This document shows positions 1-64,000 of a stretch of DNA of 64,000 bases, piece by piece. The notes beneath the pieces were generated by a model that had not been told where the DNA came from, did not search any database, and was given only the letters and a program-made list of their open reading frames with translations. Within the stretch, counting starts at the first letter, position 1. The number at the start of each line of letters is the position of its first letter. This stretch comes from an uncultured Acidobacteriota bacterium. Its GTDB lineage: Bacteria; Acidobacteriota; Thermoanaerobaculia; Gp7-AA8. The stretch spans positions 608,001 to 672,000 of the forward strand of contig CAWGHO010000001.1 of the NCBI GenBank assembly GCA_963822445.1, written 5' to 3'. The position numbers were made by a program, and so were the translations under genes.

Positions 1-1127
1 TCTGCATCGAGATCGAGCCGCTGTTCCGCATCGGCGAGCGCAATCTGTGGGAGTCGTTCGACATCCTCCGCCGCGAGTTCGTCCGCGGCCTGCACGTGAT
101 GATCGGCCCGATCCTCGGCAACGACGTGATCATCGCCACCAGCCATTCCGGCGCGAATGATTTCTACTGCTTCGTCCGCGAGCAGCGCTTCGCGAATCTC
201 ACCCAGATCTCCCGGGACCTCGAGCGCGTGGCCCGAAGCTCACTGAAAGCATTGCCAGTGGATTCGTCGCTCGCCGAGGAAGTGGTGGTGTTTGCAGGGG
301 CTTCGGTTACGCAGCGACAGCCGATCTTCGCGCCGCGCATCCTCTACAACGCCGTTCGCGAGGCGAAGGACACCGCCGAACGCCGCGAGACGCGCTACTA
401 CGCCGCGATGCGCGAGCGTCTGGTTCGTGTGATTCAGGAGAAAGCGATCACCACGCTCTTTCAGCCCGTAGTGAATCTCGAGACCCGCGCGATCGTCGGA
501 TATGAGGCTCTCTCCCGCGGACCCGCCGGAACGGAGCTGGAGAATCCGGAAGTGCTGTTCGAGCTGGCCCGCGACTTCGATCTGGTGTGGGAGCTGGAAG
601 CGCTGTGCATCCAGAACGTGCTGCCCTGGCTGGACGACGTCTGCTCGCGCGGCTTCCTCTTCTTCAATCTCGAGTCCCAGTTCATTCAACAGCTCCAGCA
701 GCGCGGCACGGACGTCTTCGATCCGTTCTTCCGCTGCAACCGGCAGATCGTGATCGAGGTGACGGAGCGCAGCGCGATCCGCGACTACCGGACATTCCGC
801 CACACGCTGCACAACCTCAAGACGATGGGATTCAGGATCGCCATCGACGACTGCGGCTCGGGATACGCAACGCTGGAAGCAGTGGCCGAGCTGCGGCCCG
901 ATTACCTGAAGGTGGGCCACTCGCTGTTTCACGGCGTCGAAAACGATCCGATCCGCCGGCGGCTAGTGGAGCTGGTCGCACGCTGCGCGGATACGATCGG
1001 CGCGCGCACGATCGCCGAGGCGATCGAGAGCGAGGAGCAACTCCGCGTCTGCCGCGAGCTGGGGATCACCGAGGGGCAGGGGTTCCTGCTCGCGCGGCCC
1101 GCGCCGTGGGGCGAGCTGGTGGCGTAG
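1..1127 (+). CDS. EAL-domain c-di-GMP phosphodiesterase with degenerate GGDEF-like region (5' truncated by window)
   Basis: Frame open from position 3; FQPVVNL, YEALSRG, IEVTER, IAIDDCGSG, LKVGHS, IAEAIE, QGFLL motifs; SGANDF in place of GGDEF. Confidence 0.9.
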   Translation, partial: CIEIEPLFRIGERNLWESFDILRREFVRGLHVMIGPILGNDVIIATSHSGANDFYCFVREQRFANLTQISRDLERVARSSLKALPVDSSLAEEVVVFAGASVTQRQPIFAPRILYNAVREAKDTAERRETRYYAAMRERLVRVIQEKAITTLFQPVVNLETRAIVGYEALSRGPAGTELENPEVLFELARDFDLVWELEALCIQNVLPWLDDVCSRGFLFFNLESQFIQQLQQRGTDVFDPFFRCNRQIVIEVTERSAIRDYRTFRHTLHNLKTMGFRIAIDDCGSGYATLEAVAELRPDYLKVGHSLFHGVENDPIRRRLVELVARCADTIGARTIAEAIESEEQLRVCRELGITEGQGFLLARPAPWGELVA

Positions 1128-1128
1128 G

Positions 1129-1263
1129 CACGAGCAACCGGGAGGCCTCCGGCGGGGCGGCCACGGGCCGCAGCGCTGGTTGTGCCTTCTGCCGTACTCG
1201 CGGTAGCTGGCGCGGATCGCGTTCACGCCAACATTAGCGCTGCCGGCCCGTGGCCGGCCCGCC
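1129..1263. repeat. Long palindromic (REP/MITE-like) element, left part; IS110 target
   Basis: Arm 1129-1177 is the reverse complement of 1236-1263 joined to 2805-2826 (49 bp, 3 mismatches, 1 bulge). Confidence 0.85.
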
Positions 1264-1269
1264 TATAGC
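1264..1269 (+). promoter_or_regulatory. -10 half (TATAGC) of the IS110 circle-junction promoter
   Basis: Falls exactly 17 bp after TTGACA (2782-2787) when the ends are joined through CC. Confidence 0.8.
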
Positions 1270-1369
1270 TTGTCCGGCCGTCTCTCCGCTTCTCCCTCAG
1301 CCCTCAGAGAAGTACCCGTTGGGTGGCAATCGGGAGAATCGGGTTCAGGCGGCGCGATACTGAGAAGAA

Positions 1370-1521
1370 GGGTTCGTCCCGCTACGAATTCCGCCCGTGT
1401 TCGGATCGACGAATCCCTCCGGACTTTCGAGCGGGACGAAGTGCTTTGGCCCGAAACGCATTCTCAGATGCTGTCGGAGCACGACTCGACTATAGGCCTT
1501 GCGCGCGGCCAAAGCCAACCC
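1370..1521 (+). ncRNA. IS110 bridge RNA core: target-binding loop 1373-1440 and donor-binding loop 1443-1515 (transcript likely starts ~1276)
   Basis: Stems TTCGTCCCGCT/AGCGGGACGAA and GCTTTGGCC/GGCCAAAGC, outer GGGTT/AACCC; guides CCGCC, CCTCCGG, CTCAGATG and CTATAGG match target and donor. Confidence 0.85.
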
Positions 1522-1535
1522 GAAGGGAGGGTGTG

Positions 1536-2780
1536 ATGAGCGAGTTCGAGTTTGGGGCGTTGGTGGGACTGGATTGGGGTGACACATCGCACGAGGTGGC
1601 TCTTTGGGACGAGCAGCAGCAGACGTGCACGAACGAGCGCATCGAGCACACGCCTGCGGCTCTGCGCGCATGGATCGAAGCGCTGCAGGCGCGCTTCGGC
1701 GGGGCACCGATCGCCGTGGCCATCGAGCAGTCCCGCGGCGCGGTCTTCGACGCGCTCAGCGGCTATCCGTTCGTCACGTTGTATCCGATCAACCCACGCA
1801 GTGCAGCCCGGTATCGTGAGGCGTTTCATCCGAGCCTTTCGAAAGACGATCCGACCGACGCGGCGTCCTTGCTCGACCTGCTCCGTAAGCACCGCAACGA
1901 GCTGCGCCCGTTCATCGCCGACGACGCTTCTACGCGGCTGCTGCGGCTTCTGACCGAGGATCGGCGGGAGCTCGTCGATCAGAGGACGCAACACGTCCAA
2001 CGCATGACCGATCGGCTCAAGACGTACTACCCGCAGGCGCTCCGGTGGGCCGGCGCGTTGATTACGGCCCAGGCCTGTGACTTCCTCGAACGCTGGCCGA
2101 CGCTCGAGGCCATCCAAAGGGCTCGGCCGTCCGCGATACGGAGGTTCTATGCGGGTCATCATCACGCGGCCGCGTGGATCGACCAGAGGCTCGCCGAGAT
2201 CCGTTCAGAGGTCGCGTTCCACGACGACCAGGTCACCACTGACGCTGCCGTGCTGCTGATCGGAAGCGAGGTTGCGCAGATCCGGGCCCTCAACACGAGC
2301 ATCGCCACGTACGACCAGAAGATCTCGGCGGCGTTCGCCGCCCACCAGGACGCGTCGATCTTCGCGAGCTTCCCTGGCGCCGGCCAACAGCTCGCGCCGC
2401 GGCTCGCCGCCGCCTTCGGGACCGATCGCAAGCGCTTCGGCAGCGCCGTCAACGTCGCCACCCGAAGCGGCATCGCCCCGGTTCTCCGCCGGAGCGGCAA
2501 AACGGCGGTCGTGCACATGCGCTGGGCCTGTCCGAAGTTCCTGCGTCAGACGTTCCATGAGTACGCCCGCGTGTCGATCGGTCAGTCCGAATGGGCTCGA
2601 GCCTTCTACAAGCAGCAACGCGCGCGCGGACACAGCCACCACGAGGCTATCCGCACGCTCGCTTACCGCTGGATCCGCGTCCTTTACGCCTGCTGGAACA
2701 ATCGCACCGTCTACGACGAAGCTCTCTATCTGCGGCAGCTCGCCACCCGAGGCTCAACCCTCGCCACAGCTGCTCCCTGA
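1536..2780 (+). CDS. IS110-family recombinase/transposase (414 aa)
   Basis: VGLDWG, IEQS, KDDPTDA (DEDD RuvC-like); FPGAG, SGIAPVLRRSG (Tnp domain serine loop); SD GGGAGG 1525-1530. Confidence 0.95.
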   Translation: MSEFEFGALVGLDWGDTSHEVALWDEQQQTCTNERIEHTPAALRAWIEALQARFGGAPIAVAIEQSRGAVFDALSGYPFVTLYPINPRSAARYREAFHPSLSKDDPTDAASLLDLLRKHRNELRPFIADDASTRLLRLLTEDRRELVDQRTQHVQRMTDRLKTYYPQALRWAGALITAQACDFLERWPTLEAIQRARPSAIRRFYAGHHHAAAWIDQRLAEIRSEVAFHDDQVTTDAAVLLIGSEVAQIRALNTSIATYDQKISAAFAAHQDASIFASFPGAGQQLAPRLAAAFGTDRKRFGSAVNVATRSGIAPVLRRSGKTAVVHMRWACPKFLRQTFHEYARVSIGQSEWARAFYKQQRARGHSHHEAIRTLAYRWIRVLYACWNNRTVYDEALYLRQLATRGSTLATAAP

Positions 2781-2781
2781 C

Positions 2782-2787
2782 TTGACA
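2782..2787 (+). promoter_or_regulatory. -35 half (TTGACA) of the IS110 circle-junction promoter
   Basis: Consensus TTGACA just after the recombinase stop, 15 nt before the CC core. Confidence 0.85.
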
Positions 2788-2804
2788 GGAAGGCTCAGAT
2801 GTCC

Positions 2805-2826
2805 GGAGGCCTCCCGGTCGGTCGTG
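2805..2826. repeat. Right remnant of the palindrome split by IS110
   Basis: GGAGGCCTCCCGGTCGGTCGTG pairs with 1129-1150. Confidence 0.85.
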
Positions 2827-2851
2827 TCATCGCTACAATACGACCACACCG

Positions 2852-4837
2852 ATGACATCGACCGTCCGGAAGGCCCTCGTCCGCGCGGGCCAGATTGTGT
2901 TGACCTTCGCCGTCTTCGCGTTCTTCAACGCCATCGCCTTCCACTTCGAGATCGAAAACGGCGTCTCGATTCTTTTCCCCGCCACGGCCATCTCCATCAT
3001 CGCCTGCATGTGGCTCGGCGTCTGGGGAGCCATCGGCGTCATCCTCGGCACCATCGTCACGCCGTGGGGTGCGGTCACCGCGTCGCAGCTCGTGATCAGC
3101 GGCGTGTTGGCGGCGCTCGAAGGGCTCATCCCCTACTACGTCTTTCGATTCCGGCGCGATCTCACGGAAGACCTGCGGGACATGAAGTCGCTGGTCGCGT
3201 TCCTGCTGTTCGGAACGATCATCAACAGCGCCATCAGCGCCATCCTCGGCAATCTGCTCGTCATTCCTCATCCGCCCGGCGAGACGATCGTGTGGCGGCA
3301 GGTGTTCGTCTGGTGGATCGCCGACTTCACCGCGGCGCTGCTCATCGCCACGCCGATTCTCGCGTTCGGCGGGACGCTCTTCCGCCGCGTCCGAGACCAC
3401 GACGAGCGCCCGCGCACGATCGGCAACGCGCTGCAGATCGTCACGGTCATCATCCTTCTCGGATTCGCGGCGTCCTTCGCCATCCGTACCTATCTCCTGA
3501 ACCGTCTCGAACAGGAGCGTCTCGATCAGCAGCAGATGTGGATCGGCGCGCAGGAAACGCTGAACCGGATGCACAGCAACTTCTTGCGCGCGGCCTTCAT
3601 CGATCCCGACGATCCCGGCGCGGAGGCGAAGCTCGACGCCGCGCGGCGCACGAACGAGGAGTTCATCCGCTCGATTCAGGACGCGACCGCCGGCGCATCC
3701 GATGAGCTGAAGCGCGAGCTCCCGCTGGTCGGCGCGGCCACGGCGCGGTGGTTCGCGACGGCGAAGTTGCGAGCCGACGGCGGGGAGGCCCATCAGACCG
3801 GCCGGCGCATCCTCGGCATCCGCGGAATGATGGATCGCGCCAACGCCCGGGCCTGGGAGAAGTTCACGGTCACGCGGCAAAAGATCATGTTCGTCGCGGC
3901 CGTCGTCGACGCGATCGTCTTCTCGATCCTGCTCCTGGCCACGACCACGCTCCTGTACACGATCTCCCGGCCGTTCGCGCAGTTGCGGGCGGGAATCCGG
4001 TCGATTCGCGAGGGAGATCCCTTCGATGCCACGCGAGTCGACTCGCGCTACCTCGAATTCCGATCCATCGCCGCGACGCTGGAGGAAACGGCGGCCGAGT
4101 TACGCCGCCGCGAGGAAGAGTTGCGCTTGCAGACGGAGAAAGCCATCCGCGCCTCGCGTCACAAGAGCGAGTTCCTGGCGAAGATGTCCCACGAGCTCCG
4201 CACGCCCCTCAATTCGATCATCGGCTTTTCCGACCTCCTCGCCGAACAGGAGACGACCATCTCCACGGAGAAGCGCCTGGCCTTTCTCGACAACGTGGCC
4301 AACAGCGCCCGGCATCTGCTGAAGCTGATCAACGACCTGCTCGACATCGCCAAGGTCGAATCGGGAAAGATGAAGCTGCATCTCGAGAACGTCGACCTGC
4401 GCATGAGCATCGCCAGCACCGTGGCCTCGACGCAGCCGCTGTTCGAGCGCAAACGGCAGGAAGTGGAGATCCGCACGCCGGATACGCCGATGATCGCCCA
4501 CGCCGACGCGGGGCGGATCGAGCAGGTCCTGCTCAACCTCCTGTCGAACGCAAACAAGTTCACGCCCGAAGGGGAGAAGATCGTCGTCAGCGGCGGCGCG
4601 GAAGCGGCCATGTGGCGGATCGAAGTCGCCGACCGCGGCATCGGCATCAGTCGCGACGATCAGGACCGCATCTTCGACGAGTTCGAGCAGGTCCAGTCCT
4701 CCGCCACCCACTCCACCGGCACCGGCCTCGGCCTGGCCCTGGCCCGTCGATTCGTCGAAGCGCACGGGGGGACGATTCAGGTGGAGAGCGCCCTCGGCGC
4801 GGGGGCGAGGTTCAGCGTGCTTTTGCCTCGCGCCTGA
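2852..4837 (+). CDS. MASE1-domain sensor histidine kinase
   Basis: Multi-TM N-terminus (LFPATAI, WWIAD); H-box MSHELRTPLN; N-box NLLSNANKF; DRGIGI, GTGLGL. Confidence 0.92.
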   Translation: MTSTVRKALVRAGQIVLTFAVFAFFNAIAFHFEIENGVSILFPATAISIIACMWLGVWGAIGVILGTIVTPWGAVTASQLVISGVLAALEGLIPYYVFRFRRDLTEDLRDMKSLVAFLLFGTIINSAISAILGNLLVIPHPPGETIVWRQVFVWWIADFTAALLIATPILAFGGTLFRRVRDHDERPRTIGNALQIVTVIILLGFAASFAIRTYLLNRLEQERLDQQQMWIGAQETLNRMHSNFLRAAFIDPDDPGAEAKLDAARRTNEEFIRSIQDATAGASDELKRELPLVGAATARWFATAKLRADGGEAHQTGRRILGIRGMMDRANARAWEKFTVTRQKIMFVAAVVDAIVFSILLLATTTLLYTISRPFAQLRAGIRSIREGDPFDATRVDSRYLEFRSIAATLEETAAELRRREEELRLQTEKAIRASRHKSEFLAKMSHELRTPLNSIIGFSDLLAEQETTISTEKRLAFLDNVANSARHLLKLINDLLDIAKVESGKMKLHLENVDLRMSIASTVASTQPLFERKRQEVEIRTPDTPMIAHADAGRIEQVLLNLLSNANKFTPEGEKIVVSGGAEAAMWRIEVADRGIGISRDDQDRIFDEFEQVQSSATHSTGTGLGLALARRFVEAHGGTIQVESALGAGARFSVLLPRA

Positions 4838-4843
4838 CGGCAC

Positions 4844-4925
4844 GGATTGAGGATTGAGAATTGAGGATTGAGGATTGGTGTCCTGCCAGATTTCTCCTCA
4901 ATCCTCAATCCTCAATCCTCAATCC
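4844..4925. repeat. Inverted heptamer tandem-repeat hairpin
   Basis: 5 x GGATTGA-like (4844-4878), then 4 x TCAATCC (4898-4925). Confidence 0.9.
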
Positions 4926-4949
4926 GCGACGTGGTAACGTCGCGCTCCG

Positions 4950-5621
4950 ATGCTCCACCTAGGCTCGATCCGCGGCACATCCATCGACGTCGACTTCAGC
5001 TTTTTCATCCTGATCCTTCTTTTCGTCGCGTTGAACTACGACGCGCAGAAGGGGATTCAGTACGCGTTGCTCTGGATTCCGGTCATTTTCATCAGCGTGC
5101 TCATTCATGAGCTCGCGCATGCGGCGACGATTGGCATCTTCGGCTTCGGCTCGAGCCAGATCATCCTCGGCGGGATGGGCGGCGTGACTATCAACTCCCG
5201 CCAGGCCAGGCCGTGGCAGGACATGCTCATCAGCGTGGCAGGGCCATTTTCAAGCTTCGCCCTCGGCTTCCTCGTCCTGGGAATCATCATCAAGGTCCCG
5301 CAGCACGCGAACGATCCGATGCTCAAGGCGCTTTTACCAGTGCTGTTCGAGGTAAACATCCTCTGGGGCCTGTTCAACCTCATCCCCACACCCCCCCTCG
5401 ACGGCGGCCACGCCACGCGCGACTTCTTCCGGATGTTCCTCAGCGAACGGACGGCTTTCATCGTCGCCACCTGGATCGCCATCATCGTCGGCGGGGCCAT
5501 CGCCATCTGGTTCTTCGTGAGCAGAAAGCAGTTCTTCATCGCCTTCTACATCGCCTGGTTCGTCTTCATGGCCTTCCAGCGCTGGCAGGATTTCCAGAAA
5601 TACGGCACACCGCAGGACTGA
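4950..5621 (+). CDS. Site-2 protease (M50) family membrane metalloprotease
   Basis: HELAH, AGP, NLIPTPPLDGG, TM segments. Confidence 0.92.
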   Translation: MLHLGSIRGTSIDVDFSFFILILLFVALNYDAQKGIQYALLWIPVIFISVLIHELAHAATIGIFGFGSSQIILGGMGGVTINSRQARPWQDMLISVAGPFSSFALGFLVLGIIIKVPQHANDPMLKALLPVLFEVNILWGLFNLIPTPPLDGGHATRDFFRMFLSERTAFIVATWIAIIVGGAIAIWFFVSRKQFFIAFYIAWFVFMAFQRWQDFQKYGTPQD

Positions 5622-5663
5622 CGGACTTCCCTACCGGCTACAATTCGCCGAGCCGCTCTCGTC

Positions 5664-8600
5664 ATGACCATTCCCACGGAGACCCCCGTCCGCGTCGCTA
5701 CGCGCCCGTCGAGATTTCAACGGGCGAAGCGCGCCTTGGCCCGTCTTCTGCGCCACGGCCGGCGCAACACGCCAGACTCCCTCCAGACCACGATCGCCAT
5801 CCTCAAAGCGCAGCAGGAAGCGACGCTGGAAGGCATCCTGGTCGTCGACGACAAGGGCAAGGTCCTTTCGTACAACCGCCGCTTCCTCGAGATCTGGCGC
5901 ATCCCCGACCAGATCGCCGTTCGCGCCGACGACAACGAGCTCCTCGGGTACGCGGCTGATTCCGTCGCGAACTGGGACGCGTTCATCGAGCTGGTCAACT
6001 ATCTCTACGAACATCCCGACGAGGTCCGTAGCGGGGACATGGTTCATCTCAAGGATGGCCGTGTCCTTTCCCGCTCGAGCCTCCCGATCATCGTCGACGG
6101 CGAGGTCCACGGACGCTCCTGGTACTTCCGCGACATCACCGAATCGGTGAAGTCGGAGAAGCTGCAGGACGCGCTGTTCCGCATCGCGCAGCTCACGCGC
6201 GAAGTGGAGAGCCTCGACGAGTTGTACGCCGAGGTGCATGGCGTCGTGCGGACGCTGATGGCGGCGGAGAACTTCTTCATCGCCGAGTACGACGCCGATC
6301 GCGATCTGCTCCACTTCCCCTACTTCGTCGACCAGTTCGACGGGCACAAATCGTCGACGATGAATCCCGGTCACGGCCTCACCGCATACGTGCTGCGAAC
6401 CGGCGAGCCGCTGCTGGCCACACCCGAGGTCTTCGAGCGCCTGGCCAACGCCGGCGAGGTGGAGTCGATCGGCACGCCATCGCTCGATTGGCTCGGCGTA
6501 CCGCTGAAGACGGGCGATGTCACCTGGGGCGTGATCGGAGCGCAGACGTATGTCGAGAGCATGCGCTACACGGAGCGCGATCGCGACCTGCTGGTTTTCG
6601 TGGCCCGGCACGTGGCCGCCGCGATCGAGCACAAGCGCCGCGAATACGCATTGCGCGACAGCGAGCTCCGGCACCGGCAGATGTTCGAGAACAACCGCGC
6701 GGTGAAGCTGCTCATCGATCCCGAGACCGGCGCCATCGTCGACGCCAATCCATCGGCCATCGACTTCTACGGCTACTCGCGCGAAGAGCTCCTGAGCCTT
6801 CGGGTCTGGGACATCAACGTCAGCGGCGAGGAGGAAGTGCGCCGCGAGATGATCCGCGCGAAGGAGCAGCACCGCACGTACTTCCAGTTCAAGCACAGGC
6901 GCGCCGACGGAGAGATCCGCAGCGTGGAAGTACACAGCGGACCGATCGAAGTGGACGGCGGGAAACTGCTCTACTCGATCATCCACGACATCACCGAGCG
7001 CAAACGCGCCGAGGAAGCGCTGCAGCAATCGGAAGAAAAGTACCGGGTCATCTTCGATTACGCGCCGGTCGGCATTTATCAGTCCACGCGCGACGGCCGC
7101 TTCGTGACCGCGAATCCAGCCCTGGCCCGCATCCTCGGCTACGACTCCGTCGAGGAACTGCTCACCCGCAATCTCGAAAAGGACATCTACTGGGACTCGT
7201 CGCAGCGCGAGGAGATGATCCGCCGCTTCGAGCCATCGGGCTCCGGGAACAACATCGAGGTCTGCTGGAAGCGCAAGGACGGCTCACCGATCCACGTGCA
7301 GATCAACGCCCACGGCGTTCGCGCGCCGCACGGGATCACGTTCTTCGAAGGATTCGTCTTCGACGTCACCGAGCGCAAACGCGCCGAGGATTCGGTCGCC
7401 GCGGCGGATGCCCAGCGCAAGGCCGTCCTCGATGCCGCCACGCGCGTCTCGATCATTGCCACGAACGCGACCGGCACGATCACCATCTTCAACGCCGGCG
7501 CGGAACGGATGCTCGGCTATGAAGCGGCGGAGATGGTCGGGCGACGATCGCTGCTCGATCTGCATCGTGCCGAGGAGGTCGATCGCCACGCCATTCAGCT
7601 CTCGTCCGAGCTCGGACGCGTGGTCGAAGGCTTCGACGTGCTGGTCCTGCGTGCGGCGACGGAAGACGCGGAAGAGCACGAGTGGACGTACGCGAAGAAG
7701 AACGGCGAGGCGCTGACCGTCGCCGTTTCGGTCACCGCGCTCCGTGACGAGCACGGGATGGTCAACGGTTTCCTGCACGTCGCCGCGGACATCACGCCGC
7801 GCAAACGGGCCGAGGAGATTCTGCGCAAGCAGTCAGCGGCCATGACCGCGTCGATGGACGGCATCGGCATCCTCGACGACCGCCTCGAATTCACGTATCT
7901 CAACGATTCGCTGGCCAAGCTCTTCGGCTATCCGAATCCACAGGAGATCCTCGGCCGCAACCTCTGCGATCTGTACGAGCCGCACGAGCAGGTCCGCTTC
8001 ATCACCAGCATCGTCCCGCTCGTTCATCAGCGCGGCCGCTGGCGCGGCGAAGCGACCGGACTACGTCGCGATGGAACGAATTTCCCCCAGGAAATTTCGC
8101 TGACGGCGATCGCCGGCGACGGCATGGTCTGCGTGGTCCGCGACATCACCGAGCGCACGTATGCCGAGGAGCAGATCAAGCACCTCGCCTACCACGACGC
8201 GCTGACGAACCTTCCCAATCGCCTGTTGTTCAAGGACCGGCTCACGGTCGCGTTGTCGCACGCGCAACGGGAATCGTCACGCCTGGCCGTCCTCTTCCTC
8301 GACCTCGATCGGTTCAAAGTCATCAACGACTCCCTCGGACACAACATCGGCGATCAGCTGCTGCAGGCGGTCGCCGTGCGCGTGCAGGCCTGCGTCCGCG
8401 AGAGCGACACCGTGGCCCGCCTCGGCGGCGACGAGTTCACCGTTCTCCTGCCGCGATTGAACCGCTCCGATGACGCGGCGCCCGTCGCTTCGAAAATCAT
8501 CGAGGCCATCCGCCACCCCTTCCACATCGAGGGGCGCGAGTTCTTCACGACCACGAGCATCGGCATCAGCCTGTTTCCTGAGGATGGAACGGATGCCGAG

Positions 8601-9452
8601 GCGCTGATCAAGAACGCGGATACGGCCATGTATCAGGCCAAGGAACTGGGCCGCGACAACTATCAGCTCTTCAACGCGCATGTGAATGCGAAGGCGCTGC
8701 AGCGCATCACCATCGAGCACGGCCTGCGCAAAGCGCTGGCGAACGACGAGTTCAAGGTGCATTACCAGCCGATCTTCGATCTCCGCAGCGGACGGATCAC
8801 CGGCACCGAAGCGCTGCTTCGCTGGACGCATCCGGAGATGGGCGCCATTCCGCCGGCGACTTTCATTCCGCTGGCCGAGGCCACCGGCGCGATGATCCCG
8901 ATCGGCGGATGGGCATTGCGCGAGGCCGTGCGTCAGGCGAAGGAGTGGCACGACGCGGGGCATACCGATCTGACCATCGCCGTGAATCTCTCAGTGACGC
9001 AGTTGCAGCAGACCGATCTGGTGCATCGCGTGCGGGAGATCCTCGCGGAGACGCAGTTGCCGCCGCAATTGCTCGAGCTGGAGATCACCGAGAGCAGCGC
9101 GATGATCAATCCCGAGGCCAGCGTGCGGACGCTGGATGAGCTGAAACGGATCGGCATCCGCATCTCGCTCGACGATTTCGGCACGGGCCACTCGTCGCTG
9201 AGCTACCTGAAGCGCTTCCCGATCGATACGCTGAAGATCGATCAGTCGTTCGTCCGGGACATCACGTCCGAGGCCGATACGGCGGCGATCGTGCAGGCCA
9301 TCATCGCCATGGCCCACAGCCTGCGGTTGAAGGTGATCGCGGAAGGCGTGGAGTACCCCGAGCAGGCTGATTTCCTCCGCCTGCACGGCTGCGATCAGAT
9401 GCAGGGCTACCTGATCAAGCCGCCCGTCGCGGCCTGCGATCTGGAGTTGTGA
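5664..9452 (+). CDS. Multi-PAS/GAF GGDEF-EAL diguanylate cyclase/phosphodiesterase
   Basis: Several DITERK-type PAS ends, GAF (WLGVPL), RLGGDEF, EALLRW, DDFGTG. Confidence 0.95.
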   Translation: MTIPTETPVRVATRPSRFQRAKRALARLLRHGRRNTPDSLQTTIAILKAQQEATLEGILVVDDKGKVLSYNRRFLEIWRIPDQIAVRADDNELLGYAADSVANWDAFIELVNYLYEHPDEVRSGDMVHLKDGRVLSRSSLPIIVDGEVHGRSWYFRDITESVKSEKLQDALFRIAQLTREVESLDELYAEVHGVVRTLMAAENFFIAEYDADRDLLHFPYFVDQFDGHKSSTMNPGHGLTAYVLRTGEPLLATPEVFERLANAGEVESIGTPSLDWLGVPLKTGDVTWGVIGAQTYVESMRYTERDRDLLVFVARHVAAAIEHKRREYALRDSELRHRQMFENNRAVKLLIDPETGAIVDANPSAIDFYGYSREELLSLRVWDINVSGEEEVRREMIRAKEQHRTYFQFKHRRADGEIRSVEVHSGPIEVDGGKLLYSIIHDITERKRAEEALQQSEEKYRVIFDYAPVGIYQSTRDGRFVTANPALARILGYDSVEELLTRNLEKDIYWDSSQREEMIRRFEPSGSGNNIEVCWKRKDGSPIHVQINAHGVRAPHGITFFEGFVFDVTERKRAEDSVAAADAQRKAVLDAATRVSIIATNATGTITIFNAGAERMLGYEAAEMVGRRSLLDLHRAEEVDRHAIQLSSELGRVVEGFDVLVLRAATEDAEEHEWTYAKKNGEALTVAVSVTALRDEHGMVNGFLHVAADITPRKRAEEILRKQSAAMTASMDGIGILDDRLEFTYLNDSLAKLFGYPNPQEILGRNLCDLYEPHEQVRFITSIVPLVHQRGRWRGEATGLRRDGTNFPQEISLTAIAGDGMVCVVRDITERTYAEEQIKHLAYHDALTNLPNRLLFKDRLTVALSHAQRESSRLAVLFLDLDRFKVINDSLGHNIGDQLLQAVAVRVQACVRESDTVARLGGDEFTVLLPRLNRSDDAAPVASKIIEAIRHPFHIEGREFFTTTSIGISLFPEDGTDAEALIKNADTAMYQAKELGRDNYQLFNAHVNAKALQRITIEHGLRKALANDEFKVHYQPIFDLRSGRITGTEALLRWTHPEMGAIPPATFIPLAEATGAMIPIGGWALREAVRQAKEWHDAGHTDLTIAVNLSVTQLQQTDLVHRVREILAETQLPPQLLELEITESSAMINPEASVRTLDELKRIGIRISLDDFGTGHSSLSYLKRFPIDTLKIDQSFVRDITSEADTAAIVQAIIAMAHSLRLKVIAEGVEYPEQADFLRLHGCDQMQGYLIKPPVAACDLEL

Positions 9453-11149
9453 TGCGGGTCATCCTCGCGCTCCTCGTTTGGAGTGCGGCGGCTCTGCCGC
9501 CGCTTTGGCAGAGCGCGGAGCGCGAAAGCCGTCGCAGTTCCCCGATCGCCACTGACGGCGCGCGCGTCGTCGTCGTCAACGAAGACTCGCATTCCGTCAC
9601 GGTTCTGGAAGGTGCGGAAATTCCGGTTTGCGAGCGTCCACGAACGGTCTCGCTCGATGGCGACTTAGCATTCGTTCCCTGCGCTGACGGTCGAATCGCA
9701 CGCGTCAATCTCGAGACTCTTGCGGTCGACCTGGCCGAGGTGGGTGTGGAGCCGTATGGCGCAATCGCCGATGGCGATCGCGTTTACGTGACCGATCACG
9801 GCGCCGCGGCGATTCGCGTTCTCGACGCCGCAACGCTGGAGACGATCGCGACGATCGCCACGGAACCGTATCCGCGGGGCATGGCTCTCGATGATGAGAC
9901 GCTCTACGTCACGCACTTCCGCACCGGCCGCATCACGGTGATCGACACGGCCACGCTCGAGATCGAAAGGGTGCTCTCCACGGGCGTGGATTCGAACCTG
10001 TCCCAATCGATCACCCTGGCCGGCAATCGCGCGTATCTGCCGCAGACCCGATCGGACGTCAGCAATCGCGCGCTGCTCTTCGACAACACGGTCTTTCCGG
10101 TGATCACCGCCGTCGACCTGACCACCGGCGCTGTCGTGACGCGGGAGCGCGTGCAGCTCGACATCGTCGATCAGCCGGTGAACATGCCCATCGACGCCGT
10201 GGTCACATCCGGCAACAAGCTGTACGTCGTGCATGCGGGCAGCGACGATCTGTCCGCGATCACACTGCCCTTCCAGGAAACCGTAGCCCACCTCGACCTC
10301 GGCTCGAATCCGAACGGCATCACCCTCTCCCCCGACGAGCGGCTCGTGTACGTGAACAACGCCTTGTCAGGCACGGTGTCCGTCGTCGACACGGCCACGG
10401 ACACGATCATCGACACGATCGTGACGACGGCGATCCCGATGAATCCGAATGTGCTGCGCGGAAAGATTCTCTTCAACAGCTCGTCGTCGACGACTCTGTC
10501 GAAGGATGAGTGGATCTCCTGCGCGACCTGCCATGTCGAAGGTGGCGCGGACGGCCGGACCTGGTTCTTCCGCGACGGCATTCGCAACACGCCGGCGCTC
10601 TTCGGTGTGGCCTCGACGCTGCCGATGCACTGGTCGGGCGATCTCGATGAGCTGCAGGACGTCGAGAACACGATCCGCACCGTGCAGGCCGGAACGGGCC
10701 TGGCCAGCGGCGACGTGCATTGCACGCCGGCATGCGATGCCGGACCACCGAACGCGCGGCGCTCGCGGGATCTCGACGATCTGGCGCTGTTCATGACCAC
10801 GCTCCGGGCGCCGCGGCGCGTTGTTTCGACCAGCAACGCGGCCCGTCGCGGGGAACCGCTCTTCGCGGTTCATTGCGCCGAATGCCATCCCGCGCCGCTC
10901 TACACCGATCGCAGGAAGCACGACGTCGGCACCGGCATCGGTCCCATGGAGCGGAAAGGACCGTTCTTCGACACGCCCTCGCTCCGCGGCGCCTTCGACA
11001 CGGGGCCGTATCTGCACGACGGCAGCGCCGCGACGATCCGCGAGGCGATCACGCGTCACACCAACGTCAACGGCGCGGACGCGGACGATCTCGCGGCATT
11101 CGTGCAGGCGATTGCTTACCCACAATTACGACGCCGCGCGATCCGCTGA
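9452..11149 (+). CDS. Secreted YVTN beta-propeller plus di-heme cytochrome c (peroxidase-like) protein
   Basis: Signal peptide; YVT/SGTVSVVD repeats; CATCH and CAECH; FDTPSLRG..TGPYLHDGSA; ends RRRAIR. Confidence 0.85.
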   Translation: MRVILALLVWSAAALPPLWQSAERESRRSSPIATDGARVVVVNEDSHSVTVLEGAEIPVCERPRTVSLDGDLAFVPCADGRIARVNLETLAVDLAEVGVEPYGAIADGDRVYVTDHGAAAIRVLDAATLETIATIATEPYPRGMALDDETLYVTHFRTGRITVIDTATLEIERVLSTGVDSNLSQSITLAGNRAYLPQTRSDVSNRALLFDNTVFPVITAVDLTTGAVVTRERVQLDIVDQPVNMPIDAVVTSGNKLYVVHAGSDDLSAITLPFQETVAHLDLGSNPNGITLSPDERLVYVNNALSGTVSVVDTATDTIIDTIVTTAIPMNPNVLRGKILFNSSSSTTLSKDEWISCATCHVEGGADGRTWFFRDGIRNTPALFGVASTLPMHWSGDLDELQDVENTIRTVQAGTGLASGDVHCTPACDAGPPNARRSRDLDDLALFMTTLRAPRRVVSTSNAARRGEPLFAVHCAECHPAPLYTDRRKHDVGTGIGPMERKGPFFDTPSLRGAFDTGPYLHDGSAATIREAITRHTNVNGADADDLAAFVQAIAYPQLRRRAIR

Positions 11150-11157
11150 GTCCGCAC

Positions 11158-11173
11158 TGGCAACCAAGTTGCT
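11158..11173 (+). promoter_or_regulatory. Putative sigma54 promoter
   Basis: TGGCAACCAAGTTGCT (GG-N10-GC), intergenic, upstream of ATG 11191. Confidence 0.6.
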
Positions 11174-11190
11174 GCACAGACCGCTCACCA

Positions 11191-11379
11191 ATGGCTGAGC
11201 TGGACGACATCTCGGAATCGCTTCGCCAGCATCGCAAGGCTCTGGACGACCAATGCGACCAGACCGCGACGCGCACCAGCGAGACCGCGCGCATCCTGGA
11301 CAAGATCGAGGATCTGCGCCGCCGCTCGGAAGCCACGAACCGCGCGTTCGTCGTGGGAAAACCCGACGACAAAGCTTAG
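11191..11379 (+). CDS. Small coiled-coil hypothetical protein (62 aa)
   Basis: MAELDDISES...; fills the intergenic gap behind a sigma54-like site. Confidence 0.6.
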   Translation: MAELDDISESLRQHRKALDDQCDQTATRTSETARILDKIEDLRRRSEATNRAFVVGKPDDKA

Positions 11380-11531
11380 TGGAGCGAGCGCCGCGAGCGC
11401 GTCTCGTCCCACAGCACCAGCAGGTTTCCGATCACCAGCGGCAACGCGAACAGCTTCGTGTTGTCGCTGGCGAAAAGCGCGACGATCGAGGCGACCATCA
11501 GCAGTGCGGCAACGATTCGGATCGGACTCAT
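11376..11531 (-). CDS. Small two-TM membrane protein (51 aa)
   Basis: MSPIRIVAALLMVASIVALF...; two hydrophobic segments. Confidence 0.55.
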   Translation of the reverse strand: MSPIRIVAALLMVASIVALFASDNTKLFALPLVIGNLLVLWDETRSRRSLH

Positions 11532-11550
11532 TTGCGCATCCGAATTGTGC

Positions 11551-12600
11551 CTAGGCGCGTATCTGCGCGGGCGGCGCGGCGTCATCGAGCAGCGCCGCGG
11601 CGGCCGCGATCTCCACCTTCGCCGCCGGCGCCGGCTGCGCGGGACTGATCCGGTAAAGGTCGGTCCGCGCGGTTTCCGGGTTCCTGCGCAGGTACTTGTT
11701 CTTGTACAGATCGCGATCGGCGGCGTCGATGAGCGGCTCGATGGCGACCACGTCGAGCAGGGCCGACGAGGAGAGGCCGGCGGTCACGCTCATCCCGAAC
11801 GTCTCCTGGCCGACCTCCCAATGCAGCGCGGCGATTTCGCGGGTCAGACGGTCGGCGACGGCCTGAACGCCTTCGATGGCCAGGCCGGTCACGACCATCA
11901 CGAACTCGTCACCTCCATAACGCGCGACCAGATCCTCGGGCCGCGTGGTCCGCAGAAAGAGGCCGCCGATGTCGCGGAGCATCCGGTCGCCGGTCAAATG
12001 GCCGTACGTGTCGTTGATTTTCTTGAAGTCGTCGAGATCGAACAGGATCAGGCTTACCGGGCCGGAACCGGCCAGCATGCGTTTCGTTTCGGCCACGAAG
12101 AACCGCCGGTTGACGAGTCCCGTCAGTTCATCGCGCGTGGCCAGGCCGTACAACTCGCGGATGGCCACGTCGAGCGTCCGCTGCCGCGCGGCGATGCGCC
12201 GGGCCGCGAGAAGCTTCGCCTGAAGCTCCGCCTGGGTCGCGGCCTTCGGCAGGAAATCGTCGAAGCCCGCCTCCAGCGCGGTCAGCTTCATATTCAGGTC
12301 GCTGTGATTGGTGAGCATGACCGCGTACATCGCCTTGATCCGCTCATCCGCCCGGATGCGGCCGATCAGGTCGAGGCCGGAGAGGCGCGGCATCTCCATG
12401 TCGATGATGACCATGTCGTAGGAATGGACTGCCATTTCGGCAAGCGCGGCCTCGCCGTCAGCCGCTTTGGCCACCTCGAATCCGAGCCGGCGCATCATGG
12501 CTGAAACGTACCCGGCGTAGCCCGTGTCGTCGTCGACGACGAGAAGGCGCAGCGGTTCCGCATCGATCTTCTGCTGTCGACGATCATCGTGATTGGTCAT
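11551..12600 (-). CDS. Receiver-GGDEF diguanylate cyclase (start uncertain, 12600-12642)
   Basis: LLVVDDD, IDMEMP; RPED I-site plus RYGGDEF. Confidence 0.9.
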
Positions 12601-12701
12601 TAGTGGTAGTCCGACCACCGCGACGTTCATACTCTGCGCCAACCAGCCCCTGCCGTGTGATCGCCGTCACAGGACGAGCTTCGTGCGCGAGCCGATGAGC
12701 G

Positions 12702-14465
12702 CTACACCAGGTGCGGCTCGGCGACCTTCGCCGGCTTCTTCTCCCGCGCCAGGAACGCCTCCGCCGCGGCGGTGTGATGGAACAGGTCGAGCGTATCCGT
12801 CTCGTCGTCCGTCACCGGGGTCAGCGCGGTGTCCATGTACTCGTAGCGGGCCGGGTCGCGCTTGATGCGCATGTAGATCAGCCGGAAACCGGCGTACGTC
12901 GCGAACCAGCGGCAGAACTTGGCGATGCTCTCGAAAACGTAGCCGGGATAGAACTTCCAGACCGGCTCGATGGCGAAACCCGGCCGGCGGTCGCGGCGGA
13001 ACTTCTTCCGGAAGAAGCCCGATTCCAGCGGATGAACCTTCTCGATGTGAATCGAGCCGCCGAACCAGGTCATGAGCAGAATGGCATTGCTGGCGCTGGC
13101 CCGCCTCGCGACGAGACGGCGCAGGACGGCCTCCACGTGCTCCTTCGTGTAGTACGTCTCCCAGGCCACGCGGTAGATCTGCTCCCACTCCTCTTTCGAC
13201 ATCCGCGGATGCGCGGTGCAGACGTGATTGAGGTCGTACTTGTTCATGTCCGCGTCGACCTCGACGCCTTTCTTCACCAGCACCTGGTGGTCTTCCGATC
13301 CCGGCAGCGGCGTGAGGAAGAAGAACTCCAGGAGATCGACAGGCAGCTCTTTCTTGATGATCTCGATGTCGTGCCTGATGGACTCCGGTGTGTCGTTGGG
13401 AAATCCGAGGATATAGCCGGCGTAGGTGATGACCCGGGCGGATTTCCAGGCCAGGAGCATCTTCCGGTACTCGGTGATCTTGTTCTGCCGCTTCTTCGCG
13501 CCGACCAGGCTGTCGGGATTGATGTTCTCCAGCCCGATGAACACGCGCCGCACGCCGGCCCGTTTGCACTTCTCGATGAAGTTCGGGATCTTGTGGCAGA
13601 GCGTGTCGACCTGAATGATGAAGTGGATCTTGATCCCTTCTTCTTCTTTGAGCTTGATCAGGCGGTCGAGAATCGCTTCCCAGTCCGAGTTGCGGGCGAA
13701 GTTGTCGTCGGTGATGAAGAAGCTGTGCAGCCCCTGGGCGACATTCTCCCGCACGATCTGTTCGATGTCGTCCGGCGACCGGCGCCGCGACTTGCGCCCC
13801 TGCACGTTGATGATCGTGCAGAACGAGCACTGGAACGGACAGCCGCGGCCCGCGTCGAAACTGGTCACGTTCCCCGCGGTGCGCCAGGCCTTGAGCGCGG
13901 TGATGATCGGGATCGGCGAGCCTTCGATGCCCGGCAGGTCGGCCATGTAGTTGTACATGGGCTTCAGCGCGCCGGCATGAGCGTCGCGAAGAACCTCGTC
14001 CAGCCGTCCCTCGGCCTCGCCCGCGAAAAGAGAAATGCCCATGGCCCGCGCGCGATCGAGATCGGGATCCTTTCCGCCGAGCATGCTGATCACGCCGGAA
14101 ACATGGAAGCCGCCGATGGCGACCTGAATGCCGCGGTCGCGCAGCGGTCTGGCGAGATCGAGCGCGCGGGGGAACTGGTTCGACTGCACGCCGACCATCA
14201 TCACCATGCCGCTGCCGGCCTTCTCGATCATCCGGGCGAGCGCTTCCGGCCGGACCCGGGTGTTGGTCTCGTCGATCGGCTCGATGTCCATCTCCACGCC
14301 GTCGCCCAGAACCTTGCGCGCCGCGCAGTCGCGGGCGAGACCGTAGAGCGCGGCCAGGGAGTTCGACGGAATGGCCGAACGGAGCCACTGGATGACGTAC
14401 CCGTCGTCGTCGTAATGCGACGGTTTCACTAGGATCAGGCAGAAACGCGATGCAGACGTGGGCAT
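12702..14465 (-). CDS. B12-binding radical SAM protein
   Basis: GGFHVS, GEAE, GRGCPFQCSFC, ITDDNF, FIGLEN. Confidence 0.9.
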   Translation of the reverse strand: MPTSASRFCLILVKPSHYDDDGYVIQWLRSAIPSNSLAALYGLARDCAARKVLGDGVEMDIEPIDETNTRVRPEALARMIEKAGSGMVMMVGVQSNQFPRALDLARPLRDRGIQVAIGGFHVSGVISMLGGKDPDLDRARAMGISLFAGEAEGRLDEVLRDAHAGALKPMYNYMADLPGIEGSPIPIITALKAWRTAGNVTSFDAGRGCPFQCSFCTIINVQGRKSRRRSPDDIEQIVRENVAQGLHSFFITDDNFARNSDWEAILDRLIKLKEEEGIKIHFIIQVDTLCHKIPNFIEKCKRAGVRRVFIGLENINPDSLVGAKKRQNKITEYRKMLLAWKSARVITYAGYILGFPNDTPESIRHDIEIIKKELPVDLLEFFFLTPLPGSEDHQVLVKKGVEVDADMNKYDLNHVCTAHPRMSKEEWEQIYRVAWETYYTKEHVEAVLRRLVARRASASNAILLMTWFGGSIHIEKVHPLESGFFRKKFRRDRRPGFAIEPVWKFYPGYVFESIAKFCRWFATYAGFRLIYMRIKRDPARYEYMDTALTPVTDDETDTLDLFHHTAAAEAFLAREKKPAKVAEPHLV

Positions 14466-14488
14466 GGGGATCGCGCGATTTTAGCCGA

Positions 14489-15127
14489 CTACCGGACTTC
14501 GAACGTCAGCGAGGCCCAAATGCTCTCCCAGTCGGCCACGGCCGCGTCCGGTGCGGCCACCATGTGCACGGTCTTCACGAGCCACTGCCCTTTCCTGAGT
14601 TTCGGAAACCCGACCATGCCTTTTGCGTCGCTGCGGGCGGCGTGCTGATCGCCGCCGCGGCGTATGGCCACGACCAGCGCGTTTCGCAACGGCTTGCCTT
14701 CGAAGAGGACCTGAAACCGGTCGCCGCTGCGAACGAGCTCGAGCCGCAGACCCACCGCCTCGTCCTTCACGCCCAGGAGCGTCTTCACCGATCGCGAGAA
14801 AACCTCGGTGCCGATCTTCCCTGATTCGCCGCGCGCCCTGCGGGCCTCGATGACGTGCTCGAGGCCTTCCTCGCGCAGGTAACTCTCGAATTTCGCTGCC
14901 TCGAGCTCGATGCGGTCGGGCCGGCTGCTGTACGTGACGATTCTCGACCGTTCACCTTCGATGGTTACGGAGTCCGTGGTCACGAGCTCGCCTTCGAAGT
15001 GCTCACCCACCTTCATCTGCAAATCGACCGTGTCCCCGCGCGCGGGCGCGAAGGTCGACGGCTCGATCCAGAAATCGTGAGCGTAGGCGGAGGACGCGAA
15101 GAGGAGAACCGCGGCAAGCGAGCGCAT
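14489..15127 (-). CDS. DUF4198-family secreted protein
   Basis: Signal peptide followed by AHDFWIEP; C-terminal WASLTF. Confidence 0.8.
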   Translation of the reverse strand: MRSLAAVLLFASSAYAHDFWIEPSTFAPARGDTVDLQMKVGEHFEGELVTTDSVTIEGERSRIVTYSSRPDRIELEAAKFESYLREEGLEHVIEARRARGESGKIGTEVFSRSVKTLLGVKDEAVGLRLELVRSGDRFQVLFEGKPLRNALVVAIRRGGDQHAARSDAKGMVGFPKLRKGQWLVKTVHMVAAPDAAVADWESIWASLTFEVR

Positions 15128-15139
15128 GCCCGATCTACG

Positions 15140-18100
15140 TCAGAAGACGTACCGCGGATTTGCGTGCACGCCGAGGAGCTTTTCGTTGAGGTTCGGGCCG
15201 GGCTGGACTTTGAAGTGATGATTGACCTTCATCCGCAGCCGCGATGACCCCGCGCTTTGCGCGACGTCGGCCGGCAACTCCACGATCGTGACGGTCACGG
15301 GAATCTCGCCCGAGTGCTCCTCCACGATCTCCCGAATCTTGCGCACGGTGTCCTCGGTCATGCGCGGGTAGGGCACTTCGAGGGCGATCTCTTTCACCTT
15401 CTTGTCGCGAATGCCGTCGAGCGGCACGATCTCCAGCGCCGAAAGCTCGGGCGTGATCGGTGATTCGTGGAACTCCGCGGCGTGCGCGGCGAAGGTCGTC
15501 TTTTCCGGTTCTTCGGCGAGCTGCTCGACCGCCGCGTTGAACGCGTCCTCTTCGGAAACGAGAGGCGCCGGAGCGGGCGCGCCACCGAACAGGGAGAGGT
15601 TGGCCTTGTCGACGTCGGCGCCATATTTCTCGCGCTCGATTTCCTTCGGATCGCGATCGTCCTCGGCATCCTCGAGCCGCAACTCGTACGCACTGATGCG
15701 CGTTCGCGCTTCGGGATGTCCGCCGTACTCATCGTCGATGTGCTGCGCGGCCTGTTCCGCCGACTGCAGCGACGCGGAACGATTGGCCTGCTGCCCGCCG
15801 GTGTCCTTCACGGTCGCCGTCACAAGGACGGCCACGCCGTTGTCCAGCCACTTCATGTACTTCCCGTAAAGGTCGGAGAAGACCACCACCTCGACGGTTC
15901 CGGCCTGATCGTCGAGGAAGAACTTGGCCATCATCTTCCCTTCGTTCGGCCCTTTCTTGATCTTCGACTTCTTCATATGCGAGACGATCCCGCCGATGTT
16001 CACCACCTCGTCGATGTACTTGTACAGCGTGTCCGTGCTGGCGTTGGCGAAGAGCTTGAGCTCCTGCGAGTACCGATTCAGCGGATGCCCGGTGATGTAG
16101 AAGCCGAGCGTTTCCTTCTCGTACCGCAGTCGCTCGTCTTCGGGCCACTCCTTGGAGTGCGGCAGCTCTGCTGCCGCTTTCGAAGCCGGCGGCTCTGCCG
16201 CCGCGAACATGCCAAAGAGCGAATTTTGCCCGCGCTCCTTTTCGTCTTTCCTTCGCTGGGCCGAGTCCGCCGTATTTTCCAGTTGCTCGAACAACGCGCG
16301 CCGCGACGTGCCGAGGAAATCGAATGACCCCGATTTGATCAGCGCTTCGAGCACCTTCTTGTTGCAGGCGCGGAGATCCACGTCCTCGCAGAACTGCAGC
16401 AGCGACGTGAATCGCCCGCTCTTCTGCCGCGCCATGAGCACCGACTCGACAGCACTCTCGCCGACGCCTTTCACCGCGCCGAGCCCGAAGCGGATGTTCG
16501 GGCCGACCACGGTGAAGAACATGTTCGATTCGTTCACGTCGGGCGGCAGCACTTCGATGCCCATCGACTTCGCTTCGCCGATGAACTTCACCACCGCCTC
16601 GGTCCGATCCATTTCCGACGACATCAGCGCGGCCATGAAGTGCCGCGGGTAATGCACCTTCAGCCAGGCCGTCTGATACGCGACCAGCGCGTACGCCACG
16701 GAATGCGATTTGTTGAAGCCGTAGCGGGCGAACGGTTCGATGTAGTCGAAGATCTCGTTCGCCTTCTTCTTGTCGTAGCTGTTCGCGACCGCGCCCTCGA
16801 CGAACTTCCCGCGCTCCGCGGCCATGACCGCGACGTCCTTCTTGCCCATCGCCTTGCGCAGGAGGTCGGCCTGTCCCAGCGAGTAGTTCGCGACGCGCTG
16901 GGCGATCTGCATGACCTGCTCCTGGTAGACGATGACGCCGTACGTCTCCTCGAGCACTTCCTTCATCACCGGCACGAGGTACTTCACGGTCTTGCCGTTC
17001 TTGCGCTTCACGTACTCGTCGACCATTCCCGCGTCGAGCGCGCCCGGCCGGTACAGAGCGTTCAACGCGGCGAGATCTTCGAACTGCGTCGGCCGGGCTT
17101 TGCGAAGCAGATCGACCATGCCGCCGGACTCGAACTGGAACACGCCCTTCGTGCGCCCTTCCTGGAACAGGCGGAAGACCTCCGGGTCGTCGAGCGGGAT
17201 GCCGTCGATGTCGATGTCCACGCCTTCGACCGCTTTCGCCGACTTGATCGCGTCGTCGATGACGGTCAGCGTGCGCAGGCCGAGGAAGTCCATCTTGAGC
17301 AGACCGAGCTTCTCGACGACGCGCATGTCGAACTGCGTCACGATTTCATCGCGGTTCGTGCGGTAGAGCGGCACGTAATTCGTGACCGGCTCGGGGGTGA
17401 TCACGACGCCGGCCGCGTGCATGCCGGCGTGACGGGACAAGCCTTCCAGCCGCTCGCCGATCTCCACGATCTTCCGCACTTCCTCGTCGTTCTTGATCGC
17501 GTCGGCGAGCTGCGGCGAATCCTTCTTCGCGTCGGCGAGCGTCACGCCCGGACCACCCGGGATCATCTTGGAGATCTTGTCGACGAATCCGTACTGATGT
17601 CCGAGGACGCGGCCGACGTCACGCACGACCGACTTCGCGGCCATCGTCCCGAAGGTGATGATCTGGGCGACGTTCTCCTCGCCGTATTTTTCGCGGACGT
17701 AGTCGATGACCTTCCCGCGGCGGTTCATGCAGAAGTCGATGTCGATGTCGGGCATCGAGATGCGCTCGGGATTGAGGAAGCGCTCGAAGAGCAGCTGATA
17801 CTCGAGCGGATCGACGTCGGTGATGCGCATCGAATACGCGACCAGTGATCCTGCCGCGGAGCCTCGGCCCGGTCCGACGGGGATGCCGCTGTCCTTCGCG
17901 TACTTGATGAAATCCCAGACCACGAGGAAGTAGCCCGGAAAACCCATCGACTTGATGATGTCGATCTCGCGCTCGAGGCGGTCCCAGTACTCCTGCGGCT
18001 CGCGCGTGCGTTTGCGCTCGGCCAGGCGTTTCTTCAGCCCTTCGCGTGCGACGTGCGCGAAGTATTCGGCCGCGTCGTACTTCGGAGGCACGGGGAAGTT

Positions 18101-18964
18101 CGGGAGGTGATAGCCCTTGACGTCGAACGAGGTCTTGATCCGCTCCGCGATCCGCACCGTGTTGTCCGACGCCTCGGGATACTCGCGGAACACGCGGCGC
18201 ATCTCGTCCGGACCCTTCACGTAGAAGTCGTCGGAGTAGAACTTCATCCGCTTCTCGTCGCCGAGGGTCTTGCCGGTGCCGATGCAGAGCAGGACTTCGT
18301 GGGCGAAGGCGTCGGACTTGTCGAGGTAATGGGAGTCGTTCGTGCCGACGAGCTGCAGTCCGACTTCGCGCGCGAGCTGCGCCATCAGCGGAACGATCTT
18401 CTGCTGATCGGGGATGCCGTGATCCTGGATCTCGAGGAAGAAGTTCTCCGCGCCGAGGATCTCTTTGTAGGCGAGCGCGGCGTCTTTCGCTTTCTGGTAG
18501 TTGCCGCCGGCCAGCGCCTGCGAAACCTCGCCTTTGAGGCATGACGAGAGGACGATCAGCCCTTCGCTGTGCTCGCGGAGCAGTTCCTTGTCGATGCGCG
18601 GCTTGTAATAAAAGCCCTGCGTGAATCCGGCGCTGACGAGTTTGACGAGGTTCTTGTAGCCGGTCTCGTTCGCGGCGAGCACGATCAGGTGATTGTTCGC
18701 GCCGGCGTCGGCCTGTCCGTCTTCCACCCCGGCCTTGTCGAAGCGGGAGTTGTACGCGACGTACATCTCGCAGCCGATGATCGGCTTCACGCCGACCGAC
18801 TTCATGGCGTTGTAGAACTCGACCGCGCCGAACATGTTGCCGTGGTCGGTGATGGCGCAGGCGGGCATGCCCAGTTTGGCCACGCGCTCGGCCAGGGCCT
18901 CCGGCCGGCTGGCGCCATCGAGAAGTGAGTATTCGGTGTGTAGGTGGAGGTGAACGAAGGACAT
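15140..18964 (-). CDS. dnaE: DNA polymerase III alpha subunit
   Basis: FVHLHLHTEYSLLDG PHP domain, GRGSAAGS, MPDIDIDF, YGFNKSHS, QNSLF clamp motif. Confidence 0.98.
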   Translation of the reverse strand: MSFVHLHLHTEYSLLDGASRPEALAERVAKLGMPACAITDHGNMFGAVEFYNAMKSVGVKPIIGCEMYVAYNSRFDKAGVEDGQADAGANNHLIVLAANETGYKNLVKLVSAGFTQGFYYKPRIDKELLREHSEGLIVLSSCLKGEVSQALAGGNYQKAKDAALAYKEILGAENFFLEIQDHGIPDQQKIVPLMAQLAREVGLQLVGTNDSHYLDKSDAFAHEVLLCIGTGKTLGDEKRMKFYSDDFYVKGPDEMRRVFREYPEASDNTVRIAERIKTSFDVKGYHLPNFPVPPKYDAAEYFAHVAREGLKKRLAERKRTREPQEYWDRLEREIDIIKSMGFPGYFLVVWDFIKYAKDSGIPVGPGRGSAAGSLVAYSMRITDVDPLEYQLLFERFLNPERISMPDIDIDFCMNRRGKVIDYVREKYGEENVAQIITFGTMAAKSVVRDVGRVLGHQYGFVDKISKMIPGGPGVTLADAKKDSPQLADAIKNDEEVRKIVEIGERLEGLSRHAGMHAAGVVITPEPVTNYVPLYRTNRDEIVTQFDMRVVEKLGLLKMDFLGLRTLTVIDDAIKSAKAVEGVDIDIDGIPLDDPEVFRLFQEGRTKGVFQFESGGMVDLLRKARPTQFEDLAALNALYRPGALDAGMVDEYVKRKNGKTVKYLVPVMKEVLEETYGVIVYQEQVMQIAQRVANYSLGQADLLRKAMGKKDVAVMAAERGKFVEGAVANSYDKKKANEIFDYIEPFARYGFNKSHSVAYALVAYQTAWLKVHYPRHFMAALMSSEMDRTEAVVKFIGEAKSMGIEVLPPDVNESNMFFTVVGPNIRFGLGAVKGVGESAVESVLMARQKSGRFTSLLQFCEDVDLRACNKKVLEALIKSGSFDFLGTSRRALFEQLENTADSAQRRKDEKERGQNSLFGMFAAAEPPASKAAAELPHSKEWPEDERLRYEKETLGFYITGHPLNRYSQELKLFANASTDTLYKYIDEVVNIGGIVSHMKKSKIKKGPNEGKMMAKFFLDDQAGTVEVVVFSDLYGKYMKWLDNGVAVLVTATVKDTGGQQANRSASLQSAEQAAQHIDDEYGGHPEARTRISAYELRLEDAEDDRDPKEIEREKYGADVDKANLSLFGGAPAPAPLVSEEDAFNAAVEQLAEEPEKTTFAAHAAEFHESPITPELSALEIVPLDGIRDKKVKEIALEVPYPRMTEDTVRKIREIVEEHSGEIPVTVTIVELPADVAQSAGSSRLRMKVNHHFKVQPGPNLNEKLLGVHANPRYVF

Positions 18965-19061
18965 GTACGGGCCGCGTCAAGTTTGCGGCACGGGCGTGGA
19001 GTTGAGGCACAGAAGGTTGTGCAGTCTCAGGGAGAAGGGACCCTCGAATCTACGGTGTGTG

Positions 19062-19172
19062 GAGCGTACGGCGGGCGTCTCGCCCGCTTCGCGCCGGGCG
19101 TCTCGCCCGGTGCTCCGTCACCGCGGCGCGGGACGCGCCGCGGAAGGCGGGCGGGACGCCCGCCGTACGTTC
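19062..19172. repeat. Cluster of four REP-like palindromes forming a larger inverted repeat
   Basis: GCGGGCGTCTCGCCCGC, CCGGGCGTCTCGCCCGG, CCGCGGCGCGGGACGCGCCGCGG, GCGGGCGGGACGCCCGC; flanked by GAGCGTACG/CGTACGTTC. Confidence 0.85.
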
Positions 19173-19908
19173 AGATCGTCGGCGCGAGCAATCCCTTGCT
19201 CGAGAGCGACACCAGACGGTCGATGCTCGCCAGGAACTTGCTCCTGACCGGAGGAAGCGGCCGAAGCTCCCAGAGGATCTCCGCGTTCTGCCAGGCCGTC
19301 TCGCGGGCTTTGCGCACTTTCCAGAGCGCGATGACGTCGTCGATGCGGCCGAGCTTGTGATCGACCTCGCCGATCAGACCGGTGAGCAGCACCGTTTTCA
19401 CTTCGCCTTCCACCCGCTCGAGGAGCGCGTTCACCCGATCGAAGTCGCGGTATTGAGCGGTGTTGCGGCTCGGCGGGACTTGCGCCTGAACCTGCGTCTG
19501 AACGTGCGTCTGAACAAGGGCAATGGCCAGGTCGTGATTGATGTGCGCATTCATGCCGGCCAGAGCGAACTGCAGGCGGGCGATGTCAGGGCGTCCGCGG
19601 ACGTCGAACAGCGCGCGCCAGGAACGAGCGGTCTGCTTGCGGTCGCGAGCCCACGCCACGAGCGCGTCGAAGTAGAGGTTGGCGAAGATCACATCCAGCC
19701 GCTCGAGCCATTGCGCATCTTCCCAGCCGCTCGCCGGCGGGTTGTTCTTCACGCTTTCGGTCACGCGCAGATAGAGGAAGTTGAACCATTTCACCCCGTC
19801 GGCGTCGGGAAGGAGCTGGTCGATGCGGCGCATGACGTCGATGACGTCGTCGATCGTGCGCACCGGTTTGGCCGTGATGGCGGCGGAAACGGCCTGATCG
19901 CCGTTCAC
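19171..19908 (-). CDS. DUF5995-family protein
   Basis: FNFLYLRVT, FANLYFDA, AGMNAHINHDL, R..AW motifs (family recalled, not searched). Confidence 0.8.
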   Translation of the reverse strand: MNGDQAVSAAITAKPVRTIDDVIDVMRRIDQLLPDADGVKWFNFLYLRVTESVKNNPPASGWEDAQWLERLDVIFANLYFDALVAWARDRKQTARSWRALFDVRGRPDIARLQFALAGMNAHINHDLAIALVQTHVQTQVQAQVPPSRNTAQYRDFDRVNALLERVEGEVKTVLLTGLIGEVDHKLGRIDDVIALWKVRKARETAWQNAEILWELRPLPPVRSKFLASIDRLVSLSSKGLLAPTI

Positions 19909-20096
19909 GTGCAGACGATCTTGCAGACGACGACGCGCTGCATCTGGCCTTCGACCATCTCCAGCCGGTCGACGCAGATTCGCCGGCAGTTCTGCCCGGT
20001 CAGCCCCATCTCGTCGGCTGCTTGGGCCATGATCCGGCTCAATTGATCGAGCTTCAACGTGCGCTCCTGGATGTCCACTTCACTCGCCTCGGCCAT
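19905..20096 (-). CDS. Small Cys-containing protein (63 aa), coupled to the DUF5995 gene
   Basis: CRRIC...CKIVCT; GTGA overlap with the downstream start. Confidence 0.6.
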   Translation of the reverse strand: MAEASEVDIQERTLKLDQLSRIMAQAADEMGLTGQNCRRICVDRLEMVEGQMQRVVVCKIVCT

Positions 20097-20157
20097 TGCT
20101 CGTTCCCACATCGGCGTCTCCTTTTCAACAGGGTCTTAATGCTCGTTCGAGGGACGG

Positions 20158-20853
20158 TCAGCGAAGTTTCCCCCGTACGACGTCGTTCCGCACGAGCCAG
20201 CGGCCGTCGAAAGTCATTGGAACCGGCCGGCCATTGCGTTCGGCATGAACGTGCACCTGTTTCTCCGTAACGCGCAACGCGTCGACACCGCGCATCTCCA
20301 CGACCACGTCACCGCAGCGAACGCGAAGCGGCTTGTTCGCGATCACTGTTCCACGGCAGGGCATGCTTACCGGCTCCCCCACCTTCGCGATCACATCGAC
20401 GCCGTAGCTCTCCGCCCCCCGCCCGACGTACGTGTTCGCGGCCGGCGTGCTTCCGCCGTGAATCACCGCGTACGAGCCGCGCGTGAGCGGAAACGCTAGA
20501 TCGATCGCGCCCGGCGGAACGGCGCGAGCGCGCAGAGCGCCGATGGCGACGTTCCCGAAGAAGAGGGCGATGAGCACTTTCACCAGCATCCGGATCGGCG
20601 TGTCGTCGACCCGTTCCTCGTCGATCGGACGCCGCAGGGAGATCAGCAGCGCGACGACGAACAGCGTGGCGATGAAGTACCGCACCGGAAAGCCGACGTA
20701 GCCCCAGGGGATCGTGAAGAAGCTGAAGGAGGTGAGGCCGAGGGCGAGGATCAGGGTGGCGATCCAACCTGGGCGGGGGCGCGAGGGGCGCCGCCAGAGC
20801 AGAACGCTGGTGATGACGGGGAGCAGAACTCCGGCGAGGAAGAGGTTGAGCAT
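20158..20853 (-). CDS. Membrane protein with degenerate M23-like C-terminal region
   Basis: 4 TM segments, then LAFPL..YAVIHGG..YGVD..HVHA. Confidence 0.6.
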   Translation of the reverse strand: MLNLFLAGVLLPVITSVLLWRRPSRPRPGWIATLILALGLTSFSFFTIPWGYVGFPVRYFIATLFVVALLISLRRPIDEERVDDTPIRMLVKVLIALFFGNVAIGALRARAVPPGAIDLAFPLTRGSYAVIHGGSTPAANTYVGRGAESYGVDVIAKVGEPVSMPCRGTVIANKPLRVRCGDVVVEMRGVDALRVTEKQVHVHAERNGRPVPMTFDGRWLVRNDVVRGKLR

Positions 20854-20941
20854 TCGGAAGGGCCGCAGCCGGCGTGTATCATGGCCTCTTCCTTCCGTCC
20901 AAATTCACCAGACGTGTCTTCACGCTTTTCGCGGGTGGCCT

Positions 20942-23900
20942 ATGAACCGAGCTCTGTGCGCGCTGTTGTTGACGATGTTGCTCCTCCCGGTTCTCGACGG
21001 CGCCGCCGCGAAAGAACGCCCGCGAAAGCCGGCCAAAGAGACGAAGGTCGAACGCCAGAGCCCTGAGGCCAAGCGTGTCACCGCGGTGGTCAAGGCCGAA
21101 CGAAAACAGACCGGCGGCCCGCCGGCCGACACTCCCGCGCAGGGCAAACAGCCCGTGAAGATCGGACCGCCGGTCGAGCGGGAGATGAAAAAAGCGAAGG
21201 GCAAAGTCTTCGATCTGCGCGCCCTCCCCTCGACTCCTCCCAGACAGCGCGAGCGGCCCGAGCGCCATGGACCGCCGCCCAATCCGGTCATGATCGAGCC
21301 GCCGGCCGGGACGTCTTCGCCGTCCATCGGCGAGGAAGGCTTCCGGCTGCCGGCGATCGAAGCCGCGGCGCCGGCGCCGATCAGCACCTTCGACGGTCTC
21401 GATCGTGAGAACTGGGGCGCGGGCAGCCCGCCCGATACGACAGGCGACGTAGGTCCCACCCACTACATCCAGGGCGTCAACACGTCGGTCGGCGTCTACA
21501 GAAAGTCCGACGGGTTCCGTCTCGCGGCCTTCACCTTCGACACCCTGATGAGCCAGGGCAACTTCGGGAATCTCTGCGACACCGACAACTTCGGCGATCC
21601 GGTCGTCCTCTACGACACCTTCGAAGATCGCTGGATCCTCACCGACTTCGCCTTCCAGCTCGACGGGCAGGGAAACATCAACCCGCCCGTCGCCTACCAG
21701 TGCTTCGCCGTCTCCATGAGCGGCGATCCGGTGAGCGGCGGCTGGAACTTCTATTCGATCGAGGTCACGGACGGGCTGCACGATTACGAAAAGCTCGGCG
21801 TCTGGAGCGACGGCATCTACATGTCGGCGAACATGTTCGGCTTCTCCGCGAGCGGTACGTTCCAGGGTGTGCGCGCCTGGGCCCTCAACAAAGCCCAGAT
21901 GTATGCCGGAAGCCCGACCGTTCAGATCGTGCAGTTCGACATCGGGAGCGGTGACTTCACCGTCGTCCCCAGCAACGCGCGCCTGCAGACCGGGACGCCG
22001 CCACCAGGCCGGCCGAACCTCTTCACTTCCACCTGGAACTACCTCAACGCGGTCAGCGTCTACAAGTTCGCCGTCAACTGGACCAGCATCGGCCTGTCGA
22101 CGCTCACTGGGCCGGACGTGCCGCTGGCCGGCACCAGCTGGCCGGATGCGGGTCCCGCAAACGTGCCGCAATCAGGCACCGCGCAGCTCCTCGACGCACT
22201 CCCGCTTCGCGCGATGGTGCAGAACCAGTACACGAACCTCGGCGGCACGGAGTCGTTGTGGATTCCGCACACCGTTCGCCGCGCGAACAACACCGGATTC
22301 GCGGCGCCGCGCTGGTATGAGGTGAACGTCACCGGCGGAACGGTCGCCGCGAGCATTCCTCAGGCAGCGACGTGGGATCCGGATGCGGCGAACGTGACGC
22401 ATCGGTTCATGCCCAGCCTGGCCGTCGATCGCGCGCGCAACATGGCCCTGGCCTACAGCACCTCCAGCGGCACGACCTTCCCTTCCATCAAATACGCGGG
22501 CCGTCTGGCCACCGATCCTGTCAATACTTTCAGCCAGACCGAACAGACGTTGTTCGCCGGAACGGCTTCGCAAACAAGCAGCGAGCGATGGGGCGATTAC
22601 AGCTCGGTGATGCTCGATCCCGACGGCTGCACGTTCTGGATCACCAACCAGTACGCCAATCCCGCCGCGCAGACCTTCGACAAGCGGTGGAAGACGCGCA
22701 TCGGCTCGTTCCGCTATTCGCAGTGCACGATGGTCGGCGCGGGCGGAGCTCTGTCCGGCACCGTCACGGCCACCGCGGGCGGTGCGCCCATCAACGGCGC
22801 CACCGTCGCTTTGGGGGCGCGCTCCACGACGACCAATGCCGCCGGCGCGTATGCCTTCACGGCCATTCCGGCCGGAACGTATCCGTCCATGACCGTGAGC
22901 CTGCCCGGCTACACCAGCGCCACGGCGACCAACATCCCCATCACGGACGGCGGCACCACCACGCGCGACTTCTCTCTGGGCACGGCGTCGTCGAACGCTT
23001 GCCTGACCGATACCAGCCAGGCGGACTTTCAGGCCGGCGTGGGAACGGACGTCAGCTTCACGGTCACGCCGGGAAGCGTGACGCTCGGCAGCGTCGACGC
23101 GACCGACCAGATCACCACGAACTACACCACCAGCGGCATCGGCTTCTCCGGGACGAGTTTCGCCGGCCAGACCTTCACCCCCGGCGTAACCGGTGCGCTC
23201 AAGCGGATCGACGTCGAGATCTTCTGCGCCTCCTGCTCCGGCACGAATCCCAACCTCACCGTCGAAGCGCGGACGACCAGCGGCGGCAACATCGTCATGA
23301 CCGCGGGAGGCCTCCTTGCTTCGGCGACGATCGCCGGCACGTCCAGCGGCTCCGGCGGGTTCTTGACGTTCAACTTCGTCACTCCGCCGACGCTGACGGC
23401 CGGGACGCAGTACGGCTTCGTCGTGCGATCGGTGACCACGCGGACCACCGGAACGCAGGCGGTCCTGGTCAGCGATGGAGACGGCCTCACCGGCGGCAGA
23501 CGGCAGACCTGCAGCTCGGCCAGCTGCTCGAACTCGACCGGCCAGTCGAACGACATCGTGTTCATTTCCTACATGAACGTCGGTTTTGCCTCGTCGGGCA
23601 CCTTCGTCTCGTCCACCAAAGACGGCAACCCCGCCTTCGGGATGACTCCGGCCTGGTCGACGATCACCTGGAACGGCGTCATTCCCGCGAACACGACGCT
23701 GCAGATCCAGATGGCCGGCAGCAACTCCGCGGCCGGCCCGTTCAACTTCGTCGGACCGGATGGAACGGGTGCGACGTATTTCGCGTCGGGCGCTTCCATC
23801 GCGCAGTTCAACAGCTTCCGCTATCTCCAGTACAAGGCCTACTTCACCACGAGCAATGCGGCCGTTACCGCGACGCTGAACGACGTCGCGCTCTGCTACC

Positions 23901-26900
23901 AAAGCGTCGCGTGCCCCGGCTCGGCACCGACCATCACGCCGACGCCCGCGCAGGTCTGCGCGAGCTCGACCGGCAATACCGCGAGCGGGCCGGCCGGGAT
24001 GACGGCGTACGCCTGGTCGATCACGAACGGAACGATTACGGCCGGCGCAACGGCGCAAACGGTGATGTACACGGCGGGGACTACGGCGACCGTCACGCTC
24101 ATGCTGGTGGTGACGGAGCCCGGCGGATGCCAGAAGGCGACCGTCCTCAACGTCCCGGTCTTCGGCGTCACGCCGACGATCAATGCCGGGGGTCCGACGA
24201 CGTTCTGCGCCGGCGGCAGCGTCCTGCTGACATCGAGCAGCGCGAGTGGCAATCAGTGGTACCTGAACGGTAACCCGCTCAACGGAGAGACGAACCAGAC
24301 CTACACCGCCACCGCTTCCGGCAATTACACGGTGGTGGTGACGGACAACGGCTGCACCAGCGCGCCATCGTCGGCCACGACGGTGACTGTGAATGCGATT
24401 CCGGCCACGCCGACGATCACCCCGGGCGGACCGACGACGTTCTGCGCGGGCGGCAGCGTGTTGCTCACGTCGAGCAGCGCCAGCGGCAATCAGTGGTTCC
24501 TGAATGGGAACCCGATCGGTGCCGCGACGAATCAGACGTACAGCGCTACTGCCTCCGGCAATTACACGGTCGTCGTCACCACGAATGGCTGCGCGAGTGC
24601 GGCTTCGTCCGCGACGAACGTGACGGTCAACCCCATTCCGGCCACGCCGACCATCACTCCGGGCGGACCGACCACGTTCTGCGCGGGCGGCAGCGTGCTC
24701 CTGACGTCGAGCAGCGCGAGCGGCAATCAGTGGTTCCTCAATGGGAATCCGATCGGGGCTGCGACGAACCAGACGTACAGCGTGAGCGCGTCCGGCAATT
24801 ACACGGTCGTCGTGACTACGAACGGCTGCGCGAGCGCCGCTTCCTCAGCGACTTCCGTGACCGTCAATCCGATTCCGGCGACACCGACGATCACTCCCGG
24901 CGGACCGACGACGTTCTGCACTGGCGGCAGCGTGTTGTTGTCTTCGAGCAGCGCCAGCGGCAACCAGTGGTATCTCGACGGCAATCCGATCGGTGCTGCG
25001 ACCAATCAGACGTACAGCGCCAGCGCGGCCGGTAACTACACCGTCATCGTCACGACAAATGGCTGCGCGAGTGCCGCTTCGTCCGCGACGGCCGTGACGG
25101 TCAACCCGATTCCAGCCACGCCGACGATCAACGCCGGCGGCCCAACCACGTTCTGCGCCGGCGGCAGCGTTCTCCTGACTTCGAGCAGCGCGAGCGGCAA
25201 TCAGTGGTTCCTGAATGGGAATCCGATCGGTGCTGCGACGAACCAGACGTACAGCGCGAGCGCATCCGGCAACTACACCGTCGTCGTGACCACGAACGGC
25301 TGCGCAAGCGCCGCTTCTTCGGCGACTTCTGTGACCGTGAATCCGACTCCGGCCACGCCGACGATCACTCCCGACGGACCGACGACGTTCTGCACGGGCG
25401 GCAGCGTGTTGCTGACGTCCAGTAGCGCGAGCGGCAACCAGTGGTACCTCAACGGGAATCCGATCGGGGCTGCGACGAACCAGACGTACAGCGCGAGTGC
25501 ATCCGGCAACTACACGGTCATCGTGACCACAAACGGTTGTGCAAGCAGCGCTTCGGCCCCGACCACGGTGACCGTCAATCCGATCCCAGCTACACCGACG
25601 ATCAACGCCGGCGGCCCAACCACGTTCTGCGCCGGCGGCAGCGTGCTGCTGACTTCGAGCAGCGCGAGCGGCAATCAGTGGTACCTCGACGGCAATCCAA
25701 TCGGCGGCGCAACGAACCAGAGCTTCAGCGCCGGTGCCTCGGGCAATTACACGGTGGTCGTAACCACCAACGGCTGCTCGAGCGCCGCCTCGTCCGCGAC
25801 GAGCGTGACCGTGAATCCGACTCCGGCCATCCCGACGATCACCCCCGACGGACCGACGACCTTCTGCGCGGGCGGCAGTGTCTTGCTCACGTCCAGCAGC
25901 GCGAGCGGCAACCAGTGGTATCTCGACGGCAATCCGATCGGGGCCGCGACGAACCAGACCTACACCGCCACCGCGGCCGGTAACTACACGGTCGTCGTGA
26001 CCACCAACGGTTGTGCAAGCACCGCTTCGGCCGCAACAACCGTCACTGTGAATCCGATCCCAGCTACACCGACGATTAACGCCGGCGGCCCGACCACGTT
26101 CTGCGTCGGCGGCAGCGTGTCGCTCACTTCGAGCAGTGCCAGCGGCAATCAGTGGTACCTCAACGGCAATCCGATCGGTGCTGCGACGAATCAGACGTAC
26201 AGCGCGAGCGCATCCGGCAACTACACCGTCGTCGTGACCACGAACGGCTGCGCAAGCGCCGCTTCTTCGGCGACTTCTGTGACCGTGAATCCGACTCCGG
26301 CCACGCCGACGATCACTCCCGACGGACCGACGACCTTCTGCGCGGGCGGCAGTGTCTTGCTCACGTCCAGCAGCGCGAGCGGCAACCAGTGGTATCTCGA
26401 CGGCAATCCGATCGGTGCCGCGACGAACCAGACGTACACCGCCACCGCGGCCGGTAACTACACGGTCGTCGTGACCACCAACGGCTGCGCGAGCGCGCCT
26501 TCGGCCGCGACCGCCGTCACCGTTAACCCGATCCCTGCCACGCCGACGGTCAACGCCGGCGGCCCGACCACGTTCTGCGCTGGAGGCAGCGTGCTCCTGA
26601 CTTCGAGCAGCGCGAGTGGCAATCAGTGGTACCTCAGCGGCAACCCGATCAACGGTGCCACGAACCAGACCTTCGACGCCGGCGCATCAGGCAATTACAC
26701 CGTCGTCGTCACCACGAACAACTGTGCCAGCGCCGCTTCGTCGGCAACTGCGGTGACCGTGAATCCGACTCCGGCCACGCCGACGATCACTCCAGACGGA
26801 CCGACGACCTTCTGCACCGGCGGCAGCGTCCTGCTCACGTCGAGCAGCGCCAGCGGCAATCAGTGGTACCTCAACGGCAATCCGATCGGCGGAGAGACCA

Positions 26901-29900
26901 ACCAGACCTACAGCGCGAGCGCATCTGGCAACTACACCGTCGTCGTCACCACGGACGGCTGTGCCAGCGCCGCTTCCTCCGCGACCACGGTCACCGTGAA
27001 TCCGAGTCCGGCCACCCCGACGATCACTCCAGACGGACCGACGACCTTCTGCACCGGCGGCAGCGTGCTCCTTACCTCCAGCAGCGCGAGCGGCAACCAG
27101 TGGTATCTCGGCGGCAATCCGATCGGCGGAGAGACCAACCAGACCTACAGCGCGAGCGCATCCGGCAACTACACGGTCATCGTGACGACGAACGGCTGCG
27201 CGAGTGCGACTTCCTCCGCGACCACGGTCACCGTGAACCCGATCCCGGCCACGCCAAGCATCAACGCCGGTGGCCCGACCACGTTCTGCGCTGGCGGCAG
27301 CGTGTTGCTCACGTCGAGCAGCGCCAGCGGCAATCAGTGGTACCTCAACGGCAATCCGATCGGCGGTGCCACGAACCAGACCTTCGACGCCGGCGCGTCG
27401 GGTAACTACACAGTCATCGTCACGACGAATGGCTGCGCGAGTGCGGCTTCCTCCACGACCACGGTCACCGTGAATCCGACTCCGGCCACGCCGACGATCA
27501 CTCCAGACGGACCGACGACCTTCTGCACCGGCGGCAGCGTCCTGCTCACGTCGAGCAGCGCCAGTGGGAACCAGTGGTACCTCAACGGCAATCCAATCGG
27601 CGGAGAGACCAACCAGACCTACAGCGCGAGTGCATCCGGCAACTACACGGTCATCGTCACGACGAATGGCTGCGCGAGCGCGGCTTCGTCCGCGACGACC
27701 GTGACGGTCAACCCGATCCCGGCCACGCCAACCATCACACCAGATGGCCCGACCACGTTCTGCGCGGGCGGTAGCGTGTTGCTCACTTCGAGCAGCGCAA
27801 GCGGCAATCAGTGGTACCTGAACGGCAATCCAATCGGCGTAGAGACCAACCAGACCTACAGCGCGACCGCATCAGGCAACTACACCGTGGTCGTCACCAC
27901 CAACGGCTGCGCCAGCGCCGCCTCGACCGCGATCACGGTGACGGTGAATCCCACGCCCGCCACGCCGACCATCGAAGCCGACGGTCCCACGACCTTCTGC
28001 ACCGGCGGCAGCGTGTTGCTCACCTCCAGCAGCGCCAGCGGCAACCAGTGGTACCTCAACGGCAATCCAATCGGCGGAGAGACCAACCAGACCTACAACG
28101 CAACCGCGTCGGGCAACTACACGGTCGTCGTCACGACGAACGGCTGCGCGAGTGCGGCTTCGTCCGCGACGACCGTGACGGTCAACCCGATCCCGGCCAC
28201 GCCAACCATCACACCAGATGGCCCGACCACGTTCTGCGCGGGCGGTAGCGTGTTGCTCACTTCGAGCAGCGCAAGCGGCAATCAGTGGTACCTGAATGGC
28301 AACCCGATTGGTGCCGCGACGAACCAGACGTACAGCGCGAACGTATCCGGCAATTACACGGTCGTCGTGACCACCAACGGCTGCGCGAGCGCCGCGTCCT
28401 CGGCAACGGCGGTGACGGTGAATCCCACGCCCGCCGCACCGACCATCGAGGCCGACGGTCCCACGACCTTCTGCACCGGCGGCAGCGTCCTTCTCACCTC
28501 GAGCAGCGCCAGCGGCAATCAGTGGTATCTCGACGGCACTCCGCTCAATGGCGAGACCAGCCAGACCTACAACGCCACCGCCGCCGGCAACTACACCGCG
28601 ATCGTGACCACGAATGGCTGCACCAGCCCGGCCTCCGCGGCAACCACGGTCACCGTGAATCCAATCCCGGCCACGCCCACCATCAATGCCGGCGGTCCAA
28701 CGACGTTCTGCACCGGTGGCAGCGTGTTGCTCACTTCGACCAGCGCAAGCGGCAACCAGTGGTACCTGAACGGGACTCCGCTCAACGGCGAAACCAATCA
28801 GACCTACAACGCCACGGCGTCCGGCAATTACACCGTCGTCGTCACCGCCAATAGCTGCGCGAGCGCGGCGTCCGCGGCCACCACGGTCACCGTGAATCCA
28901 ATCCCCGCCACGCCGACCATCAACGCCGGCGGCCCAACGACCTTCTGCGCGGGCGGCAGCGTCCTCCTCACTTCGAGTAGCGCCAGCGGCAACCAGTGGT
29001 ACCTGAACGGCAACCCGATCGGCGGCGAGACCAACCAGACCTACAACGCCACCGCCGCCGGCAACTACACCGTAGTCGTCACCACGGACGGTTGCACCAG
29101 CGCGGCCTCCGCGACGACGGCCGTCACGGTAAACCCCGTCCCGGCCACGCCCACCATCACCGGCGCGTCGAGCTTCTGCGCCGGCAGCAGCACTCTCCTC
29201 ACCTCGAGCAGCGCCACCGGCAATCATTGGTTCCTGAACGGCAATCCCATCGGCAGCGCGACGGACCAGACCTACAACGCCACCGCCGCCGGCAACTACA
29301 CGGTCGTGGTCACGACCAGCGGCTGCGCCAGCGCACCGTCGGCCGCGAAGACGGTCACCGTCACCCCGCTCCCGGCAACGCCGACCATCAGCGCCGGCGG
29401 TGCGACCACCTTCTGCGCGGGCGGCAGCGTGCTCCTCACCTCCAGCAGCACCACCGGCAATCAGTGGTTCCTCAACGGCAACCCCATCGGCGGCGCGACC
29501 AGCAGAACGTTCAGCGCCGGTGCCAGTGGAAGCTACACGGTCGTGGTCACGACCAACGGCTGCAGCAGCGCGCACTCCGCAGCGACCACCGTGACTGTCA
29601 AGCCGATGCCGTCCGCTCCGGCCATCAACGCCGGCGGCCCGACCACCTTCTGCGAAGGCGGAAGCGTGACCCTCAACTCGAGCACCGCCACCGGCAATCA
29701 GTGGTACCGCGATTACATTCTTCTGGCCGGCCAGACCGGACAGTCGATCCTCGTCACCACCGCCGGCTCCTACTCGGTGACGACCACCCTGGATGGTTGC
29801 ACCAGCGCGGCGTCGACCCCGACGTACGTGACCGTCAATCCCAGGCCCGACGCGACGATCACCGTCGCCTCGCCGATGTTCTCCGGTGCGAGCGCCAACG

Positions 29901-30673
29901 CCACCGTCGCCGAATCCTGCCTCGGCGCGACCTTCGCCTGGACCATCACCGGCGGCACGATCACCTCCGGAAACGGCACGCGCAGCATCACCTTCACGGC
30001 CGGCTCAGCCGGCACGCTGGTTCTCGGCGTCACCGTGACGAACGCCTTCGGCTGCGTCGATTCGAAGACCGCGAACGTGTCCGTGCAACTGGCTTCCTTC
30101 GGTGCCCCACCGGTCCTCAAGGCGACCGCCACCGGCACGACCACCACGAATCTCATCTGGGCGGCCGTCGCTTCCGCCGCCAATTACGAGGTGTACCGCG
30201 CCACCGACGGCGTCAACTTCACGCCGCGCGGAACGACTGCCGCAACCACGTTCGGCGATTCGGGGCTCACGCCCTCGACGACGTACTTCTATCAAGTGCG
30301 GGCGATCAAGGCCGACAACACCCCGTCGGCATTTTCGGCAATCGATCCGGCAACGACCGTGGTATTCACCGACGATCCGTACACGGCGACGTGCCCGCCG
30401 ACGATCCGGGCCGTTCACGTCAGCGAGCTGCGCAGCGCGATCAACATCCTCCGCGCGAGCGTCGGCTTGTCAGCGTTTGCATTCACCGACCCGACCATCG
30501 TCCCGGCGGTCACGACGATCAAGGCGGTGCACGTTGCGGAAATGCGCACGGCACTCAACGCCGCGCTCGCCGTCATCGGCGTGACACCGGTTTACACGCA
30601 CCCGACCCTCACGCCTCCCTCAACGACGGTGAGAGGCATCGACATGCAGGAGCTGCGGGATCTGACCAGGTAA
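20942..30673 (+). CDS. Giant secreted Ig-repeat adhesin-like protein (~3243 aa)
   Basis: Signal peptide MNRALCALLL; PPD..GDVGP N-domain; carboxypeptidase-regulatory-like domain; 24 repeats; FN3; C-terminal triple repeat. Confidence 0.9.
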   Translation: MNRALCALLLTMLLLPVLDGAAAKERPRKPAKETKVERQSPEAKRVTAVVKAERKQTGGPPADTPAQGKQPVKIGPPVEREMKKAKGKVFDLRALPSTPPRQRERPERHGPPPNPVMIEPPAGTSSPSIGEEGFRLPAIEAAAPAPISTFDGLDRENWGAGSPPDTTGDVGPTHYIQGVNTSVGVYRKSDGFRLAAFTFDTLMSQGNFGNLCDTDNFGDPVVLYDTFEDRWILTDFAFQLDGQGNINPPVAYQCFAVSMSGDPVSGGWNFYSIEVTDGLHDYEKLGVWSDGIYMSANMFGFSASGTFQGVRAWALNKAQMYAGSPTVQIVQFDIGSGDFTVVPSNARLQTGTPPPGRPNLFTSTWNYLNAVSVYKFAVNWTSIGLSTLTGPDVPLAGTSWPDAGPANVPQSGTAQLLDALPLRAMVQNQYTNLGGTESLWIPHTVRRANNTGFAAPRWYEVNVTGGTVAASIPQAATWDPDAANVTHRFMPSLAVDRARNMALAYSTSSGTTFPSIKYAGRLATDPVNTFSQTEQTLFAGTASQTSSERWGDYSSVMLDPDGCTFWITNQYANPAAQTFDKRWKTRIGSFRYSQCTMVGAGGALSGTVTATAGGAPINGATVALGARSTTTNAAGAYAFTAIPAGTYPSMTVSLPGYTSATATNIPITDGGTTTRDFSLGTASSNACLTDTSQADFQAGVGTDVSFTVTPGSVTLGSVDATDQITTNYTTSGIGFSGTSFAGQTFTPGVTGALKRIDVEIFCASCSGTNPNLTVEARTTSGGNIVMTAGGLLASATIAGTSSGSGGFLTFNFVTPPTLTAGTQYGFVVRSVTTRTTGTQAVLVSDGDGLTGGRRQTCSSASCSNSTGQSNDIVFISYMNVGFASSGTFVSSTKDGNPAFGMTPAWSTITWNGVIPANTTLQIQMAGSNSAAGPFNFVGPDGTGATYFASGASIAQFNSFRYLQYKAYFTTSNAAVTATLNDVALCYQSVACPGSAPTITPTPAQVCASSTGNTASGPAGMTAYAWSITNGTITAGATAQTVMYTAGTTATVTLMLVVTEPGGCQKATVLNVPVFGVTPTINAGGPTTFCAGGSVLLTSSSASGNQWYLNGNPLNGETNQTYTATASGNYTVVVTDNGCTSAPSSATTVTVNAIPATPTITPGGPTTFCAGGSVLLTSSSASGNQWFLNGNPIGAATNQTYSATASGNYTVVVTTNGCASAASSATNVTVNPIPATPTITPGGPTTFCAGGSVLLTSSSASGNQWFLNGNPIGAATNQTYSVSASGNYTVVVTTNGCASAASSATSVTVNPIPATPTITPGGPTTFCTGGSVLLSSSSASGNQWYLDGNPIGAATNQTYSASAAGNYTVIVTTNGCASAASSATAVTVNPIPATPTINAGGPTTFCAGGSVLLTSSSASGNQWFLNGNPIGAATNQTYSASASGNYTVVVTTNGCASAASSATSVTVNPTPATPTITPDGPTTFCTGGSVLLTSSSASGNQWYLNGNPIGAATNQTYSASASGNYTVIVTTNGCASSASAPTTVTVNPIPATPTINAGGPTTFCAGGSVLLTSSSASGNQWYLDGNPIGGATNQSFSAGASGNYTVVVTTNGCSSAASSATSVTVNPTPAIPTITPDGPTTFCAGGSVLLTSSSASGNQWYLDGNPIGAATNQTYTATAAGNYTVVVTTNGCASTASAATTVTVNPIPATPTINAGGPTTFCVGGSVSLTSSSASGNQWYLNGNPIGAATNQTYSASASGNYTVVVTTNGCASAASSATSVTVNPTPATPTITPDGPTTFCAGGSVLLTSSSASGNQWYLDGNPIGAATNQTYTATAAGNYTVVVTTNGCASAPSAATAVTVNPIPATPTVNAGGPTTFCAGGSVLLTSSSASGNQWYLSGNPINGATNQTFDAGASGNYTVVVTTNNCASAASSATAVTVNPTPATPTITPDGPTTFCTGGSVLLTSSSASGNQWYLNGNPIGGETNQTYSASASGNYTVVVTTDGCASAASSATTVTVNPSPATPTITPDGPTTFCTGGSVLLTSSSASGNQWYLGGNPIGGETNQTYSASASGNYTVIVTTNGCASATSSATTVTVNPIPATPSINAGGPTTFCAGGSVLLTSSSASGNQWYLNGNPIGGATNQTFDAGASGNYTVIVTTNGCASAASSTTTVTVNPTPATPTITPDGPTTFCTGGSVLLTSSSASGNQWYLNGNPIGGETNQTYSASASGNYTVIVTTNGCASAASSATTVTVNPIPATPTITPDGPTTFCAGGSVLLTSSSASGNQWYLNGNPIGVETNQTYSATASGNYTVVVTTNGCASAASTAITVTVNPTPATPTIEADGPTTFCTGGSVLLTSSSASGNQWYLNGNPIGGETNQTYNATASGNYTVVVTTNGCASAASSATTVTVNPIPATPTITPDGPTTFCAGGSVLLTSSSASGNQWYLNGNPIGAATNQTYSANVSGNYTVVVTTNGCASAASSATAVTVNPTPAAPTIEADGPTTFCTGGSVLLTSSSASGNQWYLDGTPLNGETSQTYNATAAGNYTAIVTTNGCTSPASAATTVTVNPIPATPTINAGGPTTFCTGGSVLLTSTSASGNQWYLNGTPLNGETNQTYNATASGNYTVVVTANSCASAASAATTVTVNPIPATPTINAGGPTTFCAGGSVLLTSSSASGNQWYLNGNPIGGETNQTYNATAAGNYTVVVTTDGCTSAASATTAVTVNPVPATPTITGASSFCAGSSTLLTSSSATGNHWFLNGNPIGSATDQTYNATAAGNYTVVVTTSGCASAPSAAKTVTVTPLPATPTISAGGATTFCAGGSVLLTSSSTTGNQWFLNGNPIGGATSRTFSAGASGSYTVVVTTNGCSSAHSAATTVTVKPMPSAPAINAGGPTTFCEGGSVTLNSSTATGNQWYRDYILLAGQTGQSILVTTAGSYSVTTTLDGCTSAASTPTYVTVNPRPDATITVASPMFSGASANATVAESCLGATFAWTITGGTITSGNGTRSITFTAGSAGTLVLGVTVTNAFGCVDSKTANVSVQLASFGAPPVLKATATGTTTTNLIWAAVASAANYEVYRATDGVNFTPRGTTAATTFGDSGLTPSTTYFYQVRAIKADNTPSAFSAIDPATTVVFTDDPYTATCPPTIRAVHVSELRSAINILRASVGLSAFAFTDPTIVPAVTTIKAVHVAEMRTALNAALAVIGVTPVYTHPTLTPPSTTVRGIDMQELRDLTR
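24170..29845 (+). repeat. 24 tandem 237-bp (79-aa) coding repeats, Ig/PKD-like
   Basis: GNQW codons recur every 237 bp from 24248 to 28988, then at 29219, 29456 and 29693. Confidence 0.95.
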
Positions 30674-30676
30674 CCG

Positions 30677-31381
30677 TCAGGAGTCGAAGGCCACGCCGCC
30701 GATCGGACGGCCGTGCTTCGCGCCCGGATCGACGCGCGAGTCGAGCAGCTCGCGCAGGTTCGTCATCTCCAGGAAGAGATGGCGATGGCGGATGCAGTGC
30801 ACGGCGATGGAGAAGAACAGCAGCGCCAGCACCGAAAAGTAAACCTGCGAGGCCGGCGTCGATGCCGGCAGCGGAGCACTCGACGGCGCCAGGAACATCT
30901 CCTGGGCCATGACCATCCCGAACAGCGGCAGCGGGAAGAAGACCAGCGCGGAGAGAAAGCGGCTCGCCTGGATGCTGAAGTACGGACGCAGCGACAGCAG
31001 GCTGAGCGACACGAAAAAGCCGAGGGCCATGACTCCCGCGAAATGCACCTCGGCCAGCTGCCCGTCCTCGATGCTGATGATCCGCCACTGCAGCAGAAGC
31101 AATCCCGCGAGCAGCGCCGCCGAGCCCGCGGTGCAGACAACCGCCATCAGCGATGCGAAGAGATTGCGCGCCGCGAGCAGCGCCGCCATCCGCAGAAACA
31201 GCGCCGCGATGCCGAGCCCGGCCACGAGAGCGATGACGATCGCCCAGACCGCGCGCGCCGAGTCCGGAAGCGCGACGAACGCGAGCGTTCCGCTCCGCAT
31301 CTCCCGCGCGACTTCAGCGGCGCTGGTGAGAGCGAGGAAAAGGCAGAAAGCGGTGCCGGCGTAGAAGAGGATCTTGGGCAT
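30677..31381 (-). CDS. Multi-TM hypothetical protein
   Basis: About 6 hydrophobic segments. Confidence 0.75.
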   Translation of the reverse strand: MPKILFYAGTAFCLFLALTSAAEVAREMRSGTLAFVALPDSARAVWAIVIALVAGLGIAALFLRMAALLAARNLFASLMAVVCTAGSAALLAGLLLLQWRIISIEDGQLAEVHFAGVMALGFFVSLSLLSLRPYFSIQASRFLSALVFFPLPLFGMVMAQEMFLAPSSAPLPASTPASQVYFSVLALLFFSIAVHCIRHRHLFLEMTNLRELLDSRVDPGAKHGRPIGGVAFDS

Positions 31382-31403
31382 CAGCGGCGAGGATACAACC
31401 TGT

Positions 31404-31637
31404 TCACTCCTTCATCGAAATGATGTGATCCAGCCGGATCTCCAGCGCGCCCGAGTCCGATGCGAAGCGGATGAATTCGGCCCCGTTCGCGGTGAACACG
31501 TCCTCGACCCGGCCACGCTCTTTCTGCGTCACGCCCTCGAGATCGAACTCCAGCTCCACTTCGGATTTGTGCATCGCCGCGGCTTCGAGCTGGTCGTGGT
31601 AGTCACACGAAACAGGTTCGTAACGTTCCTCAGACAT
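31404..31637 (-). CDS. rof: Rho-binding antiterminator Rof/YaeO-like
   Basis: YEPVSCDYHDQLE...GAEF...EIRLDHI resembles the Rof signature. Confidence 0.8.
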   Translation of the reverse strand: MSEERYEPVSCDYHDQLEAAAMHKSEVELEFDLEGVTQKERGRVEDVFTANGAEFIRFASDSGALEIRLDHIISMKE

Positions 31638-31703
31638 GCAGAATCCTCCACCTTCGGTCTTTACAACAATGAGGCCAGTTGACGTACGATTCGCGGGCAC
31701 CCC

Positions 31704-31982
31704 ATGTCCCAGCTCAGCACACTCATGCCGGTCGCCTTCGCGGTAATCCTTCTGCTCATCCTGGTGGTCTCCTTCCGCTCGCGGGCGGTGGTCTTCTGCC
31801 AGTACCTCGAGACCATGACCGGGATCAGTCTGAAACCGGCTGATGTGCGCCGCGTATACCGCGAGAAGGGCCGGAATGGCGTCCGCGATCTTTTCCTTGA
31901 TCTCATCATCCGCGAGGACCTGAAAGAGGGCCCGATGGAGATCCCGGACGACGAGCAGGCGTCCGGCTCGGCAGCTCAATAA
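31704..31982 (+). CDS. Small single-TM hypothetical protein
   Basis: N-terminal TM helix, plausible ORF upstream of the M16 gene. Confidence 0.65.
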   Translation: MSQLSTLMPVAFAVILLLILVVSFRSRAVVFCQYLETMTGISLKPADVRRVYREKGRNGVRDLFLDLIIREDLKEGPMEIPDDEQASGSAAQ

Positions 31983-32008
31983 AGCAACCTCAATCGAAAG
32001 GGAGATCT

Positions 32009-34863
<2,855 letters not shown>

Positions 34864-34866
<3 letters not shown>

Positions 34867-34947
34867 CGCGCGCCGCAAGGCGCGCGTCATCCTGAGCGCA
34901 GTCGAAGGATCCTCTGAATGGAACGGCGGCCGACTCGGCCGCCGTTT
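34864..34947. terminator. Two hairpins with an intervening GTCATCCTGAGC..GAAGGATC motif
   Basis: TGACGCGCGCC-GCAA-GGCGCGCGTCA; GAACGGCGGCCGA/TCGGCCGCCGTTT. Confidence 0.6.
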
Positions 34948-34979
34948 CCGTTTATGAGACCATCGACGGAGCGAGCACC

Positions 34980-35408
34980 ATGAACGGAGAGGGCAACGAA
35001 CCGATCGTCGTACGGCTCGCATGGCCGTGGCGGCTCGTCGCACCCGCGTTGATCGCGGTCGCCGCTACCTATCCATTCCTTGTCCGTTACGTGGAGCTGC
35101 GAGCCCTCGATCGAGGGGACGTTCTCCCGGTTGTTGGCATTCTCGCGTTCGGCCTGGCGTATGCGTGGTACTGCTCGCACTCGGCCCGTATCGAAAAGAC
35201 GACCATTACCTTCAAGTCTTTCGGACGCACGCAAGTACTTCGCGACGACGACATTGCCTCGTTTGAGGTGACGAAATCGTGGGTGACCGCGACGGACCGC
35301 ACGGGTAGAAAACACCGGGTCAGTTCGTATGCACCAGGAAGCGCAGCACTCGCAAACCGTTTGAAGGCATCGGCCGTCGGGTCTAAGCTCTCGCCTCTCT
35401 CTCAGTGA
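34980..35408 (+). CDS. Two-TM hypothetical protein
   Basis: Two TM segments then a small beta-rich domain; GGAG upstream. Confidence 0.6.
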   Translation: MNGEGNEPIVVRLAWPWRLVAPALIAVAATYPFLVRYVELRALDRGDVLPVVGILAFGLAYAWYCSHSARIEKTTITFKSFGRTQVLRDDDIASFEVTKSWVTATDRTGRKHRVSSYAPGSAALANRLKASAVGSKLSPLSQ

Positions 35409-35433
35409 CAACAGCATCCGGAGACGGCTAGCG

Positions 35434-37242
35434 ATGAAACGATCCCTGCTCTGTTTTCTTCTCCTCTCTTTCTCGTTGTTCCCTCTCGCCGCGCAGGAGG
35501 TGCCGTCCGAGGAGATCGACCTCGAGGAAGAGCACATCCGCAGCCGTAACGAACACGGCGACTCCCACGCCTCGGGCGGCAGGCCGGAGCTCGGCGAGGT
35601 CATGCTGGGCAACAGGACCGTGGCCACCACGCTCATCAAAGTCGGTCTCTCGTACTCCTTCACCTCGACCGGAGCCTTCTCCGAGTTCAGCACGCGCCAC
35701 CATCCCTTCGCGGAGATCACCCATACCGCCGGGACCGTGCATCTCCTCGACGGGGGGACCGGTAAGAAGATCATCGACCTCGAGCCGGCAACCCTCGTGC
35801 GCGTCACGCGGGACAGCAACGGGTATCAGGTGACCGTGGCCGGGGTGGCCATGGGCACGTACGCCGGACCGCTCTACTTCCGTCCGACCGATGCCACGAA
35901 TCAGTTCCGCATCGAGCACATCCGCCGCGTATTCAGCGGCACCAAGGTACCCAGCTATCGCGGAACGATCGAGCTCTCGCATGCTTCGGGAACCGAGGCG
36001 AACAAGTTCCATGTGGTGAACATCGTGGAGATCGAAGATTACGTGCCGGGTGTCGTGGCCAACGAGTCGATCGCGTCGTTTCACATGGAGGCGCTCAAGG
36101 CCCAGGCAGTCGCGGCGCGCGGCTACGCCATCGCCAACATCGGCCGCTTCCGCGCGACGTTCCCCTACGACATCGTCGACTCGAGCGCGTCGCAGGTTTA
36201 CCGCGGCGTGATCTCCGAACATGTCCGGGCCGTTCAGGCCAGCACGGAGACAGTCGGGCTGGTGGCGTCCCATCAGGGCACGATCATCGGCGCGCTGTAT
36301 TCGTCGTCGATGGGCGGGCACACCGATCACAACGAGTGGATCTTCAACATCCCCAGCAACCAGTGGCCGGGCACGAACGCGACTCCGTACCTGCGGGGCA
36401 TCTACGACGGCGACGCCGTACCGCCGCCTGACGTGACCACCGAGGACGGCTTGTCCGCGTTCTGGAAAGCGTCGCCGATGCCGACCGTCTACGACGACTG
36501 CGGGCGCGTGGGCAACCGCTTTTCACGCTGGCGAGTGGTGCTGACCGGGGCACAAATGCGGGCGCGGATCACGCCGGCGGTGCCGGCCGGAGTGAACATC
36601 ACCGACGTCGAGGTCACCCGCCGCATGACCTCGGGCCGCGCGGCGATCGTGAAGATCAGCCTTTCCAATGGCAACACCGTCGAAGTTCGCGGATGGGATC
36701 CACTGCGCAACTTTTTCCGTCCAGCAGTGACGACGCCGGCACTCTGCGGTACTACGACCATCCCCGCGGGCATGATCCTCAACAACCCCAGCGTGCTGGA
36801 TGTCACGAAGAACGCCGACGGCACCGTCAACAACGTGGTGGTATGGGGCGGCGGGTGGGGACACAACGTCGGCATGAGCCAGTACGGCGCCCAGGGTCGC
36901 GCGCGCTCCGGCCAGACCTTCCTGCAGATTCTGAAGGCCTACTACACGAGCGTCGACATCGGCAGCTACCCGATCGACATCGGCCGCGAGCCCGGCTCCG
37001 GTCCCCCGACGCTGCGCCACGAGTTCCAGGCGCCCAACGCGCAAGGCACGCTGTTCGTGCGCGACGCAACGATCTCGAAGCTGCGCGTGCACGTGAACGG
37101 GCTGTATGACATCTCCATCGACGACTTCCCCGGTGGCCAGGCGAGTATCGATCTCTCCCCGTTTCTCGTGCCCGGTCTCAACGTGGTCCAGTACAACGCG
37201 GTGGGGCACGGAACGGCGACGGTGACTGTCGTCGTCGACTGA
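35434..37242 (+). CDS. SpoIID/LytB-domain lytic transglycosylase-like protein
   Basis: YRG, EDYVPGVVANE, EALKAQAVAAR, QVY, GWGHNVGMSQYGA, ILKAYY. Confidence 0.92.
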   Translation: MKRSLLCFLLLSFSLFPLAAQEVPSEEIDLEEEHIRSRNEHGDSHASGGRPELGEVMLGNRTVATTLIKVGLSYSFTSTGAFSEFSTRHHPFAEITHTAGTVHLLDGGTGKKIIDLEPATLVRVTRDSNGYQVTVAGVAMGTYAGPLYFRPTDATNQFRIEHIRRVFSGTKVPSYRGTIELSHASGTEANKFHVVNIVEIEDYVPGVVANESIASFHMEALKAQAVAARGYAIANIGRFRATFPYDIVDSSASQVYRGVISEHVRAVQASTETVGLVASHQGTIIGALYSSSMGGHTDHNEWIFNIPSNQWPGTNATPYLRGIYDGDAVPPPDVTTEDGLSAFWKASPMPTVYDDCGRVGNRFSRWRVVLTGAQMRARITPAVPAGVNITDVEVTRRMTSGRAAIVKISLSNGNTVEVRGWDPLRNFFRPAVTTPALCGTTTIPAGMILNNPSVLDVTKNADGTVNNVVVWGGGWGHNVGMSQYGAQGRARSGQTFLQILKAYYTSVDIGSYPIDIGREPGSGPPTLRHEFQAPNAQGTLFVRDATISKLRVHVNGLYDISIDDFPGGQASIDLSPFLVPGLNVVQYNAVGHGTATVTVVVD

Positions 37243-37261
37243 CGATCTCGTTCTCTGATTC

Positions 37262-37288
37262 GAAGCCCGGCCGCACGGCCGGGCTTTC
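37262..37288 (+). terminator. Intrinsic terminator
   Basis: GAAGCCCGGCCG-CA-CGGCCGGGCTTTC after stop codon. Confidence 0.7.
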
Positions 37289-37315
37289 ATCAAGGACGCG
37301 GAAGGTTCGAGACCG

Positions 37316-37810
37316 ATGGGGAAATGGGCAGACGTAGCTTGCAACTGTTCGAATCGCGTGCAGCTGGCGTGTGGTCACCGCGGCGGACTCGCGATCGAGT
37401 TCTGGCCAGGGAACATCATTGCAGTCGGTTCCTACCTCGGCAGTGGGGGCGGTGCACTGCCGGTGTTCGCTGCGGTCGGCGATCCGATGAACTATGACAA
37501 CGATGACGAGCTTCACCTTGTCTCGCCCTTAGATGCTGAGTCGTGGCTGCGAGAGATTGAAGAAGTGCGGCAGGCGCTGGATGGTGGATCGAACCTGCCG
37601 CGCGAGCACGTCATCCGGTTGCTCTGTGGCTTTGCCGAGACCGAGCGGCGGCTCGAAACTCCCACATTTACGCCGTTCGAGATCCCCGACACTTCGTCAC
37701 CGGTGCACCTCGAGCTGGGAGCGACGAAAATCCGCGAAGCATTGGCCGACGCGGAAACACTTTGCCGCGCGAGCATCGCGACCGGAAATCCAATCAGGTT
37801 GCTCTGGTGA
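37316..37810 (+). CDS. Hypothetical protein
   Basis: 164-aa ORF, N-terminal CNC...CGH, atypical codon use. Confidence 0.55.
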   Translation: MGKWADVACNCSNRVQLACGHRGGLAIEFWPGNIIAVGSYLGSGGGALPVFAAVGDPMNYDNDDELHLVSPLDAESWLREIEEVRQALDGGSNLPREHVIRLLCGFAETERRLETPTFTPFEIPDTSSPVHLELGATKIREALADAETLCRASIATGNPIRLLW

Positions 37811-37892
37811 GCCGGACCGGGCTTACAACAACAAGAAGCTTCGTTGCGCGAGCGAGTCATTCATGGCACTCTGCCCTTATTCCGAGGAGGCC

Positions 37893-38705
37893 ATGATGGC
37901 GGACCAGGACGACGCACTCGATCGTCTCAACCAACGGTTGGACGTCCTGTCGTTAAAGCTCGATCGTCAGACACTGCAGATGCAGGCGCCGCCTGCAGAG
38001 AAGAAGCAGGCGTGGTGGGTCACTGCGATTCAGTTTCTAGGATTACCCGCGGCCGTCGTCGCAATCGTGATGCAGACGGGCCAAACCGCGCAGATGTTCG
38101 AATCCAAGGAGAAAACGGCGGCCGAAGCGCGAAAAGTCGAAGCGGAGGCGGAGAAGATCCGGGTCGAGTCGGAGAAGTTGAGACTCGAGCTCAAAGAACA
38201 ACAGGCGAAACTTGCCAAAGAGAGTGTCTCCGGTGCTCAAGTCGACGCGACACTCAACAATATCCGCGCGACGTTGGCGTCACTGGACGAGATGGAGCGG
38301 CGCATCCGAAACGAGCGTGCCGAGTCGTTGCTGCGTAAGTTCATCATTCTGTGGGCTGCCGTTTGGGCCATTGGCCTCGTTTTCGACATCTTCACGCAAT
38401 TGTGGTCAATCCTGCTGAATTCAGTGACGGCATCGATCTTCATGAACCGGCGACACGATGGCGGCGAGCGCCACCAGCGTCTCGTCCGTCGGATAAGTAT
38501 TGTGCTGCCGGTCATGCATCAGATTCCGAGCCTGCTGCGATGGGCGGTGCAGTTGTCCGTGCTCATTACGCTGGTTGGACCTGTCTTTGACGGCGTCGCG
38601 CAATTGAATGGTGCTGACGTGACCTTCAGAGACGTCATTCGGAATGTGGCGACAGCGCAGTTCAGTACGGCGATTGGACAACTCGCCCGGGCGATGGGCG
38701 CGTAA
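37893..38705 (+). CDS. Coiled-coil/TM hypothetical protein
   Basis: SD GAGGAGG 37884-37890; TM, coiled coil, further TMs. Confidence 0.7.
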   Translation: MMADQDDALDRLNQRLDVLSLKLDRQTLQMQAPPAEKKQAWWVTAIQFLGLPAAVVAIVMQTGQTAQMFESKEKTAAEARKVEAEAEKIRVESEKLRLELKEQQAKLAKESVSGAQVDATLNNIRATLASLDEMERRIRNERAESLLRKFIILWAAVWAIGLVFDIFTQLWSILLNSVTASIFMNRRHDGGERHQRLVRRISIVLPVMHQIPSLLRWAVQLSVLITLVGPVFDGVAQLNGADVTFRDVIRNVATAQFSTAIGQLARAMGA

Positions 38706-38716
38706 ACGAACGCTCC

Positions 38717-39298
38717 TCACAGCGGAATCAGGAACGTCGCCCCCCACCCCAACGGCCAGTTCGCCGCACGGACGTAGATCCGCCAGGCCGGGACATGCGC
38801 GTTTTCGGTCGGCGGCAGTGAGAAGGAGAAGGGGATGCGGATCTGTCCTGAAGCGTCCTTGCGCACGCGCTCGGACGGCAGTTCCTGGCGAAGGGTCATC
38901 ACCACGTACTTCCCGCTCTGCCCCTCGAAAATGACGCGCACCGGTGCGCGAGGAACGCTCGACAGTTCCGTTTCGATCCAGCCTTCGAATGGCTTTCCGA
39001 AGATCAGCGGCGACTTCGCTTTGAGCGTCGCTTCGCCATAGCGGCGCTGCCACAGCAGAAACACCGCGGTGAGCGCGAGGAGCGACAGGATGAACGCGCC
39101 GACGAACAGTGACGCACCGCGCATGGACGGCTCGCTCATCGCGGCCATGACCAGAAAGGCGATGCCGGCGAAGAAGCCGATCTTGAAGAGGTTCACCGGC
39201 GTCGTGGTCCGCTCCTCGGGCACCCACAACCCGATCCCTTCGGCGCCTGGCGCCACTTCCCGGTCAAACAGCATCGCCAGATTATGAACGACGGTCAT
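38717..39298 (-). CDS. Two-TM hypothetical protein
   Basis: Two TM segments plus soluble domain; start uncertain. Confidence 0.65.
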   Translation of the reverse strand: MTVVHNLAMLFDREVAPGAEGIGLWVPEERTTTPVNLFKIGFFAGIAFLVMAAMSEPSMRGASLFVGAFILSLLALTAVFLLWQRRYGEATLKAKSPLIFGKPFEGWIETELSSVPRAPVRVIFEGQSGKYVVMTLRQELPSERVRKDASGQIRIPFSFSLPPTENAHVPAWRIYVRAANWPLGWGATFLIPL

Positions 39299-39337
39299 TG
39301 CAAATAATCCTCATCTCGGTCATGTTCCCCGCCACGA

Positions 39338-39955
39338 ATGCGCGTCCTCGTTCTCGATAGCGACCGCTGGCGTGAGATGGGGATCGCCCGGGTCCTCGAC
39401 GGGGAGCCCGGCCTCACGCCGGTGCTCGAGCGCGACCTCGGCGATCAGACCTGGTCGAAGTCGCGGGCCACGGTCGTGCTCGTATCGGACGACTCCGTCC
39501 GTCACGACGCCCGGCGCTCCATCCGCGCTCTGCGGCGCAAGTTCCCCCAGGCCAAGATCCTCGTGCACGGCCTGCAGGAAGATCCCGCGGCCATCGCCGA
39601 CTTCGTGGCCCAGGGAGCGGACGGCTACTTCACGCTCGACCTCGGCGAGGAGAAGCTGGTCAAGGCCATCCGGGTCGTAGCCGGTGGCGCGGTCTGGCTT
39701 CCCCAGAAAGCGGTCACCTCCATCGCTCAGCAGTTCCGATCGGGCGGCGGATCTTCAGCGCTCGACGCTTCCGACCAGGCGCTGCTGCACATGCTGGCCG
39801 AAGGGCTGTCGAACAAAGAAATGGCCGCGCAGCTCGGCATCGCCGAGATCACCGCGAAGACGCGACTGGCCAGGCTGTATCGCCGCTTCGGCGTGAACAG
39901 CCGCGTGCAGCTTCTCTCCTACGCCATCAAGCACGGCCTCGTGCGCCATCACTGA
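39338..39955 (+). CDS. NarL/LuxR-family response regulator (atypical receiver)
   Basis: GADGY; LAEGLSNKEMAAQLGIAEITAK HTH. Confidence 0.88.
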   Translation: MRVLVLDSDRWREMGIARVLDGEPGLTPVLERDLGDQTWSKSRATVVLVSDDSVRHDARRSIRALRRKFPQAKILVHGLQEDPAAIADFVAQGADGYFTLDLGEEKLVKAIRVVAGGAVWLPQKAVTSIAQQFRSGGGSSALDASDQALLHMLAEGLSNKEMAAQLGIAEITAKTRLARLYRRFGVNSRVQLLSYAIKHGLVRHH

Positions 39956-40106
39956 CCTGCCCGAACGGGTGGGCGGCGCGATATCCGAACGACCACCATC
40001 CATATCCGTCTGCATCAGAAAATCTCGCGAGATCGGAAACTCCATTGCAAAGCCCCTCCCCCGCGACGCCGTACGCGCCGCAATTCTCTTGAGGAGGCTT
40101 TCCCTT

Positions 40107-40796
40107 ATGCAGCATCGATTTGCAGTTTTGGCAGGTGTGTGTGTGGTGATGATGGCGCTGACCGGATCCATCGCAGCACAGGACGCATTTCAGCTTCAGC
40201 CGTTCGAGTACGACCCGGACAACGCATGTGACGTGACCGCGCAGTGGCAGGACGGAGCGATCGTGCTCGCGAAAAACTGTCCGACCGCGACCAACGCCGC
40301 GGCGGGCATCGACATCGTCTCCGATCTCGAAGGGCAGGACGTCAGCAACCTCACCGAGTTGAACTTCGAGTATGAGAACGGCGGCCATTGCGGAGCGGGC
40401 GCGCCTCGCTTCAACGTCATCGTCGATGGCGCGATCTACTTCCTCGGCTGCACGGCCGGCACGCACACCGACCTCGGCAACGGCTGGACGCGCGTCGAGT
40501 TCACCGCGACTGATTTCGCCACGGCAGGCATTCCAGTAACCGGCACGCTCGAAGACCTGATGATCATCTTCGACGAAGGTACGGACACGCCCGTCGGCGG
40601 ATCGATCGGCACGGCCGGCACGGTCACGCTCGACAACATCAGCGTGAATGGCGATGTGGTCGGCGACTCGGTCAAACCAACGTCGAAGGATCAGTGCAAG
40701 AACGGCGGATGGATGACGTTCCAGGACCCCAGCTTCAAGAACCAGGGGCAGTGCGTCAGCTATGTGACCAGCAACCGCGGCGGCAAGCGCCGCTAA
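40107..40796 (+). CDS. Secreted protein with C-terminal PTSKDQCKNGGW...FKNQGQCVS module
   Basis: SD GAGGAGG, signal peptide, paired Cys. Confidence 0.8.
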   Translation: MQHRFAVLAGVCVVMMALTGSIAAQDAFQLQPFEYDPDNACDVTAQWQDGAIVLAKNCPTATNAAAGIDIVSDLEGQDVSNLTELNFEYENGGHCGAGAPRFNVIVDGAIYFLGCTAGTHTDLGNGWTRVEFTATDFATAGIPVTGTLEDLMIIFDEGTDTPVGGSIGTAGTVTLDNISVNGDVVGDSVKPTSKDQCKNGGWMTFQDPSFKNQGQCVSYVTSNRGGKRR

Positions 40797-40802
40797 CGCA
40801 GC

Positions 40803-42563
40803 TCAAAGGGCGGCCGGAAGGCCGCCCTTTTCTCGTCCACACAACCACTCGTGCGTCAGCCCGAGGGCGAGGTTCCACACCACCCACCCCAGAATCGCCG
40901 GCGTCAGATGCAGCCATTCGTCATAGCCGACGACCAGGTGCACGGCGAGAGCGCAGGCGAAAGCGATGTTCCCGCCGGTCGCGAGTGCGATCCACAGCCA
41001 GCGAGCGCCGGCCCGGAAACCCCACTGCGCCGCGAGCCAGACGGCGATGCCGTTGGCGATGAGCATTCCGCCGAGGGTGGCGCGGTCGTGCGCGACGAGC
41101 GAGATCAGGCGGTCGTACGAGACGCGCAGCTCCGCGGCGGTCGTGCGCATGAACTCGAGATCGGTCCGCACGAACACGCTGGTGCAACCGATGATCGTGA
41201 TCACGAGACCGGCGCCGGTGAGGCCGATGCCGAGGAGGATGAAGAGGAGCTGGCCCCACTGGCCGCGGCGCCAGGCGGCGGTCTCGCGCCACTCGGCGGC
41301 GGGCGGCTGCGGCGGTGACGGCCGCAGGACGAGACACAGCAGCAGGAACTGCGTGAGGATCGCCGTCACGAAGGCGTGGAAGGGATCGAAGTAGCCGAAG
41401 CCGAGGAAGGTGAAGAACGTCAGGAATCCGACGGTTGCGGATGCGACGACCGTCACCTGCGCCCAATGCGCGCCGCGGCGGATGCCGTACCACCCCAACG
41501 CGGCGTAGAGGATGCCGATGCTCAACATCGTTCCCGCGAGCGAGACGCGGTCGTGGGCCATGAACGGAAGGAGACGCGGATTGAGCGACGCCATCTGCGC
41601 GCGCGTCAGACCACAGAGACTTTCGTCGTAAGGCAGGACGACGCGAGTCGAGGCGATGATCACGGCGAGGATGCCGCCGAAGATCATCCCGGCGCCCATC
41701 AGCGTGGCCCAGAACCACGAACTGCGCGCCGCGTCGAGCGTGAGCGGTTCCGCGGTCGCGGTTTCGCCGGTTCGCTCCGACAGCAACGCTTCGTTGCAAC
41801 GCTTGATCAATCCGGGACCGGAGCAGACCAGTCCCGCGTCGATGGAGACGATGTCCGCGCCCGCCTCGAGGAGTGATTTCACTTCGTGCGGCTCGGTTGC
41901 GCCGGAGGCGACGAGAATCGCGCCTGGCGGAAGTTGGGAGCGCATTTCGCGGACGGCGGCGGCATCCGCTTGCAACCACGCAATGCCGTTGACGAGAACC
42001 GGGCGCCGCGACGCGCCCGCATCTTCAGCATTCGACGGTTCGACGACGAACATCGCCGCGTGCTCTTCGAGGCGCTCGATGATCCTGCGCACCGCGGCGC
42101 CGTCTTGTGCCGCGATGCGAACGGCGATGGGCACCGCGCGATCGCGATGCGCGAGATTTCTCGCGACCTCGTCCACGCTCACGACGATCGGCTTCGCGGC
42201 CTCGACCGAGCGTCGACCGAGGTCGACGCGCCATCCCGGATCGGCGAGCGTTGCCTCCTCGGCGACCGGACCGATCTCGATCATCCCCACGCCGAATCGC
42301 GCGAAGGCCGCCAGCGCGTCACCGTGTGGATCGATCAGCGCGCCGAGCGCGATCGGACCCCGCAACTCGAGCGAGCCAGCGCGCGTGCGAAGCCGCGGAT
42401 CGGGTTGCATGTGCCCGAGAAAGTCGATCAGCTTCAGGCCGAACGGCAGCCGCGCGAGCGTCCGCAACGTGCCGGTTGCCAGCCGGCGCGAGCGCTCCGC
42501 GCCGGCGGCCAGCATCAGCGGACGCAAGACGGTGCGGTAGCTCCAGTCCGGCACGGCGACCAT
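40803..42563 (-). CDS. Dihydroorotate-dehydrogenase-like domain fused to an ~8-TM domain
   Basis: YRTVLRPLM..AE, PIALGA..D, GMIEIG, GAD.V...GLV.SGPGL; duplicated HDR-containing TM unit. Confidence 0.75.
   Translation of the reverse strand: MVAVPDWSYRTVLRPLMLAAGAERSRRLATGTLRTLARLPFGLKLIDFLGHMQPDPRLRTRAGSLELRGPIALGALIDPHGDALAAFARFGVGMIEIGPVAEEATLADPGWRVDLGRRSVEAAKPIVVSVDEVARNLAHRDRAVPIAVRIAAQDGAAVRRIIERLEEHAAMFVVEPSNAEDAGASRRPVLVNGIAWLQADAAAVREMRSQLPPGAILVASGATEPHEVKSLLEAGADIVSIDAGLVCSGPGLIKRCNEALLSERTGETATAEPLTLDAARSSWFWATLMGAGMIFGGILAVIIASTRVVLPYDESLCGLTRAQMASLNPRLLPFMAHDRVSLAGTMLSIGILYAALGWYGIRRGAHWAQVTVVASATVGFLTFFTFLGFGYFDPFHAFVTAILTQFLLLCLVLRPSPPQPPAAEWRETAAWRRGQWGQLLFILLGIGLTGAGLVITIIGCTSVFVRTDLEFMRTTAAELRVSYDRLISLVAHDRATLGGMLIANGIAVWLAAQWGFRAGARWLWIALATGGNIAFACALAVHLVVGYDEWLHLTPAILGWVVWNLALGLTHEWLCGREKGGLPAAL
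40805..40831. terminator. Bidirectional terminator hairpin between convergent genes
   Basis: AAAGGGCGGCC-GGAA-GGCCGCCCTTTT. Confidence 0.75.
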
Positions 42564-42609
42564 CGTAAACGGTCCAGGACCATTACCTCATGGGGTTGAT
42601 AATGGCTCT

Positions 42610-44166
42610 ATGAAACGCGCTCGCATGCTGCTCGTCTTCATCCTTGCCGCAACCGCTCTGACGGCGAGCGCGCAGGAAGACCCGAAATTCAGCGCGCACT
42701 TGCCCGGCTGGTATCTTTCCGAGGGCGGACCCCAGGAGTTCTACATCGCCGCTTCCGGCTCCGTCAGAGCAACGACGGTCGTCTCGTGGTCCTGCAACTT
42801 CCCGGCGATCGGTTTCCAGAACAGCGGGTCGGTGACCTTTCACCGGGGTGACGGCGTCCAGCGCTTCAACGTCTACTTCCCCTGGGACGGCTGGTACCGC
42901 GACCCTCATGAGGGAACGATCTCGATTTCGTACACGCGCAACGGAAGCGTGGAGACCGAGACCACTTATCCCATTGCCTCTTACGCCTTCCCGTTTCTGA
43001 CGGTCGACGACCTCCGGGTCGTCGAAGGCGACGAAGAGCAGGCCGCCTCGCTGCGGTTCTCACGCCCGTCGCACGTACCCTGGCTGCTGAACATCTCTGC
43101 CGGCGACGAAACGGCGCACGAAGCATCCGACTTCAGCCTCACGGATCGCGAAGTCACCTTCGCCGCCGGCGCAACCACGTCGCAGGTGCGGTTCCGCGCA
43201 CCGAAAGACGGCGTTCCGGAGGGTGAGGAGACCTTCATCCTCAAAGCGGAGTCAGTCAGAAAGTTCGACTTCTACGACACTCCGTACCTCGCAGGGACGG
43301 GCACGATCACGATCGATGACTCGGAGATCACCGCACACGCCGACCCGTCGACGATCACGATTTTCAGTGGCGACCCGTTCGATGTGTCGGTCACGTTGAA
43401 CCGCCCGTTGAGCAGCTCGGAAACTGTAACGGCGTCGATCGAGACGAGCGACATCCAGGTCGTGAAGCCGCAGCTGGCCGCGGTGCCGTTACACCCCGGC
43501 AGCACGAGTTTCAGTGTGCCGCTCGAAACCGATCACGAAGGCGACGCAATCATCACCGTCTCGTTCCCCGAGGCCCTCGGCGTAGCTCCTGTGAACGTGC
43601 CCGTGCGCGTCTTCAGCGGCGAAGTGACCTTCGATCGCGTATCCGTCACGTTGCGGAAGACCGAACAAGCCAGCGTGGGAATGCGCATGACGCCGGCGCC
43701 ACCACAACCGGTTGTGGCGCCGATCCAGCTCTCGGGCCTCGGCGTCCTCAGACTCGACGACGCTCCGCCGATCGGCACCGACGGAGCGTCCATCGTCACC
43801 TTTACCGCCGTCGCCGCCGGACAGGCCGAGATTTACGCAATGAACCGAAGCGGCAATCCGGCCCTCCTGACCGTCAACGTCCTCGAGGCCGTGGCCGCAA
43901 AATCGCTCGCGCCGGCCGCCGGACCGACGGCCGGTGGCACCCCGGTCACGATCACCGGCACCGGCTTCGCCGGCGCCTGCCAGGTCGCATTCGACGACAT
44001 CGCCTCACCTTCCGTGACGGTCCTGAACGACACCACCATTCGCGCAATCGCGCCTGCACACCCCGCCGGGATCGCCGATGTGACAGTCACTTGCGACGGT
44101 CATGCGGGGACGCTCCCGGGATCGTTCACATTCACCAGCGCATCGCGCCGCCGCTCGGTGAGATGA
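42610..44166 (+). CDS. Secreted Calx-beta plus IPT/TIG domain protein
   Basis: Signal peptide; VVEGD..PEGEETF; GPTAGGTPVTITGTGF; ends RRRSVR. Confidence 0.85.
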   Translation: MKRARMLLVFILAATALTASAQEDPKFSAHLPGWYLSEGGPQEFYIAASGSVRATTVVSWSCNFPAIGFQNSGSVTFHRGDGVQRFNVYFPWDGWYRDPHEGTISISYTRNGSVETETTYPIASYAFPFLTVDDLRVVEGDEEQAASLRFSRPSHVPWLLNISAGDETAHEASDFSLTDREVTFAAGATTSQVRFRAPKDGVPEGEETFILKAESVRKFDFYDTPYLAGTGTITIDDSEITAHADPSTITIFSGDPFDVSVTLNRPLSSSETVTASIETSDIQVVKPQLAAVPLHPGSTSFSVPLETDHEGDAIITVSFPEALGVAPVNVPVRVFSGEVTFDRVSVTLRKTEQASVGMRMTPAPPQPVVAPIQLSGLGVLRLDDAPPIGTDGASIVTFTAVAAGQAEIYAMNRSGNPALLTVNVLEAVAAKSLAPAAGPTAGGTPVTITGTGFAGACQVAFDDIASPSVTVLNDTTIRAIAPAHPAGIADVTVTCDGHAGTLPGSFTFTSASRRRSVR

Positions 44167-44253
44167 GCGCCATTCATCCGGAAATCAGGTCGCCATCTCG
44201 CGCGGTCTCGGGTAAGGTCCGCCGTCCAGGAGAAATCCGGGAGGTAGAACGAC

Positions 44254-45153
44254 GTGCAGTTCCGAGACGCGGCGACCGCATTCATCCTCCACTGTGAATC
44301 GATCCGGAAGCTCTCGCCCCACACCATCCGCGCCTACGAGCTGGACCTCGCGCGTTTCTCCCACTTCCTAGGCAAGCGCGCAGCCGTCGTGGCCTGCGAC
44401 AAGACGAAGATCCACGACTACGTCCGCCATCTCTTCGACGCACGGGAGCTGAAGGAATCGAGCGTGAAGCGCCATCTGGCCACGCTCCGCTCGCTGTTCC
44501 GCTGGCTGGAGGAAGATGGCCATGGCATCGAAGACCCGTTCCGCGGCGCCAGGATCCGGATCCGCATGCCGAAGCGCCTTCCCCGAGTCATTGCCCGATC
44601 CGACCTCCGCCGCCTCCTCCTTCACGACCGCCCCCACACCTTCGCCGACCTCACCGCGTACGTCGCCACGGAGCTGCTCTTCGCCACCGGCATGCGTGTG
44701 AGCGAGCTGGCCACGTTGATCGACGCAGCGGTGGATGTGGATGACGGGACGATCACGATCATCGGCAAGGGCAACCGCCAGCGGCGGGTCTTCGTCCCCG
44801 ACGAGCTGAAGTCGCTCCTCCGCGATTACCGCATCGCCCGCGACCGGGCCTGCACATCCGCCGACACGTTCCTCGTCAACTCGCGTGGCGAGGCAGCGTC
44901 GCCGCAGATGATCCGCCGCCTAGTGCGCCTGCACGGCGAGCGAAGCTCGGTCCGCGACCGCGTCACCCCGCACATGTTCCGGCACTCCGTGGCGACGTAC
45001 CTGCTGGAGGAAGGCGTGGACATCCGCTACGTCCAACGCCTCCTCGGCCATCGCAGCATCTCCACGACCGAGATCTACACGCACGTTGCCGATGCGGCGT
45101 TGAAGGTGAAGGTTACGGAGAGGCATCCGCGGAGGGGGATTGTGGCGAGGTAG
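44254..45153 (+). CDS. Tyrosine recombinase (XerC/XerD-like)
   Basis: SPHTIRAY, TGMRVSEL, GKGNRQR, HMFRHS, LLGH, TEIY; all catalytic residues present. Confidence 0.93.
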   Translation: MQFRDAATAFILHCESIRKLSPHTIRAYELDLARFSHFLGKRAAVVACDKTKIHDYVRHLFDARELKESSVKRHLATLRSLFRWLEEDGHGIEDPFRGARIRIRMPKRLPRVIARSDLRRLLLHDRPHTFADLTAYVATELLFATGMRVSELATLIDAAVDVDDGTITIIGKGNRQRRVFVPDELKSLLRDYRIARDRACTSADTFLVNSRGEAASPQMIRRLVRLHGERSSVRDRVTPHMFRHSVATYLLEEGVDIRYVQRLLGHRSISTTEIYTHVADAALKVKVTERHPRRGIVAR

Positions 45154-45202
45154 GTGAGAAAACTCACACCGCCGCTTCCCCGCCCCACCCCATACTCCCC
45201 CG

Positions 45203-47026
45203 ATGCCGTATCGCCTGCTTTCTCTCTCTTTATTGCTCGTTCTCGCGTTCAACTCCATCGCCGCCACACGCGGCGGACCGATTCCCGTGCCGCTGCCGCT
45301 GTTTCCGCAGAACAACTGGTGGAACATCGACGTCTCCAATGCGCCGACGGTCGCCAGCCCCAACTACAACGCCCTCGGCGGCACCAATCAACAGTTGCAT
45401 CCCGACTTCGGCGGCGACGCCGGCGGCGGCTACGTCTACGGCATCCCCTTCGTTCAGGTCGACGGCTCCCAGCCGAAGCTCGAGGTCGATTTCGTGGAGT
45501 CCCCCGAAGAGAGCGACGGCGTTGGTCAGGCCTTCTACCCAGTGCCCGCTGAAGCGATCACCATGAACGGCTGGATCGAGGGGGGCCTCCCCGGGAACAT
45601 CGACGACCGCGACGAGGGCGATCGCCATCTGATCATCGTCGACACCACCAACAACGATCTCTACGAGCTGTATGACGTCTTCTACAACGGCACGAACTGG
45701 GAAGCGGGATCGGGCGCGTTCTTCGACATGGACACGAACAACCGGCGCCCCGAGACCTGGACGTCAGCGGATGCAGCGGGCTTGGCCATCCTGCCCGGGC
45801 TCGTGCGCTACGACGAGGTGTACGGGCCCGATGAGATCCGCCACGCCTTCCGCTTCACGACCAATGGGAGCAATGGCCACGTCTTCCCCGCGTCGCATAC
45901 CGCGGGCTCGAACCCGGACCGCTTCCCGATGGGGACGCGGCTACGGCTCAAGGCCTCCAAAGACATCTCCGGCTACCCGGCGGAGATGCAGAAGATTTTC
46001 AGGGCCATGAAGAAATACGGCCTGATCCTCGCCGACAACGGCACTCACATGTACATCACCGGTGAATACGATCCGCGTTGGGACAACGACATCCTCAACC
46101 CGGCGTTCCATTCGCTGAAGGCCGGAGACTTCGAAGTAATCCAGCTCGGCTGGCATCCGACGGTCTCGCTCGTCCTGACCCTGCCGCAGAACATGGGCGC
46201 GGGCGACGCCGCCACGGCAACGCTCACCGCGTACGGCTCCGACTTCAACGTCGCCACGGGCTACACCGGCACGGTTCACTTCACGAGCACCGACGGCTCG
46301 GCGACGCTGCCGCTCGATTACACCTTCACGCCCGGCGACAACGGGACGCACACCTTCCCCGCCGGTTTCATCCTGCGCACGGCCGGCAGCCAGATCGTGA
46401 CCGTGACCGACAACGCCAACCCGACCATCACCGGCACCGACGGCGTGACCGTCGGTCCGCCCACGCCAACCGGACTTGCGGCGAATGCCGTCTCGACGAC
46501 GCAGGTCAATCTGTCGTGGAGCCCTTCGACCGGCGCGACGCAGTATGAGATCTCCCGCGCTTCCGCGACTTCGGCCTACGCGCCGCTGACCATGACGGCG
46601 TCCACGACGTTCTCCGACACGACCGCAACCGCCGGCGCTACGTTCGTCTACAAGGTTCGCGCGCTCGACGCGTCCTCACGACCGTCGCCGTTCAGCGCAC
46701 CCGATGCCGCGACCACGATTCTCTTCACCGAGGATCCGGTCGTAGCCGCAACGACCACCGTCAAAGCCGTTCATCTGACCGAGCTCCGCACCGCCGCGAA
46801 CGCCATGCGCGCCGCCGCCGGCCTCGGCGCCGCCGCGTTCATCGACCCGAGCCTGAGCGGCATCGCCATCAAAGCAGTTCATCTTCAGGAACTGCGCACG
46901 GCGATCGAGGCGGCACGCGCGTCCCTCGGACTGACGGCGAGCACGTTCACCGACCCGACGTTGACCGCCGGCTCGACGATCGTGAAAGCGGCTCACGTCC
47001 AGGAGCTGCGCACCGCCGTGAAGTAG
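45203..47026 (+). CDS. Secreted protein: uncharacterised N-domain, Ig/FN3, C-terminal triple repeat
   Basis: Signal peptide; DRHL..LYEL..WTSADAAGL..GLVRYDEV..IRHA; FN3; KAVH..ELR x3. Confidence 0.85.
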   Translation: MPYRLLSLSLLLVLAFNSIAATRGGPIPVPLPLFPQNNWWNIDVSNAPTVASPNYNALGGTNQQLHPDFGGDAGGGYVYGIPFVQVDGSQPKLEVDFVESPEESDGVGQAFYPVPAEAITMNGWIEGGLPGNIDDRDEGDRHLIIVDTTNNDLYELYDVFYNGTNWEAGSGAFFDMDTNNRRPETWTSADAAGLAILPGLVRYDEVYGPDEIRHAFRFTTNGSNGHVFPASHTAGSNPDRFPMGTRLRLKASKDISGYPAEMQKIFRAMKKYGLILADNGTHMYITGEYDPRWDNDILNPAFHSLKAGDFEVIQLGWHPTVSLVLTLPQNMGAGDAATATLTAYGSDFNVATGYTGTVHFTSTDGSATLPLDYTFTPGDNGTHTFPAGFILRTAGSQIVTVTDNANPTITGTDGVTVGPPTPTGLAANAVSTTQVNLSWSPSTGATQYEISRASATSAYAPLTMTASTTFSDTTATAGATFVYKVRALDASSRPSPFSAPDAATTILFTEDPVVAATTTVKAVHLTELRTAANAMRAAAGLGAAAFIDPSLSGIAIKAVHLQELRTAIEAARASLGLTASTFTDPTLTAGSTIVKAAHVQELRTAVK

Positions 47027-47035
47027 CCTTACCGG

Positions 47036-48070
47036 ATGATCTTCCGCGTACTCACTTTCGCTGCGCTCCTCCTCGCCGGTGTACCGGCGGCATTTGCGTC
47101 GCCGGCACGGCAACAGTTACCCGTTCTCGACATGCACCTGCACGCGGAGCCAATCGAGACTTACGGTCCGCCGCCGGTCGGGATCTGCGCGCCGTACACG
47201 ACCTGGCCGAGGTACGACCCCTCCGAGGCGGAAGGCGCCTACGCGATGCGCTTCGTCAAAGGGCCTCCCTGCGAGAAGCCGCTCTGGTCGCCGACGACCG
47301 ATGACGCATTCATGAAGGACACCCTCGCCGCACTCGAACGTCGAAACGTATGGGCCGTGACGAGCGGCAAACTCGACGTCGTCACGCGCTGGCGCCGGAG
47401 CTCGAACCGCATCATCCCCGCCCTCGGCTTCTCCATCCCCGAGGCGGACGAGACGATGAGTGTCGAGGCCGTGCGGGAGCTGATCAGAACGAAACGGATC
47501 TCGGTCTTTGGTGAAGTCACGAACCAGTACTTCGGCATCGCTCCCGACGATCCCCGCTTCGAGTCCTATCTGGCGCTGCTCGAAGAACTGGATGTTCCGC
47601 TCGCGATCCACGTCGGTCCCGGCCCTCCCGGTTCCCCTCTCCTCGCGCCGGTTTTTCGGAATTACACCGCGGCCGCGCACGACCCGCGCACGCTCGAGCC
47701 CATCCTGCGGAAGCATCCCCGCCTGCGCGTCTACGCGATGCACGCCGGCTGGCCGATGATCGACGAGATGATCGCCATGCTCTACGTGTACCCGCAGCTC
47801 TACGTCGACGTGGCCATCCTCGCGTACGCCTTCCCGCCGGCCGAGTTCTATCGCTATATCGACCGCCTGGTGACCGCGGGCTTCGGGAAACGGATCATGT
47901 ACGGCTCGGATCAGATGGTCTGGCCGCAGGCGATCGAGATCTCGATCCGCCGGATCGAGGACGCGCCCACGCTGACCTCCGAGCAGAAGCGGGACATCCT
48001 GTACAACAACGCCGCGCGTTTCCTGCGGCTTTCGCAAGAGGAGATCGCGCGCCATCACGGAAGCGATTGA
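47036..48070 (+). CDS. Secreted amidohydrolase-2 family protein
   Basis: DMHLH, FGE, IH, MHAGWP, MYGSD, ILYNNAARF. Confidence 0.9.
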   Translation: MIFRVLTFAALLLAGVPAAFASPARQQLPVLDMHLHAEPIETYGPPPVGICAPYTTWPRYDPSEAEGAYAMRFVKGPPCEKPLWSPTTDDAFMKDTLAALERRNVWAVTSGKLDVVTRWRRSSNRIIPALGFSIPEADETMSVEAVRELIRTKRISVFGEVTNQYFGIAPDDPRFESYLALLEELDVPLAIHVGPGPPGSPLLAPVFRNYTAAAHDPRTLEPILRKHPRLRVYAMHAGWPMIDEMIAMLYVYPQLYVDVAILAYAFPPAEFYRYIDRLVTAGFGKRIMYGSDQMVWPQAIEISIRRIEDAPTLTSEQKRDILYNNAARFLRLSQEEIARHHGSD

Positions 48071-48096
48071 TGCCTCCTGTGCTATGAAGCGCGGTC

Positions 48097-49875
48097 ATGC
48101 AACTGACGGCGCTGCTCATCTCCGCCACGCTCTCCGCGCAGACCGCGATCCTGCCTCCCGCGCCTGAATACAAAGGCGCGAGCCGCGCGTTGATCGTCCC
48201 CGCCGGCGATCCCTGGATCACGCCCGCCGAGACGACGCAGCTCAAGACCACACCGCGATACGACGAGACCGTCGCCTATCTGCGCAAGCTCGTCGCCGCC
48301 GCGCCGCAGTTGCGGATGGTCTCCATCGGCAAGAGTGAGGAAGGCCGCGATCTCTGGATGGTCATCGCCTCGAAAGAGCGCGCCTTCACGCCTGACGCGC
48401 TGCGGCGCACGGGAAAACCGATCCTGTTCGCCCAGGCAGGCATTCACGCCGGCGAGATCGACGGCAAGGACGCGGGACTGATGCTCCTGCGCGACATGAC
48501 CGTCCGCGGCACGAAGCGCGAGCTGCTCGACGGCGCGAACTTTCTCTTCGTCCCCATCTACAACGCCGACGGTCACGAGCGCTTCACCCGCTTCACGCGC
48601 ATCAATCAACGCGGCCCCGAGGAAGGCGGCTGGCGGACCAGCGCGCGCAATCTCAATCTCAACCGGGACTACGTGAAGGCGGATCTGTCGGAAACGCGGG
48701 CGATGATCCGCGCGCTGCGCGAGTGGCAACCCGACGTGTACGTCGACCTGCACGTCACCGACGGCGCGGACTATCAATACGACGTCACCTACGGATGGAA
48801 CTCTCGCGCGGGATGGTCGCCGGCCATCGCCGAATGGCTCGATACGACGTTCCGCGCGCCCGTCGATCGAGGACTGGCCGAAGCGGGACACATTCCGGGG
48901 CCGCTCATCTTCACCGACGATCCGCTGGTCAGCGGGATCAGTAACGGTCAATCCGATCCGCGCCTGTCGAACGGGTACGGCGACGCGCGTCATCTGCCGA
49001 CCGTCCTCGTCGAAAACCACTCCCTCAAGCCCTACGACCAGCGCGTCCTCGGCATGTACGTCTTCCTCGAGCACACGCTGCGCACGCTCGCGCGCAATGC
49101 CGCATCGTTGCGTCAGGCCGTCGCAGCCGATCGCGCGCGACGCGCGGCCACCGTGCCGCTGGCCTGGGGCGTCGGTGCAGGACAAACCGCGACGATCGAG
49201 CTCAAAGGAATCGAGGTGCGCCGCGCTCTCTCGCCGATCAGTGGCGATGTGCGCCTGGAGTGGACCGGCAAACCGGTGACCGCACGCGCGCCGTATCGCG
49301 AAGCGAATGAAGTCACTGTCAGCGCTGCGCGCCCCGTTGCCTACTGGATTCCCGCGGCATGGAGCAACGTCATCTCGATGCTCGATCTGCACGGCGTTCA
49401 GTACGAGCGCACCACCTCACCGCGCGAAGTCGACGTGACCATGGACCGCTTCTCCGACCCGAAGTTCGGTCCGCTGCAATTCGAAGGACACGTGCGCGTC
49501 ACCGCCACCGCGAAGCCGGAGAGCCGTCGCGAGCGTTTCCCGGCCGGATCCGTGCGCGTGCCGACCGACCAGCCCCTGGGCACACTCGCCGTGATCATGC
49601 TCGAGCCGGCGTCGCCCGATTCGCTGTTCCAGTGGGGCTGGTTCCACTCCATCCTCAGCCCGACCGAATACGTCGAGGGCTACATCATGGAACCGATGGC
49701 CGAGCGGATGCTGGCCGAGGATCCGAAGCTCGCCGAGGAGTTCCGGAAGAAGGTGGAAAGCGACGCGGAGTTCCGCGGCAGCAGCCGGGCGCGATTGCAG
49801 TGGCTGTATCAGCGCACGCCGTTTTACGACGAGCGGGCCAGGTTGTATCCGGTGGGACGCGAGCTCGCGCGCTAA
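48097..49875 (+). CDS. M14 zinc carboxypeptidase
   Basis: IGKSEEGR, IHAGE, NADG, NLNRD, VDLH. Confidence 0.92.
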   Translation: MQLTALLISATLSAQTAILPPAPEYKGASRALIVPAGDPWITPAETTQLKTTPRYDETVAYLRKLVAAAPQLRMVSIGKSEEGRDLWMVIASKERAFTPDALRRTGKPILFAQAGIHAGEIDGKDAGLMLLRDMTVRGTKRELLDGANFLFVPIYNADGHERFTRFTRINQRGPEEGGWRTSARNLNLNRDYVKADLSETRAMIRALREWQPDVYVDLHVTDGADYQYDVTYGWNSRAGWSPAIAEWLDTTFRAPVDRGLAEAGHIPGPLIFTDDPLVSGISNGQSDPRLSNGYGDARHLPTVLVENHSLKPYDQRVLGMYVFLEHTLRTLARNAASLRQAVAADRARRAATVPLAWGVGAGQTATIELKGIEVRRALSPISGDVRLEWTGKPVTARAPYREANEVTVSAARPVAYWIPAAWSNVISMLDLHGVQYERTTSPREVDVTMDRFSDPKFGPLQFEGHVRVTATAKPESRRERFPAGSVRVPTDQPLGTLAVIMLEPASPDSLFQWGWFHSILSPTEYVEGYIMEPMAERMLAEDPKLAEEFRKKVESDAEFRGSSRARLQWLYQRTPFYDERARLYPVGRELAR

Positions 49876-49878
49876 AGC

Positions 49879-49894
49879 AGGCAGAGCTGTTGCA
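49879..49894 (+). promoter_or_regulatory. Putative sigma54 promoter
   Basis: AGGCAGAGCTGTTGCA (GG-N10-GC); ATG 15 nt after the -12 C. Confidence 0.5.
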
Positions 49895-49907
49895 GAATGC
49901 GCGACTC

Positions 49908-51092
49908 ATGACCAAAAGCACCCTCGTTGTTCTTCTGCTCGCGGCCACAACCACCTTCGCGCAGGGCACCGACCCCCTCCGCAACGTCTCCGGCACCACC
50001 TCCAACCCCGGCGAGGTGCAGCCGTGGGTCACCAGCGACTCCGGCGGCTGGACGTTCTTCCACGGACTGACCGCGCACGTCACGCACGTGAACGAGAGCG
50101 GGCCGGTAGAGCCGCGCAACGAATTCTTCTCGACGAACTGGTTCGCGGGCGGCCTGCACCGCAACTTCGGCGATCGCGGCTTCGCTCTTGTCCGCGGCCG
50201 CATCTCCCTGGAGCCGTACACGATTGCCGACAACGAAGGCTATCCGCAGATGCTTCAGTACGTTTCCGCGGAGGCCGGCGGCGATCCGTTGATCGACCGG
50301 ATGCGGCCGCACGATCTCATCGGCGAGGCCGCGCTGCATGTCGGATGGCGCCCGAGCACATCCACGCTCCTTCATCTGTACGTCGGCGCCGTCGGCGACC
50401 CGGCTTTCGGGCCCGCTCCGTTTGCGTTGCGATCGTCAGGAGCCGATCTGCCCGAGGCGCCTTTCGCTTACGAGCTGCAGGAGACGGTTCATGACTCCAC
50501 GAGCGTCGTAACGGCGGGCTTCAACTCGAAATGGATCAGCGTCGAGGCCAGCGTGTTTCATGACGCGGTCACGTTCGGCGATCACACGGAGATCGACAGC
50601 GGCGGCATCGATTCGAATTCGATCCGGGTGACGTTCAATCCGGTCCGCAACTTCTCCGTGCAGGTCTCCCGAGCCGACCTCGGCGAAGAAGCCAGTGAGC
50701 GCGAGATCACCAACGCCTCGGTCTCCTTCGGCAATGAAAACGTGGCCGTCACCGCGCTCTGGACGCGCCGCGATGACATCTTCCGCGTCGTCGAGCAGAC
50801 CGGTTATGGATTCGAGATCGCACTGCGCGGCGACCGCAACACCTTCACCGGCCGCGCGGAATGGGTCGATCGCCCGCTCGGCTTTCCCGACTCCACGAAT
50901 GCCACCGCCACGGAGCAGACCACGCACTTCGCCGTCGGCTACATCTTCGACTTCCTCCGCAGCCCGCGCCTCCGCGCCGGCGCCGGCGTCGCCGCCGACT
51001 ACCACACCCAATCACACGAGCTGCCCACGCGCTACGGCCACAAACCGCAGGCGATCTTCGCGTTCGTGAGGGTGAGGAGCGGGAGGATGTAA
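49908..51092 (+). CDS. Probable outer-membrane beta-barrel protein
   Basis: Signal peptide, SGTTSNP, FSTNW, DRMRPHDL, amphipathic strands, GYIFDF, FVRVR. Confidence 0.75.
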   Translation: MTKSTLVVLLLAATTTFAQGTDPLRNVSGTTSNPGEVQPWVTSDSGGWTFFHGLTAHVTHVNESGPVEPRNEFFSTNWFAGGLHRNFGDRGFALVRGRISLEPYTIADNEGYPQMLQYVSAEAGGDPLIDRMRPHDLIGEAALHVGWRPSTSTLLHLYVGAVGDPAFGPAPFALRSSGADLPEAPFAYELQETVHDSTSVVTAGFNSKWISVEASVFHDAVTFGDHTEIDSGGIDSNSIRVTFNPVRNFSVQVSRADLGEEASEREITNASVSFGNENVAVTALWTRRDDIFRVVEQTGYGFEIALRGDRNTFTGRAEWVDRPLGFPDSTNATATEQTTHFAVGYIFDFLRSPRLRAGAGVAADYHTQSHELPTRYGHKPQAIFAFVRVRSGRM

Positions 51093-51093
51093 C

Positions 51094-51185
51094 GTTTCGA
51101 GGTTTCGGGGTTACGAGGTTACGGGGTTATGAAGAGGTGTCTTCCGCAACTACCTCGTAACCCCGCAACCCAGTAACCTCGTAAC
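51094..51185. repeat. Inverted octamer tandem-repeat hairpin
   Basis: 5 x GTTWCGRG-like followed by 4-5 x CYCGYAAC-like, between convergent genes. Confidence 0.88.
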
Positions 51186-51866
51186 TACTCTCCCAGCTTC
51201 TGCTTCAACTCCATGAGCGCGTCACTCAACGAAGCCACCTGCTCTTCGAGCCGCGACACCCGCGCGGAGAGCGGTTCGCCGGTGCGGACTTCCGGCTCAG
51301 GCGCTGTTGGCGCGGCGTTTTCGACGATCGCGCCGCCGACTGTATGCGCCCAGCGCTCTTCCTTCTGACCGGGACGCCGCGGGAGCTGGCGCACGAGCGG
51401 CTCGCTGTGCGCGGCCATGTCGCGCAAGGCGTCTTCCGACTTCGGCGACGCTCTCGAATGAATGGAGGCGATCGCTGCGGCCGCGCATCTCGCCGGCGGT
51501 TTGCGGTCCGCGGAGGAACAGCAACGTGAGCAGCGCTTTCTCCGGCCGTTTGAGATGCCACACCGCGTCGAGGTTGTGATCGAAGCGCACCGCGCGGCCG
51601 CCCATTACCCGCCACACCATCTTCTCGTCCTGCAGGCGATCGAGGGCGCGCTGAATCTCATCCTCGGCCAGCTCCATCACCGGCTCGCGATTCGACTTCT
51701 GATTCGCCGCGGCCACCAGCGCGTTCAGCGTCAGCGGGTAGTACTCCGGCGTGGAGAGCTGCTTTTCCATGAGCGATCCGAGGACGCGGATCTCGACCGG
51801 ATCGAGAGTGCGGGGGACGCGCGGGCGCTGCTTCGAATCGGTGTCGAGGGTGGGGATGAACGTCAT
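51185..51866 (-). CDS. yceH: YceH/DUF480 family protein (single frameshift near 51436)
   Basis: RVLGSLMEK..TPEYYPLTLNAL..NQKSNREPV, LRGPQT.GE; C-terminus PGQKEERWAH in another frame. Confidence 0.85.
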
Positions 51867-53020
51867 GCCGCGGATTCTAACTGCACCGCGAAAACAGGCT
51901 CGCGGGCCACGCGGGCCTGGCCGAAGTAGTTGTCCGCGCGCAACGCCACCTTGCGGGCCAGGGCCATGAAGGTGGTCATCTTTCCGCCGAAGACGTTGAT
52001 CAGATTTCCACGGCGGACGACGCGGAAGTCGCGGCCGATCGCGGACGGATTCGACGCTCTGCCGACCAGCGGCCGCACTCCGGCGAACGTGCCGGCGACC
52101 TCGCCGCGCGAGATGGGCTCCTTCATGTAGCGGTTGAAGCGCGCGAGCAGATATTCGATCTCCTCCTCGCTCGCATGCACGCCGTCGAGCGGCTCCTTCT
52201 GCACGACCTCGGTCGTCCCCACCAGCGTCGTCCCTTTCCATGGCAGAACGAAGAAAACGCGACGGTCGGAGGTCGACTGCAGCAACAGGCCCGCCTCGCT
52301 GATCCGCCGCGTCAGCACGAGATGCGATCCGCGAACGAGGGAGAGGACGTACGAGGCTTTGATCGCGTTCGCGGCGAGGAGCTCGGTCATCCACGGCCCG
52401 GCCGCGTTGACGACGAGGTCAAATCGCGTCTCGTCGCCATGCTCGGTCCTGACGATCCAGTCCTCGCCGTCGCGGCGCAGGTACTCGACTTTTGTACGCT
52501 CGCGCACAGTCGCTCCGTCGCGGATGGCCGAGGCGATGACGGTGCGGGTCAGGGCGAAGTCGTCGACCTGTGCGTCCCAGTACGAGAAGCCGCCGCGCAG
52601 CCCTTCGGTCTTCAGCGGCGCGAGCTGGGCGAGTTCTTGCAAATTCAGAGAACGATGCCGAGCGATGTTTGCGCGTCCCGCAAGCGAGTCGTAGAGCAGC
52701 AGGCCGGCTTTGATCGCCGCTCGGCTGCGAGGACTGTCGGCGTAAACCGGCAGCAGGATCTCGATCGGCTTGACCAGCTTCGGGAGATGTTCGAGCAGCC
52801 AGTCACGCTCGCGCAGCGACTCCCGGACGAGCGTGAGATGCATGCGCTCGAGATAGCGCAGCCCGCCGTGGATCATTTTCGTGGTCGCCGAGGAGGTCTG
52901 CGCGCCGCAGATTCCTTTGTCGAAGAGGACGACCTCGTATCCGCGCCGCACCAGCTCCCACGCGCAGCCCGCTCCGTTGATGCCCCCGCCGACGACGGCG
53001 ATCCGGTTTTTTGTAGTCAT
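51863..53020 (-). CDS. glpD: FAD-dependent glycerol-3-phosphate dehydrogenase (short form)
   Basis: VVGGGING, TSSATTKMIHGGLRYLE, NAAGPW, LVGTTE, AGVRPL, GGKMTT. Confidence 0.88.
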   Translation of the reverse strand: MTTKNRIAVVGGGINGAGCAWELVRRGYEVVLFDKGICGAQTSSATTKMIHGGLRYLERMHLTLVRESLRERDWLLEHLPKLVKPIEILLPVYADSPRSRAAIKAGLLLYDSLAGRANIARHRSLNLQELAQLAPLKTEGLRGGFSYWDAQVDDFALTRTVIASAIRDGATVRERTKVEYLRRDGEDWIVRTEHGDETRFDLVVNAAGPWMTELLAANAIKASYVLSLVRGSHLVLTRRISEAGLLLQSTSDRRVFFVLPWKGTTLVGTTEVVQKEPLDGVHASEEEIEYLLARFNRYMKEPISRGEVAGTFAGVRPLVGRASNPSAIGRDFRVVRRGNLINVFGGKMTTFMALARKVALRADNYFGQARVAREPVFAVQLESAA

Positions 53021-53059
53021 TGCGCTTGTGATTTCAGTCACAGGTGGCAGGCGCTGCCT

Positions 53060-53075
53060 TGGCAAATCGCGTGCA
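53060..53075 (+). promoter_or_regulatory. Putative sigma54 promoter
   Basis: TGGCAAATCGCGTGCA (GG-N10-GC); ATG 15 nt after the -12 C. Confidence 0.55.
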
Positions 53076-53088
53076 ATTACTCATCCAT

Positions 53089-54297
53089 ATGACGAGCTTA
53101 CCGTCACCGTTTACGCCACGAATCGTGGCAGATGAGGAGCCCGGAGGCGACCTGGCGGTCATGCTCACCGGGGGTGGCGCGCGCGCCGCGTACCAGGTCG
53201 GGCTGATCAAAGGGATCGCCCGGCACTTCCCCCGCCTCCGCTTTCAGATCGTGACCGGCGTGTCCGCAGGCGCGATCAACGCCGTCTACCTGGCCGCGAA
53301 ACATGGAACCCTCGGCCAGAAAGCGGAACAGCTCGATCGGATGTGGTGCGAGCTCAGTTGCGACTCGATCTACGAGTTCCAGTGGAAAGCGTTCCTGCCT
53401 TTCCGCTCGGCGCTGGCTTCCATTTCCCCGCGAAGAAACCGCTGGGCCGCGTCGAAACCGCATGCGCTCGTCGACACGACTCCCCTGCGCGATCTGCTCT
53501 GCCGGATTCTCAATGTTCCGCCCGGACGGCCGGTGCCGGGAATCGAGGAAAACATCCGCTCCGGCGACCTCACCGCGCTCGCGCTCATGACCATCGACTA
53601 CTCGACCGGCCAGACCGTTCGCTGGGTTCAGGGCCGCAATTTCGATGCGCACGAAGCGCCGAACCGTCGCACGGCCGCGACGAAGTTCACGATCGAGCAC
53701 GTGCTTGCCTCGGCCGCACTTCCCTTTGTTTTTCCAGCGGTGAACATCAACGGCGAATGGCATGGTGACGGCGGCATCCGCCTGGCCGCGCCGCTTTCGT
53801 CCGCGGTACACCTGGGCGCGCGGCGCATCATCGCCATGTCCACCGGCTATCAACCCACGGCGGAGGAAGCAGCAACCCGCGAGATTTCGGGTTATCCGCC
53901 GGCGGCGCAGATCCTCAATCAGCTCGTGAACGCGATCTTCCTCGATGCCATCGACGAGGACGTCATTCGCATGGAGCGGATGAACGAGATGATCCGCAAG
54001 CTCCACCCCGAGGAGCGCGACGGGCTTAAGCCGATCGACCTGCTCGTGCTGCGGCCCTCGGTAGACCTCGGCAAGCTGGCCGGCGATTACGAGCACCTCC
54101 TCCCGAGGAAGATCAAGCTGCTGGTCCGCTCCCTCGGCGCGAAGGAAACGGAATCGCCCGACTTCATCTCCCTGCTCATGTTCGAGCCGGAGTACACCCG
54201 CCGGATCATCGAGATCGGCCAGGCCGACGTCGAGGCGCGCCTTCCCGAGATCCGCGAGTTTCTCGGTGAGGAGCGGATGCTGGCCGAGGCGAGGTAG
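53089..54297 (+). CDS. Patatin-like phospholipase
   Basis: GGGARAAY, GVSAG, ASAALP, DGG. Confidence 0.92.
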   Translation: MTSLPSPFTPRIVADEEPGGDLAVMLTGGGARAAYQVGLIKGIARHFPRLRFQIVTGVSAGAINAVYLAAKHGTLGQKAEQLDRMWCELSCDSIYEFQWKAFLPFRSALASISPRRNRWAASKPHALVDTTPLRDLLCRILNVPPGRPVPGIEENIRSGDLTALALMTIDYSTGQTVRWVQGRNFDAHEAPNRRTAATKFTIEHVLASAALPFVFPAVNINGEWHGDGGIRLAAPLSSAVHLGARRIIAMSTGYQPTAEEAATREISGYPPAAQILNQLVNAIFLDAIDEDVIRMERMNEMIRKLHPEERDGLKPIDLLVLRPSVDLGKLAGDYEHLLPRKIKLLVRSLGAKETESPDFISLLMFEPEYTRRIIEIGQADVEARLPEIREFLGEERMLAEAR

Positions 54298-54380
54298 TTA
54301 CGGGGTTACGAGGTTTCGTGGTTCCGAGGTGGCTGCTCAACGGACAACCCCGCAACTTCGTAACCCCGTAACCTCGTAAC
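54297..54380. repeat. Second inverted octamer tandem-repeat hairpin
   Basis: 4 x GTTACGRG-like, then 4 x CYCGTAAC-like. Confidence 0.88.
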
Positions 54381-54408
54381 ACGCCATGCCATAATCCCCC
54401 GACCGAAA

Positions 54409-55539
54409 ATGGCAATTCTTCACCTGGAGCTGCTCGGAGATTTCCGTCTGCGTTCCGACTCCGGCACGCTGGTGAGCATCTCCGCGAAAAAGTCGCAGGC
54501 GATGCTCGCCTACCTCGCCGTGAAGCCGGCTCAACTCGTCTCGCGCGACAAGATGGCCAGCCTCCTCTGGAGCAGCACCGCCTCCGAGCAGGCCCGGCAG
54601 AGTCTGCGGCAAACGCTGTCGACGCTTCGGAAAGAGCTCGCCGCGATCTCACCGAAGAAAATTCTCATCGAGGAAGGCGACTTCCTCTCTCTCGATCCTT
54701 CGCTGGTCTACGTCGACGTCGCCGAGTTCGAAACGCTGACAGCGGTCGGAACGCCGGAAGCGCTCGATCCCGCGACGCGGATCTACGCCGGTGATTTCCT
54801 CGAGGGCTTCGAGCTCGACGAGGAGAAGTTCGATCAGTGGGTCCTGGCCGAGCGCGACCGCCTGCATCGCCTTTCGTTGCGCGCGCACGCATCGCTCGTC
54901 GAGCAATTCACCCGCGCCGGCGCGATCGACGAGGCCATTGCCACCGCCCAGCGCTCGCTGCGAATCGATCCGCTGCAGGAGTCGATGCACCGCTGCCTGA
55001 TGCGGCTCTACCTGCAGACTGGCGACACCACGAACGCGCTGCAGCAGTACGACGCCTGCACGAAGGTGCTCAAGCGCGAGCTGGCGGTCGAGCCGGATGG
55101 CGAGACCAAAGCGCTCTACACCGAGATCGCCAACGCCCGGAAGCGGCGGACGACGACTGCCGAGGAGACGGCGCGGGACGTTCGGAAGAGCGTGCTCGTG
55201 GTCGAAGACAACGTGCTCAATCGCGAGCTCGCCAACGCGCTCCTCAAGACCGCGGGTTACAACGTCCTTTTGGCCAAGGACGGCGCGGAAGCGCTGATGC
55301 TCATCGGCCGCGAGCATGTCGACCTGATGCTGCTCGACGTCGACCTTCCCTTCATCGACGGCCACAGCGTTCTCGAGGCGCTCAATGAGAAGGGGCTGCA
55401 GGTTCCGACGATCTTCATCTCCGGTCTGCCAGGCGAGGAACCGGAAGTGCGCGCGTTCGAGATCGGCGCGGCGGACTTCATCCGCAAGCCGGTGAAGAAC
55501 TCGGTGCTGCTCGCGCGCGTGGCTAAGGTGTTGAAGTAG
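54409..55539 (+). CDS. SARP/BTAD transcriptional regulator with C-terminal receiver
   Basis: LLGDF, SRDKMASLLW, SLRQTLSTLRK, DPLQE; LVVEDN, LLDVDLP, KP. Confidence 0.88.
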   Translation: MAILHLELLGDFRLRSDSGTLVSISAKKSQAMLAYLAVKPAQLVSRDKMASLLWSSTASEQARQSLRQTLSTLRKELAAISPKKILIEEGDFLSLDPSLVYVDVAEFETLTAVGTPEALDPATRIYAGDFLEGFELDEEKFDQWVLAERDRLHRLSLRAHASLVEQFTRAGAIDEAIATAQRSLRIDPLQESMHRCLMRLYLQTGDTTNALQQYDACTKVLKRELAVEPDGETKALYTEIANARKRRTTTAEETARDVRKSVLVVEDNVLNRELANALLKTAGYNVLLAKDGAEALMLIGREHVDLMLLDVDLPFIDGHSVLEALNEKGLQVPTIFISGLPGEEPEVRAFEIGAADFIRKPVKNSVLLARVAKVLK

Positions 55540-56761
55540 CGCTGCACGTTAACGCGCTACCTTCACGCCACGTGCAACTGGCCTGGCTCTTCCCCATCGT
55601 GTCGCGGATGTCGAATGTCCACGTACCGTCCGTCTGCGTCGCGGCGACCCATCCGAACTGATCGTGGGCGAAGAAGTTCGCGACGTCCCGTCCGCCGATC
55701 GGACCTTTCGGCGGTGCGCTGGCTTTGTCGAGCTCCGTTCCACCATTGCCGATCACGAGTTGAGGAATGCGGTTGTCGGTGAAGGAGAGCATCTCCAGGA
55801 GGTGCATGTGACCGGTGAGCATCAACGCGGGATTGGGAGCATTCGCGCCGGCCTGATTCCAGGCCGTCCACATCACCGCAGTCTCGCCACCGTAACTGCC
55901 GAACGCCCAGATGGGATGGTGCAGCATCATCCACGCGCCAGCGGCCTTGTTCGCGTAGAGACTGAGCTGGTTGGCGACGATGTCCACCTGCGTCGGATCG
56001 ACCATGTAGTCCGAGACTCCCGCGCTGTCGATCACGATGAATCGCATTTCGCCAACAGTCACCGCGTACGGCGGCGTGTACTCGAGATTCGACTTGCACA
56101 TGCGCTTGTCTTCGTACAGGTAAGGCCGCGGATCGAGAAACCGGAACCACCCCTCGGCCGCGCGATCGCAGCTCTCGTGGTTTCCGCGGACCATCACCCA
56201 CGGCGCGTTGGGCAGAAGCTTCGCCGCCGGCTTGAACCAGTCCGCGTTCCAGCGGCTCCAGTCGTAGCTCGACGGAACCCACTTGCCGCCGGACATGACC
56301 GCCTCGCGGTAGTAGTAATCGCCGACGTTGAGAATCAGATCGGGATCCCATTCTGCGATCGAATTCGTGACCGCTTCGAACGGCCAGGCCTTCGGATCGT
56401 TGCAGTCCTGGATGGACGCCTTTCCGTTGCTGACTTTGCGACGGCAACCCGTGTCGCCGAGGATGGCGATTTTCGCGGTGCGGCCGAGCTTGGCGACGGG
56501 CAGCGGGTGATCGCCGATCGACGCGGAGGCCGCGGTCGTGGGAACGGCTGCCTCGCAGGACGTGACGCGGTAATTCTTCCCGGGAAGGTTGCGGACGCGC
56601 ATCCGTTCGCGGCGGCCGTCGATGGTGATGTGCGGGCAATCGCCGGACGTGACGATGGTCCGCGCGGTCGGACCATCGGGTCCGTAGGTGAGCCACACCG
56701 GATCAGCCGCACGCAGGTTTAGCGACAGGAGCGCAAGGGCAGCCAGTATCGAGTTACGCAT
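55523..56761 (-). CDS. Secreted calcineurin-like metallophosphoesterase
   Basis: GDTG, VGDY, RGNHE, HHP, GHMH. Confidence 0.88.
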   Translation of the reverse strand: MRNSILAALALLSLNLRAADPVWLTYGPDGPTARTIVTSGDCPHITIDGRRERMRVRNLPGKNYRVTSCEAAVPTTAASASIGDHPLPVAKLGRTAKIAILGDTGCRRKVSNGKASIQDCNDPKAWPFEAVTNSIAEWDPDLILNVGDYYYREAVMSGGKWVPSSYDWSRWNADWFKPAAKLLPNAPWVMVRGNHESCDRAAEGWFRFLDPRPYLYEDKRMCKSNLEYTPPYAVTVGEMRFIVIDSAGVSDYMVDPTQVDIVANQLSLYANKAAGAWMMLHHPIWAFGSYGGETAVMWTAWNQAGANAPNPALMLTGHMHLLEMLSFTDNRIPQLVIGNGGTELDKASAPPKGPIGGRDVANFFAHDQFGWVAATQTDGTWTFDIRDTMGKSQASCTWREGSALTCSATSTP

Positions 56762-56829
56762 AGGTGGATGCGGGGAGCTTAGCACGGCTGCGCTTGCCAC
56801 GATTCCGCCACACTCTTAGATTGAAAGCC

Positions 56830-57159
56830 ATGAACCGCATCCTTGTTGTCGAGGACAACCCCACAGTCGCCCGCGCCATCGAGGAAAAGTATGTGTGCGA
56901 TTACGCGACCGACGGCTGGGACGCGATCGAGAAGCTCGAGACCGGCGACTACGCTGCCATCGTGATCGACGCCGACGTCCCCAACCAGAGCGGCTACGGC
57001 GTCCTCACCTATCTGCGTGAGGAAGTCGGCGACGACGTCGGCAACGTGATCTTCCTGACCAGCTCCGGCCACGAAGCGGTCCGCCGGAAATTCGGCGCGG
57101 CCCTGCACGTGGTGGACAAAGCGGACGCGCTCGCGGAAGTCACCCGCATCCTCGGCTGA
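56830..57159 (+). CDS. Single-domain response regulator
   Basis: ILVVEDN, IVIDADVP..SG, DK. Confidence 0.8.
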   Translation: MNRILVVEDNPTVARAIEEKYVCDYATDGWDAIEKLETGDYAAIVIDADVPNQSGYGVLTYLREEVGDDVGNVIFLTSSGHEAVRRKFGAALHVVDKADALAEVTRILG

Positions 57160-57162
57160 TCC

Positions 57163-57621
57163 TCACAACCACCGCCGCACCCGCCGTTTGTACTCGAGAT
57201 ACTCGTCGGGGAAGATCTCCGCGATCGTTCGTTCCTCCCAGCTGACCACGACGCGATCGAGCACGATCCACAAACCCACCGCGGCCAGCACGAACCAGAG
57301 CGCGTTCGCCGCGAGCGCAATCGCCAGCATCATCAGCAGCAAGGACAGATAAAGCGGATTGCGCGTCCGGCTGAAGACGCTGCCGGTCACGAGACTCCTC
57401 GGCCGCTGGCCCGGCTCGACAGGCGTCCGATGGCGCCTCATCTCGATGAGCGCGGCCGCGGCGATCGTCACCGCGACCGCCGCGACGACGATTCCGGCGC
57501 CCATCCCCCACCAGAACGACGGCATTCCGAGAGCTAACGGGAAGCGCGCCTGCAGCACCGCCGCGGCGGTGGCTGCGAGCAGGAAGAGCACCGGCGGAAG
57601 CCGAAGAGCACGTGCGAGCAC
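57163..57621 (-). CDS. Isoprenylcysteine carboxyl methyltransferase family membrane protein
   Basis: LVTGSVFSRTRNPLY, EE, Y..YKRRVRRWL. Confidence 0.9.
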   Translation of the reverse strand: MLARALRLPPVLFLLAATAAAVLQARFPLALGMPSFWWGMGAGIVVAAVAVTIAAAALIEMRRHRTPVEPGQRPRSLVTGSVFSRTRNPLYLSLLLMMLAIALAANALWFVLAAVGLWIVLDRVVVSWEERTIAEIFPDEYLEYKRRVRRWL

Positions 57622-57667
57622 GCCGTCAGTTTAGTGCTGGCATCCCCGGTGAATTGACCCACGGCAC

Positions 57668-58072
57668 ATGGAACAAAGCAGTCGTGCCGAAGTGCAGCAG
57701 TTTCTGGATCGCATGGGCCGCGCGGTCACGACCGGCGACGGCCGCACCGTCGCCACAATGTGGGACACCCCCGCCCTCGTCCTCGGCGACGAACGGGTCA
57801 TGGCCGTCAGCGCCGCGCAGGAGATCGAGCAATTCTTCGGTGGAGCGAAAGAGCAGTACAACGCGAAGGGCATCACCGATACACGCGCGGAGATCGTGAG
57901 CCTTGACTGGCCGACGAAGCGGATCGCCGTCGTGCAAGTGCGTTGGCCTTACCTCGACGCGAAGGGGTCGGTGCGAGGCGAGGAAACGTCGACGTACACG
58001 CTCCGACGCGATGAGAGCGGCGATCTCAAGTTGCGCGTAGCCTTGATGCACGGCGCCGCGGGCGGCGCATGA
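57668..58072 (+). CDS. NTF2/SnoaL-like protein
   Basis: 134 aa with an NTF2-like helix/strand pattern. Confidence 0.65.
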   Translation: MEQSSRAEVQQFLDRMGRAVTTGDGRTVATMWDTPALVLGDERVMAVSAAQEIEQFFGGAKEQYNAKGITDTRAEIVSLDWPTKRIAVVQVRWPYLDAKGSVRGEETSTYTLRRDESGDLKLRVALMHGAAGGA

Positions 58073-58875
58073 CCTTCGATCACACGACGGAGCAGTACTT
58101 CCGATTCCTCGACGCACTGGAGCAGGCGGTCATCGCCACGGACGCCGCGGGCGTCATTCTTCGCTGGAGCCCGGCCGCGGAGAAGCTCTACGGATGGCCG
58201 GCCGGTCAGGTCATCGGCCGCAACGTCCTCGAGATCACGCCGATGGAGCTCTCCCGGTCGCAGGGCGCGGAGATCATGTTGACCCTTGCCGGCGGCGAGG
58301 TGTGGTCGGGCGAGTTTCAGGTACGGAACCGCAAGGGAAAGACATTCGCCGCGAGCGTCACCGACGTTCCCTTGATCGGTACGAGCGGCGCGGTGGCCGG
58401 CGTGATCGGCGTCTCCGCGGCTTCGCGCGCGCCGACGAAAGTCAGACCTCTGCTGCGGCGATTCGCGGCGGCCTGCGAAGCGATCTGGCCGAAAAAGATC
58501 GCCTTCGACATCTCCATTCCGGCCGCGGCGAGCGTGAGCGCAACCGAGCCGCACATGACCCAGCTTCTGGCCCTGCTGCTGCTCCTCCATGCGGAGGCAC
58601 TCGACCTGGGCGGGAAGGTGAAGGTGCTCGCCGGCGGCGCCGAGCACTCGCCGTTCGCCGATTTCGGACTGGCGATCACCTCCTCGGCGCTCTACATCCG
58701 CATCGACCGGGCCGATGCGTCGCCGACGTACTCGGTGCTCCGCAGCCTCCCGGTCACATCCGAGCCGACGAAGTACGTTTCCGCGCTGGTGCGCACGGTG
58801 GGAGGAATGCTCGTAGCCGGCGCGTCGCAGGAGCGGCCGAGCGCGATGCACCTGGTCCTCCCGCTGAAACCGTGA
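58069..58875 (+). CDS. PAS-domain protein with degenerate HATPase-like C-terminus
   Basis: AVIATD..WSPAAEKLYGW..WSGEF; no H-box. Confidence 0.7.
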   Translation: MTFDHTTEQYFRFLDALEQAVIATDAAGVILRWSPAAEKLYGWPAGQVIGRNVLEITPMELSRSQGAEIMLTLAGGEVWSGEFQVRNRKGKTFAASVTDVPLIGTSGAVAGVIGVSAASRAPTKVRPLLRRFAAACEAIWPKKIAFDISIPAAASVSATEPHMTQLLALLLLLHAEALDLGGKVKVLAGGAEHSPFADFGLAITSSALYIRIDRADASPTYSVLRSLPVTSEPTKYVSALVRTVGGMLVAGASQERPSAMHLVLPLKP

Positions 58876-60279
58876 CTATCGGCCGGCCGGCGCGGACGCC
58901 ATCGCGCTCCACACCTCGAGGATCGCCGCCGCGCTGCGCTCGATGTCCGCTTCAGTGGTTGCCCAGTTCGAGACGGACACGCGCATGGCCGCCTTGCCCT
59001 GCCAGGTCGTTCCGCCGAGCCAGCACGTTCCCTCGTTCTGAACGCCGGTGACGACCGCGCGCGTGAGCTCGTCATCGTCGCCGAAGCGAACCAGCACCTG
59101 ATTGAGGACGACGTCGTTGAGGATCTCGACGCCCGGCGCGGTGCGAAGCGAATCGGCCATCTGCGCCGCGAGGATTGAACAGCGATCGATCAGCTCTTCC
59201 ACGCCGCGCGTGCCGAGGTTGCGCAGCGCGGCGTAAACCGGAATGCCGCGGGCGCGGCGCGAAAACTCGGGGACCCAATCGACGGCGTCGCGCTCGACGC
59301 CGCTGGTCTGGACGAGATACGCGGCGGTCGACGTCATCGACGCGCGGTGGTCGATGGCGTGCCTGACGATGGCAACGCCGCAGTCGTAAGGCACGTTCAG
59401 CCACTTGTGCGCGTCCGTCGCCCAGGAATCCGCGAGCTCGATCCCGTCCGCGAGATGCGCGAACCGCTTGCTCGCTCTTGCCCACAGTCCGAACGCTCCA
59501 TCCACATGCAGCCAGGCGTTGTGCTCCTTCGCGATCTCGCCGATCTCGCGAAGCGGATCGAACGCGCCGGTGTTCACGTTGCCGGCCTGCGCGCAGATGA
59601 TGGTCGGGCCGCTGAGGTTATCGAGCAGACGGCGCAGACGGTCGGCGCGCATGCGACCCTGATCGTCGGTCTCGACGCGCAGCAGATGCCGCGTGCCGAA
59701 GCCGAGGTAGCGCATCGCCACGTCGATGGTCACGTGCGATTCCGCGCTGGCGACGAGGTTGATCCGCGGCGCGCCGATCAACCCTTCTTCTTCCACGTCC
59801 CAGCCGATCCGGCGCAGCATGCCGTGACGTGCCGCCGCCAGGGCCGTGAAGTTCGCCATCTGGCATCCGGTGACGAATCCGAGGCCGGAGTCGCGGGGGA
59901 GATCGAAGAGGTCGAGGAGATATTCGCGGGCGACGTCTTCGATGACGGAGCTCAACGGCGAAGTCGCGTAGATGCCGGGGTTCTGGTCCCACGTGCTGAC
60001 CAGCCAGTCCGTGGCCAGGGAGACCGGGAGACTGCCGCCGATCACGAAGCCGAAGAAGCGCGGTCCGGCGCAGGCGAGCGCACCGCGATCGGCCTGCGAC
60101 GCGACCGCGTCGAGAACCGCTGCCGCTTCCTCACCATCGCGGCTGAGAGGCACACGCAGCGCGGACAGGAGCTCGGCGCGAGTGGTGCGCGCGCCGACGT
60201 GACGCTCGGGAAGCGCGCGGAGAAACTCGAAGGCGTGGTCGCGAGCCCGATTCAGCAGCGGCTCGTCAGTGATGTTCAT
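58876..60279 (-). CDS. Group II PLP-dependent amino-acid decarboxylase
   Basis: PRFFGFVIGG, GNVNTG, HVDGAFG, DAHKWL. Confidence 0.92.
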   Translation of the reverse strand: MNITDEPLLNRARDHAFEFLRALPERHVGARTTRAELLSALRVPLSRDGEEAAAVLDAVASQADRGALACAGPRFFGFVIGGSLPVSLATDWLVSTWDQNPGIYATSPLSSVIEDVAREYLLDLFDLPRDSGLGFVTGCQMANFTALAAARHGMLRRIGWDVEEEGLIGAPRINLVASAESHVTIDVAMRYLGFGTRHLLRVETDDQGRMRADRLRRLLDNLSGPTIICAQAGNVNTGAFDPLREIGEIAKEHNAWLHVDGAFGLWARASKRFAHLADGIELADSWATDAHKWLNVPYDCGVAIVRHAIDHRASMTSTAAYLVQTSGVERDAVDWVPEFSRRARGIPVYAALRNLGTRGVEELIDRCSILAAQMADSLRTAPGVEILNDVVLNQVLVRFGDDDELTRAVVTGVQNEGTCWLGGTTWQGKAAMRVSVSNWATTEADIERSAAAILEVWSAMASAPAGR

Positions 60280-60337
60280 GGCTCGGAACATAGTGATACA
60301 CTCCTGTACCGTCAAGTATGACATAAACGCTATGACA
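60280..60337. promoter_or_regulatory. Divergent promoter with candidate MocR operator
   Basis: AT-rich; direct repeat TATGACA at 60317 and 60331; GATACA/TGTACC near-inverted pair. Confidence 0.5.
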
Positions 60338-61666
60338 ATCTGGTCACCGCGGCTATCCGAATCCGATGCGCCGATCTATCGCCGCATCGCGGATGCCCTC
60401 GAGCGGGACGTGCGCACGGGCATGCTGGTCGGCGGCAGTCAGCTTCCCACCCATCGCCAGCTCGCACGCACGTTGGAGATCACGCCGGTCACCGTGACCA
60501 GAGCGTATGCCGAAGCGGCGCGGCGGGGGTTGATCGAGTCGTCGACGGGACGGGGGACGTTCGTCAGGCCCGCCCGCATCACCCAGGCGCCGTCGACCGA
60601 CATCGATCTGGCCACGAACACGGTCATCGTTCCGCTCCCCTACCCGACGAGACATGTACTCGAGCGCGCCGCCGATTCGCTCGTGCATTCATCGTACGCT
60701 ACCGGTCCCGGCAGCGAGCGCCATCGCGCCGCGGGTGCGGCATGGATCGGCAGGCGCACCGATCCCTCGCGCGTGCTCGTCACCGCCGGAACGCAACACG
60801 CGCTCTTGCTCGCCCTCTCCGCCACGGCACGCGCCGGCGAAACGATCCTCTGCGAATCGGTGACCTACCACGGCGCGAAAGCAGCCGCCGCCCTCCTCGG
60901 CATCCGCCTCGAAGGCGTGGCCATGGATCGTCACGGAGTCCTTCCCGACGCGCTGGAGAAAGCTGCGCGCGGCAAAGCCTCGAAAGTGCTGTACACGATC
61001 CCATCGCTGCAGAATCCGACCGGTTCGGTGATGCCGGAGAAACGCCGCCGCGACATCGCCGCCGTCGCCGAAAAGCACGGGCTCACGATCATCGAGGACG
61101 ACGTCTGCGGCTTCCTCCTCGAACAAACACCGCCTCCGATCGCCGCGTTCGCCCCCGACCGCACGATCTTCATCACCGGTCTGGGCAAGGCCATCGCCCC
61201 GGGGCTGCGCGTCGGTTACTTCACCGCCTCGGAACCGCTGATCGCAGCGCGCGCAGACCACGCTCGCCGCGAGCATCCTCTTCGCCTCGCCCGTCCTCGC
61301 CGAGCTGGCGGCGACGTGGATCGAGGACGGAACGGCGATGCGCATCGTCGCGCAGAAGCGTTCCGAGGTCGTGATGCGCAACGCGCTGCGCGAAGGATCC
61401 TTGGCAACCGCACCGGCGCGAGCGATCCCCGCTCGTCGCATCTTTGGATCGAGCTGGCCAAGCGGTGGAATCCCGATGCCTTCGCGGACGAGGCCCGTCG
61501 CCGCCGGATGCGCGTCGCCAGCGCCAGTTCGTTCGCGGTGACCGGCGAGATCCCTCGCGCGATCCGCTTGAGCATCGGCGCGCCGGCATCGGTTGCCGAG
61601 CTCGAAAACGGACTGCACATCCTCAGCGGCATCGAGGAGCAGCGCCGCGCGGAGCCGGTGGTATGA
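60332..61666 (+). CDS. MocR/GabR family GntR-aminotransferase regulator (compensating frameshifts ~61245-61390)
   Basis: LPTHRQLA..TVTRAY..GRGTFV; LQNPTG, IIEDD, GKAIAPGLRVG. Confidence 0.88.
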   Translation: MTIWSPRLSESDAPIYRRIADALERDVRTGMLVGGSQLPTHRQLARTLEITPVTVTRAYAEAARRGLIESSTGRGTFVRPARITQAPSTDIDLATNTVIVPLPYPTRHVLERAADSLVHSSYATGPGSERHRAAGAAWIGRRTDPSRVLVTAGTQHALLLALSATARAGETILCESVTYHGAKAAAALLGIRLEGVAMDRHGVLPDALEKAARGKASKVLYTIPSLQNPTGSVMPEKRRRDIAAVAEKHGLTIIEDDVCGFLLEQTPPPIAAFAPDRTIFITGLGKAIAPGLRVGYFTASEPLIAARADHARREHPLRLARPRRAGGDVDRGRNGDAHRRAEAFRGRDAQRAARRILGNRTGASDPRSSHLWIELAKRWNPDAFADEARRRRMRVASASSFAVTGEIPRAIRLSIGAPASVAELENGLHILSGIEEQRRAEPVV

Positions 61667-62091
61667 CGGTCGAGGTCAGCACCGACAAAGCGCGGCTGGA
61701 CTTCGAGACGATCTACCGCTTTCTCAGCGAGGATTCGTACTGGGCGAAGGGCATCGCCCGCGACGTGGTCGAGCGCTCGATCGAGAACGCTGTCTGTTTC
61801 GGAGCGTACGACGGCGCGAAGCAGGTCGGGTTCGCGCGGGTCATCACCGATTTCGCGACCTTCGCGTACGTCGGCGACGTCTTCGTCCTCCCTTCGCACC
61901 GCGGCCAGGGCGTTTCGAAGGCGATCATGGCCGCGATCCGCGAGCATCCGAAGCTTCAGCGGCTGCGGCGATGGCATCTCGTGACGCACGACGCGCAGGG
62001 CTTGTACGCGCAGTTCGGCTTTCGGGAGCTGCGCTATCCGGAGCGGCATATGGAGAGCGTAACGCCGTATTCGACGGTGTCATCGGGATGA
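61663..62091 (+). CDS. GNAT acetyltransferase
   Basis: SYWA, QVGFARVITD, HRGQGVS, LYAQFGF; ATGA overlap. Confidence 0.92.
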   Translation: MTVEVSTDKARLDFETIYRFLSEDSYWAKGIARDVVERSIENAVCFGAYDGAKQVGFARVITDFATFAYVGDVFVLPSHRGQGVSKAIMAAIREHPKLQRLRRWHLVTHDAQGLYAQFGFRELRYPERHMESVTPYSTVSSG

Positions 62092-63615
62092 CGCCAGCAG
62101 ATTCGCCAGAGTCGCCTTCAGCGTCTCCACCGGAACCGGCTTCCTGAGAATCTCGTCGGGCGGCAGCTCACCGCGAGGCTCTTCGTCGTTCGCGCGCATG
62201 AGCAGGACCACGCGGATGTGCGCGGTTTTCTCCTGCGACTTGAGAAGCTGGCAAAGCTCGCGGCCATCCATCTTGGGCATGCTCGTCTCGGCGATGACCA
62301 CCTCGGGCTGCCGGACGATCGCAACCCGCAGCGCCTCCAGTCCATCGGCCGCGGTCACGACCTCGTAGCCGGCGCGCTCGAGACTCGCGCCGGCCGTTGC
62401 GCGGATGTCCGCGTCCGGATGGACGATCATCACCCGCGGACGTACGGGCTGCGGCGCGACGGCCGCGCGAAGGCGATCGATCTCCGCCTGCGCCGCCGCG
62501 CGCGTTTCCGCGAGGAGCGTTTCCGCATCGCGCAGCTTGACGGCCTCCTCCTCATACTTCCGCTGCAGCGTGGTGAGCTTCACCCCGACCGCCCGGAGCT
62601 CCGCCTTCGCCTCTTCCTTTTCGCTGAGGGCCTGGCCCAGGTCGGCCTCGTGGTCGGACGCGAGATGAGTGACGATGGTCTGCAGCTTCTTGTCGAACTC
62701 GCGCGCCTCTTCCTCCAGCGTTTCCGCCCGCTGACGTTCCGCCGCGGCATCCGCGGCGGCCTGTCGCTGCAACGTCCGCGTCTCGCTGAGCGCGCGCCGA
62801 AGCTCCTCGACCTCGCTGACCGGCGTCGCCGCGGCGACAGCCTTCTCCAGCTCGGCGATGCGCGCGCGCAGGGCGGTGGCGTCGCGCTGCAGGCGCTCGC
62901 TCTCGTGCACGGACAGCTCGAGCTCCGCGAGCCGTCCCGCCATCGTCGCCGACTCTTCCCGAGCCTCGGCCAGCAGCCGCTCCGCATCCGCGCGCAGGCC
63001 GCGTTCGCGATCCGCGCGTGCCCGGCCTTCTTCGGCGATCTTCAACGCCCAGTCGCGATCGTTCTCGAACTGGCGGATGCGCGCTTCCATGGCCTCGAGC
63101 TCCGCGGAATGGCTGCGAGTGCGATCGGCGAGGTCGACTTCGCGTCCGCGCGATGCGTTCAGATCGGCGATCGCCGTCCGCAGCTCGTTCCGCAACTCGT
63201 CGATCGCCGCCAGGACCTCGGCGTTATCGGTCACGTGAGCGACCGCCGACGTTTCCAGCAGCGGAGGCATCACCGGAAAGACCGGCTCGCGCTTGCGCTG
63301 ACTCACGCGCACGAAGCCGCGAATGACGGCGCCGGCGACGGCCACGCCCAATCCCGCCGCGGCCGGGATGATGATTGCGCTCGACAACGCGTCCGCCCGC
63401 GGCATGAACAGCAGTGCGTAAAACGCGATGGAGAGAATGCCCGCGGCGATGCCCAGGAGGATGCTGTCCATTAGGGCGACCAGGGCGACGGCGGCCAGGT
63501 AGAGGTAGAGCGGCTCGTAACGCGGCACCGCGGACGCGATGACGTCATTCAGGCCGGTGACGATGATGACGATCGCCGCCGCTCTCAGCGTGATCAGGAT
63601 GCCGCGGTTCTGCAT
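62080..63615 (-). CDS. Four-TM, coiled-coil, pseudo-receiver protein
   Basis: DUF4118-like TM block, ~250-aa coiled coil, receiver with VHPD and AETSMP. Confidence 0.8.
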   Translation of the reverse strand: MQNRGILITLRAAAIVIIVTGLNDVIASAVPRYEPLYLYLAAVALVALMDSILLGIAAGILSIAFYALLFMPRADALSSAIIIPAAAGLGVAVAGAVIRGFVRVSQRKREPVFPVMPPLLETSAVAHVTDNAEVLAAIDELRNELRTAIADLNASRGREVDLADRTRSHSAELEAMEARIRQFENDRDWALKIAEEGRARADRERGLRADAERLLAEAREESATMAGRLAELELSVHESERLQRDATALRARIAELEKAVAAATPVSEVEELRRALSETRTLQRQAAADAAAERQRAETLEEEAREFDKKLQTIVTHLASDHEADLGQALSEKEEAKAELRAVGVKLTTLQRKYEEEAVKLRDAETLLAETRAAAQAEIDRLRAAVAPQPVRPRVMIVHPDADIRATAGASLERAGYEVVTAADGLEALRVAIVRQPEVVIAETSMPKMDGRELCQLLKSQEKTAHIRVVLLMRANDEEPRGELPPDEILRKPVPVETLKATLANLLASSR

Positions 63616-63642
63616 TCGGGAACGCGTCGATGATACGCGTTC

Positions 63643-63671
63643 GGGAGGACGGGGCAGATGCCCGTCCTCCC
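63643..63671. terminator. GC-rich hairpin (terminator or REP-like)
   Basis: GGGAGGACGGGGCA/TGCCCGTCCTCCC. Confidence 0.5.
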
Positions 63672-63682
63672 ACGGATGCGGA

Positions 63683-64000
63683 TCAGTTGACGGTTACGGT
63701 GGCGGTATTGCTGTTCACGACCGAGGTCGTGCAGGTCGAGCTGCTGACGCGGACCCAGTAGCGGTACGTGCCCTTCTTCGAGTGCTGAATGGTGAGCGTG
63801 CTGTTGGTCGCGCCGGCGATGGGAGAGGACGTATCGCCGGAGAAGCCGTTGTACCACTGGTATTGCAGCGTCGGCGTGCCCGTGGCAACGACCGACAGCG
63901 TGCGCGGCGAGTTGCGCGGCATGGTGACGTTTGCCGGCTGCGTGCTGATAGCAGTCGCCGGATTCGCGGCGACGGTATGCGTCGCGCTCTGACGCGCGCA
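63683..64000 (-). CDS. C-terminal end of an Ig-domain protein (truncated by window)
   Basis: Frame open to the window edge; ISTQP, YQWY.G..GDTSSPIAGAT, YWVRV. Confidence 0.85.
   Translation of the reverse strand, partial: CARQSATHTVAANPATAISTQPANVTMPRNSPRTLSVVATGTPTLQYQWYNGFSGDTSSPIAGATNSTLTIQHSKKGTYRYWVRVSSSTCTTSVVNSNTATVTVN

Follow-up and report, generated by a model that had tools for sequence, protein, structure and literature searches.

The window analysed here, a 64,000-nucleotide stretch of the genome of an uncultured Acidobacteriota bacterium of the lineage Gp7-AA8 (GCA_963822445.1, contig CAWGHO010000001.1, 608,001-672,000 of the forward strand), harbors a 1,539-bp insertion sequence of the IS110 group at positions 1264-2802. 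Judged from its sequence, it is with roughly 90% probability an intact and recently active element of the long-recombinase IS110-proper subgroup, the left end of which encodes a bridge RNA. The element consists of a 272-nt non-coding left end, the gene of a 414-aa recombinase (1536-2780) and a 22-nt right end. The evidence presented comprises its anatomy, copy number and target sites, the covariation of the RNA stems, and the covariation of guides, core and handshake bases with the flanks and ends. All features described below are on the forward strand, apart from the repeat arm at 1138-1170, to which no strand is assigned. The sequence strings named in the original prediction of a decodable bridge RNA with a CC core are all present where it had placed them.

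Borders and copies of the element

The outer borders of the element are fixed by nine full copies in the genome, which are 96-100% identical and have unrelated outer flanks. These copies confirm that the element starts with TATAG (1264) and ends with GATGT (2802). Each of the nine is bordered on either side by the dinucleotide CC (left core 1262-1263 and right core 2803-2804 in the window), and a longer duplication is absent. A long left end, a short right end and borders that have in common nothing beyond a core dinucleotide, terminal inverted repeats being absent, characterize the IS110 group. The terminal bases of the element form the left donor CTCAGATGT (LD, 2794-2802), as defined by the borders and by matches to the left donor guide described below. 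An RE-CC-LE junction, in which right end and left end are joined over the core, or a tandem copy was not found in the searched genome. The 22 sequencing runs listed as containing this DNA are all DNA metagenomes in the form of contigs, the best of which contains 0.30 of the sampled words. Four runs compared with 1100-2950 showed neither a circle junction nor an empty allele, a result that, being based on contigs, does not speak for absence.

It appears improbable that the element is a decodable but inactive relic, with old copies and an RNA that no longer guides recombination. One copy carries an internal inversion as well as in-frame stops and two additional copies are partial, which speaks for such decay. 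However, three copies are identical across all 1,539 nt and a fourth is nearly identical, nine reading frames are intact, the guides are the same at all 10 left ends in the genome and the catalytic residues are retained. These observations argue for an element that was active recently.

Target sites in a palindromic host repeat

Without exception (9/9), the full copies occupy one arm of a ~170-nt palindromic repeat of the host. In the window, the left arm of this repeat (1138-1170) is the inverted partner of 1244-1263 and 2805-2817, and the latter segment contains the right target half (RT +1..+5, GGAGG) with the remainder of the repeat arm, as the right ends across the genome show. In this copy, the left target half (LT -8..-1; 1254-1261) reads CCGGCCCG; seven of the genome's 10 left ends share this flank, and the other three have GCCGCCCG. 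GGAGGC adjoins all right ends (12/12), and all copies are located at ..(C/G)C(G/C)GCCCG-CC-GGAGGC.. sites. Forty sites of the two used left target types are unoccupied (8 with GCCGCCCG and 32 with CCGGCCCG), and in all of them CC and GGAGG come next. Another repeat, which combines the right half CC-GGAGGCC with a foreign left half, is present in 77 copies, none of which is occupied.

Genome-wide, 28 of the 42 CCCGCCGGAGGC sites occur in inverted pairs 108-119 nt apart that fold as long hairpins. In the window, the left flank is predicted to form a small hairpin (GCCGGCC/GGCCGGC, 1242-1258; ViennaRNA fold of 1237-1263, -18 kcal/mol), the 3' arm of which overlaps positions -8..-4 of the left target.

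The recombinase

The gene at 1536-2780 encodes a protein of 414 aa with a DEDD RuvC-like and a Tnp domain, as identified by Pfam, NCBIfam and profile matches. It is preceded by the ribosome-binding site GGGAGGG (1525-1531), with 4 nt between this site and the start codon (ATG, 1536). Matches to PF01548 (1.6e-28, profile positions 1-155 of 155) and PF02371 (1.3e-11, positions 2-87 of 87) cover both domains, and the protein scores 143.2 bits against NF033542 'IS110 family RNA-guided transposase' (cut-off 140). Profile matches extending across both domains were obtained with ISCro4 (1.9e-13) and IS621 (1.9e-11), whereas phmmer detected IS621 with E = 3e-4 and in the Tnp domain only. An N-terminal DEDD RuvC-like domain followed by a C-terminal Tnp domain with a conserved Ser-Gly is the architecture of IS110-group recombinases.

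Residues D13, D105, D108, S320 and G321 align with D11, D102, D105, S241 and G242 of IS621. E64 is provisionally assigned to IS621 E60 by a shared IE motif only, as HMMER shows the IS621 residue as an insertion. All six residues (D13, E64, D105, D108, S320 and G321) are invariant in five relatives with 42-100% identity. A long recombinase is described as typical of the IS110-proper subgroup (PMC11187229). Relatives on plasmids were found in 1,146 records, all of them below 60% identity and bearing no name beyond 'IS110 family transposase'.

Structure of the predicted bridge RNA

The non-coding left end (1264-1535) was assigned as bridge RNA gene on the basis of the element borders and of stem covariation. 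To this end, the window and 79 homologous loci (80 sources) were collected; two were dropped at contig ends and three lacked the anchor motifs, leaving 75 loci with 53 distinct RNAs. Of these loci, 68 yielded a left end and 65 a right end, and both flanks were complete at 53 loci, which yielded 29 distinct guide pairs. As the lineages are related, the raw counts given here and below overstate independence. The structure was assessed by MAFFT alignment, RNAalifold and pair counting, in place of a covariance model.

The predicted RNA would start with a poorly conserved 5' stem-loop domain (1277-1353), which was delimited by a consensus fold of six close relatives; the distance from the first base of the element to the start of the target-binding loop varies between 76 and 267 nt in homologues. 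The target-binding loop (1373-1440) is formed by an outer stem (1373-1383/1430-1440), a CGAA/TTCG helix (1385-1388/1426-1429) and an inner hairpin (1399-1414), and 14 of the 17 pairs in helices 1 and 2 show double changes. In the donor-binding loop (1443-1515), with an outer stem (1443-1451/1507-1515), a CGC/GCG helix (1457-1459/1501-1503) and an inner hairpin (1473-1476/1482-1485), double changes were detected in 12 of the 15 pairs of helices 3-5. Both outer stems, which the original prediction had delimited, are exact complements. In the fuller structure, double changes occur in 26 of 32 pairs among the 53 distinct RNAs. The fraction of paired cells was 89.7% compared to 69.8% in shuffles, none of 500 of which reached the observed value, and slid controls did not exceed 48.1%. 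RNAalifold scored 23 of 27 pairs as compensatory. Thus two internal loops in a structured RNA, as known from the IS110 group, are backed by covariation.

Folding of the left end had been suggested as a check on the bridge RNA. The single sequence beats its shuffles only weakly (z = -2.0, 5/200 shuffles as stable), and structural support is therefore drawn from covariation. When positions 1000-3000 were scanned against Rfam, no family reached its gathering score, and the only two matches, both sub-threshold and by chance, had 22.5 bits with 60.4 needed and 14.9 with 153 needed.

From GTG 1323, a 485-aa open frame runs in frame into the recombinase gene, and the left end might accordingly be read as an N-terminal coding extension or as a mere 5' untranslated leader, with the protein selecting the site and the guide matches being incidental. 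This we consider hardly credible. Compensatory stem changes and the covariation between guides and flanks would not be expected for a coding extension or for protein-only recognition. In addition, the open frame is cut to 427 aa in two copies that are 1 nt short of 1,539, the encoded protein still being 99% identical; a strong ribosome-binding site precedes ATG 1536, and the stretch 5' of the loops has no constant length among homologues, as given above.

Target guides and their register

The right target guide (RTG) CCTCCGG at 1416-1422 is the reverse complement of the core CC and the right target GGAGG. In the 29 distinct guide pairs, its positions for both core bases and for +1 to +5 match the flank in 23-29 cases, and +6 and +7 are at background (5/29 and 6/29). 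The left target guide (LTG) TCCGCCCGT was placed at 1390-1398 by the register of the family and by covariation in close relatives. Its bases 1391-1397 are identical to LT -7..-1 of the GCCGCCCG sites, and T1398 stands opposite core position 1, where it would form a U-G wobble with the bottom strand. Among the 29 guide pairs, the positions for LT -6..-1 match in 20-26 and core position 1 matches in 21, with a further 6 wobbles.

Compared with their own flanks, the target guides of the 29 pairs gave 281 identities at 377 positions. Permutation resulted in a mean of 128 (sd 11), with none of 10,000 permutations as high, and a register scan showed a sharp peak at shift 0. The covariation of guides with flanks that had been called for as a test of the bridge RNA is thus positive, and the RTG, the LDG and the right donor guide (RDG) of the original prediction hold far beyond chance on homologues. 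Relatives at 78-89% protein identity differ chiefly in the LTG, and their flanks change accordingly. Target-loop guides that are complementary to both strands of the insertion site and covary with it are a feature of the IS110 group.

The original prediction had the LTG in another register, as a short guide CCGCC at 1391-1395. If the bridge RNA is real and this register is correct, the guide would pair with LT -3..-1 and both core bases. The 5-nt string is an exact match to left target plus core, and the IS621 LTG is reported to pair with both core bases (PMC11208160). Nevertheless, we regard this register as very unlikely. It is displaced by 4 nt from the register of the family, and for the five guide positions of CCGCC the family register gave 100/150 identities compared to 54/150 at a shift of +4, which is background for GC-rich sites; the scan peaked only at shift 0. 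Moreover, relatives with other LTGs (CGGCCG in L040, CGGCCCG in L041 and ATTGCCCG in L106) fit their flanks in the family register, which also gives a 7/7 match at 3 of the 10 sites in the genome studied here. The LTG is accordingly taken as the 9-nt guide at 1390-1398 and is not unusually short. Of the 10 sites with left ends in the genome, 7 mismatch it at position -6.

Donor guides, core and handshake bases

The LDG CTCAGATG at 1463-1470 has the same sequence as LD -9..-2 and recurs at the right end of the element (2794-2801). In 28 homologous cases, LD -9..-2 match the guide in 24-27, including the variable positions -3 and -2 (26/28 each). The next guide base, C1471, mismatches LD-1, and T1472 stands opposite core position 1 (wobble). 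That the LDG stops 1 nt short of the core, as noticed originally for this element, turned out to be family-wide, with LD-1 matching the guide in just 13 of 28; it is read instead by the nucleotide that follows the RTG (39/41). We also considered a bulged-donor model, in which C1471 pairs with core position 1 and LD-1 is skipped. It fits a relative with five copies (G003) but not the family, and was dropped: across the family, the guide base that follows the one for LD-2 agrees with LD-1 in 13/28, and the next base agrees with core position 1 in 12/28, with 4 wobbles.

The RDG CTATAGG at 1490-1496 is the reverse complement of the core CC and the right donor (RD) TATAG, and is supported by its core agreement with the RTG. 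Of the 53 distinct RNAs, 51 have an RTG and an RDG that specify the same core (39 CT, 9 CC and 3 GT), and the CC state is found in three separate RNA clusters. The CC core is real and read by both right guides, as was predicted. The RDG matches the RD in 28/28 cases; this count is partly circular, because homologue left ends were located via the RDG complement. Independent support for the left ends comes only from multi-copy borders in two genomes and from target guides that fit the flanks thus defined. [quoted passage not shown]

One nucleotide past each right guide, a single handshake base was identified. A1423 in the target loop is complementary to LD-1 (T2802) and C1497 in the donor loop to LT-1 (G1261). 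Among 41 combinations, the position of A1423 is complementary to LD-1 in 39 and to LT-1 in one, whereas the position of C1497 is complementary to LT-1 in 39/41 and to LD-1 in 0/41. The handshake of the IS110 group, in which the RNA would pair with the partner DNA only after exchange, is hence seen at one position per loop. A second handshake position was tried and is at background level (13/41 and 16/41). When the RNAs are grouped at 80% identity, which gives 23 clusters, the handshake state is A-T in 12 of them, C-G in 3 and T-A in 2. Loci L061 and L066 are core-discordant and the right end of L112 is placed 1 nt off; these anomalies, which are read as alignment or placement slips, were kept uncorrected in the counts.

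Both left guides carry U, not C, opposite core position 1. Taken with the LTG mismatch at -6 in 7 of 10 left ends and the mismatch at C1471, pairing is thus imperfect by IS621 standards. The predicted two-loop layout with LTG and RTG in one loop and LDG and RDG in the other is supported by protein domains and by stem, guide-flank, core and handshake covariation, as is the suspicion that guide geometry differs from that of IS621.

Putative junction promoter and proposed recombination cycle

The first bases of the element, TATAGC at 1264-1269, comprise the right donor TATAG and a putative -10 box of a circle-junction promoter, as seen in junctions built from homologues. A -35 box TTGACA lies in the right end (2782-2787), and the spacer would measure 17 nt, of which 15 nt belong to the right end and two to the core. 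In 39 of 40 distinct RE-core-LE junctions reconstructed from homologues, TTGAC stands 17 or 18 nt upstream of TATAGN, which is sequence evidence for the sigma-70 junction promoter of the IS110 group. A promoter scan of the integrated copy detected no site on the forward strand; the scan requires T at the last -10 position and TATAGC could not score. Transcription from the junction probably starts near 1277.

The life cycle as a whole is proposed by analogy with IS621, and transcription, RNA-protein binding, catalysis and programmability of the element are likewise analogical. Excision would link the right end to the left end over a single CC, and this junction would create the sigma-70 promoter (TTGACA 2782-2787, 17-nt spacer, TATAGC 1264-1269). 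[quoted passage not shown] The LTG (1390-1398) would pair with LT -7..-1 and wobble at core position 1, the LDG (1463-1470) with LD -9..-2 and the RDG (1490-1496) with CC and TATAG. A1423 and C1497 match the -1 base of the other DNA, so that their pairing would be possible only after top-strand exchange. Finally, the DEDD/Ser recombinase would swap strands at the CC core and deliver the element into one arm of the palindromic host repeat.

Relation to known IS110-group systems

With IS621 of E. coli, as described in PMC11208160 and PMC11208158, the element shares a recombinase with DEDD and Tnp domains, a long left and a short right end, a promoter rebuilt over the circle junction, and an RNA composed of 5' stem-loop, target loop and donor loop. 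In both, left guides have top-strand sense and right guides are reverse complements including the core and are followed on their 3' side by the handshake guides, and the target is repetitive and palindromic. However, similarity between the recombinases is remote and their lengths differ (414 aa compared to 326 aa in IS621). IS621 relatives are described as having an 'almost invariant' T at core position 2, whereas the element has a CC core, and its left guides reach core position 1 only, whereas those of IS621 cover both core bases. The RTG has 7 nt instead of 4 nt, and handshake covariation is found at one position instead of two, with LD-1 not read by the LDG. The element thus falls outside the IS621-like short-recombinase branch (~315-330 aa, CT core with near-invariant T, 9-nt LTG over both core bases, 4-nt RTG). 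It also differs from the IS1111 group, which has its guide RNA downstream of the gene in a long right end and subterminal inverted repeats of 7-17 bp; here, the right end measures 22 nt and the gene is preceded by the structured RNA.

The IS110-proper subgroup and the seekRNA of ISEc21 are described with a non-coding region upstream of the gene, a circle-formed promoter and an RNA with two target-matching segments, one per strand (PMC11187229), all of which are shared with the element; this likeness to IS110 and ISEc21 is one of described features. ISEc21 itself is placed in a cluster of intermediate size (345-385 aa) and has a linear target inside IS3-family genes (PMC11187229). ISPpu10 of Pseudomonas putida likewise inserts into REP-type palindromes, with the left target in the stem of a target-DNA hairpin, and is reported to have a CT core and an RNA without the 5' stem-loop, unlike the present element with its CC core and 5' stem-loop domain (bioRxiv 10.64898/2026.03.19.712850). 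According to the same report, the LTG of ISPpu10 tolerates mismatches and its RTG is rigid, a pattern that fits the 7 of 10 LTG-mismatched sites and 12 of 12 RTG-matched right flanks found here.

Bridge RNAs have been surveyed at scale: they were predicted in 85.7% of IS110-group ISfinder entries, and 32,190 RNAs were decoded with 86 models, with some guides longer than those of IS621 (PMC11208160; bioRxiv 10.64898/2026.10.21.760802). Approach and result are those of the present analysis, with covariance models of recombinase-adjacent RNA and guides called by target/donor covariation. The element had been described as probably uncharacterised, which stands for this element and not for its kind (PMC11187229). 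With the mechanism known since 2024 and such RNAs decoded computationally by the tens of thousands, the element adds no new category. The clade may already appear in Supplementary Data 2 or Table 5 of Durrant et al. or among the clusters listed with the 2026 language-model preprint. In the accessible parts of the published bridge RNA surveys, we found no description of CC or GT cores or of a one-base handshake.

Several features, taken together, suggest tentatively that the long-recombinase IS110-proper clade uses a strand-exchange geometry distinct from IS621, an idea that we consider possible and rather less than an even chance. They are a second core base that is free to be C (CC in at least three RNA clusters, GT in two), left guides that end at core position 1, often with a U-G wobble, a 7-nt RTG and a single-base handshake that alone reads the donor -1 base. 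If this is true, such enzymes would reach cores that are disfavoured by IS621-type tools, and would reveal which contacts the IS621 mechanism can do without.

The element is a clean natural example of a predicted bridge recombinase beyond the well-studied IS621 branch, in which all parts can be derived from sequence alone: four guides, handshake bases, junction promoter, core and dozens of empty sites within the same genome. C at core position 2, near-absent in IS621 relatives, is used in nature, and both right guides follow the core. Those who build tools gain a candidate whose right target guide has 7 nt and whose core is not CT. In terms of genome biology, the element explains why one insertion sequence peppers the palindromic repeats of this soil acidobacterium.

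The element and its recombinase

The insertion element occupies 1,539 bp of the window (1264-2802), starts with TATAGC, ends with CAGATGT and has the core CC directly outside both ends (1262-1263 and 2803-2804). It lies between an EAL-domain gene (96-1127) and a MASE1 histidine kinase gene (2852-4837). The sole gene of the element (1536-2780), preceded by GGGAGGG (1525-1531), encodes a 414-aa protein that matched the entire profile of the IS110 recombinase domain PF01548 (1.6e-28) as well as the second IS110 recombinase domain PF02371 (1.3e-11), and it passed the NCBIfam model 'IS110 family RNA-guided transposase' with 143.2 bits (cut-off 140). As a single sequence it showed a remote likeness to IS621, in the Tnp domain only (E = 3e-4), while a profile of five relatives aligned in both domains with the solved recombinases ISCro4 (1.9e-13) and IS621 (1.9e-11). 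D13, D105, D108, S320 and G321 are the aligned counterparts of IS621 D11, D102, D105, S241 and G242 (residue numbers from PMC11208158) and are invariant among the five relatives, as is E64. The latter is the likely counterpart of IS621 E60, matched by the shared IE motif, as HMMER printed the IS621 residue as an insertion there. According to Siddiquee et al. (PMC11187229), recombinases of the subgroup holding IS110 itself measure 395-455 aa and those of the IS621 branch 315-330 aa, so that the protein fits the former range and lies above the latter.

Judged from sequence, the element has every testable feature of an IS110-group bridge recombinase system and lacks those that define the IS621 branch and IS1111. 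Its assignment as a real member of this kind is well supported, with expression and activity being predicted only. RNA-guided IS110 bridge systems are already well known as a kind: 85.7% of the IS110-group entries in ISfinder were predicted to have a bridge RNA (PMC11208160), and 32,190 such RNAs were decoded with 86 models (2026 preprint, bioRxiv 10.64898/2026.10.21.760802).

Homologues and structure of the bridge RNA

A match at E <= 1e-30 was detected in 5 of 41 related genomes (the element's own counted among the 41). One relative (G003, 42% identity) carries five copies with a CT core at their borders; in one of them, L019 (G003:C1), the first 13 nt of the left border region (TTATAGGTGCTCC) are tandemly duplicated. 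Scanning one genome per species yielded 79 loci of 45-89% identity, mostly from Acidobacteriota assemblies and some from Thermoanaerobaculia. At one homologous locus, L018 (G018:C184), the right end and its flank, about 50 nt with TTGACA...CTCAGATAG-CT-GAGGCGCG, form a tandem duplication 3' of the gene, where the contig ends.

Among the 80 sources (79 loci and the window) the RNA was present in 75, giving 53 distinct sequences. The original prediction had placed the right target guide (RTG) at 1416-1422, the left donor guide (LDG) at 1463-1470 and the right donor guide (RDG) at 1490-1496, and all of its strings and both stems are found exactly at the positions it gave. The bridge-RNA region (1264-1535) matched no Rfam family, and the fold of 1264-1540 alone was weakly significant (z = -2.0); the structure was borne out by covariation in the 53 RNAs. 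In their RNAalifold consensus pairing is kept through double changes in 23 of 27 pairs. When the inner hairpin of the donor loop was added by hand, double changes were found in 26 of 32 pairs and 89.7% of cells were paired, compared with 69.8% in shuffles (0/500 as high); sliding the partners by 1-3 columns as a control reduced pairing to 30-48%. The RNA consists of a variable 5' stem-loop domain (1277-1353 in the window) and, 3' of it, two internal loops, each lying between an outer stem and an inner hairpin.

A recombinase of 43% identity, common on enterobacterial plasmids, is encoded by E. coli plasmid NZ_CP069544.1 (L114; 500-660 and 1930-1960) with the same upstream architecture, ACGAAT...TTCGAG and AACGAAT-ACTCAG...CTATA. 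By eye, the RDG core positions (CTATATT) differ here from the bases before TATAG at the left border.

Target guides match the flanks of their own elements

To place the ends of homologues, the reverse complement of the RDG was used for left ends and the LDG with the core for right ends, resulting in 29 distinct guide pairs with both flanks. The covariation of guides and flanks by which the prediction could be checked was found: over the non-core positions -8 to -1 of the left target (LT) and +1 to +5 of the right target (RT), 281 of 377 guide bases matched the element's own flanks (permuted-flank mean 128, sd 11; 0/10,000 permutations as high). A register scan peaked at shift 0 (0.64 vs 0.28-0.41 elsewhere). 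For the RTG, both core positions and +1 to +5 were each matched in 23-29 of 29 pairs, and positions beyond in 5-6. The left target guide (LTG) matched -6 to -1 in 20-26 each and core position 1 in 21, with 6 additional wobbles.

In this family register the window LTG is TCCGCCCGT (1390-1398). The register first proposed, CCGCC at 1391-1395, is 4 nt off and was rejected, reaching 54/150 identities in the family vs 100/150. CCGCCCG of the window LTG equals LT -7 to -1 of three GCCGCCCG sites in the genome, seven CCGGCCCG sites mismatch it at -6, and T1398, opposite the core C, would pair with the bottom strand as a U-G wobble. Most differences among close relatives fall in the LTG, with the flanks tracking (TTCGGCCGC at cccggccg, TTGGCCCGC at ccggcccg, TCGGCCCGT at gcggcccg). 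On near-relative soil metagenome contigs (two runs, one contig each, depth 26 and depth 2), departures from the window sequence are concentrated in the LTG (1390-1392, 1398) and the target-loop inner hairpin (within 1390-1412), the remainder of both loops being conserved.

Copies in the genome and their target sites

The 6.0-Mb genome (3 contigs) holds 14 DNA matches to the element, nine full-length copies (96-100% identical, three identical throughout) and five partial pieces, with nine intact recombinase reading frames. Seven of ten left ends are preceded by CCGGCCCG-CC and three by GCCGCCCG-CC, and CC-GGAGGC follows at 12 of 12 right ends; an LTG mismatch is tolerated at 7/10 sites and the RTG is perfect at 12/12. 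Together with a predicted DNA hairpin (1242-1258) that partly contains the left target, this recalls ISPpu10 as described in bioRxiv 10.64898/2026.03.19.712850.

Empty sites comprise 8 GCCGCCCG|CC|GGAGG and 32 CCGGCCCG|CC|GGAGG. The uninterrupted target CCCGCCGGAGGC occurs 42 times, and 28 of these sites are paired in inverted orientation, 108-119 nt apart, and fold into hairpins of ~170 nt (partner arm in the window, 1138-1170). Therefore, the element inserts into the arms of a palindromic repeat resembling REPs or MITEs, a habit known for IS110 elements (PMC11208160). A second palindromic family of 77 copies, GTGTAGTGTGGGCCTCCGGCCTACC...GGTAGGCCGGAGGCCCACACTACAC (e.g. G000:C1:145548, 149692, 343054), shares the target half CC-GGAGGCC (..AGG-CC-GGAGGCC), and none of the 77 is occupied, so that the right half alone makes no target.

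In one copy (G000:C3:469301-470839; L010, L012, L014) a 161-bp segment inside the gene (element 415-575) is inverted, and the reading frame has three TGA stops. At G000:C1:940359-941429 (L011, L013) two partial 3' copies (element 847-1539 and 1161-1539) meet in opposite orientations at 941051, each outer border being a right end followed by CC-GGAGGCC.

Core, donor guides and handshake

The CC core had been called correctly: RTG and RDG read the same dinucleotide in 51 of 53 RNAs (39 CT, 9 CC, 3 GT; by RNA cluster, CC in 3 and GT in 2), and at loci with located ends it equals the right-border dinucleotide. According to PMC11208158, the second core base of IS621 relatives is an "almost invariant" T read by a main-chain amide; a natural C at this position is therefore a real difference.

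In 24-27 of 28 combinations the LDG matched each of positions -9 to -2 of the left donor (LD), with 26 matches at both of the variable positions, -3 and -2, and only 13 at LD-1. That it stops one base short of the core, as predicted for the window, thus holds family-wide. The right donor (RD) was matched by the RDG in 28/28, a partly circular value as left ends were located via the RDG.

The base directly 3' of the RTG (A1423) complements LD-1 in 39 of 41 combinations and LT-1 in one; the base directly 3' of the RDG (C1497) complements LT-1 in 39 of 41 and LD-1 in none. Counted by RNA cluster, the target loop shows A-T in 12, C-G in 3 and T-A in 2. At the second handshake position of both loops, complementarity was at background level. 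The logic is that described for IS621 and IS622, being visible here at one position and there at two. Three details deserve the notice of specialists: the CC core, the one-base handshake and left guides that reach no further than core position 1. CC cores and a single-base handshake are unmentioned in the passages of the bridge-RNA literature compared here.

A predicted promoter at the circular junction

Circularisation would join TTGACA (2782-2787) to TATAGC (1264-1269) across a 17-nt spacer (15 nt of right end and the 2-nt core), and a predicted sigma-70 promoter would thereby be complete only in the circular form. Of 40 distinct homologue junctions, 39 have a distance of 17 or 18 nt between TTGAC and TATAGN. 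We suggest that RD doubling as -10 box may account for the strong donor conservation in the clade. The sole promoter-like match of a promoter scan (TTGGCT-18-TATAGT, 1489-1518, minus strand) lies across the RDG and is probably a by-product of the RDG mirroring the -10-like RD.
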